This document shows positions 1 through 64,000 of a stretch of DNA of 64,000 nucleotides, in pieces. Position 1 is the stretch's first letter. Each line of letters begins with the position of its first letter. The stretch is from Vermamoeba vermiformis (taxonomy: Eukaryota). The stretch lies in assembly GCA_045837725.1 (NCBI GenBank), contig JBEWZL010000272.1, forward strand, positions 62,001 through 126,000, given 5' to 3'. The translations under genes were made by a program, and so were the position numbers. The notes beneath the pieces were generated by a model, which had not been told where the DNA came from, searched no databases, and was given only the letters and a program-made list of their open reading frames with translations.

Positions 1-74
1 TCTCTCCGAAACCAAACAATCGGTCGGTATCTACTGGGCCAATCTCTCCACTTGTAAATATTCAACTGCCTCCC

Positions 75-3000
75 GTGGCCCCGCGTAAAGTTGCATCAGT
101 GTCGCCTCCTGGCTCGGGAGAATTTGCTGCTGCTGCACGCGATGCAAAAGCCAACAATAGTGCACAAGCGTCTGTTCCTCCCCCTACAGCGCCACGTAAA
201 GTTGGAGTGGCCGTAGAGAGCGGACCACCAAAGGTGTCACCTGTCCCACCTCCAACCGCGCCTAGAAATATACCCAGCACGCCCACAGACCCACGACCGC
301 TATCAATGTCACCCTCAACAACAAGACACGCTCTCACTGTAGACTCACGCCCAGCATCAACGTCTCCATCACTGCCAAGAAACAAGCCCGCAGCAGTTCC
401 CCCTCCGACTGCGCCAAGGAATATACAAAGCACTGAACAACGACCAATGTCTCCACCACCAACAAGAAATACACCTAACAACAGGCCCGAAACACCGCCT
501 CCCGCACCACCTGCCCTAAGAGACTCTACGCCCAAACTTACCGTGCTACTGACCTCGCCTCAAAATTCAAATGACAGCGACAAGTCTCCATTACCCCCGC
601 GTGAAGGCAATGTACCACCCCCAGTCGCTCCGCGAGTAAATGCTACGCAGATCCAAACAACAACCGAGGAGCTACCTACAGTACCCTCCCGGAACCTACC
701 CGTCTCGAATAACAGTGCTACGACCAGACCCATGTCACCTGTTCTGGGTCGAAATAATCCTGCGGCTGCAGCGAAAAAATCAAGCAATCCGTCGACCCCA
801 TCATCTTCGGGAGAGTTTGTCATTCCTAAATCCAACAGTGGACCCACGATACCGCGCGTCAATACTCCGCCACCTGTTGCTCCAAGAACCACGGGAGATG
901 CACCCTTAAATCCAACAACAGTCATCGACCAACCGCCTAAAACTACTGTTCTGCCTCCTGTCGCCCCGAGGAAGGTTGGAGAGCGTGTCGCTACAACCGA
1001 AGAAACGGACCAGCCAACAAAGATTGGTTCAAATCCCAATTTGGTACAGCCTGCCGTTCCAAAGAAAAGTTCAGAAGCGGGCACTGAGTCTGTTGCAGCA
1101 CATAGTCACGGTGTATTAGCTAGCAGCATGCCAACTCGAAGTCAGCCGCACACTGAACTTCGATCATCCACTCCAATTACAACACCGGACAATAAGAAAG
1201 TACCTTTATCTGCTCCCTCGAAGCTTTCATCGAGTCCCGTTGTCGTTGTTCAGACTTCCCAGCCGAAAGGTCCCCCACCAGCACCACCAAAAGTACGAGC
1301 TGAACCTGAGAACGTTGGTGCGGTACCAAAGGAACCACCTCCAGCAACAAAGGAAAGCACGGAGACAACGGACAAGGAGGATGGCACTAAGCTGACCGGT
1401 CCCAGACCCAAATCCGCACCTATAAAAGTTCCAGTTATTCAGGCCAACGTGCAAAGGAAGACAGTGGACGATTCATTGTCTCCACGAAGCGTTATATCAC
1501 CGAGATCTAAATCCCCACCACTCCTCAGCCCAAGATCAATTCAAACAAACCAACAATCTGTACCAGCAATTCTAATCAACGAAGAGCCTAAACCACAGCC
1601 AGCCAGCTTCACGTACTCAAAGCCACTGGTGTCCTTACCACTTGGAGGAACTGACCAAGGAGTAACTCGCTATACTAAGAATGTTCGTCCACCAACTCCA
1701 CCACTCGAAGATGATGCATTAGACCAAGAAGATCAAGGAGTGAGTCATTATTCAAAGAACGCTCAACCGCCGAATCCACCAGAAGATGACACGCAAGACG
1801 TCAAAGATCAAGGAATCACTCGCTATTCGAAGAATGTTAGGCCACCAAGTCCGCGAGGGGACGATGATGGTCCGACAGGCTTAGCTCCTCCGGATACCGA
1901 CACGAAGCGAATATCAGTCGAAGTTGACATCGACCCAATTTCGCTCACACTATCACCAAGAACTCTGCAACAAAAAATACAAGAAGTCGATGAAGGATTC
2001 TTTTACAACGGATTAGATTACTACCTTGACCCAGAAAATCAACCAGATTTCGCCAGTGACTTTCAAGAAGCGAGAAGCAATGGCCCCACTAACTCCAATG
2101 GGACAAATGATGCCAAAGAAGCTCGAAAGTCTGCTTGGGTCAAAGTCACTAAGCCTAAGAGTATAATTTCTCCGCGAGACATCTTGACACCTGATTTGGC
2201 CAAGTAAGTAAAACCACACTGTCAAAGTTAAACTAACGATCTTTTGTATTCAGAGCACGAGGCACAATCGACCCTGATGAGGTAAGCCCATTTAATAGTC
2301 ATCAGTCCAAGTCATTACTAAGTAACGTTTAGCTACCTACACGACCCGTCTCGGTGATGATAGCGAACAGAAACATCAATGACAACGAACCTCCAGAAGA
2401 AGACAGCGGAAATGAAAATGACGCTCCACCAGGCGATGTGCCAGCTGACCCGAAGGAAGATGAAACCGACGAAAACAAGTTGGCAATGAAGGCCAAGAAA
2501 GACCTCAAAAAGATTCAAAAGTTCTTCACCAAAGTTATCCCGAAGAAGCTGGGCATTAACAAAGATAAAGAAGACAAAGACGGTGACTCGAGCGACAGTT
2601 CATCGGACAGCGAGGGCAAACAACGACCTAAAACAGTTGCTTTTGAAGACCCCACGCTGACACCGGAAGAGCGTGAAGAGCGTAGAAAACAACAAGAAGA
2701 GGAAGAGCGACATCCGCAAGGAAGAGAAAGAACGACGAAAACAAGAAAAAGAAGATTAAAACGCGAACAAAAAGAACGAGAAGAAAAGGAGAAAGAAGAG
2801 CGTGACAAAATCAAGCTAGCCGAGAAGGAAGAAAAAGATCGACTTAAACGCGAAGAGAAGGAAAAAGAAGACAAAGAAAAGGAAGAGCGAGACAAGATCA
2901 AACAAGCCGAAAAAGAGAAAGAAAAAGAGCGATTGAAGAAAGAAAAGGAAGAACGCGAAGCAAAAGAAAGAGAAGAGCGAGAAAAAGAAGCTGCGAACAA

Positions 3001-3353
3001 ACCAGCTGCGGCTCCTGTTGCGAACTTCAAGGTCGACAAGAAAGCTCGTAAGTATAACTCATTAAAGCATAAACGCGCATGTCTAACCTGATCTCGTTAG
3101 CAAACATTGCCAAAATTTTGCCAAAACTTAGTGAAGACGACGGAAATAGATTGAATCACGTAAGTCCACACCGTACGCACTACAATAAAGTTTTTTTTCT
3201 GACCTTCCTTCTCAGGCTACCGTTGATAGACCCGCCTTTAAAGGAAGACGACCGCCAACCAGGGTCCTTCGTCCCGGCATCGTCACGAGCGAAGGAGACA
3301 ATGAAATCGACGGCCAAGCTGCACCTACTCCAGCCACACCGATGGAATTTTAA
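75..3353 (+). CDS. Large proline-rich low-complexity protein with SH3-ligand repeats, charged coiled coil and C-terminal CPI (capping protein interaction) motif; 5' end probably upstream of window
   Basis: ORFs 75-2207 and 2354-3091 are joined by short GT-AG introns. Last exons 3101-3159 and 3216-3353 splice to give ...RLNHATVDRPAFKGRRPPTR...PMEF*. Confidence 0.75.
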
Positions 3354-3520
3354 ATGCAGCATGTATTATACTAAAATTAGCGATAAATTTTATGATAGCG
3401 CAATCGGAAACTCGATTTGAAGCACTACTAAAGGCTCGCTACAAATTAGCATTACTGCGGGCGCCCTACTCCTTATACTTTAATGTTAAGGGTTGTGGTT
3501 ATCGAATAATCAGATTGTTA

Positions 3521-3633
3521 GGGAGGCGTATAACTTCCGTGGGTTTAAAAAAAAATATATTTTTTTTTGGAGAGGGGGGGGGGTTTTGTTTAAAAAAAAA
3601 AAAAAAGGAAAGAGGGGGGAAAAAGAAAAGAAA

Positions 3634-3665
<32 letters not shown>

Positions 3666-3688
3666 GGAAAAAAAAAAATTTTTTTAGG
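3521..3688 (+). mobile_element. Probable second copy of the 160-bp MITE-like element, interior garbled into homopolymers
   Basis: First 20 nt GGGAGGCGTATAACTTCCGT are the exact reverse complement of 45473-45492. Flanked by direct repeat ATTGTTA (3514-3520 and 3689-3695). Length similar to the intact copy. Confidence 0.65.
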
Positions 3689-3768
3689 ATTGTTAGCACA
3701 AAATTCTTATCTCTTTTTCGTTGGTCATTTTAGTTCTTTTAACCGACGGATCAACATACGGGCGCAAA

Positions 3769-6700
3769 ATGGAGTCCTCAACCTCGCCCTCCAGTGAGGA
3801 AAACAAATCTGCGGATACGTCCAAATTACAAAAGGGAGCGAATTTGCTCTTTGACGCTCTGAAAAAAGAAACAATTAAGCAAAAGAATGACGAGGTAATC
3901 GATTCTTATCGTATTGGCTTAGCCCACTGGAATTCTGGATCGGACTTTAAATTTCTAAATTTAAAAAAATCTAATTTAATTCTAATAATATTGCAGATTC
4001 TACGATTAAATGAACGCATCAAAGAACTCGAAGAAGAAAATAGACAAAAAGATAGCAAAATATCTATGTATAAAGATCTGTTCCAGCGCTACAGAGATCG
4101 ATTAGCCGACGTTAATGACAGTGATGTGGATAAAGTAATATTAATATCACGCTTATAAGCCATTATTAATCTTGTTTCAGTTAGTGGAGGAAACTACGGA
4201 TTGGGGCGCAGTTAGGCAAACAATTCAAGTAGGTGTCTTTAGTGATTAGATTAAACTATATCTAACCCGATTTAAAATATAGAGTTTGGCCTTTGCATTC
4301 CCTAAGCTTGGTAACGCCGCTGCTCCGAGTTCTGAAATTGCCGAAACGCCCGAGACACCCAAATCCACTGCCGAGACGACGGACAATACTACCGACACTC
4401 CTAGCGAGCAGCCAAAGAAGATTGGTGGCTGGGGCAAAATTAATATCGCAAAACTCACAAAAGTAAATTTCGATCCCCGTGTGCTCGCTCACCCGATCTA
4501 ACCGTTCAACTTCTTAGCAAAATGCAGAAGCCTCACCCAAGAGTCCCAGCGGTGAGTTCCAAGCCCCTCAGACACCTACGTCGGAAGCACTCGCGGAGGA
4601 GAAGACTCCCGAGCAGTGCATTGGCATTCTCAATGTTGGACTTCCTTCCATGGCAGTGCTGATTGACCTCGTTAAAACACTCAACAACGGTGACGAAGAG
4701 TTCCTGTCTGACTTCTTGAAGGTACGTCGAGTCGATTTAACGCTGAACTAACTCCTGCTAGTTGGGTGGTCTGAGCGCTATTGCTTCGTGCTTGAACCGA
4801 TTTGAATCTCGTCCCAGCTTGTCGTTCGATCAAATTGTCGCTGAAACTCAACTCATTCAATGCATTCGCGTAAGTTTCACCTAAGATTAAGTACAGTTGT
4901 AATATCCTGACCTCGTGCCCAAGGCTGTCATGAACAACGACAACGGCATGAAAGCTGTCATCGCACAAGACTCCAGTGTTCTTGAAGACTTGTTGCCTGT
5001 GACGTTCAAATCTAAGAACAACTTGATGAAGAGTCAGTTCTTGAGCTTCATGGCCGCTGTCACAGTGTACAGTGAAGCAGGCTACAGAGTCATTCGCGAC
5101 GCGTTCGAATCGATCCCCGTCTCCATTCGATTCAAGTCTCCTATTCACACGTTGATGCACGAGTCAGGTACGAGCAATATCCAATGTGTCGTTAGCAGCT
5201 CCTAACAGCACCGTTCTATAGATACTATTGTGGCTACGGCCATCATGTCATTAATCAACGCGTACCTGTTGAAGACGAGTGACATCAGCGAAAGAATTTC
5301 AATGAGAAACTACTTGTTGCACGAAGAACTTGACGCAGCCATTGCTCGCATCAAAGCCGATGAAATCATGATGAAGGATGAAGATTTGGCCGTGCAAATT
5401 CAAGTCTTCGAAAACGCAGCTGCCCGTGACTTACAAGTGCGTAGACTGTCCACTTATGCCATTTTTGTTATTGACTCGTGCGTTTAGGACGTTGACAGTT
5501 TGAGCCACGTGGAAGGCATCGACTTGAACGATCCAAAGTCCATCTTTGAGTACTTGTTGATGCAATTGAAGGCACACGAACAAGACGGTTCTTTGTTGAA
5601 TATCTTGCAACACTTGCTGCTGGTCCCTCAAACTGACCTCGGGACCTCGAAAGAGATCTGGCACTTTATTGAAAAGGCCATTCACAAGGCCACCGCCGTC
5701 AAGTCCAAGGACGACTTGAAGAAGATCAGCTTGAAGGAGTTGCACGCTCTCGTCAAGGCCAATATTAGCGGTGAGAACAAGCACAAGGACACTGCCGCCA
5801 CTGAAGCACCCAAGCCACAAGAGTCCACTGCTACTGAGACCAAGACAGAAACACCTGCAGTGGTTGAGACTGCTCCTCCTCCACCTGGACCACCTCCTCC
5901 ACCTCCTGGTGGTGAAGTTGTCGATGCCCCGCCACCTCCTCCTGGCCCTCCCCCACCACCAGGAGGCGGTGACATTCCTCCTCCTCCACCAATGATAGGC
6001 GGTCCTCCTCCACCACCCGGCACAGGTCTCTCTTTGAAACGTAAGTACCAACACGTGTTGCTGCTGTACAGTACAATTCCTCTAACGAATTTACAGCCGC
6101 TGGCAAGAAACAACCAAAACCAGCTACCAAGTTAAAGCCACTGTTCTGGGCCAAGTTCAACGCTCAAGTACGTCGTTAAAATAACGTTATACAGGACTAA
6201 CCATTCCTTTAGAGTTCAGAGTTTTGGAAAGAAATCAACGATGAAAAAGTTAAGCTGGACACGGCGACATTCGAGAGTCTCTTTGCTGCCAAGAGTGCGA
6301 ACAGCGGCACCTCGAACAAGCCTGGTAAGGACGCTTAATGCACACCTGTGAGCCAATCCTGACTCCTATTGCAGAAGAACAAAAGGAAAAGAAGCCAACT
6401 GTCGTTAACTTGCTCGATGCACGACGAGGCAACAACATGGGTAAGTACTTTATTCACGATACCATATTTGAAGTGGTATTAATGCTTGCTTTAGCTATCA
6501 TTCGCACACAGTTCAAGCAGTTCAAGACGGACGAAGAGATCGCTCAAAAGATCCGTGACGGTGACACGAGCATTCCTGTTGAAGGTCTCGAGGCCTTGCT
6601 GAAGTACGCGCCCACAGCTGAAGAAATTGAGACTTTGCGTGGATACACCGGAGAGTTCTCTATGCTCGGCCGTGCTGAACAATTTGCCCTGGTCGTACGT

Positions 6701-7946
6701 TACCATTCTGAAGTTCGGTCACGCGCTAACATTTCCTTATTTGGTAGTTGATGACTGTTCCCAAGCTGACCTCCAAGCTCGAAGGTCTGATTTTGAAAGA
6801 AGAATTTGATTACAGACTTGCAAAGCTTGACAAAGATATCGCGTGCCTGCGAGCTGCTTGCGATGAAATTTTCACGAACGCGAAGTTCAAGCACGTGCTC
6901 GAAGTGCTGTTAGCAATGGGCAACTATTTGAACGCAGGCACGGTGCGTGGCGGTGCCTATGGATTCAAGCTCGAAGTGTTGAAGAAGATTGCTGACGTCA
7001 AGACCTCGACGCCTCCCATCATCACCCTCATGAACTACCTCGTGGAATACATCGTAAGTTGCCAAATGACACCTCCCAATATTCGTGACCTGACATTTTG
7101 TACAGGAAAAGCACGACAAGAACTTGCTTGACTGGCGCACGGACTTGACGCACTTGGAGGAGGCACTGAGCTGTACGTGTATCTCTCCATTATCTTATAC
7201 ATTCTAACGTTGTTAGTGAGCTTGAGCGAGACCAAGGCAGAGCTAGAAACACTGACGAACAAAGTTGAGAAAGCTTCAAACGAGTTACAGAACGCGGATG
7301 AAGAGGACAGTGCATCCAAGTACAACACGAAGATGGAGGTACGTTATAAATAATGATCGATTAGACGATACTAATGTTACGAATAGTCGTTCTTGTCACG
7401 TGCCAAGTTTGAAATCAACGAGGCGAAAGAGAAGTTCAGTGAACTGTTGACTGCCATGAAGAAGATGTCAACAGGACTAGGTGAGAGCAGTGAAGACGAT
7501 GTTTCTGAAATACTGCAACAAATCAAAGCGTTCGCCGAGAATTTTAGCGTAAGTCACAACCTTACCATGGAGCCAAATAGGAAGCTAATCTTATGCCTTT
7601 TCAGGCCGCTATTGAAGAGAACAAAAAACGACACGACAATGAAGAAAAGAAGAAGCGTCTTGAACTCGAGGCCAAGAAGCGCGAGGAAGAAGAGAAGACC
7701 AAAGCAGAGGCCAGCACCACTAATGACACGACCAAGCCTGCGAGCAGTTCGAGTGTCTTGAGTGCATTGACTGGCGGCGATAACAAGGCGAGTGCTGATG
7801 ACGTGAGAAAAGAACGTGAAGAAATGATGCGTAGACGTCGTGAACGATTGGCTAAGGGAGGAAATAAGGGTCCCGGTGTATTAGACAACTTGTTGGAGTC
7901 GCTCAAAAAGGGAAATTTTGATTCGCCCACATCCGTATCGAAATAA
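3769..7946 (+). CDS. Diaphanous-related formin (FH3, FH1, FH2, DAD), multi-exon
   Basis: Polyproline FH1 at about 5870-6020. FH2 motifs KLKPLFWAK, LLDARRGNN, LAMGNYLNAG, GAYGFKL. C-terminal DAD-like GVLDNLLESLKKG. Confidence 0.93.
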
Positions 7947-7988
7947 TTCCAAAAAGTTGTTCGCTCCGTATTTGTTTGCAATATAATG

Positions 7989-8624
7989 TTAAAATAAATT
8001 TATTATTTCATCTAGTGTATAGTTATCTGGAGTTACAAACGGCATATCATCGGCTATTCCGATTAAAATGATTTTTGGGTACCGATCCAAAAATGAAGGT
8101 ACGCGATGAGTCCTCTCTTTGATATTTTGTCTATTATTATCGATGTCTATTGTTCTAATTGGAATACAGACATTGCCGGGCTGCAAACTAGTGTCCAATC
8201 GGGCAAACATTCCAATATTCATGAAAATAAATGGTTCTCCGTTTGATTCATAATAATCTTTTGATCTGTAGCCATGCACGACTGAAAAATTATTGTGTAT
8301 TTCACCGAAAGGCTCTTCAAGCAGCTGCCAAAATGCTCGCCAACTTTTTCCTCGTGCAATTTGAATTACAATTTTCGTTTTGTGCTCTTTTGATATTAGC
8401 GCGAGATGTTCATATATATGACACAGGCTTGCAATCATCTCTTCTTCGTTGTACCCTGGTAAGGTTTGTTCTGTTGGTGTCGCTGTTCTTGTTTTATCGT
8501 CAGCTGGACTGCCGTGAAACGGTGCATCCATGGCGATTTGAATATTTACAGCACAAATGCACGATATATCGTTCTCTTCTACCTCCATAATTTTGCCGCC
8601 TTCGTAATTAATTCCAAAAGACAT
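7989..8624 (-). CDS. Intronless 211-aa protein, possibly a divergent nucleoside phosphorylase (PNP/UDP) fold
   Basis: Uninterrupted ATG-to-stop ORF. Segment FIFMNIGMFARLDTSLQPGNVCIP resembles the iiniGxaGgl..l.pGDvvi motif of that fold. Confidence 0.55.
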   Translation of the reverse strand: MSFGINYEGGKIMEVEENDISCICAVNIQIAMDAPFHGSPADDKTRTATPTEQTLPGYNEEEMIASLCHIYEHLALISKEHKTKIVIQIARGKSWRAFWQLLEEPFGEIHNNFSVVHGYRSKDYYESNGEPFIFMNIGMFARLDTSLQPGNVCIPIRTIDIDNNRQNIKERTHRVPSFLDRYPKIILIGIADDMPFVTPDNYTLDEIINLF

Positions 8625-9173
8625 TTTAACTGTTTCAAATAAACTAATTAGTAATAATAATAATTATGCAGTAAATTACTAATTATAATTATTTTAGAAC
8701 CCATTTTTTCTAAACAGAATTAATTGATAGAACACGCACAAATTAATTTTTTAGGTTACATCCAACAAAATAAAATCTTTAACAACTACGATGCTTACCA
8801 ATATTAACTAACTATTTATTAACTATAGAGCCTTCGGGCACTGAAGAGATGTATTTTGCTTGAAACGGCGATGGTGTTGCTCGAGACGTCATTCCCGAAC
8901 AACAGTTTTTTCGTTTTCCTTCAGCAGGTAACAACAAAAGCTCAATATTCGTATAAGTAGTATTTATATTCTCTTGTAGGCGTAACCAGCGCTTTAATGG
9001 GTCGCAAGTTAGGTCTTGTGAGAAAGAAGCGCTAGTTTGCAGATGCGACGAGTAAAACATAAGTAAAGCAATGGAAGTCAATAATGAGTAAGTATTTAGC
9101 AAATATATATATTTGTTTTTAATTTAAGTAAATTCACGTGCTTATACTGCATCAAATTAACCTAATCTTAATA

Positions 9174-11097
9174 GATCTGCACGTACGGAAAACTTGCTCT
9201 GCAAACCGTTCTTGCTAAGTGAGTCCAACGAAGGAGCATTTGCCTCGTCATTCAAATTTGATTCATTTGTACTCAACACACACTTCAACAAGGAGGCAAT
9301 AGACTGGCACAAAGTATATTGTCATCAAGTTTCAACGACTCGATCTGCAGAGCAAGTCCGAGTGTATAAAACATTTGGTAAGAATACTATCATTATGATT
9401 GTTACAATTTGTTAATTACGCATTATAGACAAAAATGTAGTAGCTGCATTAGTGAAATTTCAAGGGAAGCCAGGCATCCCTCGCTTAGTTGCGTACTACA
9501 GTGAACCAACCATCAACAACGTCATGGTCTATTATGCACTAGAAGAGTACACATCAAGAACACCACAGCCTAGCTTGAGCACTGAAGACATGGTTCGTCA
9601 ACTGTTGCAAGCACTGAAGTTGATTCATGAAGAGTGTGTTGAAGTTGGAGCAATTTCATTGGCAACAATACGCTGGCAAGGTGATGAAATCAAGGTACAG
9701 CAAGAGCATCAAGCATAACTAATCTAACAACACCTTCAGTTCACATTTTGGGAGTACTCTCACTACCGAGGTGATGCATTTAATAGCACATATGTGTGTC
9801 CAACAAAGGATGTGTTTGGGGCTGGCAAAGTCATTCAAGCCTGGAGCCAGCAGTATCCTCAATGTGATCAACAGAAGCTCACTCGTTTAGCTGAAGCAAT
9901 GGTAAGAAATTTTACTAACAATGTGTGAATATGGCTCACAATTCTCTTCACTATAGACTAATCCCTGTTGTTATCGTCAAATTTCACTTGATGCAGCACT
10001 TTCTGCCCTCGATGTCCCAAGAATTATTGACCAGTACTTTGAGCAATATAGCAACATTGACAACATGACATTTGAGTATGTTCAGTTGTCCTGCATATTC
10101 AATGTTAATGTCTCTTTGACAGGGAACGGCTGAAGTGTTGTGATGAAAAGGAACTGAACTTGTACATCTGCAAACAAACTGAAGAGATGTTCACAAATGC
10201 ACCAGATATGACACATGAAGAGGCACTGAAACACATTGGAATTACCAAGTTTGACATGAAGCCCAGTTATCCACACATTTACTACAGCTATTTGGATGAC
10301 CAAGAGAATGTCATCACAAAAATTCGCTCAGCAGGTAAGCCAGAGCTGCAATCACAATATCAAGTGCTGCAACATTGTTAACTCTGATCTATGTGACCAT
10401 AGAACACATACAGAGTACATTTGGCCTTGAACTGTTCGTGTCACAACTGCTCAGCAACAAGTGTGTGCGATGTCCTGAACTGATCAAGTACCATGTGTAC
10501 AAGAATACAAAGCACCCAGAGCACAAATTCAACATTATGATGGTGTTCTTGCGCTACTCACCTCATCCACCTGAAGAGTCGAAAAACATCTTCAAGTTCA
10601 TAGCGGATCTGTTCACAGCCATCAAAGTTATGCACGAACTGCACTTAGTTCACTCAGATATTGCACCACGTAACATTGCATGGGATGACGATGGAAGAGC
10701 TGTGGTATGTACATACTATTATAGCCTCGTTGGTCCAGAAAAGTAACTTCTTTTTTGCCGCAGTTAATTGACTTTGGCAGTACTTACTTTGCCAATAGTC
10801 TCTATATGAGCACACCACTCGATTTGATGACATTTGGGCACAAAGGATTCATGCCAAACGACGAGCACCGATTTTACGCGACAGACGTTTATAGTGCAGG
10901 CAAAACGGTTGAATATTTTGCACAGCAGTGGGGTCAATGGACTAACAAGCTCGAAGACGTTGTCAAACTCATGGTAAGTTTGTGCTATTTGATCTAAGTG
11001 CTCGATGTAACTTCGCTTGTAGACTGCTGAACATTGGGCTGCAAGATGTTCGCTGAAAAGTGCAAGAAAACTACTCGAAGCGTGCGACGACGATTAA
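9174..11097 (+). CDS. Tandem pseudokinase-kinase protein (non-RD), multi-exon; 5' end unresolved, possible exons from about 8830
   Basis: Second domain has VHSDIAPRNI, LIDFG and TDVYSAG. First domain has degenerate equivalents (LKLIHEECVEVGAISLATI, FTFWE, KDVFGAG). Confidence 0.8.
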
Positions 11098-11247
11098 TTA
11101 CGCTTGCTATAATTTAAATCGTAGAATAATTAATTTATGGTTGACTTAATTAGACAAGAATTGTTTTTAAGAATTTTTTGTAGAATAAACGCAAGTTTTT
11201 ATCTAACGTGTATTTACATTTGCTTGTTATTAGTCGCGTGACGTGCC

Positions 11248-12698
11248 TCACATAATCACGTAGTTACTAGGATCGTCTTTTGAGTTTTCCCGCAACAGCG
11301 ATTGCAAAGTGCTGCGGAACGTGTTCACGAGCGCTGCTTTGAAATCGTACGCAGCAATTTGTGAGAAAGTTAGTTCTTTGTTCCAGTTCAGTTCAACGAT
11401 ATTGTGCAGCCATCCGTGGCTGATGGTGCCGGGCAAGCTGTACACGTAGATGTTCGGTGTCAAGTACTGATACGCGTACAACAAGTCTTGCTCTAACTCC
11501 TCCCAGCAACCATATTGCGTAGGAATGCTCGAATTCATCGGATCTCCTCCGGTAGTTCCGACAGCTGTAAAGAAATTCATGCAAAGTTAAAAAGATATGT
11601 GCGAACTTTTGACACGTGTCATGTTGACGTACCAACAGCGGGCAGTCCAGCGCCGTAAGACTTCAAGAAACCAATGCCAAATGGCAAGCCACTCGTATAC
11701 AGCATCGGTACCTCCACGTCGACTGATGGCACGTCCACGAGACCTAACAGTCGCTCCAACACAGTGCTGCTGGCCTTGCGCTCGTCGTAAATGAACGGGA
11801 AGATGTAACTCTCAGCACGATAGCCATCGGACTTGATTTGCTTCACTAACGACGCGTACTACAATAAATAGCGTTAGATCGTGTTGTCTTTACCTTACTT
11901 GACGTACTGTTGCTTTGGCATCCGCTAACACTTGCGGATGTTGTAATCGGTCAGCCACTTCATTTATAAACGTAGCAAAGTTGCCATTCGCAAGCATAGT
12001 GACTTCTTTAAAGTCAATCTCCAAGTCTAGACCAATTGCCTCCCATTTTAAGCCGTTTTGTCGCGTCCAAGTCCGAAACTGTCAAATTGTCAGTGCGGAT
12101 CAATTACGTAATGTTCGATAATATTCGAGAGGCTTTACGTACTTGCTTATACATGCTAACAAATGTATTGGCGTTGTTTATATTGGCCCAATAGCCCTGA
12201 GTGTAATTGACAACTAGCCAAGCAGATGTCGAAATATTATTTTGATTCAATGTGCGAATAAAATTGGCACGCTCGGCTGATAAGTCTCTTATAGCAACAC
12301 TAATTAAAAGAACATATCAATACCTCAATAGCTCTGGACGTACGCCAAAAATTTTGTTCAATGGATATGACACGGTGTCAAAAACAATAGGAATTAAATT
12401 TACTTTAATGAACAATAGCAAGAATAATGTAAATGCTGAGATGATTCTTTTTTTGCATTATTAGTAAATAGATCACGAGATGTCAACAAGTAATCTAATA
12501 AATTAGGAGAGCTTACCTGACCGTAGCATTCAATAAATATAACGCTTTAAGAGTAGCTCTATCCGTCACAACTGGAATAGTATCAAGATCTACTTCGCAA
12601 AAGAAGGTCAGCTTTGGCGTGGGTGCAGATCCAGCAAATAGTGATGTGATCGCTAATGAGAAGAAAATAAATATCAATATTAATAAGCTGTGTTTCAT
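11248..12698 (-). CDS. Secreted protein, probable TIM-barrel/glycoside-hydrolase-like; one apparent frameshift near 12260
   Basis: Signal peptide MKHSLLILIFIFFSLAITSLFAG. Spliced product contains AWLVVNYTQGYWAN, IGLDLE, FPFIYDER, EVPMLYTS, AVGTTGG, IYVYSL. Confidence 0.7.
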
Positions 12699-12941
12699 AT
12701 TGGCTGCCTTTTGACTCTAATGCACAGATGCACAACAAGAAAAGGTAATCGAAATGTTTTTGAGATTTACGCGACGATTCATTCTGACAAAAATAATATC
12801 TTCAGCGCCGAAAGGAAGACAACAATGCATTACAAATCTTAAGATCTTCGTGTGAAGATATTTTGTAAATGTGGGAAAGCCACCATAAAACGTGAGATTG
12901 TTCGTGAAACAAATCACTCCGAAACAATACATTAGACCACG

Positions 12942-14539
12942 ATGCTGAAGATAATATTGTTGGCGAGTGTTTTGCTCGTAGGATTGGCCTCGTGCAATAT
13001 TGAGGAAGAAAGTAAGTCTTAGTTTATTTTCAGATCCGACAGTTCACTTGATCGTCATCAAATATTATAGGTACTTATATTATATACAGATATGTTCAAA
13101 TCTTTCATGGCACAATATAACAAAAATTATGGCACGCTGGAAGAGCAGAGCATCCGGTTCCAAAACTTTCAGGTAAATTATTAGAGCTTTAGTAGTAAAA
13201 ATACTATTATAGCAGCGATGGATCGATATAATTATTACCATTGAGCGCATTAATCACGATAAAATTGCAGATGTCGTTGCGAAAGGTCGAAGAATTAAAC
13301 AAACAATCCAAAGGCATTGTCTATACTATTAACGAGCATGCAGGTAATATACCTCCGCTTGCTTGTTTTATTTTCTCTAACCTTTTCTCAAGATATGAGC
13401 GACGAAGAATGGCGAAGCTGCTTTGTTATGCCAACCCAGGTTGTTCCGGAAAGAAAATCAAAAGCAAACGATAATAACATTGATATCGATACTCTATATG
13501 CTAACAGCAGCATTGACTGGTACGAACTTAAGTTTCGAATCACACGCACCCAAAATAACAAGACGATCTCCTAACTTTAGGCGAACACGCGGTGTAATCA
13601 CTGCCGTAAAGGATCAAGCTTCATGTGGAAGGTAATACCATCACCACTATTCGATAGATACATTTTATTAATCCAATCTGTAGCTGCTGGGCCTTTGCAG
13701 GAAGTGAAGGCATGGAAACTGCTTGGATCATGGCTGGCCACGCCAATGACTCATTAGAATTGTCTCCACAACAGCTCATTGATTGTGACTCGCGCTCTAG
13801 TGGCTGCAAGGGTGGTTATCTCTCTGGTGCTTACATTTATGGTACGCATCACATCCGCCGAAAAAACGGGACCGCGGATTACCTATTTATTACCTATTAT
13901 AAGCTAATAGCTACGTAGGTCAACGCACCGGCCTTATGAGTGAATTGGACTATCCTTATGTCGCTTCTAACCAAGGCAAATGCTTCCTGAACTCCTCAAA
14001 GATCGTGGCACGCATGGAACGATTTAGCTCACTTTACGTACGTTATTGTAACCGTGCAACTTACCGTTGAATAAGCCACGTGCTAATAGTAGCATATAGA
14101 CCGAACAAGACATGATGAAGTATGTGGCCTCGTCAGGACCTGTCACGTAAGTTCTTGATCACGTTCTGAGCGGATCTGATCCGTTAAACGCACTTGCAAG
14201 TACAGCCCTAACACGTTCTTATTGTAGTGTCTGTTTGAACGCGACAGTTGAGAACTGGCGTTATTATCACTCCGGTGTGATGTCCACTGACTTGTGTCCC
14301 TCTACGTACCAAGTCAATCACTGCTTGCAAGTCGTCGGCTTCAGCATGGAAACTAAGCCCTTCTATTGGATTGTTCGAAACAGTTGGGGCTCATGTAAGT
14401 GGTGCACATCTCGTGTCTCGCGACGGCTGTTTCTAACCTGTTTTTGTTAGGGTGGGGCGATAGAGGCTACTTGAAGTTAGAAATGTTCAAAAACACGTGT
14501 GGTATCTCTAATCAGATATATTGGGTCTCTGCCGTGTAA
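12942..14539 (+). CDS. Papain-family (C1A) cysteine protease with I29 propeptide
   Basis: Signal peptide; spliced VKDQASCGSCWAF, LSPQQLIDCD, GCKGG, NHCLQVVG, WIVRNSWG. Confidence 0.95.
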
Positions 14540-14651
14540 GATAAACCGATTTGTGAATCCGGATCGCGGATCAACATTTGAACACATCTCCTTATGAAGA
14601 CATACTGCGGACTTATCATATAGTCAATATTACGGTAGATATCCGGGTCTC

Positions 14652-14910
14652 GTAACTACGTAAGTGACTGTAGTAACATTATTTTTCCGAATTACAACGG
14701 TCCGTCGCGGTGAAATAGAAGCTACAACGGAGTTGTTATAAACTCCGAATGTAACCGCCCCCAAGTCTATAGATGATAGTGACTAGTCGCTGAAAGTGGC
14801 TACCTTGCGCATTATCGGACAGAACTAAAAAGAAATGGAGATCTTGGATCCAGTTTCGCTTCACATTGCGCGGGAGACTCCGCGACACTACAACTTACAC
14901 ACGTAGTTAC
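14652..14910 (+). ncRNA. Candidate structured non-coding element of unknown class
   Basis: Nested complementary pairs 14652-61/14901-10, 14669-74/14887-92 and 14704-10/14880-86, plus internal stems; two stems need G-U pairs on the + strand. Confidence 0.35.
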
Positions 14911-15715
14911 ATTAGTTATTAATTAATTATTGAAATTGGGCGGCATTAACTCCTTCATAAGTTTGGCGCCATTGGTTGGCACGTGTCGCTAAAGATTTTT
15001 TTGGTCCGATATTCTTTGCTTGATTCAAAATATCTCGAGCTCAAGTGAGAATTATGCTTTTAGTTTCGCTATACTATCAACACCACATTAGTACATTTGA
15101 AAATAAGGCTAAAACTCTAATTCCCGATTGTGTACGTATTTGGTTTGCCTTTAAAGCGTCAACCATAGAGTTAATTAATTTACATCACTATTCGTTAAAT
15201 GTGGATTGTTTTATCAGATTGAAGTTTCGACAAAGAGGTCAGATCGAGCAGAAATGTGGCAAACTTTATAAATCAATGCGATACGACCTGTCATAAATTG
15301 AAACGATGTCCATAATTCTCGATTACATAGAATACTAAGCATATATAATCTTCGAAAATGTGCGTAAGTTTACAGATCCGCAGTTCGATCTGTCAGAACT
15401 TTTGGTTGGCGGAGAGTTGCCCGTCTCGGCTACAAGTACTTTTTCGTAGTGTTGCGCAAAGATATTTCGACCAAAAACGAGCGGTGCCATTTAAGTCCGC
15501 CATCGCTAGCTTCTCGAAGTTTTTATCCGATTTTCGGTCAAAATCCTTCGGAAAACGCGAAAATCACATGGAAAACAACAGCAGAAGATTTAGGCGCCGA
15601 AGTTTCGAACGGTCAGTATTAGTGAACACAACGAGTGAGCTACCACACGTGCAGCTCAACAACCTTAGCAACGACCCTTCGTTCCGCTGTCGATCTTACT
15701 CTTGTAAATAGTATT

Positions 15716-17201
15716 ATGGTACGTGGATCCAAACAAGACTCAATATACTTTTGCAACGCATAATATAATGGAATTGGACATATTACTCAACAATGACGCT
15801 AGAAAAATGAAGATTAACAAAATTTTTAAAGGCGGGCGATAAATCTGACACCTCATCGGCACCTGCGAAGCAAGAGACGTTCAAATCAGAAAAGAAGAAT
15901 GTGTACCCTAGTGCCTCTGACATTAAGGTACCGTACAGAAATGATTCAAATTTAATTTAGTTTCAAACTTTTGGCGTTGCCAATAATTAAAAATTGGCGA
16001 TCCGGATTGGAACCTTAAGACAAGTACATGACCCTCACTGAGGTTCTATGTACTTGTTAAAAATACTTCGCGTTTAGTCTTTAGGCCCTCAGCCTTGGCC
16101 ATTTAATTCCGGGCAGATGTATATGTGAGTTCATTGGCCACGTGCGTATACGCCGGCCTGATGGACTCACAACGTACTATTACCTCATCATTATACTCAA
16201 CTCTATCATTTTCAACAAATATAAAATTGAAATTGGACTATCTAGAATTTTCTTGAACTGAAACCCGAATCTAACCAAATTTGTACTATAGTGGCAAGTC
16301 TTCTTGATGCAGATCGCAGGTCCTTTTGTTTTAAATGCACTTATCAACGGTGGTGTGACATATGCTCTTTACAACGATAACCCCTCGAGTAAGTACTCTA
16401 ACCTCATGAATTCTGATCTCCGTAAAGTTAAAATATCGCGCACTTTCACTTAAATACCATAGTATCAAGATAGTTCAAGTTTAAATTCGACTAAAGGCAG
16501 CAACGTCACTATCGTCTGTTCAGATTTAAATCTTTAGCGCTAAATTTGGCAATTTTCTGACTTTAACTAACGCAACCTTTAGTTCCATTATTCGGCTTTC
16601 CCAACGGCTTGGCGGCTCCAGACGTCGTAGTGACATGCTTTTTAACTGGCCTATTGACTTGGATCATTACTGGCAGTCTCGCATCTCGGGAATTCCGCAT
16701 CAAGCAACGCGATTGGAGTCACGTCCATATTAAGACTCCTGGCATTTGTATAAACCTTGGGTGGATCCACAAGCATTTCTTGCGTACTGAAGACTTATTT
16801 AAGAAGCATAAGAGCGCTAAGAAGTTCTTCACTATTCTCGGCAAAGTTTTGTTACGAGGTACGTACATTCGGATGCGGTTCAACTCATCGGTATTATGGA
16901 CTTCAATACTGACCTCAATCGTTTAGGTTTCTTCTTCGCCATTGCCGTTACAATTCTTTTCGGCCCACTTTGCGTGGTGATCTTGCTAGCTGTCGATTGG
17001 TACGTGGGCCTCTCGTTCAATATTATTGGTGCTATGGTCTTCAAGTGCATGTTCGGTGGCTGCTTGGGCACATTTTTGTCGTTATTTGTGTTCTATTTGG
17101 CCTTGCTGAAGAAATGCGAGAAAGAAGTCGAAGACGAGGAATCTGGTCACGAAGCCACAACTATGGAGAATAAGAAGGAGAATATCTCCACTAATGTATA
17201 G
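15716..17201 (+). CDS. Multi-pass membrane protein of unknown function (reminiscent of fungal DUF2456-type proteins)
   Basis: ATG-only first exon, then exons at about 15831-15927, 16292-16388, 16583-16858 and 16927-17201 giving four hydrophobic segments. Confidence 0.6.
16015..16174 (+). ncRNA. Candidate intronic H/ACA-like RNA
   Basis: Hairpin, ANANNA box, hairpin and ACA in order inside a 364-nt intron. Confidence 0.3.
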
Positions 17202-17428
17202 AAGGCGCCTGGTAACAGTTTTGATACGTACACGATCTCAACCAGAACCATTTTTAATGCCAATTTTGGATCGGTATTAGAGATGATACCGTGATTAGGC
17301 TTTAAAAATGTATATATTGTAAATAGCTGAATATTTATTTATCGCGAATAAAAATCAAAGCTCTATTGAGCTCATTTTGGATATTAACTCGCTAAATAAG
17401 ATTTTTATTACGTTGCAATAGCCTCGCA

Positions 17429-17852
17429 CTAGGATTGCGATTGTTTTTTCTCATATTCTTGTTCTATTTGCAATTCCCGTTCTTTTTGGGCATGAAGCAG
17501 TTCTCTATGCCTCTTCTCAGCTTGAAACAACATTTCACCAGGCATTACGCTGTGATTTTCTTCGTCGATCTGCGACTGGACACCTTTAAGCAATCCTTTA
17601 TCGCCTAAATGTTGCTTTTCTTCATAGTTGTCAACGCCCGCTGGGTATTGGTTCTCTAATACAGCATTACAAACGTAATTTGCTAATAACGTACTTACGC
17701 ATTGTGTTGTCTGCAATTGATTCTTTAATTGAATGACCGACTTGATGAGAAATTGCTCTATGAAGCGAATAAAACTCTTTTCGTTTGATTCTCGTCGATA
17801 AGAAATAAATTTTCAAGTTTTTGCTGAGATTTCTGAGTGTGGCATGACGCAA
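17429..17852 (-). CDS. Small hypothetical protein, 5' end unresolved
   Basis: Two ORFs joined by a GTAAGT..TAG intron near 17657-17699; charged C-terminus. Confidence 0.4.
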
Positions 17853-18275
17853 TATCAGACCTTTTAAAGGCTATTCGCCTTTGCACTTCGAACTTCGGCT
17901 GCTTCGTTTGATAGTCTGGTCGGAAGAAAAAATCGTGCCGTCGATGACAAGTACGGCCGACTGAAGCGGGCTTAAGACAAGCGAATGAATGGCTCAACGC
18001 TCATGCGTGCCTTGATAGTGCTTTAAAGTCAATCGGAATTGCACGCCGTAAAATCGACCTGATCCAAATTGTGGATCGTGCTCATTTTTCATTTGCTAGC
18101 ACGCCATGGCTGAACGTAACCACAACTCGTGCTCCTCGAACAACAACTAAGCGAGGAGACAAAATATACGTCATATTAGATAGAAGAATAACAAGCGAAG
18201 AAGTTAACCGAACCTAAAAACCGATTTAGAACGAAGATCTGATCAACCCAAAACAAGCGCGAATAATTTTTAAAA

Positions 18276-18999
18276 ATGAGTCACTCACGCAAACATATGA
18301 CGCAAGGCTATAAAAATAATTTTCCCGAGCCTAAACCTACCGAGAAAATAGGACGAGTCATTGAACTTCGTGGATCGAATCAGTGCGAAATCGAATATCC
18401 AAATGGAGAAAGGGTGCTCGTTAAGTTCCCTGCCAAATTCAAAAAATTGCTGTGGATTAAAAGAGGTAATAATTGACGACTCAATTAACTCGGTTTTGCG
18501 ATTCTGGATTTGATCGCCAGCGCAACCCGACAAATCAACGTGAGGCTTACCTTTGTTACTAGGCGATTATTTGATTGTGGAACCTTTCAAAGACATGTCC
18601 GCTGGTAAAATTAAAGGCCAAGTGTCTCATCTGCTGCTCCCCGAGGATGTCGAGCATCTGCAGGAGGAAGACATGTGGTAAGTGTCTTGGTATCTGTAAG
18701 CTATGTCTCCTTGCCCTACTTACTCGCGCAATAGGCCTGAAGAGTTCGTCATTGAAACTGCCAAGAAGGAAGCCAAGGAGACCGCCACATCCACCGGTCA
18801 GGAGTTCGAGTACCAAGATTCCGACGACGAGCTTGGCGAGTTCATCAATCCCAATCGTATCGGTGTTCAAGATGACTCCGATGATGAAGAGGACGATGAT
18901 GAAGACGAGGAAGATGAGGAGAACCAGCAGAGTGGTGAAGAAGAAGTCGAGGACGAACACGAGCAGATTGAGGGTGACGAGGACGAAGATGATAATTAA
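18276..18999 (+). CDS. EIF1AD: eIF1A-domain RNA-binding protein
   Basis: IGRVIELRGSNQCEI, FPAKFKKLLWIKRGDYLIVEP, WPEEF and acidic tail; 3 exons. Confidence 0.9.
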
Positions 19000-19209
19000 A
19001 GCAAAAATTATTTGTAATAATAATATACAACGATGCGAACATTAAGCTCGCTTCGTGGTGAATTTAAAAACGTGTAGATAGCGAAAATAAAAAATTATTA
19101 TTTCAATCCAAAAAAAACTTTCAAAAATTAGATATTTATTTAAACAAGGTTATTTTGCATACCCAATGAATGGTGTGTCGTCCATATAATTAGGCTATTA
19201 ATTATTGGC

Positions 19210-19633
19210 TTAAATGCGGAGTCTGTACTTGATTTCTTGAATTTCATCTTCGAGGTCACGAATCTTGCCCATGACTTCCTTTCTCAATAAGCGGATCTTA
19301 GAATCGACATCACCACCGCCGAGGTCAGAATCAGAGCTAGCATTAACATTGGTATTGCCCTTCAATTGTTCATCTTGGGTCTTGAGGCGTTGGTCCTTTT
19401 GCTATAGGGAAGATAGGTGAGCATTGGTAAAGTCAATAATTATTATGTAGCGAGTAGTAGGTACATACTCTAATTTCCTCACGCAATTTCTCAATGAGCT
19501 TCTTCTCGTGCTCACGGATGGCGTGATCTTCCAAAGCCTTCTCGCGCTTGCCCATGGCGTCGTTACTGTCAACTTGACGAGTAGTCATGGGACGGCGGAT
19601 AGTCATAAGACGCTTGAAAGTGGTGCTGAGCAT
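19210..19633 (-). CDS. ATP5IF1: Mitochondrial ATPase inhibitor IF1-like protein with C-terminal extension
   Basis: Presequence-like N-terminus, then DAMGKREKALEDHAIREHEKKLIEKLR; second exon about 19402-19210. Confidence 0.75.
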
Positions 19634-20024
19634 TGTGTTGTTGTTGTGTTTGTAATAGATTGACTAAGGTAATTTGACGAAAAACGATTTTTGGCCGAAG
19701 TTTCATGAAAAATACGGCAAAACCACGTGACGACTGCACATCGAAGCCCCTTCGCATTATTTTTCGGCCGGCCATTGCTTCTCCGTCGTGTGATGTAGAC
19801 TACATAGCTCTCATATGAATCGCTTCGTCTCAGCTGAGTTTGGAGTTTGGATGTGGCTTCTGCTACAGCCTCCAAGATTTGGTGCCAAATTAATTCTTGA
19901 AATCGTGTGATGCGTAAATTGGTAAAGATCAACGAATTATGTCACGGCGCAAAATCGCAAGGACGGGCCGCGCAGCAATTTTTTAGTTTAATTTAATTAG
20001 CTTTGCTAACACAAACACAAGACG

Positions 20025-21186
20025 ATGTCAAGCAAGAAGAGAAACGATTCTATGGGCCAAGAAGAGCGCCAAAAGCATATTGATGCCCTTAGAGAGCGCA
20101 TCCAGAATAACAAATGGACTGAGAAACAGCCAGTAAATGAAAAAGACATCCAACGGTTATCAGACAGTGATTACCTTCGTTTCCTCAAAGCTCGAAATTT
20201 TAAACAGGACGATGCATTTAAAATGCTTTCGAACTACTTAATTTGGCGCAGAGAATTTGGCGTTGGAGAGATCAAGCGCGAGCAAATCCAGGACGAACTC
20301 GCATTAAAAAAGACTTTCTTCTATAACTATGACAAAGAAGGGCGTTTGGTAGTTTATGTGCGCGTGGGCATGCACAAGGTAAATACCAAGCAATTAACTA
20401 CATCCAGATTTAGAATTCTATCAATTTAACGACTTTTGGAAAATCTGTCACTAATATTATTGCTTAGTCTAACGATGAAAGACTCGATAAATGCAAAAGG
20501 ACAGCAATTTACTTGATGGAGAAAGCTTGCGAAGTTCTGCAACCAGATGTGCCTTGTATCACGCTTATTTTTGATATGAACGGCTTCTCAATGTCGAATA
20601 TGGTAATTATTTTATCGAATTTATAATATTTCTAATTCATAACCCCCAATATCTGCCATAAATCTGATACAAAATGTGTTTCGCGTGGGATCCATCGTAG
20701 TCCGAACAAAATCTCTAACTTTGCCTGATTATAGGACTATAAATTGGTCAAGTTCTTGATTGATATGTACGGTAATTACTATCCTGAGCGCCTTGGCAAG
20801 TGCTTGGTCGTGGATTCGCCTTGGATCTTCTCTCCGTGTTTCACTTTGATTAAGTAAGACTACTATTCTACTTTTGCATCAAGATAGTAATATATATTCA
20901 TATCATGTTAACATTGATCGACAAATGGTGTTTGCTAGTAATTAATTGACAATTTATTTTAAGGCCGTGGCTGGATCCTGTTACCGCGAAGAAAATTATG
21001 TTCATTAAGAAGGCACAGATTAAGGAGCATGTTGACTCGTCAGTATTATTGACGATTTGCGGTGGCGATGATGCGTGGGAGTTCCAGGACGACATGGTGA
21101 ATGACGAAGGTGGACCATTATTGGAACTTCACCGCAATTTACTGGCGCAAAATAAGTCAGCGCTGGAGACTATTACTGAAAATTAA
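20025..21186 (+). CDS. CRAL-TRIO/Sec14-like lipid-binding protein
   Basis: YLRFLKARNF, YDKEGRLVVYVR, IFDMNGFSMSNMD, YYPERLG, PWLDPVTAKKI. Confidence 0.92.
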
Positions 21187-21918
21187 TATGACCTTCACGG
21201 CACTCACTGGAGAGGGCTGTAACGTAAGTTCTTTTTGGCTAGTTACAGTAACCGAACGGCATTTGCAATTATGACAGTTGTAATTAATAATCTTCGTTGT
21301 AATATAAAATAATTATTTTAAAAGAGGGTTTTGACTTCGGAGATTTGTCCTGACTTCCTCGATCCGTGTCATATCCTTGTCTTTCTTGACGATCGTGCCA
21401 ATATTAATTGGAATGAGTTCTATGTTGCCATTGTGGCTGAGGTGAGTTTCAAATAAGTTCACAATGGCTCTTCAAGAAAAATGAAATTAGCTGAAAAGTG
21501 CGAAAAATAAATTCAGCGTTTGTTTGCAACGGCAATTCTGTATAATGAACATATTAGAAGTGAGGTAGCATAGCATTGCGATATTGTTGAAGAAGACAAA
21601 CGCGGCGAATCGATTCGTCACGCGCCAATGAAAACTCACTTATTTAACTTGACGGAGCCTCTTTTTACATTTTAAAGCGTATATGTAAGTAGCAAACAAT
21701 ATTGTAAGAGTTGTATTGTCATCCAAAGAATTAAGTAATTAAAATGAACCAACAAAAACTGCAAGGTATTTTTTTCCGCACAATTTTTTTATACCCGAAC
21801 AATACGTGCAATACAACATCTAATTAGTGCGATCGATATATTGTATTTTTGTTTAATTTTTCCTTCAATCATTACTACTTTAAGACGACACTAACCAAGT
21901 GTACTCTATCTCGAACAG

Positions 21919-24900
21919 ATGAGTTCCCACCCCAATGAAAATCACACTACAATGGATGCAGTACAAATAGAAGACACGAGCAACGCGGAGAAAGACCCGC
22001 TGGCAATATGGACTGGGTTCTATAAGAAAACCCTCGCTGAGCGGCAAGATCAACTGAAACTCCTCTACCCTCACATTGAAGAGAAACAAAACTTGCCCTT
22101 ATCGGTAATTATATCTTAATATTTTTATTTCGCATTAACAGCAATTTAATGTTGAATAGGTCGCCGATAATATGATCGAAAATTGTATTGGAAAACTCAG
22201 TTTGCCGATGGGCTTGGGCGTTAATTTTATTATTAATGGCAAGCCCTATGCTATACCAATGGTCACGGAGGAGCCTAGCGTAATTGGTAAGATTCAATTT
22301 CAACCCCCAAAGTTAATTTTTATTTGTACCGAGGGATCTTTTCCAAAATTTGAGTATTAAGAAAGGCTTTATGTATACCATATTACATTTCACTTAGTGG
22401 CTAATAAAGATGTTCTTTTAGCTGCTGCTTCCGGTGCGGCCAAAACAATTTCGGAAAACGGCGGATTTGTCGCAACTTCAACTGCAAGCGTAATGATCTC
22501 GCAGGTAAGACCATGAACATATTATTATATATTAATATTCTTGGAATAAGCGATGATATCTAGCATTTCTAACGGTATTTTAGGTACAACTGTTGGGAGT
22601 AGCAGATCCAACAGACGCGTGCAGGAAGATTAACGAGAATAAGGCCCAATTAATAGAATACGGCAACAATTGGTGCAAGAGCATGGTCAAGCGCGGAGGA
22701 GGCCTGAAAGACATTCGAGCACGAGCTATAAAATGGAATTCAGAGAAATATTATCGTGTGTACGACGATGATATCGACATGCACATCAATCTCAATGAAA
22801 AGATTAATATTGATCGCGACATACTTGCAAATAAGAACAATAGTGATGGCAGTATTATGGCCAATAACGCACTCGGAGTAGATCCGACAGCGAACGAATA
22901 CATGGTGATAGTGCATCTGCATGTAGATGTTTGCGAGGCTATGGGTGCAAATATGGTCAATAATGTGGCCGAAGGTCTCGCTCCAAAATTAGCAGATTTA
23001 GTGCATGCACGTGTTGGTAAGTGCAGCTAGTGACAAATATTTCCGTACTTGGCACGAACTAAATCTGGGTTGTAGGTATGCGAATAGTATCAAATTTATG
23101 CACGGAGCGACGAGCACGTGCTAGTTTTGAAATTCCGATCAACAAGCTGCAGTACAAATCGGCAAAAGGACCTGAAGTCGCCAAGTTAATTTTAGAAGCT
23201 TATGCTTTTGCGTGCGAAGATCCTTTCAGAGCCTCAACGCACAACAAAGGAATAATGAATGGTATGCGTTATATGAAACCATATAAGTCGTACTAACGGC
23301 ATTGTTAGGCATTGACGCTGCCGCGGTAGCGTTGGGTCAAGACTGGCGTGCCATTGAAGCCGCAGCACATACTTGGGCAGCACGGTCAGGACGATATCAG
23401 CCACTCACTCATTACAGACTCGTCAAGAGTAGACGTACTGGCGATGTGGCACTAAAAGGTACGTTAGCACAAGAGTCGTGAAGTTCATCAAAGTGGTACC
23501 CTGTGAGCGATACTAATGAGCACGTGATAGGTTGGTTAGAACTGCCACTGACGGTCGGAGTGCGTGGTGGAGCAGTGCAATCACACCCCTCACTGCGATA
23601 CTCGCACAATTTGAGCGGCAATCCTTCAGCACAAGAACTCGCGGCCATGCTTGCGTGCGTTGGTCTTGCACAGAACTTTGCCGCATTGAGAGCCTTTTCA
23701 GTTGAAGGCGGTCGTGGGCACATGGCTCTGCACTCGAGGTGCGTATGACTATGGAGTATTACTGATTAGAGATGACTTACATGTGCTGCAGAAACATCGC
23801 TATCGCGGCAGGTACACCGACAGATCTGATCTCAGAAGTGTCTGCGTACATGATCTCGCGTGAGCAGATTGACATTGACACTGCTCAAGACTACCTTCGT
23901 GCGCACGACATTCACATTCAAACGACTAAACATCGCATGGCCAAGTCCACTGCCCCGCCGAGCACTTTGTTCGTCAAACTCGAACTCTTGGGCTCGAACG
24001 TCTTTTTAAACATCTTATTCGAAACAGTTGGTACGACACTATACATGGATATTAATATCGGCTCGTATTGAAGCATTGTTTTCAGGCACGCTCGATCCCG
24101 TGCACATGAGTTTGAAGCACGATCTGCGCGACGAAACAATTCCTGCTGTACAAACTACGCTGTTCTTCGATAAGGGGCCCGCTTGGTTCCAAGAAAGGTA
24201 CGTTTATTAGTTTTACAGAATCCGATAACGGGAGGTCACGTTTTGCTAACCGATCCGATCAGATTCGAGTCTTTGAGGCACGTGTTCTGCTTGAAGTCAC
24301 TATCACCCGAGCCTCAACGTATCAATCAAAATTTGCAAATGAAGATGAAGCTCATCTCCATCTTGCTTAACATCATCACGCACAGACTGCTCGTGCTTCA
24401 CTTCGACAAGACCGAGTCCTTCATCAACTACATCTTGGCTGATGACTTGAATCCGTTAGCACTCGTCGCTGACTCAGAGCCAGAGGAGATCAAAGTCGGG
24501 TTCTCGCTCATCTTGTCTTTGTGGAACGTGTTCAAGCACAACGTTGAAGCCAATGTTGGTCTGAGAATACTGGCCAATGCACTGCTAGAAGAGCAACGAC
24601 GTGTTTTGTCGTGCTTAGTACGCGCCAAGAAGGGTAAGCTCCGCGATAAATTTCCAAAAAAAGGCAATGGTCTAATGGCTTTCTTGTTGTAGCATTGACC
24701 ACACCTGGAATGACATTCGAACACTTTATGGCCGTGCACATCAAGCGGTTACAGATCACAATGTTCTTATTGGTCGATTTATTGTCATTCTCATCGCAAT
24801 CAATCACGTGGGACAGAATTAACTTCGTGCTGAAGTTGGGAATTTTCTTCGAGTTCGAAAGTACGATAGGACACGACTTTCAAAGGTGCGTATGCTTGTT

Positions 24901-25252
24901 GCTCCAAAATCGTTCATAAACTAATCACGTGGTGCCTTGTAGGTTTGAGCGCGATGAAATGCAACAAGCACCAAATGCGTATCTGTTTTGGTTGAAAGAA
25001 ACCAAGTTGAATAATGGACCTGCAGCCCAGCAAGAGTTCATTAATCATGCACTGAGGTAGGGCTTATTGATTATTATAATGCAAGCGTGTACTAATTAAG
25101 CGCTCGGCAGAATGAACGGACATCGCAAGCAGCATCTGCTACAAGCAGAAGAGTTCTCAGATTTCTTCGACGCGAAATCATTTGTAAAATCTGAATTGGC
25201 TGTACGCAAGTTCTATCGAATTGACGAACCTGTACTGCATGCCAAGTTGTAA
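21919..25252 (+). CDS. Class II (bacterial MvaA-type) HMG-CoA reductase with long C-terminal extension ending in AKL
   Basis: ENCIG, PMVTEEPSVIAAAS, EAMGAN, THNKGIMNGIDA, GQDWRAIEA, GLAQNFAALRA, GHMALH; no N-terminal membrane domain; many introns. Confidence 0.92.
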
Positions 25253-25332
25253 ATACGAAATAAATCAATGTTCATTTGCGAGGAATCGTGCTTCCATGGA
25301 CAGTGTGTTACACATTAGAATTATTAAACACG

Positions 25333-25662
25333 TTATGGTAAGGGAATGAGAGCGATCCTCTTTTGCACGTTCCAAGTTGCCCTAAAAATCGCGCGTAAAT
25401 CTTCCGTTATCGACCTAGCCTCGTGCTTTTCTTGCAAATATTCTTTCCAGGAACAGAACACCAGGCGACGAACAGCACGGAGCACTTCGATGGCTTTCGA
25501 TTCGTCCTCCGTCAGAATCTCCTTTGTTTCCAACTTTTCTGAAAGGCGCTGCATCATTGTTTCGTGAAAATTGGAAAAATGTTGGAGGTGGTAGGGCGAG
25601 CAATCAAATTCGTCGAAGTTTGCTTGGTTGGCAAACCTGCTGAGTTCGTCTTCTATCTGCAT
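25333..25662 (-). CDS. Hypothetical 109-aa helical protein
   Basis: Single ORF with protein-like composition, convergent with HMGR; splice-like signals upstream. Confidence 0.45.
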   Translation of the reverse strand: MQIEDELSRFANQANFDEFDCSPYHLQHFSNFHETMMQRLSEKLETKEILTEDESKAIEVLRAVRRLVFCSWKEYLQEKHEARSITEDLRAIFRATWNVQKRIALIPLP

Positions 25663-26008
25663 CTTTGATTTAAAGGTATTACGTTTCAGAACGTACGAAG
25701 GCGTTTACCTCACAAGATTACGTTAACAAAGTTTAGCTGTAATGTGCTGTTGGTACCGAATAAAAAGGTGGGTTTGCAGTTTTGGTCAAATCGATAAATA
25801 ATTTTGCTTTCGAAAAATTACCCCTCATAAAGTGAGCCTTAAAAGGTGGACCAGTCAACGGTGTTTGGACTGGTACATCGGTGTTTGGAAAGGCATCAAC
25901 CGTCTTGCTCACGTGGGTTGAGTTCTAGCGTAGATCTCCATTTGTGGTAATTTTCTTTGCCGAACGGTGTGCTCATTTTGCTTTATCTTTTGATTACATA
26001 TAACACCA

Positions 26009-27576
26009 ATGGCGTTATTTGTTGGTCGAGTTTCTTCATCAGTCCGCTCGAAGGATATTGAGGTGAGTAAATTTTCTTGGGCTACATCTTGTGATTGCAT
26101 TGTGGCTCTGCTGATCCGATTGATATTAACGCCAATAAATAGGATTTATTCCGTAAATATGGTCCTTTGAAACGCTGTGAGGTTAAGGGCACCTACGCCT
26201 TCGTCACTTACGATGACGATAGAGACGCAGAAGATGCTATTAAAGATCTTCAAGGACACGATCTTTATGGCTCCAGGTAATTATATAATACATATTAAAA
26301 TTATTTATAATTATTTAACTCGAAATTGTCGAACTTACGTAACCTTTTCAGAATCAACATCGAATGGGCTAAAGGCAGTGGTCGTTACAGCGATAGTGGT
26401 CGTAGCAACAGAAGGTATTATATTATCCTGGTCATATTTATAGTTGTAAACTAATATTTGCAATTAAGCGACCGTGACGACAAGAGATGCTTCACTTGTG
26501 GTGAGCGCGGACATTTTGCTCGTGATTGCAGACGCTCCAGAAGGTAAATTTTACATACCATAATATATTGCTATAGTATTACAGTATATTCGTATATTTT
26601 TCAAACGCTAAATCATTATTTTATCAAATCCAGAAGAAGCAGATCAAGATCTCGCAGCCGTAGAAGAAGAAGCAGATCTAGATCGAAATCGAGATCAAGA
26701 AGCAGAGATAGAAGGTACTTTTTACTATAATCTTATTTTAAAATCCTTCTAACGTTTAATCGAATCCAGAAGAAGCAGATCAAGATCCAGATCAAGAGAC
26801 AGACGCAGAGAGCGAAGCAGATCTCGCTCGAGAGGCAGAGACCGCAGCAAGGACAGACGCAGCAAAGAGCGAAGCAAGAGGTATGTACATAAGGCATAAT
26901 AAGTCTTTGAGTATTGTACTAATAAGTATATTTTAGCCGTGAGCGCAGTGCTGAAAGGTAATTAACGAAACAAAAATTCAATTAGAAATTAGCGTTAGAC
27001 TACGTTAATATATCACGTAGTATAATGCCTATTTTCAACATTAATATTCAATATGATAATTTTTTTAGTCCGGCATCTCTTGTTGTGCGGAGGCCGTTGT
27101 GAGATCCAGGCCAATAGATCTGCCGCCAAAATTCATCAATCTGTCTTTAGCTCAATCAGGAGGCCCGTTTAATTTTGCGCGCGTTGCCCAGAGCCTTATT
27201 ATTATTTCATTTCCATAATTATTTTTTTTTTTGCGATCCAAGCGGATGCCGCCCGCCACCAGTCGCCTTGCGCTTCAATTGCTTGCAAGTGGTCGGTCGT
27301 TGCCTCCACGAGCACTTCAAAATTTAAACCGCGCTTCGTTGCCGTGGCCTCCATTCCAAATTTGGTAACCTCAAAGTACCCTCGACTAATCTTTGCATTT
27401 ATTCTTCTAGGGAACGCTCCGCTTCTCGCTCGCGCAGCAGAGGCCGCAAGAGAGAGCGCAGTGCTAGTCCTGTACGCGAGGACGAGCCTGATGCGAAGAG
27501 ACAAAAGTTGAGTCCGAGCGGTGGTGACGCAGAACAACAAGCTCCCGCTGATGAGACTTCGCACAAAGAGGACTAA
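26009..27576 (+). CDS. SR splicing factor, RRM + CCHC zinc knuckle + RS domain (SRSF7/RSZ-like)
   Basis: LFVGR, YAFVTYDDDRDAEDAI, CFTCGERGHFARDC, RS dipeptide exons. Confidence 0.92.
27069..27364 (+). other. Putative poison cassette exon in last intron of SR gene
   Basis: Polypyrimidine-AG ending at 27068, GTAACC donor at 27365, in-frame TGA at 27100-27102. Confidence 0.6.
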
Positions 27577-27719
27577 AGTATTCGTATATAAGACCGGTCT
27601 TATTGATAATTATAATATTTTTGTTCCACAGCTCTAATTTTGCGTTTAATAAAAATAAATTTTCCTAGTAACTTGCAGCGCGTGTCATTGTAGCAGCAAT
27701 AGACCTGTTATTACAAGGA

Positions 27720-27940
27720 GTTCACTAAAGTTTGTTACTGAATTGTTTGCAGCTATCAGTCACTACCTCCCAGGCAAAATTGTCTGGTGATAACAGCCTC
27801 ATCTTACAAGCTAGAATGGTGTATTACCACATCTGTGGCAGATGAGTTGATATTGGCAGCGTGCAGCTACTCATTACCATCGGTTGCAAAGAGAGTGAGC
27901 TCTGATTTCTTTCGCTGGTCTTCAGCATAAGCAGGTACTA
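27720..27940 (+). pseudogene. Decayed fragment of the kinase family seen at 9174-11097
   Basis: KFVTELFAAI (27728), KIVW (27776) and VDIGS (27846) in the same order as KFIADLFTAI, NIAW and IDFGS; interrupted by stops. Confidence 0.45.
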
Positions 27941-28063
27941 TCCTTAAGAATTGGACATTCTCAAAGGAAGAAATATAACGGCGTCGTGGTTGTCATAAGG
28001 TTTTGACCCTTGACTGCAGCAATGTATAACAACAAAATTCTAGCTTTATTCGAGTCAGTGGGA

Positions 28064-29551
28064 CTAGGACTGTGTCTCGTTAGTGCTGGTCGGTGTGAGT
28101 GGCGCCGAGACTGTGTTTGAATTCGACAGCGAGGTGTTGGCACTGCTGTTCTCGAGCTTCAGCTTGTTGAGCTCTTTTTGCGTGGAGTTCAATTGAATCT
28201 TGAGCAATGTGTTCTCTTTTTCGAGCTTCACAAAACGTTGTTCCTATTCGCACGAATGGATCAGATCCCGTTACGTTAAAATAGAGCGGAAATATTTAAA
28301 TATAAAAGTACTACTATTAATAGTATCACATTTAAGTTATTTGCTACAGCTAATGACATCCACTAGAGGTTGGTAAAAAAAAGAATTTGGTACATCCGCG
28401 TCAAGAGGCAGAACAAAAGTGTTGTTATGGTATTATAGGTGCTTATTATATTCAAATAATACGTACCCAAATCTCAGCGATTTCGTTCCAACTCTTCAAC
28501 AGCTCGTTCTTTTCGCTGATTCGAAGCGCGAGTAATTTGTTCTCGGCTGTTAATCGATCGACCTCCAACTGTTTCTGACCAATATCTTCTTGCAAATCGT
28601 TGATTTTCTATTTATAACCGCCAATCAGTATCGATTATAATGTATTATATTCGTAAAATTGTAATACTAAGCTATAAAAAGTCGCGTAAAGTAGCGATCT
28701 GGATCGAGTTACAGATCTCGAAATTTACGAATCGTGCAATTGTAAGAATATAATAATATGACTATAATATTATACGCCGTATACTTATGATCGTGTATAA
28801 TCACTTACTTGCAAATGTTTCTTGGACAAAAAGTTGATCAGATCCAAGATCTTGGTATTAGGCGCGACTTCGCCCGTATTATTAACATCAATATTATTCG
28901 TATTATTATCACTCGTCTTTTGTTCATTTCGTCGAATATAATCGGTCATTTCTTCTTTAGTTCTTTCGCATTCTTTTTTCCAGTACTCGCTCAGCTGTTC
29001 TTTTTGCACATTTGCATTTTGTAATAAAGAAATATTTTCGCGCAGTGATTTATTTTCGTTGTTGACTTGTTCTAGCTCTTTGTTTTTTTCCTAAGTAATT
29101 TCAAAATTATCAGTCGGTATTTCGATAATTAGGGAGGTAATGGTACGCTATATTATTGTATTATTATTTAATGATTTGTTATTAATCGTATTAAAAAGAA
29201 TTAAGTGGCATCTAGATCAGCGAAAAATATCTTTTCACGTCATGGTCTAAAAAATGCCGAAAAAATACAATAATAACTATTATAATACATCACGATTATT
29301 TAACGAATTATTATTGATAAATAAGCTCGTGACAGCGACATTTCAAATCTAATTTTTTCATTGTATTTTGTATTTACCTCTAACTCGACTTTAGCCTGTG
29401 CAAGTTGATCTTTGACAACTGCAAACTCACGTTGAACAGTAGTCAACTCCAATAACGAGCTGCTCAATTTATTGAAGATGTCCGAAGGAACTTGCTCGAA
29501 CACATTCGTTGCGTTGCCCGTAGTTTGCTTAGCAGGCGTTGTAACTGACAT
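28064..29551 (-). CDS. Coiled-coil protein of unknown function, 4 exons
   Basis: Heptad-rich exons with canonical splice sites; ends ...TSTNETQS*. Confidence 0.7.
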
Positions 29552-30024
29552 ACTAAATGTTTGAATACTGGTGTTATATATTAACAATATCAATGATAAT
29601 TAGTTCAGCACCAAACAAACTTTTTCAGCAGCGCGGGAATTTTTGGGTTGAGATCTCCTCTTCGCAGTAAGATTTTCAGGCCCTAATTATCGTTGTAGTC
29701 CTATAAAATAATTGATAAGGCGATTTTACAAATGAATTTCCGTTTATTTACAAAAATGGCGGCTGTTTCAGATCTGATTAGCTCTAGCATCAGAATTACA
29801 GCCCCACGAGCTTTATACAACAAGTTTAAATAAAAGATCATAAATATATTGGTTATGGCGCTTAAATCTTTGTGATTGACTGACAAGAGACATTCGCCAA
29901 AGATTCTTCACGTCTTGTGGCTAAATCTGCCTTGATTTGCTCTATTTACATTCGATAGTGCTATATTTTGAGTGATTAATATCGTTATAATTATATGATG
30001 GCTTAAGAGACTTACGGGACTTCA

Positions 30025-30460
30025 CTAGATGTCCCATCTGTTCGCATCGGAGGATCTTCCTTGCCTTTTCTTGATCCCTCTGCAAACAAATAACGTGCCA
30101 ATTGTAATTACCACTAAGATGGTGATAGGCACGAATAATATAACAAGCTCTTTGATATGTCTATCGTCTGGAATCGGGCACGAACACATGCAGTCAAATT
30201 CCGAGCCAAGATCCGTGCAGAAGTGATCATCGTCCGAACAATACGACAAACATACGCTTTTACATCGATCACAGTTCTGGATGGCTAAATATTTTGGATT
30301 TAATAAGATGGGACAGTATGTAAGATATCGCAAATAATTTTAATTAGCAAATAATTATTATTTAATCTGTTGGATAAGTTTACGTACGAAAACTAACGGC
30401 TAAGTGCACGAGTGACAGTATTATAACGAGTGCTGGTACTATTGAGCTCATTATTGACAT
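30025..30460 (-). CDS. Small single-pass membrane protein with Cys-rich ectodomain
   Basis: Signal-peptide exon, 8-Cys segment, transmembrane helix, basic stop-transfer residues. Confidence 0.65.
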
Positions 30461-30786
30461 TGAGCTTTAGATTTGATTTTGTGTTGGGAGCGGCGCGCGA
30501 CAAGAGCTGTTGTGCTATTGTGTGTCGTAGCAAGCATATAATAATTATGCGTAACGTCGCGTGTGATTCTCAGGTCTTTTCGTCACGATAATAAACGAAG
30601 AAAAAGCGAACATTTTGCTTCTAGAACACAACCGAGATCTAGTTCTTTTTCGATAACGCAAGATGAAGGATATTGATAATATTACATCTACTGATTGTGA
30701 AACGCCATGAGAGAACATGCGTTTGTGAATTGGTGGTCATAATTTTCGCGTGCAAATCCTGGATTTCATTTTGTCGAGCAATCAAG

Positions 30787-33378
30787 ATGATAACACCTCA
30801 ATTTAGCGTCGGACAAGATGAAGAGTTCGTAGTGGTTACTATGAAAGTGAAGTATATCCGAGTAAGTGAAGAGAATCTGCTTTTGGACACGATCGTAATC
30901 CGAATCTAAATTATTAATTAATTAGGCTCAAAATTGCGAAATAGACATTGATAATGAAGACTTCAAATTCTATTGCAAGCCGTATATCCTCAAGTAAGTA
31001 AATTCATACACGATCAGGTTTTGGATCGCACTTCAAATTATCCTGAAAAATATCCAAAAATATTATAGTAATGGCAAAGCGTCTAAATTAATAAATAATC
31101 GCTTAATCGGGAAAAATAACTCATTGGATCTTTTTTCTGGATCGGATTCAAAAATTTCTTTTCAAATTTTCTTATTAACCCGTTACAAATATTATAGACT
31201 TCATTTTCCACACCCCCTCGTCGAGGACGGACGCGAGCATGCTTCATATGATGTAGATAAGGGCGAGTTAATCGTCAAACTTCCAAAACAAGTATGAGAT
31301 TTTTATATGCAGCACTATTAGCGTCTTAATACTAATATGCATTGCTTATTTAGGAAAAAGGACTATTTTTCCCGCATTTAGACATGCTTAATACGCTCAT
31401 TGCAAATAAACCCAAACAAGGGGACAAAATGACCGACAGACCTGCCATTCAAATTGTCGATAAGAACAACAATACTTATGGTAATCAATACACTTTATTA
31501 GATATAGTATAGCAGAGACTAATATTGTTTTGTCGTTTAGAGCTGCAAGAAGATTCAGACGGTGAAATTGATTGGTCCATTGAACCGACCAAAGACGAGG
31601 AGGCAAAGGTATGTAAATTATTATGGCACTTAAAATTATATTATTAGATGTTATTTGAATGGTTATTAATATTATTTATAGCCATTGGACTCGTCCGAGT
31701 TGCTCGGCAAAGTCAAGTACGGATTCAACGATCAATTTTACGATTTCTTCTCGCACATTCAGGTACGCATAGATAAGCTACATATAACGATGATAAGGGT
31801 ATTAATAAGAAATACTATAATAGGAGAGCGTATCAGAAGTCATTGAGAATCCAAACCCTGATAAAATTCCCGTTGCTGAACGTCGCCAAATGCGTTTGCA
31901 AATGGAAGACGATAAATTTGACCCTGAACACTACATGTACGTAAAAGGAAATATTTTATTAATTTTATTATCGGTCGAACGAAATTTCAAAAATGGACTG
32001 AAACTTTTTTTTGTACAGGGGCGATTTTATCTTAGATAGAGATATTAAGCCTGCTATTGATTATGTACCTATATGGGACCAACAATTGAAGAAGAAAAAA
32101 GAGTTGATGGTGCAAGCAGATCTGAACAAATTGTCCATCGATAACACGCAAGAAATTATCGACAAGATCCGCGCCGAAGAATCTGCAAATATTACCACGG
32201 AATCAAATGCTAATACTAATGCAAATGGTGCTGTCGAGAAGGTACCTGAGCCTATTGTCGAGGTGTCGCAAAAAGTTGAGGCCTCGGAGGTTGAAGCTGA
32301 AGATCCGACTTTGCCTCCCTTAATAGCCCCAACAATCAATACTAATCAACTGCAATCAATCAATCCAAATGATTTGTTCAGCATCAGTATCGTTAAAGCA
32401 CCCACTGAGCCGCAACAAGTGTCTTCACCTGTTGAAACTACCACGACCAGTTCAAATGCCACGAGCAACGTCAACACGATCTTACTGACGCAACAAAAGA
32501 TTGAAGAAGAAACAGTGCCTATTACTGACCTTGAAAAAGAAATTTTGATTTCATTGCCTAAACGCGAGTGTACGTAGATCTAGCGCGATTAATCTCGAAA
32601 AATTGAGTAGACTAATGATTAATATTTATGAATATAGATATTATCGAGGACGAGAGACCGATATTTTTAGGTCTTATTGACTTGCTCTATTGTTACGCTT
32701 ACAACGTGCGCACGACATTAGGTAGATCTCGCACTTTAATTTTAACTCTTCTATGGCAGACTTACTCATCGATACTATTATACTAGGTGATAATACTGTT
32801 GAGTCAGCGTGGACTATTGCTCGTCTGTCTCCTACATTGTCGTGGTTCGATGTAAGTTTGACACTTTGTGACACGTGTCAACGCTAGTTTTGTTCGTACT
32901 CATCTGATATCGATAGAAATTCTCGACACCTGCTGAAGTGATCCAAGCATGTATTAGAAGAGCTTTGTGCTATCCTTTGTACCGACACTTCGAGTTGGCG
33001 AAAAAAGTCGTTCAGGATGTGGTCACCATTCTCAAACTCGGCAAGAGATCGATATTGAAGTGCTTAATCGACATGAAGCATATCTTCGATCGCAGCGAGA
33101 TATTCCACTCGATGAGCAGACTTTACATCGACCACTATTGCTTGTGGATCCAACGCATCAGGTAACGACGCGATGAAATTCCTTTCATCATTTTATTTTC
33201 GCGCTGAATTTTACTGAAACTTTGTTCTTTAATTAGCAAAAAGAAAATTGCAGCGTTGAAACGCGAATTGAAGAAGGTTGAAGTTACCAAAAATGACTTT
33301 GCGGACTGGGATCTTGTCGGTTGTGAAGAGATCGCGAATGAAGAACGCGAAAACATTATGCAGTACGCTGACCAATAA
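30787..33378 (+). CDS. SHQ1: H/ACA RNP assembly factor SHQ1
   Basis: MITPQFSVGQDEEFV, FKFYCKPY, YGFN, KFDPEHY, TVESAWTIARLSPTLSWF, RRALCYPLYRHF. Confidence 0.93.
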
Positions 33379-33565
33379 ATAAACGATGATATTTCGGATA
33401 GCCCCGACAATTAAGTCGCAAATAATATCAATTAAGTCACTGCCCAAGAAAATTTATTTGTGTTGGAAGAAAAAAAGTTATTTGATATCTTTAAAGTAGA
33501 TCTGACCAGCCATTATTAATAAAGATCGATTACTAGCACCTCAATCGATCTTTGATTAAATCATA

Positions 33566-35007
33566 ATGCAGGAAGAAGATCCGATCATCCGCGTGGTATT
33601 ATTAGACATTGAAGGCACAACGAGCTCCATCTCATTTGTTAGCGACGTATTATTCCCTTATGTCCGTAGAGAACTTCGCAGTTATTTGGATACTAATTGG
33701 GACAATGAACAATTAAAACAAGATATTGAATTGCTCAGGTAATTAATTATCGTCAAAATATACCTTGGATTTCATAATTGCCACTGATATTTTCTATGCA
33801 GATGGTTATAGTATTATAAATTATTTAACAGTTATTTTATTTATTTAATCGGGAATTTATTGACGCAATTTTATTAACCGGATGTACAGAAAATTGGCCC
33901 ACGAAGATGAGGCTATGGGCATTAAAAACGCTATTCAAATACCAGAGGATAATGGCACAAATAAGCACGAAATTATTGAAGCGATTGCTTTAAATGTTGG
34001 AAAGCAGATGGACATGGACAGAAAAACGACAGCCTTAAAACAATTGCAAGGACATATTTGGCTCAGCGGATATCAACAAGGAGTACTACAAGGACAGTAA
34101 GTAATATTAACGCTGCTCTAGAATTTTTTGCAAAGCCAATCTGGATCCAGATCCACCCGAGTATTCATTTGTTACCAGATTCGCACAAATCTATGTAATC
34201 TATTGGTATTTATATATTTTATTAACTTTATTTCGCAGCGTTTACGACGATTCATACGAAGCCTTTCAAAAATGGAAGCAACAAGATCTGCCGATTTTTA
34301 TTTATTCTTCAGGTACCTCTTATAGCCCAATTAATACTAATACTTATATATAACTCATATTTGGTAATATTATAGGCAGCATTGCAGCGCAGAAGTTATT
34401 GTTTGGTTACTCAGTAAAGGGAGATCTACTTCCGTATTTCAGAGGTCACTTTGACACTACAATCGGTAAGACTATTTCCATAATACTAGTATAATATAGC
34501 AATAGAATAAGTATCAGGATATTACTACTGGCAATTTATGTAATTGATTGCGGTGAAATCTATCCCGAAGTTTAAATTTCATCGCAAAACTCTTTTTTTA
34601 ATTTGCGATCGTCATAAATCTGCAATACTATCAATATATATTATACTTTTCCTTATGACATCATCACCGTATTGATTTTTCCGAAGTTTAACCAGTTAGT
34701 GCTCGATCGACCGAAAACTAATTGATAATTATTTTTTTTAGGTGTTAAATTGCAGAGTACGAGCTACTTAAAAATCTTCGAAGCAATTAAGGCGCAATTA
34801 GAGCTGAATGACCTCAAGATTGGTCAAGTTCTATTCGTGACTGATAACTTTGAAGAAGCAAAATCAGCCTCGCAAGTACACATGTCTACTGTAGTCTCTA
34901 TTCGTCCTGGAACACGTGCCTTGCCTGACGGACACAAATTCAAAACAATAACCACATTTGACTCGTTGTTTGAAATGTTTGAATTTGCCAATAATAACAG
35001 CAAGTAA
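33566..35007 (+). CDS. ENOPH1: Enolase-phosphatase E1 (methionine salvage)
   Basis: [57 protein letters not shown]. Confidence 0.95.
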
Positions 35008-35381
35008 GATCCGGATCAAAAATGTTTTAGTAGAGAACATTCTGGGCCAAATATTAATCTATAATATTAATATTACGATTATTTTGGCCGTCAAATTGTA
35101 TTTAAATTATTGTACACTGCATTTATTAAATAACAAGGTTAGATCTCGTTCCTAATTACCTCAACCTTCAATAGTAATGATAATACTATAACATTCACAA
35201 ATAATATATATATATTATTCGAGCCCCAAGATAGACTATAGATAGCATTTAAAAGCTAGAACAGAAATGTTTAGCGACCTGAGATCTGAGATCTGAGATC
35301 CACGATAAAACATAATGTTGGAAGCTAGATGCTTTATTGTACTCTCGTATATATTCTTCACGTGTTCATATATAGAGCTGT

Positions 35382-36340
35382 TTAGAACAACAAGCTGAAC
35401 AAAGCAATAGCGCTGATGACTCCTGAGATGGTGGATGCGCCGCTGTTAGGAGTTTTAACGGCTGAGGGACCAGTAGTAGTGGAAGGTTGAGCTTGAGGAG
35501 CACCCATTTCGTTGGGGGTCTCGGATACTATAATAATATAGATTAGATTACTACCCAATAATACTGCATAGGAAGAATTACCCGTGGGAACAGCAGTGGG
35601 AGGAGGTACTGCGGCACAGCCAGTTTGCGTCGCAGAATAGTCAGTATAGACGCATTGGTTCTCAGGGAGGGTCAAATCAACAGGACAGCTCGAACCAGTG
35701 CACATAACTGCGTTCAAAACACCGGCATCTGAGCAGGTGGTGTTGACGGTTGCCTCGGTGCGGCCTCCACCAAGAGCGGTGACTACCATTGGTCCAGAAT
35801 AATTCTCGGCAACTAAGTAATTAGGGGATTAATACTAATCAGAATTATAAGCTGCGTTACCAAATTTGTTTTGGTAACAAATCCAGCCGTTGGATCGCGT
35901 CAAAAAGTGTAAAATTCATAACGTAAAATCCAAATATAATTATAAAACTTACAGTAATAAATTCGAACGTAATCCTTGACAGTGCAGTTGTCAGATGAGG
36001 GATAAGTAGTAACGACAACAGGCAACGCAGAAAACTCGGTCATGTTAGGCTTATCCACCTGACATCCAGCAAAGTAGCCATAGTCTGGGTTAGTATCGAG
36101 AGAGGTTGCAATCCGGGGCTTGTTGTGTCGATCTCTTTACTAGGCAAGCCTGGAGTTGGGTCTAGCGATAATAAAAAATATTAGATTAATTTTGTTGTGC
36201 ATATAATAGTCAATTCTTACTAATTCAATGGCCACGGGGGTCGTGCAGTTGCTGTTGGAATAAGTGATGTAGTAGCCCCAGCTTTGACCGAGCACAGTCG
36301 TGCAGGCGATTAAAACGAGCAAAACAATCAACTTTTGCAT
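35382..36340 (-). CDS. Secreted Cys-containing surface protein with S/T/P stalk and probable GPI signal; apparent frameshift near 36106
   Basis: Signal peptide MQKLIVLLVLIACTTVLG; C-terminal SGASTISGVISAIALFSLLF. Confidence 0.7.
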
Positions 36341-36790
36341 TGTGTCTGTCGTGTTGTACAACGGTTGATTCAATTGAATAAATAGAACAGAAATATCTTG
36401 TCAACGATATTAAATGACACTTTGACATTTCATCACGTTCTGCCTTCCCTGGAAGAATTAATGAAAATTGTCCTATTTTGTAATGATTACGTATTAAATT
36501 AGCATGGTGGCATTTAATCAAAAATATCGAAATGTTTGACGAAGATCGGGCGGACAGTTTAAACGGTTATCCAGCAATACGGTGGTTCGTATTTTACCAT
36601 TAATGTCTCAGCGGAAGGGAGAAAGTTATCGGAATAAATTGATTGCGCTTCGTAACGTGGCAGTTTTCGCGTTTTTGCTTCACTACTTACGTGTCAGTTT
36701 ATTCTTCGCTCGTACACGTGGCAGAAAAAAAGCATAAATAAAAGAAGGTACGCATTTGTTAGATTAATGTAATTCACATTTCGTTTAAGC

Positions 36791-38285
36791 ATGAAGCGAG
36801 TAGTCTTATTGATCCTCCTTGGCATTTTCAGCGCAGTGCTCTGGGACATTTTTCCAAGTTTGAAAAATGAGCCCGACATTGCTCTAACAACGTCAAAGAT
36901 AACAACACCAGTAATGGACAATTTAAAACAGTTTTTAACAGCTTTAGACCTCGATGATGCATTGCACACTGCAGGACAAGTTGATTCGAGCAATGTAGGT
37001 GCCACTGTGGATTACGATTAATTAGGCTCTAATTATAATACTATTATTATTAATAGGCGGAGGTTGTAACAGCAGTACGCGATATAATTAACAATAAATG
37101 GGAGACGGATAAGCAAGCGGTGTATAATTTGTTACAAAATAGTTTCGTGATCCCCGAAGATATTCGATTCAGTACTTTAATGAAAGGTAAGAATATTAAT
37201 TATAATAATATAATATTATTTTAAATAATTACGCAAATTGTCGAAGATTCTTGGTGCCCGATTTTCATTGAACGGAATAAGAAAAAACGCGGATTTGTAC
37301 TTACTAAATTCAATTAGGCATTGATGATACAAAGATACGCGCATATAACTTAGCAGCGGTAGTTGGATTGCAAAGCTATCAATTCTCCGCAGATCAGCGC
37401 CCGATCGCGAAAGAAAAGTTACTCCGCCTTGCTTCCAGCAGCAGCTCGCCAGCTAATGCTAGGTATATAGGGTGCTATACTATATAGATAATCTTAATAA
37501 CATGCCGTAGAGCCATAACGTCCTTAATGGACTTGACAAAGTACCCAGACGATTTCCCGGCTTTTCTGAAGATTTATGCGACTACCGAAGATAATAGCGT
37601 TAAGGTATATATACGGTATTTCTATTATACTGAAAATCAATTATTTACTTTATTTTCAAATACATAAAATTTTGGTGCATCCGTTTGAGAGCGTTACAGT
37701 TAGTTAATAATGCAGCCAAGCTAATATAATTTCATAGTACGGTGCTCGTGCAAGTATACTACGCTATTACAATACAAGACCGAAAGAAGAGTTCATTGAG
37801 GCCATTAAGGCTCAAAATCTCTTGTCGCCAGAAGATCTGGACAGTTTAGCCAGCACTCACGGCGATGATACGTTATCATTTGGCCTATTGTCTTACATCC
37901 CTAATTTGAGCGAGATTGAACCGATGGAACGTTATCGTACGAGAATTCTTTCGATGTTTGATCAGGTGGATGTCGGAAAGAAAGGCAAAATTAATGCTAC
38001 GGAGTTCTGCGAATTCTTGCAAGCGATTAGGAAACTCGACTATGACTACTGAGGAGGCTGCCGAGATGATTAAGGTACTATAATAATCGCACTAAGAATT
38101 TTTTTGAACTTTTCCGTTAGCAGATCTGCTTTTGCTTGTACATTACTAGTACTAACGAATATGCTTCATAGAAATCTAAGCGTTATCAACGGTTCGATGA
38201 TGGCACGTTCTTGACGCGCGCAGACTGGTACGACATTTTACAAGGCAAACTGCGCTTTAAAGACATCGATTATCCTCTGTGGTAA
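36791..38285 (+). CDS. Signal/anchor-bearing helical protein with C-terminal EF-hand pair; apparent frameshift near 38027
   Basis: Hydrophobic N-terminus; MFDQVDVGKKGKINATEF; AIGNSTMTTEEAAEMIK after frame correction. Confidence 0.7.
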
Positions 38286-38625
38286 TAGTCGCGAGCCTAT
38301 TGCTTTGTCATGCCGCTAAAAATAGCTTGATTTTGCGTATATCTCATTATTAGAGGCTTATAGACTCGTGCTTATGTTGTAAATAAAGACCAGGTTTGGT
38401 AATGGGGTTAATAAGATTGTATACATCCCGCTAAATTCGACTGGCAATATACTATTTCAATGCGCAACATCTTGTGCTCCAACATGCTAGATCCAAGTTC
38501 GAACGTTAGTCATTAATCGCTGGCTGGGCTCTTTCCTTCGAGAATTGTCAATTTCAAATTCTGTAATCACTTTATTGTTTAAAATACAACCACGAAAGAA
38601 TTAATCTTTAGTAAATATTAATAAT

Positions 38626-39195
38626 ATGGAACAAGACTTTAGAATGAGTGGTGGCCTTGAGATTAACAAGCCTCCAAATTTCTCCAGTGAAGATCGAGGA
38701 AAAGAAATTAGAAGTTGGATTAATAAGGTCAGATAATTATATATTTATACTACCAAATTGATATTCGTAAAATAACACCCGTTAAACAGTCAGATGAAGA
38801 GGCGTATTCAGTGATTCTGTATGAAAGATTAATAGAAACGATCGCGCATCATACTGGAGGTATTTAACGTTTCGTAATATCGTATCAGATTTTTTGACGA
38901 ATATTAAGAATTTTCGCGATATTTAATTGTTTTGCGTGTCAGATTCGGATGTGCACTTCCATGACGAGCTGCTAGATGAGGAAAGCTTCTTGGTTTCTTA
39001 TATCAACGATATTATATCGCCTTTAGCATACAAAGAAGGTAGGTTGATAACTTTGTAACGTAAATCTGATCTCGATCTTTTGCTAAATCTGTGTTTCTAG
39101 CTTTGGGTGAGCTGCAGAAGCTTCAAAATCAACCAAATTATAACGCACACAAAGGATATATTAAATCTTCATTCGATGGTGACTTTGATTTGTAA
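38626..39195 (+). CDS. Small hypothetical protein, 4 exons
   Basis: Exons splice in frame with canonical sites to about 120 aa. Confidence 0.55.
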
Positions 39196-39840
39196 TTTTA
39201 TGATTAAACTGGATTTGTTTGAAGCGGCGGATTTAGCTTTTTATGGCATAAATTAGAGAAATGACGAGGAACCACTAATTAAGTATGGTCATTAATTGGG
39301 CTAGCAATGGTTGGCAACGCATTCAATCGGCCACAATCAGGAAATCACAGATCGCTAATCCACGAACGAAAATTGGACTTATTTGGGTTAATTGCAGATA
39401 CGCGAACCGCTGATTCGGATCTGGTAAATCCATTCCAACGAGCGGTGGTAAATACGGAGGCCGCGGCGCAGTAAATTCACTCGGTAACTCACTTTATTCC
39501 AGTACGCGGGGAACGATCGAGGATCCAATTCCACACTCGACGAGAAAAGCGCTTATTATGATTGTAAGTGGGTGTTTTGGTGGTTGTAGATCTCCCGAAA
39601 GATAGATTATTAACGATGGGACGGGATCTAGCTAAATAAATCATTCGGGATCACATCCGTGTCTCTTCGTTTGCTAGAATTGTTTATTCTTATTCTTAGT
39701 TCGCGGTATTCTTTGGCCATAGTCTACCCAAGTCATATGACTGGGAATGAGGACAGAATCTAAAATAGGCAAAAAGCAAAGCGAAAAATTTATCTTTATT
39801 TTTGTATTATTTAATCGAACGACATCCACAACTCAGCGTC

Positions 39841-41663
39841 ATGGAAGTCATTGATCCTAGACTCCCTAACATGCTCTCTCGGTCTAGGGGTAGTGGGCAA
39901 TACCCCGACATCAAAGACTTTGATGTAACAGATGTAGAGAAACAAATTGGAAATGTCTTGATCTCAAAATCTGAGCTTGGAAGAGGCAGTTATTCAGTAG
40001 TAAAAACAGGATACGACATTAAGTCACATAGAAAAGTGGCTATCAAAATTATAGACAAAGTAACACTCACGAATATCGGAAGACTAAATCTTGAATCTGA
40101 GCTTCAAATCCATCAACTTATTTCGTCGTTTCATCACCCGAATATTATCGAGTTATACGAAGTGGTCGAAGATAGTCACAGAATATATATGATTATGGAA
40201 CTAGCTAACGGAGGAGATTTGGTTACGCTAATCGAACAAAAAGGTATGGTTTGCTTTATAAGGCCAATTTATTCATCAATTTTAGTATATTAAATTAATT
40301 CCTAGCAAATTTGACTTAATTCTTACAATTTTAACAAAGCAGTTCAAATATTATCGGATTTCATAAATTTATCTTGACGTTTAGTTGTTTATGGGCAATT
40401 ATTGTTAGTAGATCGATCTAACTAAATAGTCCACCTATCATACCGCAAATAGTCACGTAAAAGTCTTGAATTAACATTCGCTGCTTTTTCTTAATGCCAA
40501 ATCCGGAATAATCACCGAACAAAATCTTACTGACGTTAATTTGAATAGGAAAACTGACGGAAGATGAAGCAAAGCCCTTATTTAAGCAAATAGTATCCGC
40601 AGTTCAGTTCCTTCATTCTCACAATATCACGCATCGGGACATCAAGGCCGAGAATTTTTTAATTTCCAAAGACTCGAGCGGAACCGTGCTTAAACTCTCT
40701 GATTTTGGATTGTCTGCATTTATGGACCAAGATAAGTTCTTTAGCACTCCTTGTGGCTCGCCTTGTTACGCAGGTAAGCAGATTTCAGATCCGCGCCATT
40801 TTTATTCAGTGAATTGTTTGCTTATCCTTGCCTAATTACGCTGCGCAATATATATACTTTGCCCTAGTTATTCCGTGTAATAATTTAAACGGAAGGCACG
40901 CAACAACTCGAATTAAAGTTGTCCGATCCGATCCATTCCGTTGATTTACTCGAATTTCAGAATAATTTAGTTGCGCGGGTTATTCTATCGATATATATTG
41001 CGATATTAAATAATAACAGATTTTGTGAGCGATTTTAAAGTATTTCTTGGCAATTACTAATGCTCGATCGATCTAACAGCGCCTGAAGTCGTCAACAAAC
41101 AGCCTTATAGAGGACGTGAGGTCGATGTATGGAGTATGGGTATCTTATTATACACTATTCTATGCGGAAGGTAAGCTTTATTTTGCAACAAAATGCGGAT
41201 TTCGATTCCGTGTTAGTGAATCCGTTACACGAGCTTTGTGCGCTTTGCAACAGCTTATTAACATTATATATGCTTGTTTAGGTTCCCTTTCAGCCATCCT
41301 AATATGTTGTCGCTGTTTACTATGATCAAACAGAATCAATACAGCGTACCAACACATCTCTCGGAAGATGCGCAAGATCTGATCAAGAGAATGCTTGATA
41401 AAGACTTTGATAAGCGAATTAAGGTAAGGATTGATTATTATAGCTGTTTTGAATGGCTTTTGTGGTATTTTTAGCCGAGTTCAATTTTACGGTTTCAAAT
41501 CCGCGTTATTCCATTGGTTTAATTTTCAAAATTAGTACTAATCTTGATGTATATATAGATTGAAGGTATTCTCGAGCACAACTGGCTGAGGTGGCCAGTC
41601 ATTCAAGTCGACAATACGAAGCCGATCTCATTGCCTCGCGCATGGATCTCTTCGTCATGTTAA
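39841..41663 (+). CDS. CAMK-group (SNF1/AMPK-related) Ser/Thr kinase
   Basis: LGRGSYSVV, VAIKII, HRDIKAEN, DFG, CGSPCYAAPE, DVWSMG. Confidence 0.95.
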
Positions 41664-42331
41664 TAGAGCACTATTTATAGCACCAAAATCGATCACGTGA
41701 CATCGGAGATAGAACAATTTTCATGAAACAACAAAAAGAATTCTAGTTCTGGTGGTTCGCGTGGCTCTGGTTTTGGATGCAGCAGATGTATTATATAACT
41801 CAATATGTGCGAATCGAAAACACCAAAAAACACTACAATATAGAAGGTCTTGGATATGGTACTTGCTACTCGATAATGTTAATATAGACTCTATCGTCGT
41901 GTACCAGCACCACATCCGGACCTTCAGTTTTGCACTGAGAGACACCTCTTAATGTTTTTATACTGTCCACCACTCCTTGTACATAGTCGCGTTGTTAGGC
42001 GAGGCAGGTACTAATATAACTGCTGCGTCTAGCAACACTTTTTTCTTTCAATAAAAAACTTGAACGAAACACTGGAGCTCTTTAATAACGATGCAGCAAA
42101 CAAACAGCTTGTTGATATACTTACAGCGCATGCGATAGCAGAGTCCACCTCGCTAACAGTACTCAGCGTCATTAGAAGGTTGTTTTTTTTTTAGCACCAT
42201 GGCTTCGAATACTGCAAAATCCATTGAATATTGTTCGAAATAGTACGAGCTGCGTCGCGTTTTTTGTTCTGCAACAAAGTTTGTTTCGAGATCAACCATC
42301 GATGGATATCTATCTATACATCGTGCATTGG

Positions 42332-45025
42332 TCATTTCTTGCGTGGAATGTTGCAAGTCAATTCGGGGTACGTAACAATCGGTGCCGAGAGGTCTTTGGT
42401 ACACGCATTTTGTCGGACATTCATAGTGCCAGTAGACATGTACGCAATCAATATGCCATTACTAATGATGTGACTCTTTTCTCTCGGCAGCTCTGGGAGT
42501 TGCCACTTGAACTCGGTCAGATCCCAAATCTGATCTGGTCCAATAACAGTCATGGACGTCAGATCTATAGTTGGATATTGGGTTGGCTATAATAAATTTA
42601 GTTAGTTTAGCATCTTAATGATATATTAATAAGCGGCTTTACTGTTTTCCTGCTTTGCCAATGGAAGTACGGATCCGTTGAAGTACGCACAGGGTGTGCT
42701 AGATGTCGCTTGTCCCATTGCATGATATGAGTCGATACTACATATATATCATTGTCTTTGACGTTAAAACACCGGAACCGTTCGAAGTTAAGCTCTGCCG
42801 CTAATTTTTCAGGCGTTCTTTGGTCGAACAATGTAATTCTCGCTGGACCAGCTGAATTGGAGTCTTTTCTTTCCAAACCATATATAAGTTCATCACGAAC
42901 TATCCAGTGTGACATATTTGCGTTCCAATCCAGTTTGGTGATTTGTTGCGTGGTCAGATCTATCTCAAACCCTAATAAAAATTTGGTTAAGGAGAATAGT
43001 GAGAATAGAATTATACCATATGACGTACCTTTGGCTAGTAATGCCTTAGTATCAACAGTGAAATAAAGGTTTTGTACCGTGCATTCAACATTTTTCTCAG
43101 AAATAACGCTGTACTTTTTTTGCGCATCCAGTACTGTAAATGTTGATGGCTGATTATCGCCAAATCTAGCCGACAATGTATATATACGATCATTGAGTAA
43201 TCGCGCTGATCTCTTTGCTGCTGCTGGTAGTCCCACAAATTTTAATTTTTTTCTGTTACGCGACTTTCGTTCACTGAAACAATGATTCTCCACCACTGTC
43301 ACGCCATTTTCTTCCGCAGCGATTATTTTGTCACCGTTCAATTCTATCGCTGTAATTTTGTTGCTGCCAACCCATCTTGACCGCGTAAAGTGATGCAACA
43401 ATTTGCCGTTCAAAAACTTGGATCTTAGATAAAAAAAAAGTTAACTTCCATGAACATCCATATCGATAATAATAATATGGGTATCTTCAGTTTTTAGAAA
43501 TAATAAGTAATAAGGCATTATGAGTATTAAAATGGCTAAGAATTAAAAATCCAAGATTTGTACCGGATCCTCAACTCAACTTGTACCTTTATAAAAATAT
43601 TACTTACTGATATTTTCGACGGAAATCAGTGGCACTAGCGACTGGTATCTTGGTAAAATATTTCTTTGCGATCTGTCCCCAAGCGTGTTGACTTTCGTTG
43701 ACCAATTTGAACATGCGTTTGTTCGTCAACGACAATGCAATGAGATGAGTGAAGTGCATGTGTGATATTAAATAGTAGATTATGTCTTCTGGCAGCTCTT
43801 CGAATAAATAAAAATTGCTTTCAATCGCCCTCTCATTAACGACTGTTTTTTTCGCTAATTGTTTTCGGATCCAGTTGTAGTTGCAATCTGTTGCCAAAAT
43901 AAGCATTAATAATAGAACTATATTATGGTACTTGATCTGCTTATATATATATTTAAGTCGTACCTTCAATGGTAGTGCGTAATATTCCTTGCAAGATCCA
44001 GTACGGATTTTCCTTGCGAATGAATCTGGCCGTTAATTTCGCGTACAAATCTGGCCAGTGATTTACAGCTGCAACAACAGTCTCGCCATCGACGTGTGGA
44101 AATGCTTCGAGTAGTTCAGTCAATATTGGATCTATTTCTCGCACTTGCACCTCTTTGATGATCATTTTAGTAGCCACTTCTATATCGTTGCTATACGAAT
44201 ATCATGTAGTTAGCAAGCAATATATTATTAGTATATTACAGAAAGGCTGAAAAAATGAAGTTTTTCCACGTAGATCTGGCACTCAGGTGTCACTTATCAA
44301 ATTTATATAGGACCAATGATAGACAATTTATAGATTTTGTATTAATTGGTATTGATGGTCAAATTAAATCAGGGTCAGCCAGACTTACCTCGATGGAAGT
44401 TGCTTCGCCGCTTGGAGCCAAATTCTGCAAATAATTCGGTCGGTAGAAAACGCATAATAGCGCTTGTAAATGTCGTTCCACAACTCCTCGCACTTGAGTT
44501 TATCTGCCTCATCAAAGTTCAAGAAATGCACGAGACGGTAAGCATCCCAAGGCCGTGATGGTTTTAGTATGTATTGTTTGGCCTTGGTCTGAAATTCCTC
44601 TTCGGAAATCTTCCGAACGACATTACTGTAAAAAAAAATAGTTAATTATTTAATTTTATATTAGCTTCGGTTCTATTAAAGACGGGTTGACCTTAAAATC
44701 AATATCATAATTAAAAAAAAATTTCTATTGGTTTTACATTAAAAAGAATGAATCCATCGGTAGATCCAAAACACTTCGATTTGTCTCATCGCGCCAGTCG
44801 GCTAATGCATCTATCACTCCTGGGCACTCCAGAGATGGCTAGTATTATATTTCTGCATTGCGATATTTCAGCAAGAAACGGCAGGTTGGGTAATCCGATT
44901 ATGCATTGGATCGCCTTCTCCAACAGCGTTCCAGCAGAGTTAATTCGTGCAACATAATTTGCGCATTTTTGTTCCGTTAAAATATTTACGAGTTGAGTAA
45001 TGTGACTTTCGAGAGTAACTTCCAT
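42332..45025 (-). CDS. F-box protein with central F-box and beta-propeller-like C-terminus; 5' exons uncertain
   Basis: FEELPEDIIYYLISHM...LSLTNKRM...W F-box at about 43680-43805, followed by beta-strand-rich exons. Confidence 0.65.
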
Positions 45026-45332
45026 GCTAAACAGAAAAAAAATAAAAATCATAGGCCTAACCAAAAATAGAATTTCTTGCTTATAAAAGCTAATAATATT
45101 TTTCTATGTAATTTTTGAAGATTTAGAAAATTTAAAGACTGGCTGTTTTTTCGATCCAATAAATTGTGATTTTACCTTTAATAATAACGTTATTGTAGTC
45201 AATTTACATATAACAGGTGGTGATATTAGTTGCATTCGTTTGCACTGGAGTGGTTCCGTTGTGTCACTTCCTTGCGAAATTAAATGACCAACTGAAAAAT
45301 TGGGTCGTAATTAGTTGCACCCGAGACGATGA

Positions 45333-45492
45333 GGGGGGCGCCCGCGGTGAAAAAACCACTTATTAGACCTCGCCGCGTGTAGGTTTCATTTGTCGGCCAG
45401 AGCATCCCCAGGTCCATACGGCATCCGGGGGTAAAACCTACCGACCCGGGCGCTATTGTGGTTTCAAGACCGACGGAAGTTATACGCCTCCC
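45333..45492. mobile_element. 160-bp GC-rich MITE-like element with 7(-8)-bp target-site duplication
   Basis: Ends GGGGGGCG / CGCCTCCC; flanking ACGATGA at 45326-32 and 45493-99; imperfect palindrome throughout. Confidence 0.75.
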
Positions 45493-45554
45493 ACGATGAG
45501 ATTTAAATTGAACTTTAATTAAGCTATTGAAATGTACATAATAAGTCGTGCACC

Positions 45555-47435
45555 CTATTTATGTACGCGAAATTTTAAATGTAAAGGTCGCACGTTTTTC
45601 TGCGGTTTTCTCTCAGGCACGGCTTGCACCGTCCGTAAGTTGGTTTGTAGCGAGATTAAGCGCGAGATATTGCTTTGAAGCGGCGCCACTGCCTCTACGT
45701 CTAAGAGCACCAACCTCTCTAACGCCAATTTAGGCACATTAGCCACGTGATCGATGAACTGTGCTGCTGTCCCAGGTTGTGAGTGACAGTTTACACGACA
45801 AGCCAATGATCGTAATCGTGTTAATTGTGAGAAGGATGGGTATCCACAGATCTTCAGTTCGAGCACTTCGAGACTGGTCAGCGAGTCAATTCCACTGATG
45901 TTGTGGCACGGCAAGTGTTGCAGTCCGGGCGAGGGAGCGGAACAACTCGGACACTGCAGACGAAGTAATGTCACGTGCTGCAATGATGATATGTCCACTG
46001 ACTGCTGCAGAGTGAAGTTGATCAATACTAAACTTTCCAAATTTGGTAATGCGTTGCAAAGTCCTTCCAAGTTGAAATTGAGTGTCGGCTGGTTGGATAA
46101 CGATTTGAATTGCAAGTCTTTCAAATGGCTCAATTTTGCCAAATAAGGCAGAATATCTACCATTGTGTCTAAACAAGCGAAATCTAACTTCGTCAAGTTA
46201 GCTAACACTGATAACTTGGAGATCTGTTCTTCTTTCTGGATGCACTCCAAAATCGGCAATTCCAAATCTTTCAATCGCACCAATTGGTCTACTGGCAGTG
46301 ATTGCAATGGTTCTTTGTAATGAACCTTCAATTGCGTTAAATTTGTGCAATGGTTGAGATTTTCTAACTTGACGTAAAGATCGACGTTCACTATCGCAAG
46401 ACTTTCCAAATTAGGAAACTTCTGCAAATCCACAGTTTTGATTCTAGAACACCTGTAGAGATTCAACCGCCGTAAATTTGTTGTTACGGAGTATAGGCCG
46501 TCGTGGAAAAGATACGACCAACTCAAGGACAAGTCTTTGAGCTCAGTCAACTGTGAGATGTGATGTAGCGCGTTGTTTGATAAGACACTGGACTGCACGC
46601 TTAACTTTGTCAGATGTCTTTGCGAGAGTTCTTTGCAAAGACCGAGGAACTCTACGTCGTCAATGCCAACAAAGCACGAAACTCCACCAATGCCGTGAGA
46701 TGTTTCGTCAATTGCAGCGTGTTGACCGATCCTGCTTCGCACATAGACAAATGCAAGGCTTTGAGTCTATCGAGATGTTTCAACGGCAGCAGTTCCACTA
46801 AACAAAAAATCAGGGGTCAATTGACGTGATTACAGGATCCAAAATATTATCAAAATCGTATTTAGTTTAGGTGCACTTATTATAGCAGTACTTACGCCCT
46901 AACGCAGCACCCTCAGCTTGCGTAAACGATGAAATATTCGGACATTTTTTCAACAGCGATAGAGTCTTGCGCGCTGCAATCAAATCGGGTGCGCGTAAAT
47001 TCATTATTTCAAGCGCGTTGGGCGTTTCCTGGTACCAGGAATTTGATACCGCTTGCAACCTAAATAGAATTTTATTAAAGATTTAATTTTAATTATAATA
47101 ATAAAGCTTTATCACATTAGGACTGCTTTATTTCCGAAAAATTCTATTTCAGAATTTTTGAGCCGAATTCTGGGCACAAATTAATTTTTAAGTAAGATCT
47201 ACCTTATTGCGATATATAACTTGACTTACCGAACAGCGTCTTTCCAACTTAAGTAAGAAAAAATATTGTAGCGTATTTCTTTAGGTAAACCACGAAACGC
47301 ATCTGAATCTTCGAGACTTTCTCCGTAACCTAGCTTTGGCCGCTTTAAGTCCTTTGAAATGTCGTCTGAACGATCCTTATTAATAAAATCATCTGCAAAA
47401 TCGTCGTATTTTCGCTTTTGTGCTTCTGTAGACAT
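45555..47435 (-). CDS. F-box/LRR protein (paralog A), 3 exons; apparent frameshift near 46680
   Basis: FRGLPKEIRYNIFSYLSWKDAVRLQAVS followed by LxxLxL repeats. Confidence 0.85.
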
Positions 47436-47535
47436 GGCGCTCTCATAATGCCCAAAGTTTTCGGCCTTTGCCGAAAACCCACAACTTACTGGCACATTTT
47501 ACTTATATAAAATGCTAAAATACAATGGTAGCGTC

Positions 47536-49480
47536 TCATAACGAAAGGCTGAATTTGTCATCATCGCTCCACTCGGCAGCTTCTTTCTCTTTTTCTTTGA
47601 GCTCATCCGCGTACTGCTGCATCGACCTCTTGAAGCCCATCAAAGATGAAGTATGATAGTTAGAACGGCTCTTTTCGGGAGATGGTGCCGTGCCTACGAG
47701 TAACTCTTGTAACGACGTCTGCAACGTAATTAAACGAGTGATGCTATCGTGGATACTTTTTTCTGCCACGCCTGTTATTTGGAACTTCTCTAACGCTAAC
47801 TTGGGTACGTTAGCCACGTGATCGATGAACTGTGCTGCTGTCACAGGTTGTGAGTGACAGTTCACACGGTAAGTCAGTGATCGTAATCGCGTCAGTTGCG
47901 ACAAGGACGGGTATCCACAGATCTTCAGTTCGAGCACTTCGAGATTGGTCAGCGAGTCAATGCCACTGATTTTGTGGCACGGCAAGTGTTGCAGTCCGGG
48001 CAGGTGAGCGGAGCAATTCGGACAGTCGATAACTAGCGCCGTCAAATGTCGTAACGGTGAGATATTCGGTGCTGATTGGGGTGCCATCCATCCATCCAGG
48101 GTCAAGCTTTCCAAATTTGGCAAGGCATTGCACAAGTCATCAATAGGAAAGTATGCCCTAATGAACGATTTTATAAACAGTGCCTTCAGTTGAGTCAAGC
48201 TCCATAGCGATGAAAAGTTGCTGGCTGGTGAAGGATTGATTAAATCGAGCTTTGTGAGGTGAATCAACGGTGTTAAATTATCGAACTGCTCGTTCGTCGA
48301 GATTTCTGGGTGCATAATGCATTCAAGATCTAGCAATTGAGTCATTTTATGAATCGGCAGTGCTGTCATTGGGAATTTGATATTAGGCTTCAATTGCGTT
48401 AAATTTCCACATTGAGTGATTTTCGCTAAGGCTACAGTCCATGCCGGGTTCTGAACTGTCAAGCTTTCCAAATAAGGAAATAAAGATACATCAAACCCTC
48501 GAATGCTGTGGCATTCATAAAGATTCAACCGCCGCAAATTAGTTGACAAGGGAGGTAGTCCACAGCGTGAATTTTTCAGCGTGAAATCTTTTAGTCCAGT
48601 TAGCAATGATAAGCTCTCCAATCCACGGGAAGTTATTACATTTGTGTCTAATGTCAATCTGGTCAAATGTCTTTGCGAAAATTGAACGCAAAAGTAAGAA
48701 AATATTTCGTCGGCATTAGTGTAATATCCCGTATCTTTCGTTGCCCAAGTCAAGTCCTCCAATGCCTTCAATATGTTCTATCATCTGCTTGAAATCTTCA
48801 AAGTTGCTAACTTGTGTGTGCAGCGATGTCAGTCGATTTAACTGAAACTGACTCAATGCCATTAGCGCCACTATTGCATTTGAAAAATATCAGAATTTGC
48901 ACCAAAACGATATTAAACATTTCTTAAATAAGTTAAACTGCTACTTACGGTGAAATTGATAATAAGGACTACCATACAATTGTGTCAGCGAAGAGATATT
49001 CTTGCTCTTTGATAATATCCACGAAATGTCTCGTGCGTCATTGAGTTCATCGGGTTTAAAATGCAATACTTTTAAGCCATTCATTGTTTCTTGGTACCAC
49101 ATGCTTGATACGGCTCGCAAACTATGACACACAAGAGAGTGTTAGCCACTTTTCGTTATGATAAAAATATTTATGTTCTATCTTAAGATAGAATTGGCAC
49201 TAATTAAATCAGCTTGAAAGATATGATACGTAAGAATTATTATATAAAAAAATTAAAATAATTCAGAAAATTATGAACTTGGTTTGTCCACTTACCGAAC
49301 AGCGTCTTTCCAATTTAAATATGAGAAAATATTTTCTCGTAACTCTGCGGGTAAAACCAGAAGCGGATTCGAATCTAGGGAGCTGTCTGGATCCTGCTTC
49401 TGTCTTTTTTGTTCTCTCTCATCTTGATCGTTTTGAGCGACGTTATCATAGCTTCGTTTGCGTGGTGCTTCAACCGACAT
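47536..49480 (-). CDS. F-box/LRR protein (paralog B), 3 exons; apparent frameshift near 48772
   Basis: LPAELRENIFSYLNWKDAVRLRAVS, LRRs, same intron positions as paralog A. Confidence 0.85.
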
Positions 49481-49659
49481 TGGATTACAACAAAAAACGC
49501 AAGGATTTTTCAAATCAAAAGCGCAAACGTTTTACGGAAAGAACTAAATTTATAAACTAGAAGTACAATGAAAAAAAGAGATAGCATTCCAATACAACTA
49601 CAAGCGTGTAGTCCCGATGCAGTGGGTTTGTATTGAAGTGCGGGTCAGATCTCGATAAC

Positions 49660-52047
49660 TTAGAGCAACAAGAGACCACCGAAGAGAGCAACAGCAGCAG
49701 CGCACACTTGAGCAGCGTGGGCAGAAGAGGCAATGGGAGTCTTAGGCTCGTTAGGAAGAGTACCATCGGCGCTGATAGCGAAGTTTTGGATCTCGTGGCT
49801 GGAAGCTTGTTCGCCCATCAAAGATCGCTTCTTAGCAGGGAGATTGATCTTGGATTCAATCTGGATGTAGAAGGTGCCGGACTTGAGCGTGGCCAAAGGA
49901 GCAGCGCTGAAAGAAACGCCAGAGTTGACCGATGACAAACCGTTAATAGCGTCGTAGACAGCGGTGGCGAATTGATCTTCGAGGACACCAGTAGTGATTT
50001 GACCGTTGAGCACGAGGCGAGAAAGAGGACGAATGTTCCAAGTTTGAGCAGTGCAGCCCAATTGGTTGTTAGTGGGGTTGTAGACAGGAGCAGATCCGTC
50101 AACAGTGTAGCACAACCACACGTTGTAGATGCTGTTGGCATAAGAGTTTTGATCTTGATTGTTTTGAATGGTGACGGTGCTTTTAACGAAGATAGTGTCG
50201 AGCGAAGTGTAAGTGGTCTTTTGTTGAGATCCAGTGAAGGCGTTAGAATCCCAGAAAGACAGGACGGTAGGCAAGGTCAAACCGTTGTTGTTGTACGAGT
50301 TGCTAACGGACAGCGAGAGGGTGAATTGAGCGGTGACGGTTTGAGTCGCAGTGCCGTCAGTACGAGTGAATGAGATGGCGTAAGCACCGGAGTAGTCAGT
50401 GACTGGAGTAGAGGTCTTGAAGGTCCAGATCTGTTGTTGAGTGTTGGAAGGAGTAGGGTTGGCAGCAGCAAGATCAACACCGTTGGGCTTAGTTCCGACA
50501 GAAGGAGAGGTCAAGCTGAAAAAATTGGAGGTCAGATCTTGCTCAAAAAATAATTCGAAGTAAATGTTAAATTAAAACTTACTAGTAGCCAGTGTTCATG
50601 GCGTTGGTAGCAAGAGACATGGCGAGGTTACCATCGGCTTGAATATAGAGCGAGGAGATCGAGAAAGCGAAGATGTTGTTGTCAGTACCAGAGCTGATCG
50701 AGGTCGAAGAGACGGAGAATGAAACAAAGAAGGGCATAGTGAATTGAACAGTTTGGAAACCAGCAGAAGCGTCCAAGGGGTTAACAGCCTTAACAGCAGT
50801 GACGTAGAGAGTACCTAAAACGCATCCGATCAGGAAATTATTCTTTTTTTAGACCTGAAATTAATCCTTACCGTTATATTGAATGGAGTTACCGACAATA
50901 GTGCGTATGATAGAGGGAGTAGTACCATCAGCTTGCTTGCAGCTCAATAAGTCGTTGAAGGAGAATCCGGGAGTGGTGTAAGTAACCTTATCGCAACCAT
51001 TGCTGGAAACGGTCCATTTGGGAGAACTATTTGAATAATTTTGATTAGAATATGTCCGCAATTCACGGTTTGGAGGTCATTGCCAAGAAAGGAAATTGAA
51101 AAATTCCGTGGCAAGATCCGAAAATACATTAAAATACTTACGAAGAGCCAATACGATAGGCCAAGTAGTTCTTGCTGTTAAGAGCACCAGAGTAAGTAGC
51201 AGAAGGAGCGGCGTTCCAAAATTCGGCGAAGTTTCTACCGCTGAGATCAGCAGCTTGTCTGTTCTCGCAGTTGGTAGCAGCCAAACCATTAGTACCTAAA
51301 TAAGTAAATATGAGTACGTCTACTCGGCTACGACACTATTATCGCAATAATTACCCTTAGCGTAATCACTAGTGAAGGGAGCAAAGTCAATAACCCAAGT
51401 GTAGCCTTGGAGCAAGTATTTTGCAACAATATCGAAGTGGAACAATTGTTGGTTGTTGTCGTATTCGATAGTGATAACAGGTTGAGGAGGAGAAACAGTC
51501 GAGGTACCAACAGGGTTGAAGATGGCAGAACAAGTAGGATCTGAAGTCAATCTGTTGCCGACTAAAATTTAAATTCGTTAAAAACCATTCTATCGCGATT
51601 AATTGATAAAAAACTTACCCTTGAGCGAAGAGCTGCTGTAGACGTTTTCAGCATTGCCGTTGTTGGTGTCAACAGTCTTCAAGTTAATGTAGATCGTGTA
51701 GTCCTCTGGGAGTGGGGTGGCAAAGGTCTCGACAATAGTATTGACAGCTTGAGGACTGTTGATTTGGGTCCAAGTCAATATTTCGGTGCTACCAGCAGAA
51801 TGCCAATTGAGTAGAAAACATTAATACCAGCCAAAGAGCCTAAACCGCTCAAATCCGCTCGGAAGGACAAGAAGTAGGCTACAGAAACATTATAAATTAA
51901 TATTTGCGTTGTATTATTAATTGAGATGTACTTACGAGATGTCTGACGATCAATATTAGAGATGAAGCCGTGATTGATCGTTTGAGCATTGGCAAGAGCT
52001 AAGATCGCAAGTACGAAGAAAGCGAATGAACGGATAGAGCGAGCCAT
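49660..52047 (-). CDS. Secreted, probably GPI-anchored protein: FN3-like domain plus FRAS1/FREM C-terminal-like (ZP-like) module; apparent frameshift near 51800
   Basis: Signal peptide; about 7 exons; QQIWTF...DYSGAY, SIYNVWLCYTVDGSAPVYNP...GC, KKRS site, hydrophobic C-terminus. Confidence 0.8.
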
Positions 52048-53595
52048 AATTGACCAATTAAGTTACTAACTGATCAACTTGTTGTTGCTTGTTTGTTTGT
52101 TGATTAGAAATGACGACCGGACTTGCTATTTATTCTTGTAACGGAATATTCGGCCAAAGGAACAATTGACCAGCATGCCACGAATAGACGCAGAGATTAG
52201 GACCTGAGATTTATATTGTTCAGCTCTAAATAGAAATTGCGGATTATCTGATCCAAAATATTACCAAATTAAGAACGGAATAATAATAAATCGGTTGTCG
52301 TTCACGAATATTAAACGGGTAAAAACCGATACGTATGTCTCGAATATAATTTTTGCTATTAATGCACGGATGCACTCCTTCTAAAAATACTCGACGGAGT
52401 TTACAATCTAACTAATGCCTCATTGTTATTGCACATTCGAGTATTAGTAAACCTAATTAATCTATGTCATATGATGAAGACATACATTATGGACTCAATA
52501 AGGCGAAAGTGGAAGTATTCCTAAGATTCACAAATTTCATGCGATCCATTTTTAAAAGTCTCGCTACTCCATGAATGATTCAAGAACGATAATTTATCGC
52601 GCTGAAGACGACAAATAGACGTAATATGGCGTGCAAATAAGCAATAGGTAAGTTATATAAGGTGTCTTAACGTACCATAGTACACTACGGGTGTCAATTG
52701 AATCCACTTTTGAGATGCTTTGTGCACGTGCTTAATTATAGAAGTACTATTGCACTATTGCGCTCCAATACGCTTTCAATTGCTTCTCAGCGTTACTTTG
52801 TAACCCAGCAGTGGATTTGATCTGGATGTGTTCAGCACTAAATCGGTCAATGTGAGCTTAACGTAAATATTCCGTTATCTAATACGTACGAGATGAACGG
52901 AGAGCTTACATCGAGATATTATTATGGCCCATTTGAATATATCTCTCAAGAGCGGCATATTAAGTGTTTAAATATATCGAAAATTTTCGCTTTGGAAGTA
53001 AGTCCAAGCACTCTAGCTGCAGTGAGATCGCGAGATACAGACTTAATATGCCGCTACAGCTGTGCATATATTGAAATGATACAAAGGCTGTTAGGTAGGT
53101 GCAACTAGCTCATCTGGGCAAAACTACAATAACAGGTCAGTAAAGGATTAATATATTGTGCAATAGTCTTTGTAGCAAAGACGTTAAAATTGTAGCACGG
53201 ACTAGCGCAATTAAATTTGCCATCACTAAACGAAGCTTGAATTCGGATGTAAAATCAAACGTATTGCTGATCTCTACTGTTATCATTTGTCGCTCTTGCA
53301 AGTATTATTTTAATATTTATTTTATTATTATTACGTAAATAAATAATATTTCGCTTGATTATTAATTTTTGGCGCAAATCCGGCAGAACGCTATTAAACT
53401 TACCCATCCTTACAATTCTCGGATATCATTTCGTGGTTTCATAGGCGCTTGGTCCATCTTATCACAGCATTATTGTTGTGCTGTGGGGAGAACGCAGGCC
53501 TTTCTGAAAAATGATTTCTTGGGCAGATCTTGTTTGCTCGCAAGAACCCGACGGACTAACACGAATCAATTGTATATTAATATACTATATTCAAG

Positions 53596-54244
53596 ATGAT
53601 GATGCCTATGGGTCCTCCTCAACCTGAGGCTCCTCAACCTGCTGTTGATGAAGCCTTCTCCGCTAAAAATATCGAAAACAATAATCTCATTTTAAATAAC
53701 AGGTAATTAATAATGAATATTAATTAACTATATGGATATATACAAATTCTGACGGGTTGTAGGCACTAAGCCTTCATAGAAAATTTTATTTGATTTTAGA
53801 AATTATTTTTCTACATCCAGGTTTTATAAATTAATATTAATCGTATATTTAGTCGTACATTGGTCTCATTAGCCGGTGGATGCGCTGCTGGAATTTTTGG
53901 ATTTACAGGTATGAATATTTAGTAAGATCAATTCCAACGCAATATTTATTCGATTTAATTTAGGTCTATATGGATTTTTGTTCTATTTTATTGTCAGCTC
54001 GTTAGTAGGAGTTTTTATTATGCTTCAAACTGGATTTCAACACACCACTTTTTTCCGCACCACATCCGCTTTGTTTTTGGAAGGACTTAGCACTGGTCTA
54101 TTCGTAAGTTTACTATTTTTAACCTCTTATACGAATAACTTGCTCTTTGGTAATAATAATAAACCCGAATACTGATGGATCTGTTCTCAGACTTACATCA
54201 TGTTCTGGACGCTGACCTACAATATCGTGCATATCTACGTGTAA
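53596..54244 (+). CDS. EMC6: ER membrane protein complex subunit 6
   Basis: RTLVSLAGGCAAGIFGFTGLYGFLFY...TYIMFWTLTYNIVHIYV. Confidence 0.92.
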
Positions 54245-55354
54245 ATAAAAATCATAGTATTAACTTACATTCTATTTTATGATGCCAATGAGAACCAACA
54301 AAACAGATTCGCATCGTGTGAGCTCGACTAATGTGTACCTATTAAATTGTGCACAGTTCTAACTAGCCTCTCAGTCATAATACCACTTTGACCGCGACAT
54401 CAAAACTATCGAGATCACGATTAACACCTATCAACGCTCGTATGATCACCGAGGACACCAGGCACGACCCCACCACCGAGCCACATTTGTTGCCGATTAA
54501 ACCATGTTAGCAGAAGAGACATATTAGGCGGCTGCTCCCAAGGCACGAGAAGTAGCAAAAAAGACACCCAGAGGGAGAAGACGCAAGGATCGCATAAACG
54601 TAACAGTCACCAAAAACTCCCAACTCCAAGCTAGGGTGTAGTTATGTAGTATACCAGGCCCGAACCGGCCCGCAGAACGTTATCGCCAAAATTAACGAAT
54701 CGCCCAAGGGGAGAACCAGTTTCGCCCAGACTCATCGCATAAAAGCGATCGCCACTGCGTCAGACGAGATTCAACTAACTACTTCATCAGTGCGAAGTGG
54801 AGGTGAAATTTTGGCACCCACAGAACAAGAGGGGAACCCGCACGAAGACGCTCTCACACCACAACACAGGTTTAAAAATATCGATATATTGATTTTGTTT
54901 TTTTTTCGTGGCTGCCAAACTCAACGTGTCACGCGCGCACCGCGGGGCGCGACGGAATTTGATGTCCTTCTATTTTCCTTCCAAATGCACTGCGGAGGAT
55001 GAGTTAGCTTGCATGCGGAGTTTACCAGTATGGCGCCGGACGCTGACAGCAGTGCGGGACCCGACCTCCGCAACAACAACCGATCTAATTGCAATTCCTC
55101 TTTTTGAATGCCCTAGACATCGCCGTTCTCTTTTACTACGTTTCGGCACCTGCCCCGTAGCTGCACTGCTTCGCTCCTGAATGCACTGGAGTAGGGACCA
55201 AGCATATCCACTGCCCCAGCCCCTTTCGGTGCCCCCACCTCAAGCAGTGCCCTTCAGAATAACGCTCCCATAAAAGAAAGAAAAGCCGAGGGCTCCTGCG
55301 GGCACCCAGCCGCCAGGCCGCCGAAACCAATTTTTTGTCCCACCAGCCTCCAGG

Positions 55355-56181
55355 CAGAAGTTCTACAGAAGCGACGCGATTGAGATCTTTGAATGGCCAT
55401 TTTGACAGGCGAGACCCACGAGAGTGCCCACGACTACACGCACTTTGAACTCCTCTCAGATGTCGCTGTATTCACTGTCGGCAACACCTTGTACATCTAC
55501 AACATCTCAGCGGACATTTCAGTGACACAAGATTTCACTAACATTTTGGACATGCCCGCGCGTAGTGGAGTCGTTGCCGTGCTAGAACCTACGGCCATCA
55601 CTGTCATTCAACTCGGTGTAACGCCTCCTCAACAATACATCTTGGAACTTTCCGAGAGTGTGGCAGCAGTCTACGTTGATGTGTCAGGCCTGTTTATTCA
55701 CGCATTGTGGGCCGATGGTCGCATCGGAATCTACGAAATTGCCAACGCAACGATTGTTCCTCCCGTCCCTGACACACCATCACCTTCGCCGGATCCAAAC
55801 AGTCCTTCTCAACAAGCCCCGAACTCCAACAATACACCCTCCGGCAGTACTAGTCCCGGTGCTCCTTCAAGCTCCAACGCGCCAGGCAGTGCTAATGTCC
55901 CTGGCTCTAATGCACCTACTCCGTTGAACACTCCAACTCAATCCAACACTCCGACGCAATCCAGCACGCCAACTCAATCTAGCGCACCAAATCAGTCAAA
56001 CGCTCCTGCCGACGCTAACCAACCTACCGGATCCGAACCAACAGACTCAAGTGCACCTGTCAAAGGCTCCAACGGACCCACCAAGAGCCAACCTCCTGCT
56101 GAAGCTGGTAAAGTTAGCGCGTCAATTGTCTTAAGACCTTTGATGTCGTTAGTATTGTTGCTCGCTAGCTTGATCTTGTAA
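55355..56181 (+). CDS. 3' part of a surface protein (beta-rich domain, P/S/T/N stalk, GPI-like signal); 5' part missing or garbled
   Basis: ORF 55393-56181 lacks a signal peptide; upstream frame KFYRSDAIEIFEWP joins it by a 1-nt shift. Confidence 0.6.
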
Positions 56182-56251
56182 CTCAACGATGGGCTCACAT
56201 TTTTCACTGAATAAATATTGACTCTTTGTCCCCAAGAATTTCTTGATTTTA

Positions 56252-57886
56252 TTAATCATCGTTGGAAGGTTTAGCGAGAACACTTTTGCCACGTTTGCGA
56301 ACAATTTTCATTTTGACGAGCGAAGCAATGTCACGACAATCGATCTGATTGGTGAACAGCGCCAGTGCAATCTGATCAAAGCCTGGCACTCCTCCGCACA
56401 CCACGTGCTTGAACACGTGCAACCAAATCTCCAATGGAAGCAGCGACACCAAGTCTTCAGTTCTGCGTGCCATGTTGACGAGTGTTGTCATCACATTCGA
56501 GATCAATGCTCGTTGATGACGTTTGTTCCTGTTCTGCGCATCAATCAGCTGCTCCAATGACGCAGCACTGATCTTCTTGTCTTTGGTGATGGACAGCTCT
56601 GTCACTGATTGGTTCGTTTGCATCGCTGCAACGAGTGCTGCACATCCTTGCGCACCAATGTCGTTGCCATTCAGATTGACATGCATCAAGCACGGATTGA
56701 CTGCCAGTGCTGCAGCGAGGTGTGTGCAGCCCTCTGATTTGATTGCACAGTCTTGCAGCACAACGTAACACAAGCGAGTGTTGACTCTCAGTCCGTCAGC
56801 GAGCCATTGTGCTCCTTCTGATCCGATCTTGTTGTGCGTCATATTCAGCGCGGTGAGTGTTTTGTTGTGTTTCAGCATGGTGCCGAGCCATTTGCATCCT
56901 TCAGCGCTGATGTTGTTGAACGACAGATCCAGTTCTGTCATTTTGTCGTTCACTGAAACATACTTGGCCAGTGTTTCACAGCATTTTGAATCTAATTTTG
57001 TGTTGCGTAAGTTGATGCTTGTTAATAATCCACATGAGCCTTTGAAGTCAATATCTCGAAACAAATTATTCAGACCATCAGATCCAATTCCGTTACTGCT
57101 CAAATCGACGTGCATTAGTACCTTATTGTTCTTCAGTACTTCGTTAATGTAAATACATTCGTTTTGTCTGATTGTTGATTGATTGACATCAAGTTCCGTC
57201 AATGACGAGTTCATTTTCAATCCGCCAAAGAACTCTTTCCAGCCTTCTGACGGAACGTACAGCAATTGACTTAAATTCAAATACGTCAATGTTGCATTCT
57301 CTTTCAATAACTCTCCAAGAGCTTTGCATCCACTGGCTCTGAAATGATTAAAGCTCAAATCCAAAGAAGTAATTTTGCTGTTCGTCTTGAGTGCCTCCGC
57401 AATATGTTCTACGCCTTCGTCTGGTACGCTGCAAGAAGCTAAACTCAGGCTTGTCAATGATTGGTTCGATTTTAAGCCAGTGCTGAACGCTTCACAATCA
57501 GAGCCACCTAACTCCACGCCATCAAGTTTCAAACTCTTGATTGTACTGTTTTTCATTAACAACTGTTTAAATGCTTCTCCGACGTAAAATGCGCCGCTAT
57601 TCCACAGGTACGCTTCCTCGAGAACTTTGAATTTAAGCTCTTCAATTGAGTCGTTGTAGAATAATCCGTTAAAACTTGCTGGACAGGATTTGAAACTTTC
57701 AATTTGAAGCGATAGTCGTTTCAGGGAACGAGTTAATTTCAAGGCTCGGCCGAAAGCTTCGTAAGCTGCATTTGCTTGCAAATAGACGTCGAGTTTATCG
57801 GCAAGTATCTCTAATTCATCTGGTGTGTCTAGAAGATCATAAGAATCACTTTGTTTGATTATTTGAAGCTTGGATTTTTTGCTCAT
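56252..57886 (-). CDS. Intronless RNI-like LRR protein with C-terminal F-box-like motif
   Basis: 28-aa repeats such as LKTNSKITSLDLSFNHF; LLPLEIWLHVFKHV near the C-terminus. Confidence 0.88.
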   Translation of the reverse strand: MSKKSKLQIIKQSDSYDLLDTPDELEILADKLDVYLQANAAYEAFGRALKLTRSLKRLSLQIESFKSCPASFNGLFYNDSIEELKFKVLEEAYLWNSGAFYVGEAFKQLLMKNSTIKSLKLDGVELGGSDCEAFSTGLKSNQSLTSLSLASCSVPDEGVEHIAEALKTNSKITSLDLSFNHFRASGCKALGELLKENATLTYLNLSQLLYVPSEGWKEFFGGLKMNSSLTELDVNQSTIRQNECIYINEVLKNNKVLMHVDLSSNGIGSDGLNNLFRDIDFKGSCGLLTSINLRNTKLDSKCCETLAKYVSVNDKMTELDLSFNNISAEGCKWLGTMLKHNKTLTALNMTHNKIGSEGAQWLADGLRVNTRLCYVVLQDCAIKSEGCTHLAAALAVNPCLMHVNLNGNDIGAQGCAALVAAMQTNQSVTELSITKDKKISAASLEQLIDAQNRNKRHQRALISNVMTTLVNMARRTEDLVSLLPLEIWLHVFKHVVCGGVPGFDQIALALFTNQIDCRDIASLVKMKIVRKRGKSVLAKPSNDD

Positions 57887-58349
57887 TTCTAAACGAACGT
57901 TAGATCAGCATAAATAAATTAAATTTTAATTGAAAAATCCGAATAATTACGCGAGTTAAAATTGAATAATTATAGGAGAATATTAATATTAAATATATAT
58001 TTAAATTTCTTGCAATTTAATTTGCAACGAGAAACAAATTATCAATACTTACGTGCTTAGCGCTAAGTGTTAAAGTTCCAGCTGCTGTTGATCGATCCAC
58101 TCACCGTGCTGCAGCTCGTGACACTGAATGAAATGAATGACTGTTGCTTCCATTAATAAGCTTGCTTTCTGTAATTTTTCTGGCAGTTAGGACTGCACCC
58201 ACGTGCCCTTTGGGACTGCATTAAAGTGGCCAAAAATAGAAGTAGAAGAGGCTCCAAATAAGATAATTGTTGCGAGATTTGTACAGTCTTCAAGTCAAAA
58301 TAATAACAACAAATAAGCGCAAAGGTGGACTATCAACGCGAGCGTAAAA

Positions 58350-59979
58350 ATGTTTTGGGATGCGAATATTCCGTATGAGTCTAAAAATATAGAAAATATC
58401 AAAGAAATAGTCGGAACAGCAATCAAACGTAAGTAAAAATACACACAATTGAAATAGACGGCAGATCTTTGATAGCAGATCATGATAAAAACCCTAGAAA
58501 AATTCAGATAATTCTGACTCGTACGAATATTAAACAATATTAAATATACGGCTGTGATTTATTTATTATTTTGATATTAATAATTATTTTGGGCAGTTGG
58601 TTTTGACTGCATTGCTTTAAATCACGTTGTCACAAATAAATTGGGTCCTAATGACGTAAGTAATGCTAATACAATAACATATATTATAAAATAATAATTA
58701 TAACGATTATTGAATCATTACAGACAGCGGTACCAAAACCCATAGATCTGGCATTGGCGCTTGAAACCAATACACGCGACGACGATGAAGATAACGCTTC
58801 TAATTTTGTGCCTCTCAAGCCGAAGTCAGTGGCTACATTGAGATTACAAGCAAATCAGCGCGAGTTCAATCAACTATCCAGAATTACGGTCCACGTCGAA
58901 GATCCCTCGCAATTATTTGCCATTGTACGTCCTATAGTGCCAATCATACTCATCTACAATTACTATCTTATATGTTTTCAAAGAATTGCTTGAGTTTCCT
59001 GAACAGATCAGTATTATTTCTAATCAATTAATTAATCTTCAATTACGTAACAGACGCCAGCGAATCCAGTTCTACAGTCATATGATATAGTAGCTATAAG
59101 GCCACTCAAAGACAAGATCTTTCAAGCCTGTTGTCAAACACTTGAAATTGATCTGATCAGCCTCGACGTCACCAAGAGATTTCCTTTTGCAGTAAAAACA
59201 GCGATGGTACAGCAAGCTATTGCAAGAGGAATTTACTTTGAAATTTCAATTGGACCTGCCTTAAAAGGTAAAGACGATATATCGAGCCAGATCCATCGTA
59301 CTGACACTAAATTTTCCTAGATCCAAATATTCGTCGTCATATGTTAAGCAATGCACTGCATTTGGTGCGTGTAACAAAAGGAAGAAATATTATTATCACT
59401 AGCGAGGCTCAACGGGCGATGGATCTCAGATCACCTTACGACCTCATCAACTTGTACGTATTAGTCTATTACTTGCCCAAACTGATGATATATTGCCATT
59501 ATAATACTTGTATTAATGTCTTAATTTGATAGAGGTGTTCTATTTGGACTAAATCAAGCCGACGCTAAATTATGCGTATCAAAGTACTGCAATTCTATGC
59601 TATTACACGGAGGTAACTAACTTAATATAGCCTATTATTCACGTTCATATATTAATGACGTTGTATAGCTACACGCAAGACAGCTAAAGGAGTCGTTGGC
59701 ATGCAAAAAATATCGGATCTGACTCCGAACGAGATGTGGAAACTACCGAACTTGATCGCCAAAGTGAACAAAATGACTGCTAATAATAACACTAATACGA
59801 GAAGCAATACCAACGTTAAATCAACTGAGGATCAGAATGTCAATGCGGATGTGGAGATGAAAGACACTGAGTCAGAACAAAAGACGACTACTAGCAGTGC
59901 TAATACACCACAAACACCGAAGAATTATAACGCTAATAATAATAGCAAACAGAATAAGAAGCGAAAGCACAGTAAATAA
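58350..59979 (+). CDS. RPP30: RNase P/MRP subunit p30
   Basis: LGFDCIALN, LSRIT, YDIVAIRP, RGIYFEI, KGRNIIITSEA, LRSPYDLINL. Confidence 0.93.
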
Positions 59980-60160
59980 TTGTTCAACTGAACTAATGTT
60001 CGGAAACTTGGCCTATCAATGTTAACCTTGTTGAATCCTCGTAATTTGCTTGGTAATAGTTATAGATACTTACAATATATATACGTTACTACAGGCACTT
60101 AGTAACCTAAAGGAACAAAGGCACGAGGATTAAATTTGAAAAATCCGCAATTTATATTAT

Positions 60161-61926
<1,766 letters not shown>

Positions 61927-62054
61927 TGTGCTTGTTGCTTGACTGTTGTGAAAAATACAGAATTTGTTGACACGACCGTTTTTGCTCCCCTGACCCGCTA
62001 AAAATATTTAAATTGAATGCACGCAAGACCACATATAATTGTGTAATATACAAA

Positions 62055-62844
62055 ATGTCCAACCCCTTTCAAGATATTCTACAAACTGCACAAAAACTTG
62101 GATACTCCATCCCCGAACCAGTATGCATTATTTACTAGCAGTGATAGTTGTATTAATATTTACATAGGCGAATGACAATAGCAACATCGCATTTTTGAAA
62201 TTGCTGAAGCAAATAAGGCAATTAAGGACGGAAATTCAAACCACATCTAATCAAATTAAGCAACGCGAGATATTATCTCAAAATTACGACGTGCTTGCAA
62301 AGGAATATGTCGGTGAGTAGCAAATAATCGGATATATTTCCACATTAACACCATCTAACGTTACAAAATGCAGAGGACAAGATCGAAACCCTAAGAACAC
62401 TGAGCGCGCATTTGAATAATATTTTGAAGAACAAAGACGTGTTAATTTCATATTTACAACAACCTTTTGCTGGCGATTTTGTCGTGGTAGAAGCTGATAA
62501 CCAACAGTAAGTTTGCTCTCGCTCTAACAGTAATTGCGAGACCCTTACTTAATGTATAATTATTTAGGCACGTGTACGAATTATTTGTCCAAATGCGAGA
62601 CGGTATTAGAAATCTTTCGAAGCATCTGGAGCTGATCGACTGGGCTTCGAGTTTTAATTTGAACGACGGTGTATTGGTGCGTAATAAGAACGACAACACT
62701 TAGTTACACATGATACTGATACGAAATATTTAATAGGAACGAACGTTAAACTCATTGACCGCTTTCTTAGCCAAGTGTCAGCGGTACAGCGAATCTCTGC
62801 AGCAGATGAAGCAGACGGTTTTGAGCTTGGAGCAAGTTTACTAA
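62055..62844 (+). CDS. HAUS2: Augmin complex subunit 2
   Basis: KIETLRTLSAHLNNILKNKDVLISYLQQPFAGDFVVVEA fits the recalled HAUS2/AUG2 core; 5 exons. Confidence 0.75.
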
Positions 62845-62925
62845 GCAACACAGTGTACAATTTGTATATAAACGAATACGAGGCTGCTTCGGGAAGCCGT
62901 TGCGCTGAAACAAATTTAAAAAATT

Positions 62926-62949
62926 TTTGAAGCGAAAAAGGGCGGGAAA
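62926..62949. promoter_or_regulatory. Possible CHR (TTTGAA) and E2F (GGCGGGAAA) sites upstream of CDC27
   Basis: Exact consensus matches about 95-115 nt upstream of the ATG. Confidence 0.3.
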
Positions 62950-63042
62950 GATTTTGGCTCGCGTTATTGGCGACAATCGGCATTTTATTGTTTTAAACCT
63001 GTTAACAAAATATAATTCGCTGGATATGCCATATTGTAAATA

Positions 63043-64000
63043 ATGGAAGACACTCTAGTTGCTGGCATCCAGTTCTCCTTGAATAATTACTTGCATGACA
63101 ATGCTCTGTTTTTAGCGGAGCGGTTGCGAGCCTGCGTCAAGAATGAAACATCTCTATATCAATTAGGAACTGTTTACTTGCAAATGGGCAAGATAGCGAA
63201 GGTAAAACCGCATCTAAAAATTATTAACTGGCGCCAAATTTATTCAAATTTGTATTTGGAATATATTGGTGCATAATATTGTAGCTATATTATTTTTGTA
63301 TCGTATGTACGGCAAGACGTAATTTTATTCAATAATCGAATTAAGATCTTTTCTGATCCCGGATTGTAGGCCTATGAAGTGTTGAAGGACGCGCAATCCG
63401 AAGAAAATAGATATTTATTTGCATTAATTGCATTTAAACTTCAAAAATACAAAGAGGCAGAGTCATCATTGCTCGAGAGCGTGTCCCTGACAACAACAGC
63501 GCAAGGCATTCCCGAGACTGTTCCTAACGGTGCTGCCGGCTTCAATTTGCTCGGCATGATCTATAAGTAAGAGAATACGACATCAGCTGTTCCCAGATTC
63601 CTTATCAAATTCTTTTCAGGGCACAAAATATACAGATGAAAGCGAAGCAGTGCTTTACGAAGAGTTTGGAAATGAACCCGTTTCTTTGGACATCATACGA
63701 AGCCTTATGCTCATTAGGTCCGTATAAGCCTTATAATAGTGTTACGTAGCTAATATTGTTCCAGGCGAGGACGCGGATCCTGAGGTCTTCTTTGGTGCTG
63801 ATGAAAGTGCACTTGAAGATCATATGCAGTTACTTAAGAACACACGCGAGAGCGCGGAATTGACCCTACCGCTGCCCACAAAGAAAATGGAAGTTGACAG
63901 TAGCCTCGAACACACTGCAACCAAAAGGTACGGGATCGATGTTAGTACTTTGCAAACAGCTGACACGTTCTACCAGTCTATCATTCAAAACACCAAACGC
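63043..64000 (+). CDS. CDC27: Anaphase-promoting complex subunit CDC27/APC3, runs off window
   Basis: NALFLAERL, RYLFA, EAESSL, SLEMNPFLWTSYEALCSLG. Confidence 0.92.

Follow-up and report, generated by a model that had tools for sequence, protein, structure and literature searches.

How closely is a gene of the amoeba Vermamoeba vermiformis related to the animal matrix proteins FREM2 and FREM3 and to zona pellucida (ZP) proteins, and what might its product do at the cell surface? The question is raised by a locus on the minus strand (positions 49660-52047) of the window, i.e., the whole stretch of 64,000 nucleotides analysed here. A first-pass annotation, made from the letters of the DNA alone, had read the locus as a surface protein built on the C-terminal module of FRAS1/FREM proteins and carrying ZP-like processing signals, and had suggested that it forms filaments after cleavage. 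We examined the gene model, the relationship to FREM proteins, the predicted fold and the explanations that compete with this reading.

Gene structure and the frame break

The gene comprises seven exons with about 658 codons and one frame break, as derived from a splice model and full-length colinear relatives; all features described below lie on the minus strand. Exons 1 (51936-52047) and 5 (50872-51026) are given by the splice model. Exon 2 (51619-51878) holds the frame break and encodes an N-terminal domain that is beta-rich in the predicted model and belongs to no Pfam family. The module conserved across protists starts in exon 3 (51355-51561; PPQP..., TWVIDF), and exon 4 (51142-51295) carries the motifs NCENR... 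and AP.A..ALNSKNYLAY. The 3' part of exon 6 (50583-50814; SLYIQADGNLAMSLAT) is the start of the FREM-related half, and exon 7 (49660-50515; 284 codons and the stop) contains the FREM-related, ZP-like part. Pfam assigned no family to any exon at E ≤ 1. With no Pfam hit and a predicted model that gives just a beta-rich domain, the earlier description of the N-terminal stretch as FN3-like is unsupported.

The six introns are 57, 57, 59, 115, 57, and 67 nt long, with GTAAG or GTAAT donors and TAG or CAG acceptors. Five of the six (introns 1, 2, 3, 5, and 6) are present as joints with GT..AG ends in public sequencing runs. The joint between exons 1 and 2 (51878/51936, 57 nt skipped) occurs in RNA reads of runs X22 (n = 6) and X24 (n = 16) and in one X4 contig; those between exons 2 and 3 (51561/51619), 3 and 4 (about 51295/51355), and 5 and 6 (about 50814/50872) are present in an X4 contig, and that between exons 6 and 7 (50515/50583) in three X4 contigs. 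Across intron 4 (115 nt, preceding exon 5), neither RNA run has any read depth, and depth is likewise zero in X4, for which the label as RNA is a guess. The RNA reads carry the same species label and are only 90-95% alike to the window gene; their source is thus a relative or paralogue and not the window locus, and they indicate that relatives of the gene are transcribed.

With an X at the break, the spliced product can be aligned over its whole length with intact relatives, i.e., P0172 (87% identity over 659 columns), P0041 (82%), and P0177 (62%). Named protist relatives occur in Vermamoeba (Amoebozoa) and in Acrasis and Pharyngomonas (both Heterolobosea). The closest named relative of the window gene is from Vermamoeba in a tree that lacks a root, contains numerous long branches, leaves its deep forks open, and was used solely for this placement. 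A metazoan origin of the contig, which the first-pass annotation had named as an objection to its own reading, was rejected on these grounds. We take the window locus for a genuine gene of a eukaryote outside the animals, most likely an amoebozoan near Vermamoeba. Its neighbours within the 64-kb window are F-box/LRR genes.

The frame break lies at 51798-51800, where the window is one base short and relatives read YSIG-I/T-SAG. The coding sequence of 1976 nt leaves a remainder of 2 when divided by 3, and a stop follows soon downstream. An extra T behind 51798 is present in 3/3 and 6/6 reads of the two RNA runs; one X1 contig and one X4 contig each have an additional G behind 51799. The predicted indel near 51800 is thereby confirmed in all four sequencing runs, for none of which identity with the window's own strain is established. 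P0041 and P0002 are in frame at the same site of exon 2. We attribute the gap either to an error of assembly or to a strain-specific lesion of very recent origin. The window copy might instead be a dead paralogue, in which the gap is real, the locus makes no protein, and the family functions elsewhere in the genome. The length of the coding sequence, the early stop, the extra base in all four runs compared, and the several paralogue lineages of the tree would fit such a copy, but about 590 codons downstream of the break stay open, no splice site is damaged, and an intact relative shares 87% identity. In addition, a near-identical DNA contig (X1 record 6; 3 of 254 bases differ) is in frame, and the gap falls within a short coding-strand T run, where assemblies err. 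On balance, loss of function at this locus appears doubtful.

Protein layout and relationship to FREM2 and FREM3

The protein starts with a putative signal peptide of 22 residues (51982-52047, start codon included; ...ALANA|Q), which was read from the translation and is conserved in P0041, P0002, and P0172. Within the last exon, an Ig-like beta domain in the predicted model (50290-50514; motif QQIW...DYSGAY) sits where a ZP-N domain would be expected. It is followed by a ZP-C-like domain (49834-50280) with a nearly invariant Cys pair (NVWLCY, GC) and a G-x-S-F-x-A-x-P-L motif. Directly behind the last core strand is KKRS (49822-49833, KKR being 49833-49825), a conserved di- or tribasic sequence and candidate convertase site. 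The next beta-strand (49774-49809) contains HEIQNFAI (49797-49774) and is the positional equivalent of the external hydrophobic patch (EHP) of ZP proteins. The product ends with ...SSAHAAQ and 15 hydrophobic residues (49663-49707) followed by the stop, with small residues (SSA) before them and zero cytoplasmic residues, a tail that resembles a GPI signal. All strings that had been quoted from the window are present (MARSIRSF...ANA|Q, YSIG and SAGSTEILTW, KKRS, HEIQNFAI, and the hydrophobic tail), and the layout likened to that of ZP proteins (basic site, hydrophobic patch, anchor) holds in the sequence and is kept in the family.

Among 26 aligned family members, 21 (FREM3 is one of them) have a basic motif at the KKR position, 13-20 residues past the start of the last core strand; the other five have none. 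Both this site and the strand behind it are kept from amoebae to FREM3. Fifteen of the 26 members end in a terminal hydrophobic segment, and seven have a transmembrane (TM) segment plus a tail.

A phmmer search of 1.84 billion proteins, in which the last exon served as query, returned 28 matches in all, including P0021 at E 4e-5; three of the 28 are cadherin/Big_9 repeat proteins, and low E-values in this search alone are no proof. P0021 joins skate FREM3 in a 90% cluster. A profile built from 15 protist sequences, and from no others, matched skate FREM3 with 70-78 bits (E about 1e-14 for 1.84 billion sequences), and an HMM of the C-terminal half of the module matched FREM2/FREM3 from five vertebrates with 59-71 bits. 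Comparison of this half with the FREM tail by hhalign gave probabilities of 99.0-99.1 (E 3.5e-18 to 8.9e-19), versus 0.0-0.3 for four mismatched halves used as controls. BLASTP aligned it with FREM at 26% identity over 235 columns (pairwise E 1e-13). The protist profile recovered only 16 close relatives in a near-relative search and none among 8000 candidates in a search for longer proteins; the latter is weak evidence, and the direct HMM does match FREM3.

The N-terminal half of the module had no significant match to the upstream region of FREM (hhalign probability 0.2), and the idea that the whole region of about 400 aa is FREM-like was dropped. The claimed homology to the C-terminal module of FREM thus stands for the C-terminal part of about 310 aa, on the HMM, hhalign, and BLASTP results, and not for the N-terminal half. 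A similar division applies to the nine pairs of strings listed in the first-pass annotation. Near-identical strings occur in the same order in real skate FREM3 (P0045/P0021), and seven of the nine fall within the supported alignment, whereas FSFNDLLSC and GTLYVTAV are co-linear and not independently significant. Within the FRAS1/FREM family, the comparison covered FREM2 and FREM3. Overall, the sequence comparisons support homology between the membrane-proximal residues (about 310) and the post-Calx-beta tail of animal FREM2/FREM3.

Shared between the amoebal protein and FREM2/FREM3 are an SMRI..GRL strand, QQW..DYSGTY, KVFLC...YNPTNNEFGC, GFS.AS.PL, and WYIH and, further on, the basic site, the NIQHIAL strand, and then an anchor. 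The basic site is KKR in the amoebal protein and an aligned GKR in FREM3, with RNRR further along. Upstream of the shared module the proteins are unrelated, and their lengths differ (about 658 aa versus about 3100 aa). The amoebal protein ends in a GPI-like hydrophobic tail, whereas FREM3 P0045 has a TM helix and 37 residues ending in ...SSEV, presumably a PDZ-binding motif. CSPG repeats (Cadherin_3, PF16184), Calx-beta (PF03160), and Frem_N (PF19309) were found neither in the exons (E ≤ 1) nor in the intact relative P0002 (E ≤ 0.1), whereas PF16184 and PF03160 are present in all 120 FREM2/3 proteins listed and PF19309 in most of them. The expectation that the module works without CSPG or Calx-beta repeats agrees with this result. 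Because it has neither repeat, the amoebal protein shares a module with FREM proteins but is not a member of the FREM family.

Predicted ZP-C-like fold

A template-free AF2 model of exon 7 had a pLDDT of 81.7, and its six best PDB matches in Foldseek were all ZP modules or ZP-C domains. In an unbiased structure search of 48,161 chains, the top seven rows were all ZP-C bearers; the margin over generic Ig domains was about 3-4 Z units, on a predicted and not a solved model. The strand behind KKR corresponds to residues 236-247 of the exon model (pLDDT block means 73 and 86). ZP-C precursor structures align with the model through residue about 250, whereas mature filament subunits end at 227-238. 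In language-model features, the window exon (0.85-0.79) lies beside ZP-C clusters, as does the tail of FREM3 (0.93-0.89). Whole ZP modules align over 186-208 residues covering both domains (rows 7-9), but with an rmsd of 27-36 A. The full-length model gave generic multi-Ig matches in Foldseek (TM 0.10-0.18), which were uninformative apart from endoglin at rank 49. Three copies of the mature part of the window protein, folded together without an alignment, scored 0.00, which is no answer and neutral. The parallel with ZP proteins therefore appears to extend beyond layout: in the comparison with ZP folds that had been proposed as a check, a ZP-C fold is predicted for the domain ahead of KKR, with the next strand in the place of the EHP.

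At the sequence level this likeness is hidden. Pfam Zona_pellucida (PF00100) and ZP-N (PF23344) were found neither in the exons (E ≤ 1) nor in the scanned relatives (E ≤ 0.1), and the precomputed Pfam lists for FREM2/3 do not include Zona_pellucida; their tail has no Pfam family assigned. Sequence searches of the PDB gave 0 matches for the last exon, the FREM3 tail, or the family profile (the profile at E ≤ 10). Canonical ZP proteins have four cysteines in ZP-N and at least four in ZP-C, compared with two nearly invariant ones in the ZP-C-like domain; the Ig-like domain before it has none in the window protein. According to excerpts of PMC7456536, nematodes have standalone or cysteine-reshuffled ZP-C domains, a precedent for variation in the disulfide pattern and for ZP-C without ZP-N; these proteins are animal and recognisable by sequence, and the amoebal family is not.

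Two groups of known proteins are relevant for function. Betaglycan (TGFBR3) and endoglin, whose ZP-C domains are among the best structural matches, are signalling co-receptors that are not known to form filaments or to polymerise through these domains; unlike them, the amoebal protein has no suggested ligand. Uromodulin and the egg-coat proteins ZP1-4/ZPD are polymerising ZP proteins, whereas the amoebal protein is known from its sequence and a predicted model, lacks a Pfam Zona_pellucida or ZP-N match, has two cysteines, and belongs to a non-animal host. In the available text of PMC7737619, polymerisation of the GPI-anchored ZP module of uromodulin is driven by cleavage-triggered release of the EHP.

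Proposed function and origin

We propose, with a probability of roughly 0.65, that the gene encodes a secreted, GPI-type surface precursor with an ancient module shared with FREM2/FREM3, for which cleavage at KKR and polymerisation are inferred. The precursor would be secreted and kept on the cell surface by its GPI-type C-terminal signal, and its module would be arranged as Ig-like domain, ZP-C-like beta-sandwich, KKR, sandwich-completing strand, short linker, and anchor. By analogy with the processing of ZP modules and of Fras1/Frem2, a kexin/furin-type protease would cut at KKR. Shedding of Fras1 and Frem2 depends on a furin-type protease, and both need this release in order to enter the matrix, as described in portions of PMC2855323. 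The cut would part the ectodomain from a membrane-bound propeptide bearing the last strand, and the opened domain could then bind strands of neighbouring molecules, building an extracellular coat or wall polymer.

The same features might belong to an ordinary GPI-anchored Ig-domain adhesin or receptor. ZP-C is itself an Ig-type sandwich, and the likeness would then be a generic Ig one, with the basic site serving at most for shedding and with no polymer formed. The absence of a ZP signal at the sequence level, a domain with only two cysteines, the ligand binders betaglycan and endoglin among the best structural matches, and five of 26 members without a basic site are in line with such a protein. 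We nevertheless consider it unlikely, given that the seven top rows of the 48,161-chain search are all ZP-C bearers, that the basic site and the next strand are conserved from amoebae to FREM3, that the latter matches the EHP strand of ZP precursors in alignments, and that matrix entry of Fras1/Frem2 depends on furin (PMC2855323, in part). A different objection concerns age. The patchy distribution (three named protist genera, vertebrate FREM2/3, and environmental sequences) and the tree without a root could reflect horizontal transfer between animals and protists in either direction, or contaminated protist records, and a pre-animal origin would then be unsupported. This is very improbable: the window spans 64 kb of genomic sequence with introns of 57-115 nt and F-box/LRR neighbours, the Acrasis protein is encoded on a genome contig of 83 kb, diversity among the protist sequences far exceeds that of the FREM clade, which itself stands apart on a branch of length 3.1, and identity to FREM is just 26%. 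Under our preferred reading of a shared surface-protein module, the module may predate the animals.

A wider and tentative reading, which we hold to be possible at less than even odds, is that the Fraser-complex proteins have, as their juxtamembrane tail, a ZP module that is cryptic and poor in cysteines. Assembly of the ZP type, in which a membrane-anchored precursor loses a strand-donating propeptide to a protease and its opened ZP-C then polymerises, would in that case predate animals; Amoebozoa and Heterolobosea would use a stand-alone form for a coat or cyst wall, and animals would have fused CSPG and Calx-beta arrays to it, giving rise to anchoring cords. Excerpts of PMC7737619 describe the ZP module as conserved "from hydra to humans", and parts of a 2026 preprint count it among canonical metazoan domains undetected in a dictyostelid. 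No publication linking ZP domains with FRAS1/FREM was found in the literature covered, to which subscription journals did not belong; among the matches listed, those mentioning both zona pellucida and FREM2 appeared, by title, to be gene lists or reviews. If the wider reading is true, an unannotated part of the human Fraser syndrome proteins would gain a fold and a testable activation mechanism, and a device for matrix assembly so far regarded as an invention of animals would date from as early as amoebae in two supergroups of eukaryotes. For Vermamoeba and other free-living amoebae, the protein would become a candidate structural component of the coat or cyst wall.

Gene structure and the frame break

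The gene lies on the minus strand (52047-49660; region read, 49560-52120). Our splice model has seven exons with canonical splice sites, all on that strand: 52047-51936, 51878-51619, 51561-51355, 51295-51142, 51026-50872, 50814-50583 and 50515-49660. Introns 1-6 measure 57, 57, 59, 115, 57 and 67 nt, with GTAAG or GTAAT donors and TAG or CAG acceptors. The spliced coding sequence is 1976 nt, i.e., 2 mod 3, and has a single frame change within exon 2 (YSIG | SAGSTEILTW), followed by approximately 590 open codons to the stop.

Four public sequencing runs were aligned to 49500-52200. GT..AG joints were found for introns 1, 2, 3, 5 and 6, that of intron 1 in 6 + 16 raw RNA reads and a contig, while depth over intron 4 was zero in both RNA runs (X22 and X24) and in X4, a run whose RNA label is a guess. 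Because the RNA reads are mostly 90-95% alike to the window and fit it partially, the transcription is assigned to a close relative or paralogue, which is transcribed and spliced in the same pattern; expression of the window locus itself is not thereby shown. All four runs carry an additional base at 51798/51799, which is T in the RNA reads (3/3 and 6/6) and G in a single DNA-type contig from each of X1 and X4; relatives thus keep the frame that the window copy loses. Together with the coding length, this bears out the indel that the first-pass annotation had placed near 51800. A 112-base skip at 50815-50928, with non-canonical TA..CA ends (2 and 6 RNA reads), probably results from paralogue reads mapping here.

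Reading the break as X gives a product of 658 residues, which can be aligned over its whole length to unbroken proteins (652-661 aa) of other records; identity is 87% to P0172, 82% to P0041 and 62% to P0177. Only one copy of the gene was found within the window by tblastn. The sequence strings quoted earlier for the window product are all present in the spliced translation, among them an N-terminal signal peptide (positive start, hydrophobic core, ...ANA|Q), KKRS (49833-49822, minus strand) and HEIQNFAI (49797-49774, minus strand). At the C-terminus, small residues (SSA) and a short spacer lead into 15 hydrophobic residues that extend to the stop codon, an end that reads as a GPI-attachment signal. 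The body after the signal peptide is beta-rich. An "FN3-like" domain, also proposed, is not supported; no exon matched a Pfam family at E ≤ 1, save for a sub-threshold Cadherin_5 match, and the structural model shows just a beta-rich N-terminal domain.

A protist family related to FREM tails

The last exon (284 aa) served as query in an exhaustive phmmer search of 1.84 billion representative proteins, which returned 28 matches at E ≤ 0.001. Three of these, P0013, P0016 and P0023, are cadherin/Big_9 repeat proteins whose scores come from 8-14 short stretches; they were set aside as probably unrelated. The remainder form one family of 500-920 aa with a conserved module of approximately 480 aa. 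The named members are P0177 of Vermamoeba vermiformis (Amoebozoa, Tubulinea) and, from two classes of Heterolobosea, P0015 of Acrasis kona (on an 83-kb genome contig) and P0019 of Pharyngomonas kirbyi. In distant members (P0017, P0018, P0019 and P0027) the module is preceded by a C-type lectin domain, by EGF repeats, or by DUF11 and PSI domains, and one of them continues after the module into a transmembrane helix and a cytoplasmic RGS domain; these contexts hint at receptor-like uses. The N-terminal half of the module (P0041 ~130-345; window exons 3-6, 51561-50583), with the motifs PP.P, TWVIDF, NCENR, AP.A..ALN..YLAY and LL.C, is kept from Vermamoeba to Acrasis and has no Pfam family and no detectable FREM counterpart. 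In the ESM Atlas, the three feature clusters nearest to 49663-50514 (minus strand; 0.94-0.92) hold unnamed eukaryotic proteins, most commonly diatom, possibly further relatives outside the named groups.

A maximum-likelihood tree built on the C-terminal half places the window protein in a 12-row clade (support 100/99) that includes a Vermamoeba protein among several paralogue lineages. This clade, the short introns and the F-box/LRR neighbours point to an amoebozoan near Vermamoeba; the contig is not metazoan. Directly downstream is an apparent single F-box/LRR gene (47536-49531, minus strand), consisting of a short ORF (49292-49531) with a LPAELRENIFSYL-type F-box-like motif, without a Pfam match at E ≤ 0.01, and a 413-aa LRR ORF (47536-48777). 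LRR-rich ORFs at 45555-46766 and 56252-57904 (both minus strand; the latter with six RNI-type LRR_6 repeats, E 6.6e-30) flank the gene in what looks like a local LRR gene cluster. Elsewhere in the window, an ORF at 5488-6135 (plus strand) matches the Diaphanous FH3 domain (E 4.3e-9) and probably represents a formin exon, and a 734-aa frame at 3-2207 (plus strand), open at the window start, has no Pfam family and lies in a stretch of unusually high AT skew (0.287).

One phmmer match, P0021 (E 4e-5), groups at 90% identity with the full-length FREM3 proteins of two skates (3127 and 3133 aa), and contains near-copies, in the same order, of the strings that the first-pass annotation had given for human FREM2. 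BLASTP aligned it to the window exon at 26% identity over 235 columns (pairwise E 1e-13). An HMM built from 15 protist sequences only gave 70-78 bits (bias 0) for six tested members of the skate FREM3 cluster, aligned over profile positions 306-628, which corresponds to E 1e-14 to 4e-17 at a search space of 1.84 billion; a C-half profile scored 59-71 bits against FREM2/FREM3 of opossum, caecilian, salmon, coelacanth and skate. Using hhalign, the protist alignment matched 12 vertebrate tails at probability 99.1 (E 8.9e-19). The signal is wholly in the C-terminal half, since that half (P0041 346-656) gave probability 99.0 (E 3.5e-18, 249 columns) versus 0.2 for the N-terminal half, with three mismatched controls at 0.0-0.3. 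The reverse search with a low-diversity vertebrate profile was weak: of 16 protist targets it reported 5, with a top score of 33 bits, and the window product reached 28.4 bits (E 0.046 at large Z). A word-indexed search for long proteins with the protist profile gave no match. With the FREM3 tail as query, 531 proteins were returned, and the 120 listed are vertebrate FREM2/FREM3-type (72-94% identity).

By sequence comparison, the last ~310 residues are very probably (probability about 0.9) homologous to the juxtamembrane region of FREM2/FREM3, the FRAS1/FREM proteins compared here. The proposed alignment thus holds for the C-terminal half, whereas its earlier pairs, those of FSFNDLLSC and GTLYVTAV, are co-linear yet unproven. 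CSPG, Calx-beta and Frem_N domains, which distinguish FREM proteins from the amoebal protein, were absent from the latter by Pfam, and the module does occur without CSPG or Calx-beta repeats, as had been proposed. The protein has a module in common with the FRAS1/FREM family, but is not a member of it.

Predicted fold and processing layout

AlphaFold2 without templates gave a mean pLDDT of 75 for intact P0041 (26-row alignment) and 81.7 for the window's last exon (32-row alignment). The first-pass annotation had drawn a ZP parallel from the layout of the protein, and Foldseek extended it to the predicted fold: the six best PDB matches of the last-exon model (E 5.6e-5 to 7.9e-4; 7 matches in all at E ≤ 0.001) are all ZP entries, namely the endoglin ZP module, ZP2 ZP-C, TGFBR3 ZP-C, the uromodulin polymerisation region and two betaglycan ZP-C. 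Uncleaved precursors (5bup, 3qw9 and 4wrn) align to model residue ~250, through the post-KKR strand (236-247), and alignments to mature filament subunits (28yj, 8rki and 6tql) end at 227-238; in the model, the post-KKR strand therefore sits in place of the external hydrophobic patch (EHP), the last strand of ZP-C. Language-model features, taken as a lead only, gave ZP clusters scores of 0.85-0.79 with the window exon, behind three diatom clusters (0.94-0.92), and of 0.93-0.89 with the FREM3 tail when Calx-beta-bearing clusters were removed. Several results speak against ZP membership. The Pfam ZP family had no match in the exons, scanned relatives or FREM2/3 listings, nor did the family profile match the PDB. 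The ZP-C-like domain has just two conserved cysteines, and together with the preceding Ig-like domain, which takes the position of a ZP-N, it aligns to two-domain ZP modules at rmsd 27-36 Å. We consider a ZP-C-like fold likely for the modelled domain before KKR.

Of the 26 rows in the family alignment, 21 (FREM3 among them) carry a di- or tribasic motif that lies 13-20 residues past the beginning of the last core strand; P0015, P0017, P0018, P0019 and P0020 lack it. An alternating-hydrophobic strand comes next in most rows (IQAFAI, IKAFEI, VGLFAL, IASFYV; NIQHIAL in FREM3). The hydrophobic segment is terminal and GPI-like in 15 rows and a transmembrane helix with a cytoplasmic tail in 7; the remaining 4 are unclassed. 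Between the last core strand and NIQHIAL (~2979-3010), skate FREM3 P0045 shows both a GKR and an RNRR basic site.

A possible maturation route

As described in PMC2855323, membrane release of Fras1/Frem2 depends on furin/proprotein convertase and is required for basement membrane placement. In ZP proteins, according to PMC7737619, the EHP strand is part of the C-terminal propeptide; protease-dependent release of this propeptide from the anchored precursor lets the strand of another subunit replace the EHP, and the filament grows. By analogy, a kexin/furin-type enzyme would cut the amoebal protein at KKR, the GPI-anchored propeptide bearing the last strand would be lost, and the freed ectodomain would assemble into a coat or wall polymer. 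We give cleavage at KKR an even chance and regard polymerisation as less likely than not.

Our search of the openly accessible literature turned up neither a paper that connects ZP domains to FRAS1/FREM nor a report of such a module in amoebae; in a 2026 preprint, the metazoan domains without a detected counterpart in Dictyostelium giganteum include ZP domains. We describe the family as a cysteine-poor, sequence-cryptic module of ZP-C type with a candidate cleavage site, an EHP-like strand and an anchor. This module occurs outside animals and is common to the amoebal protein and FREM proteins.
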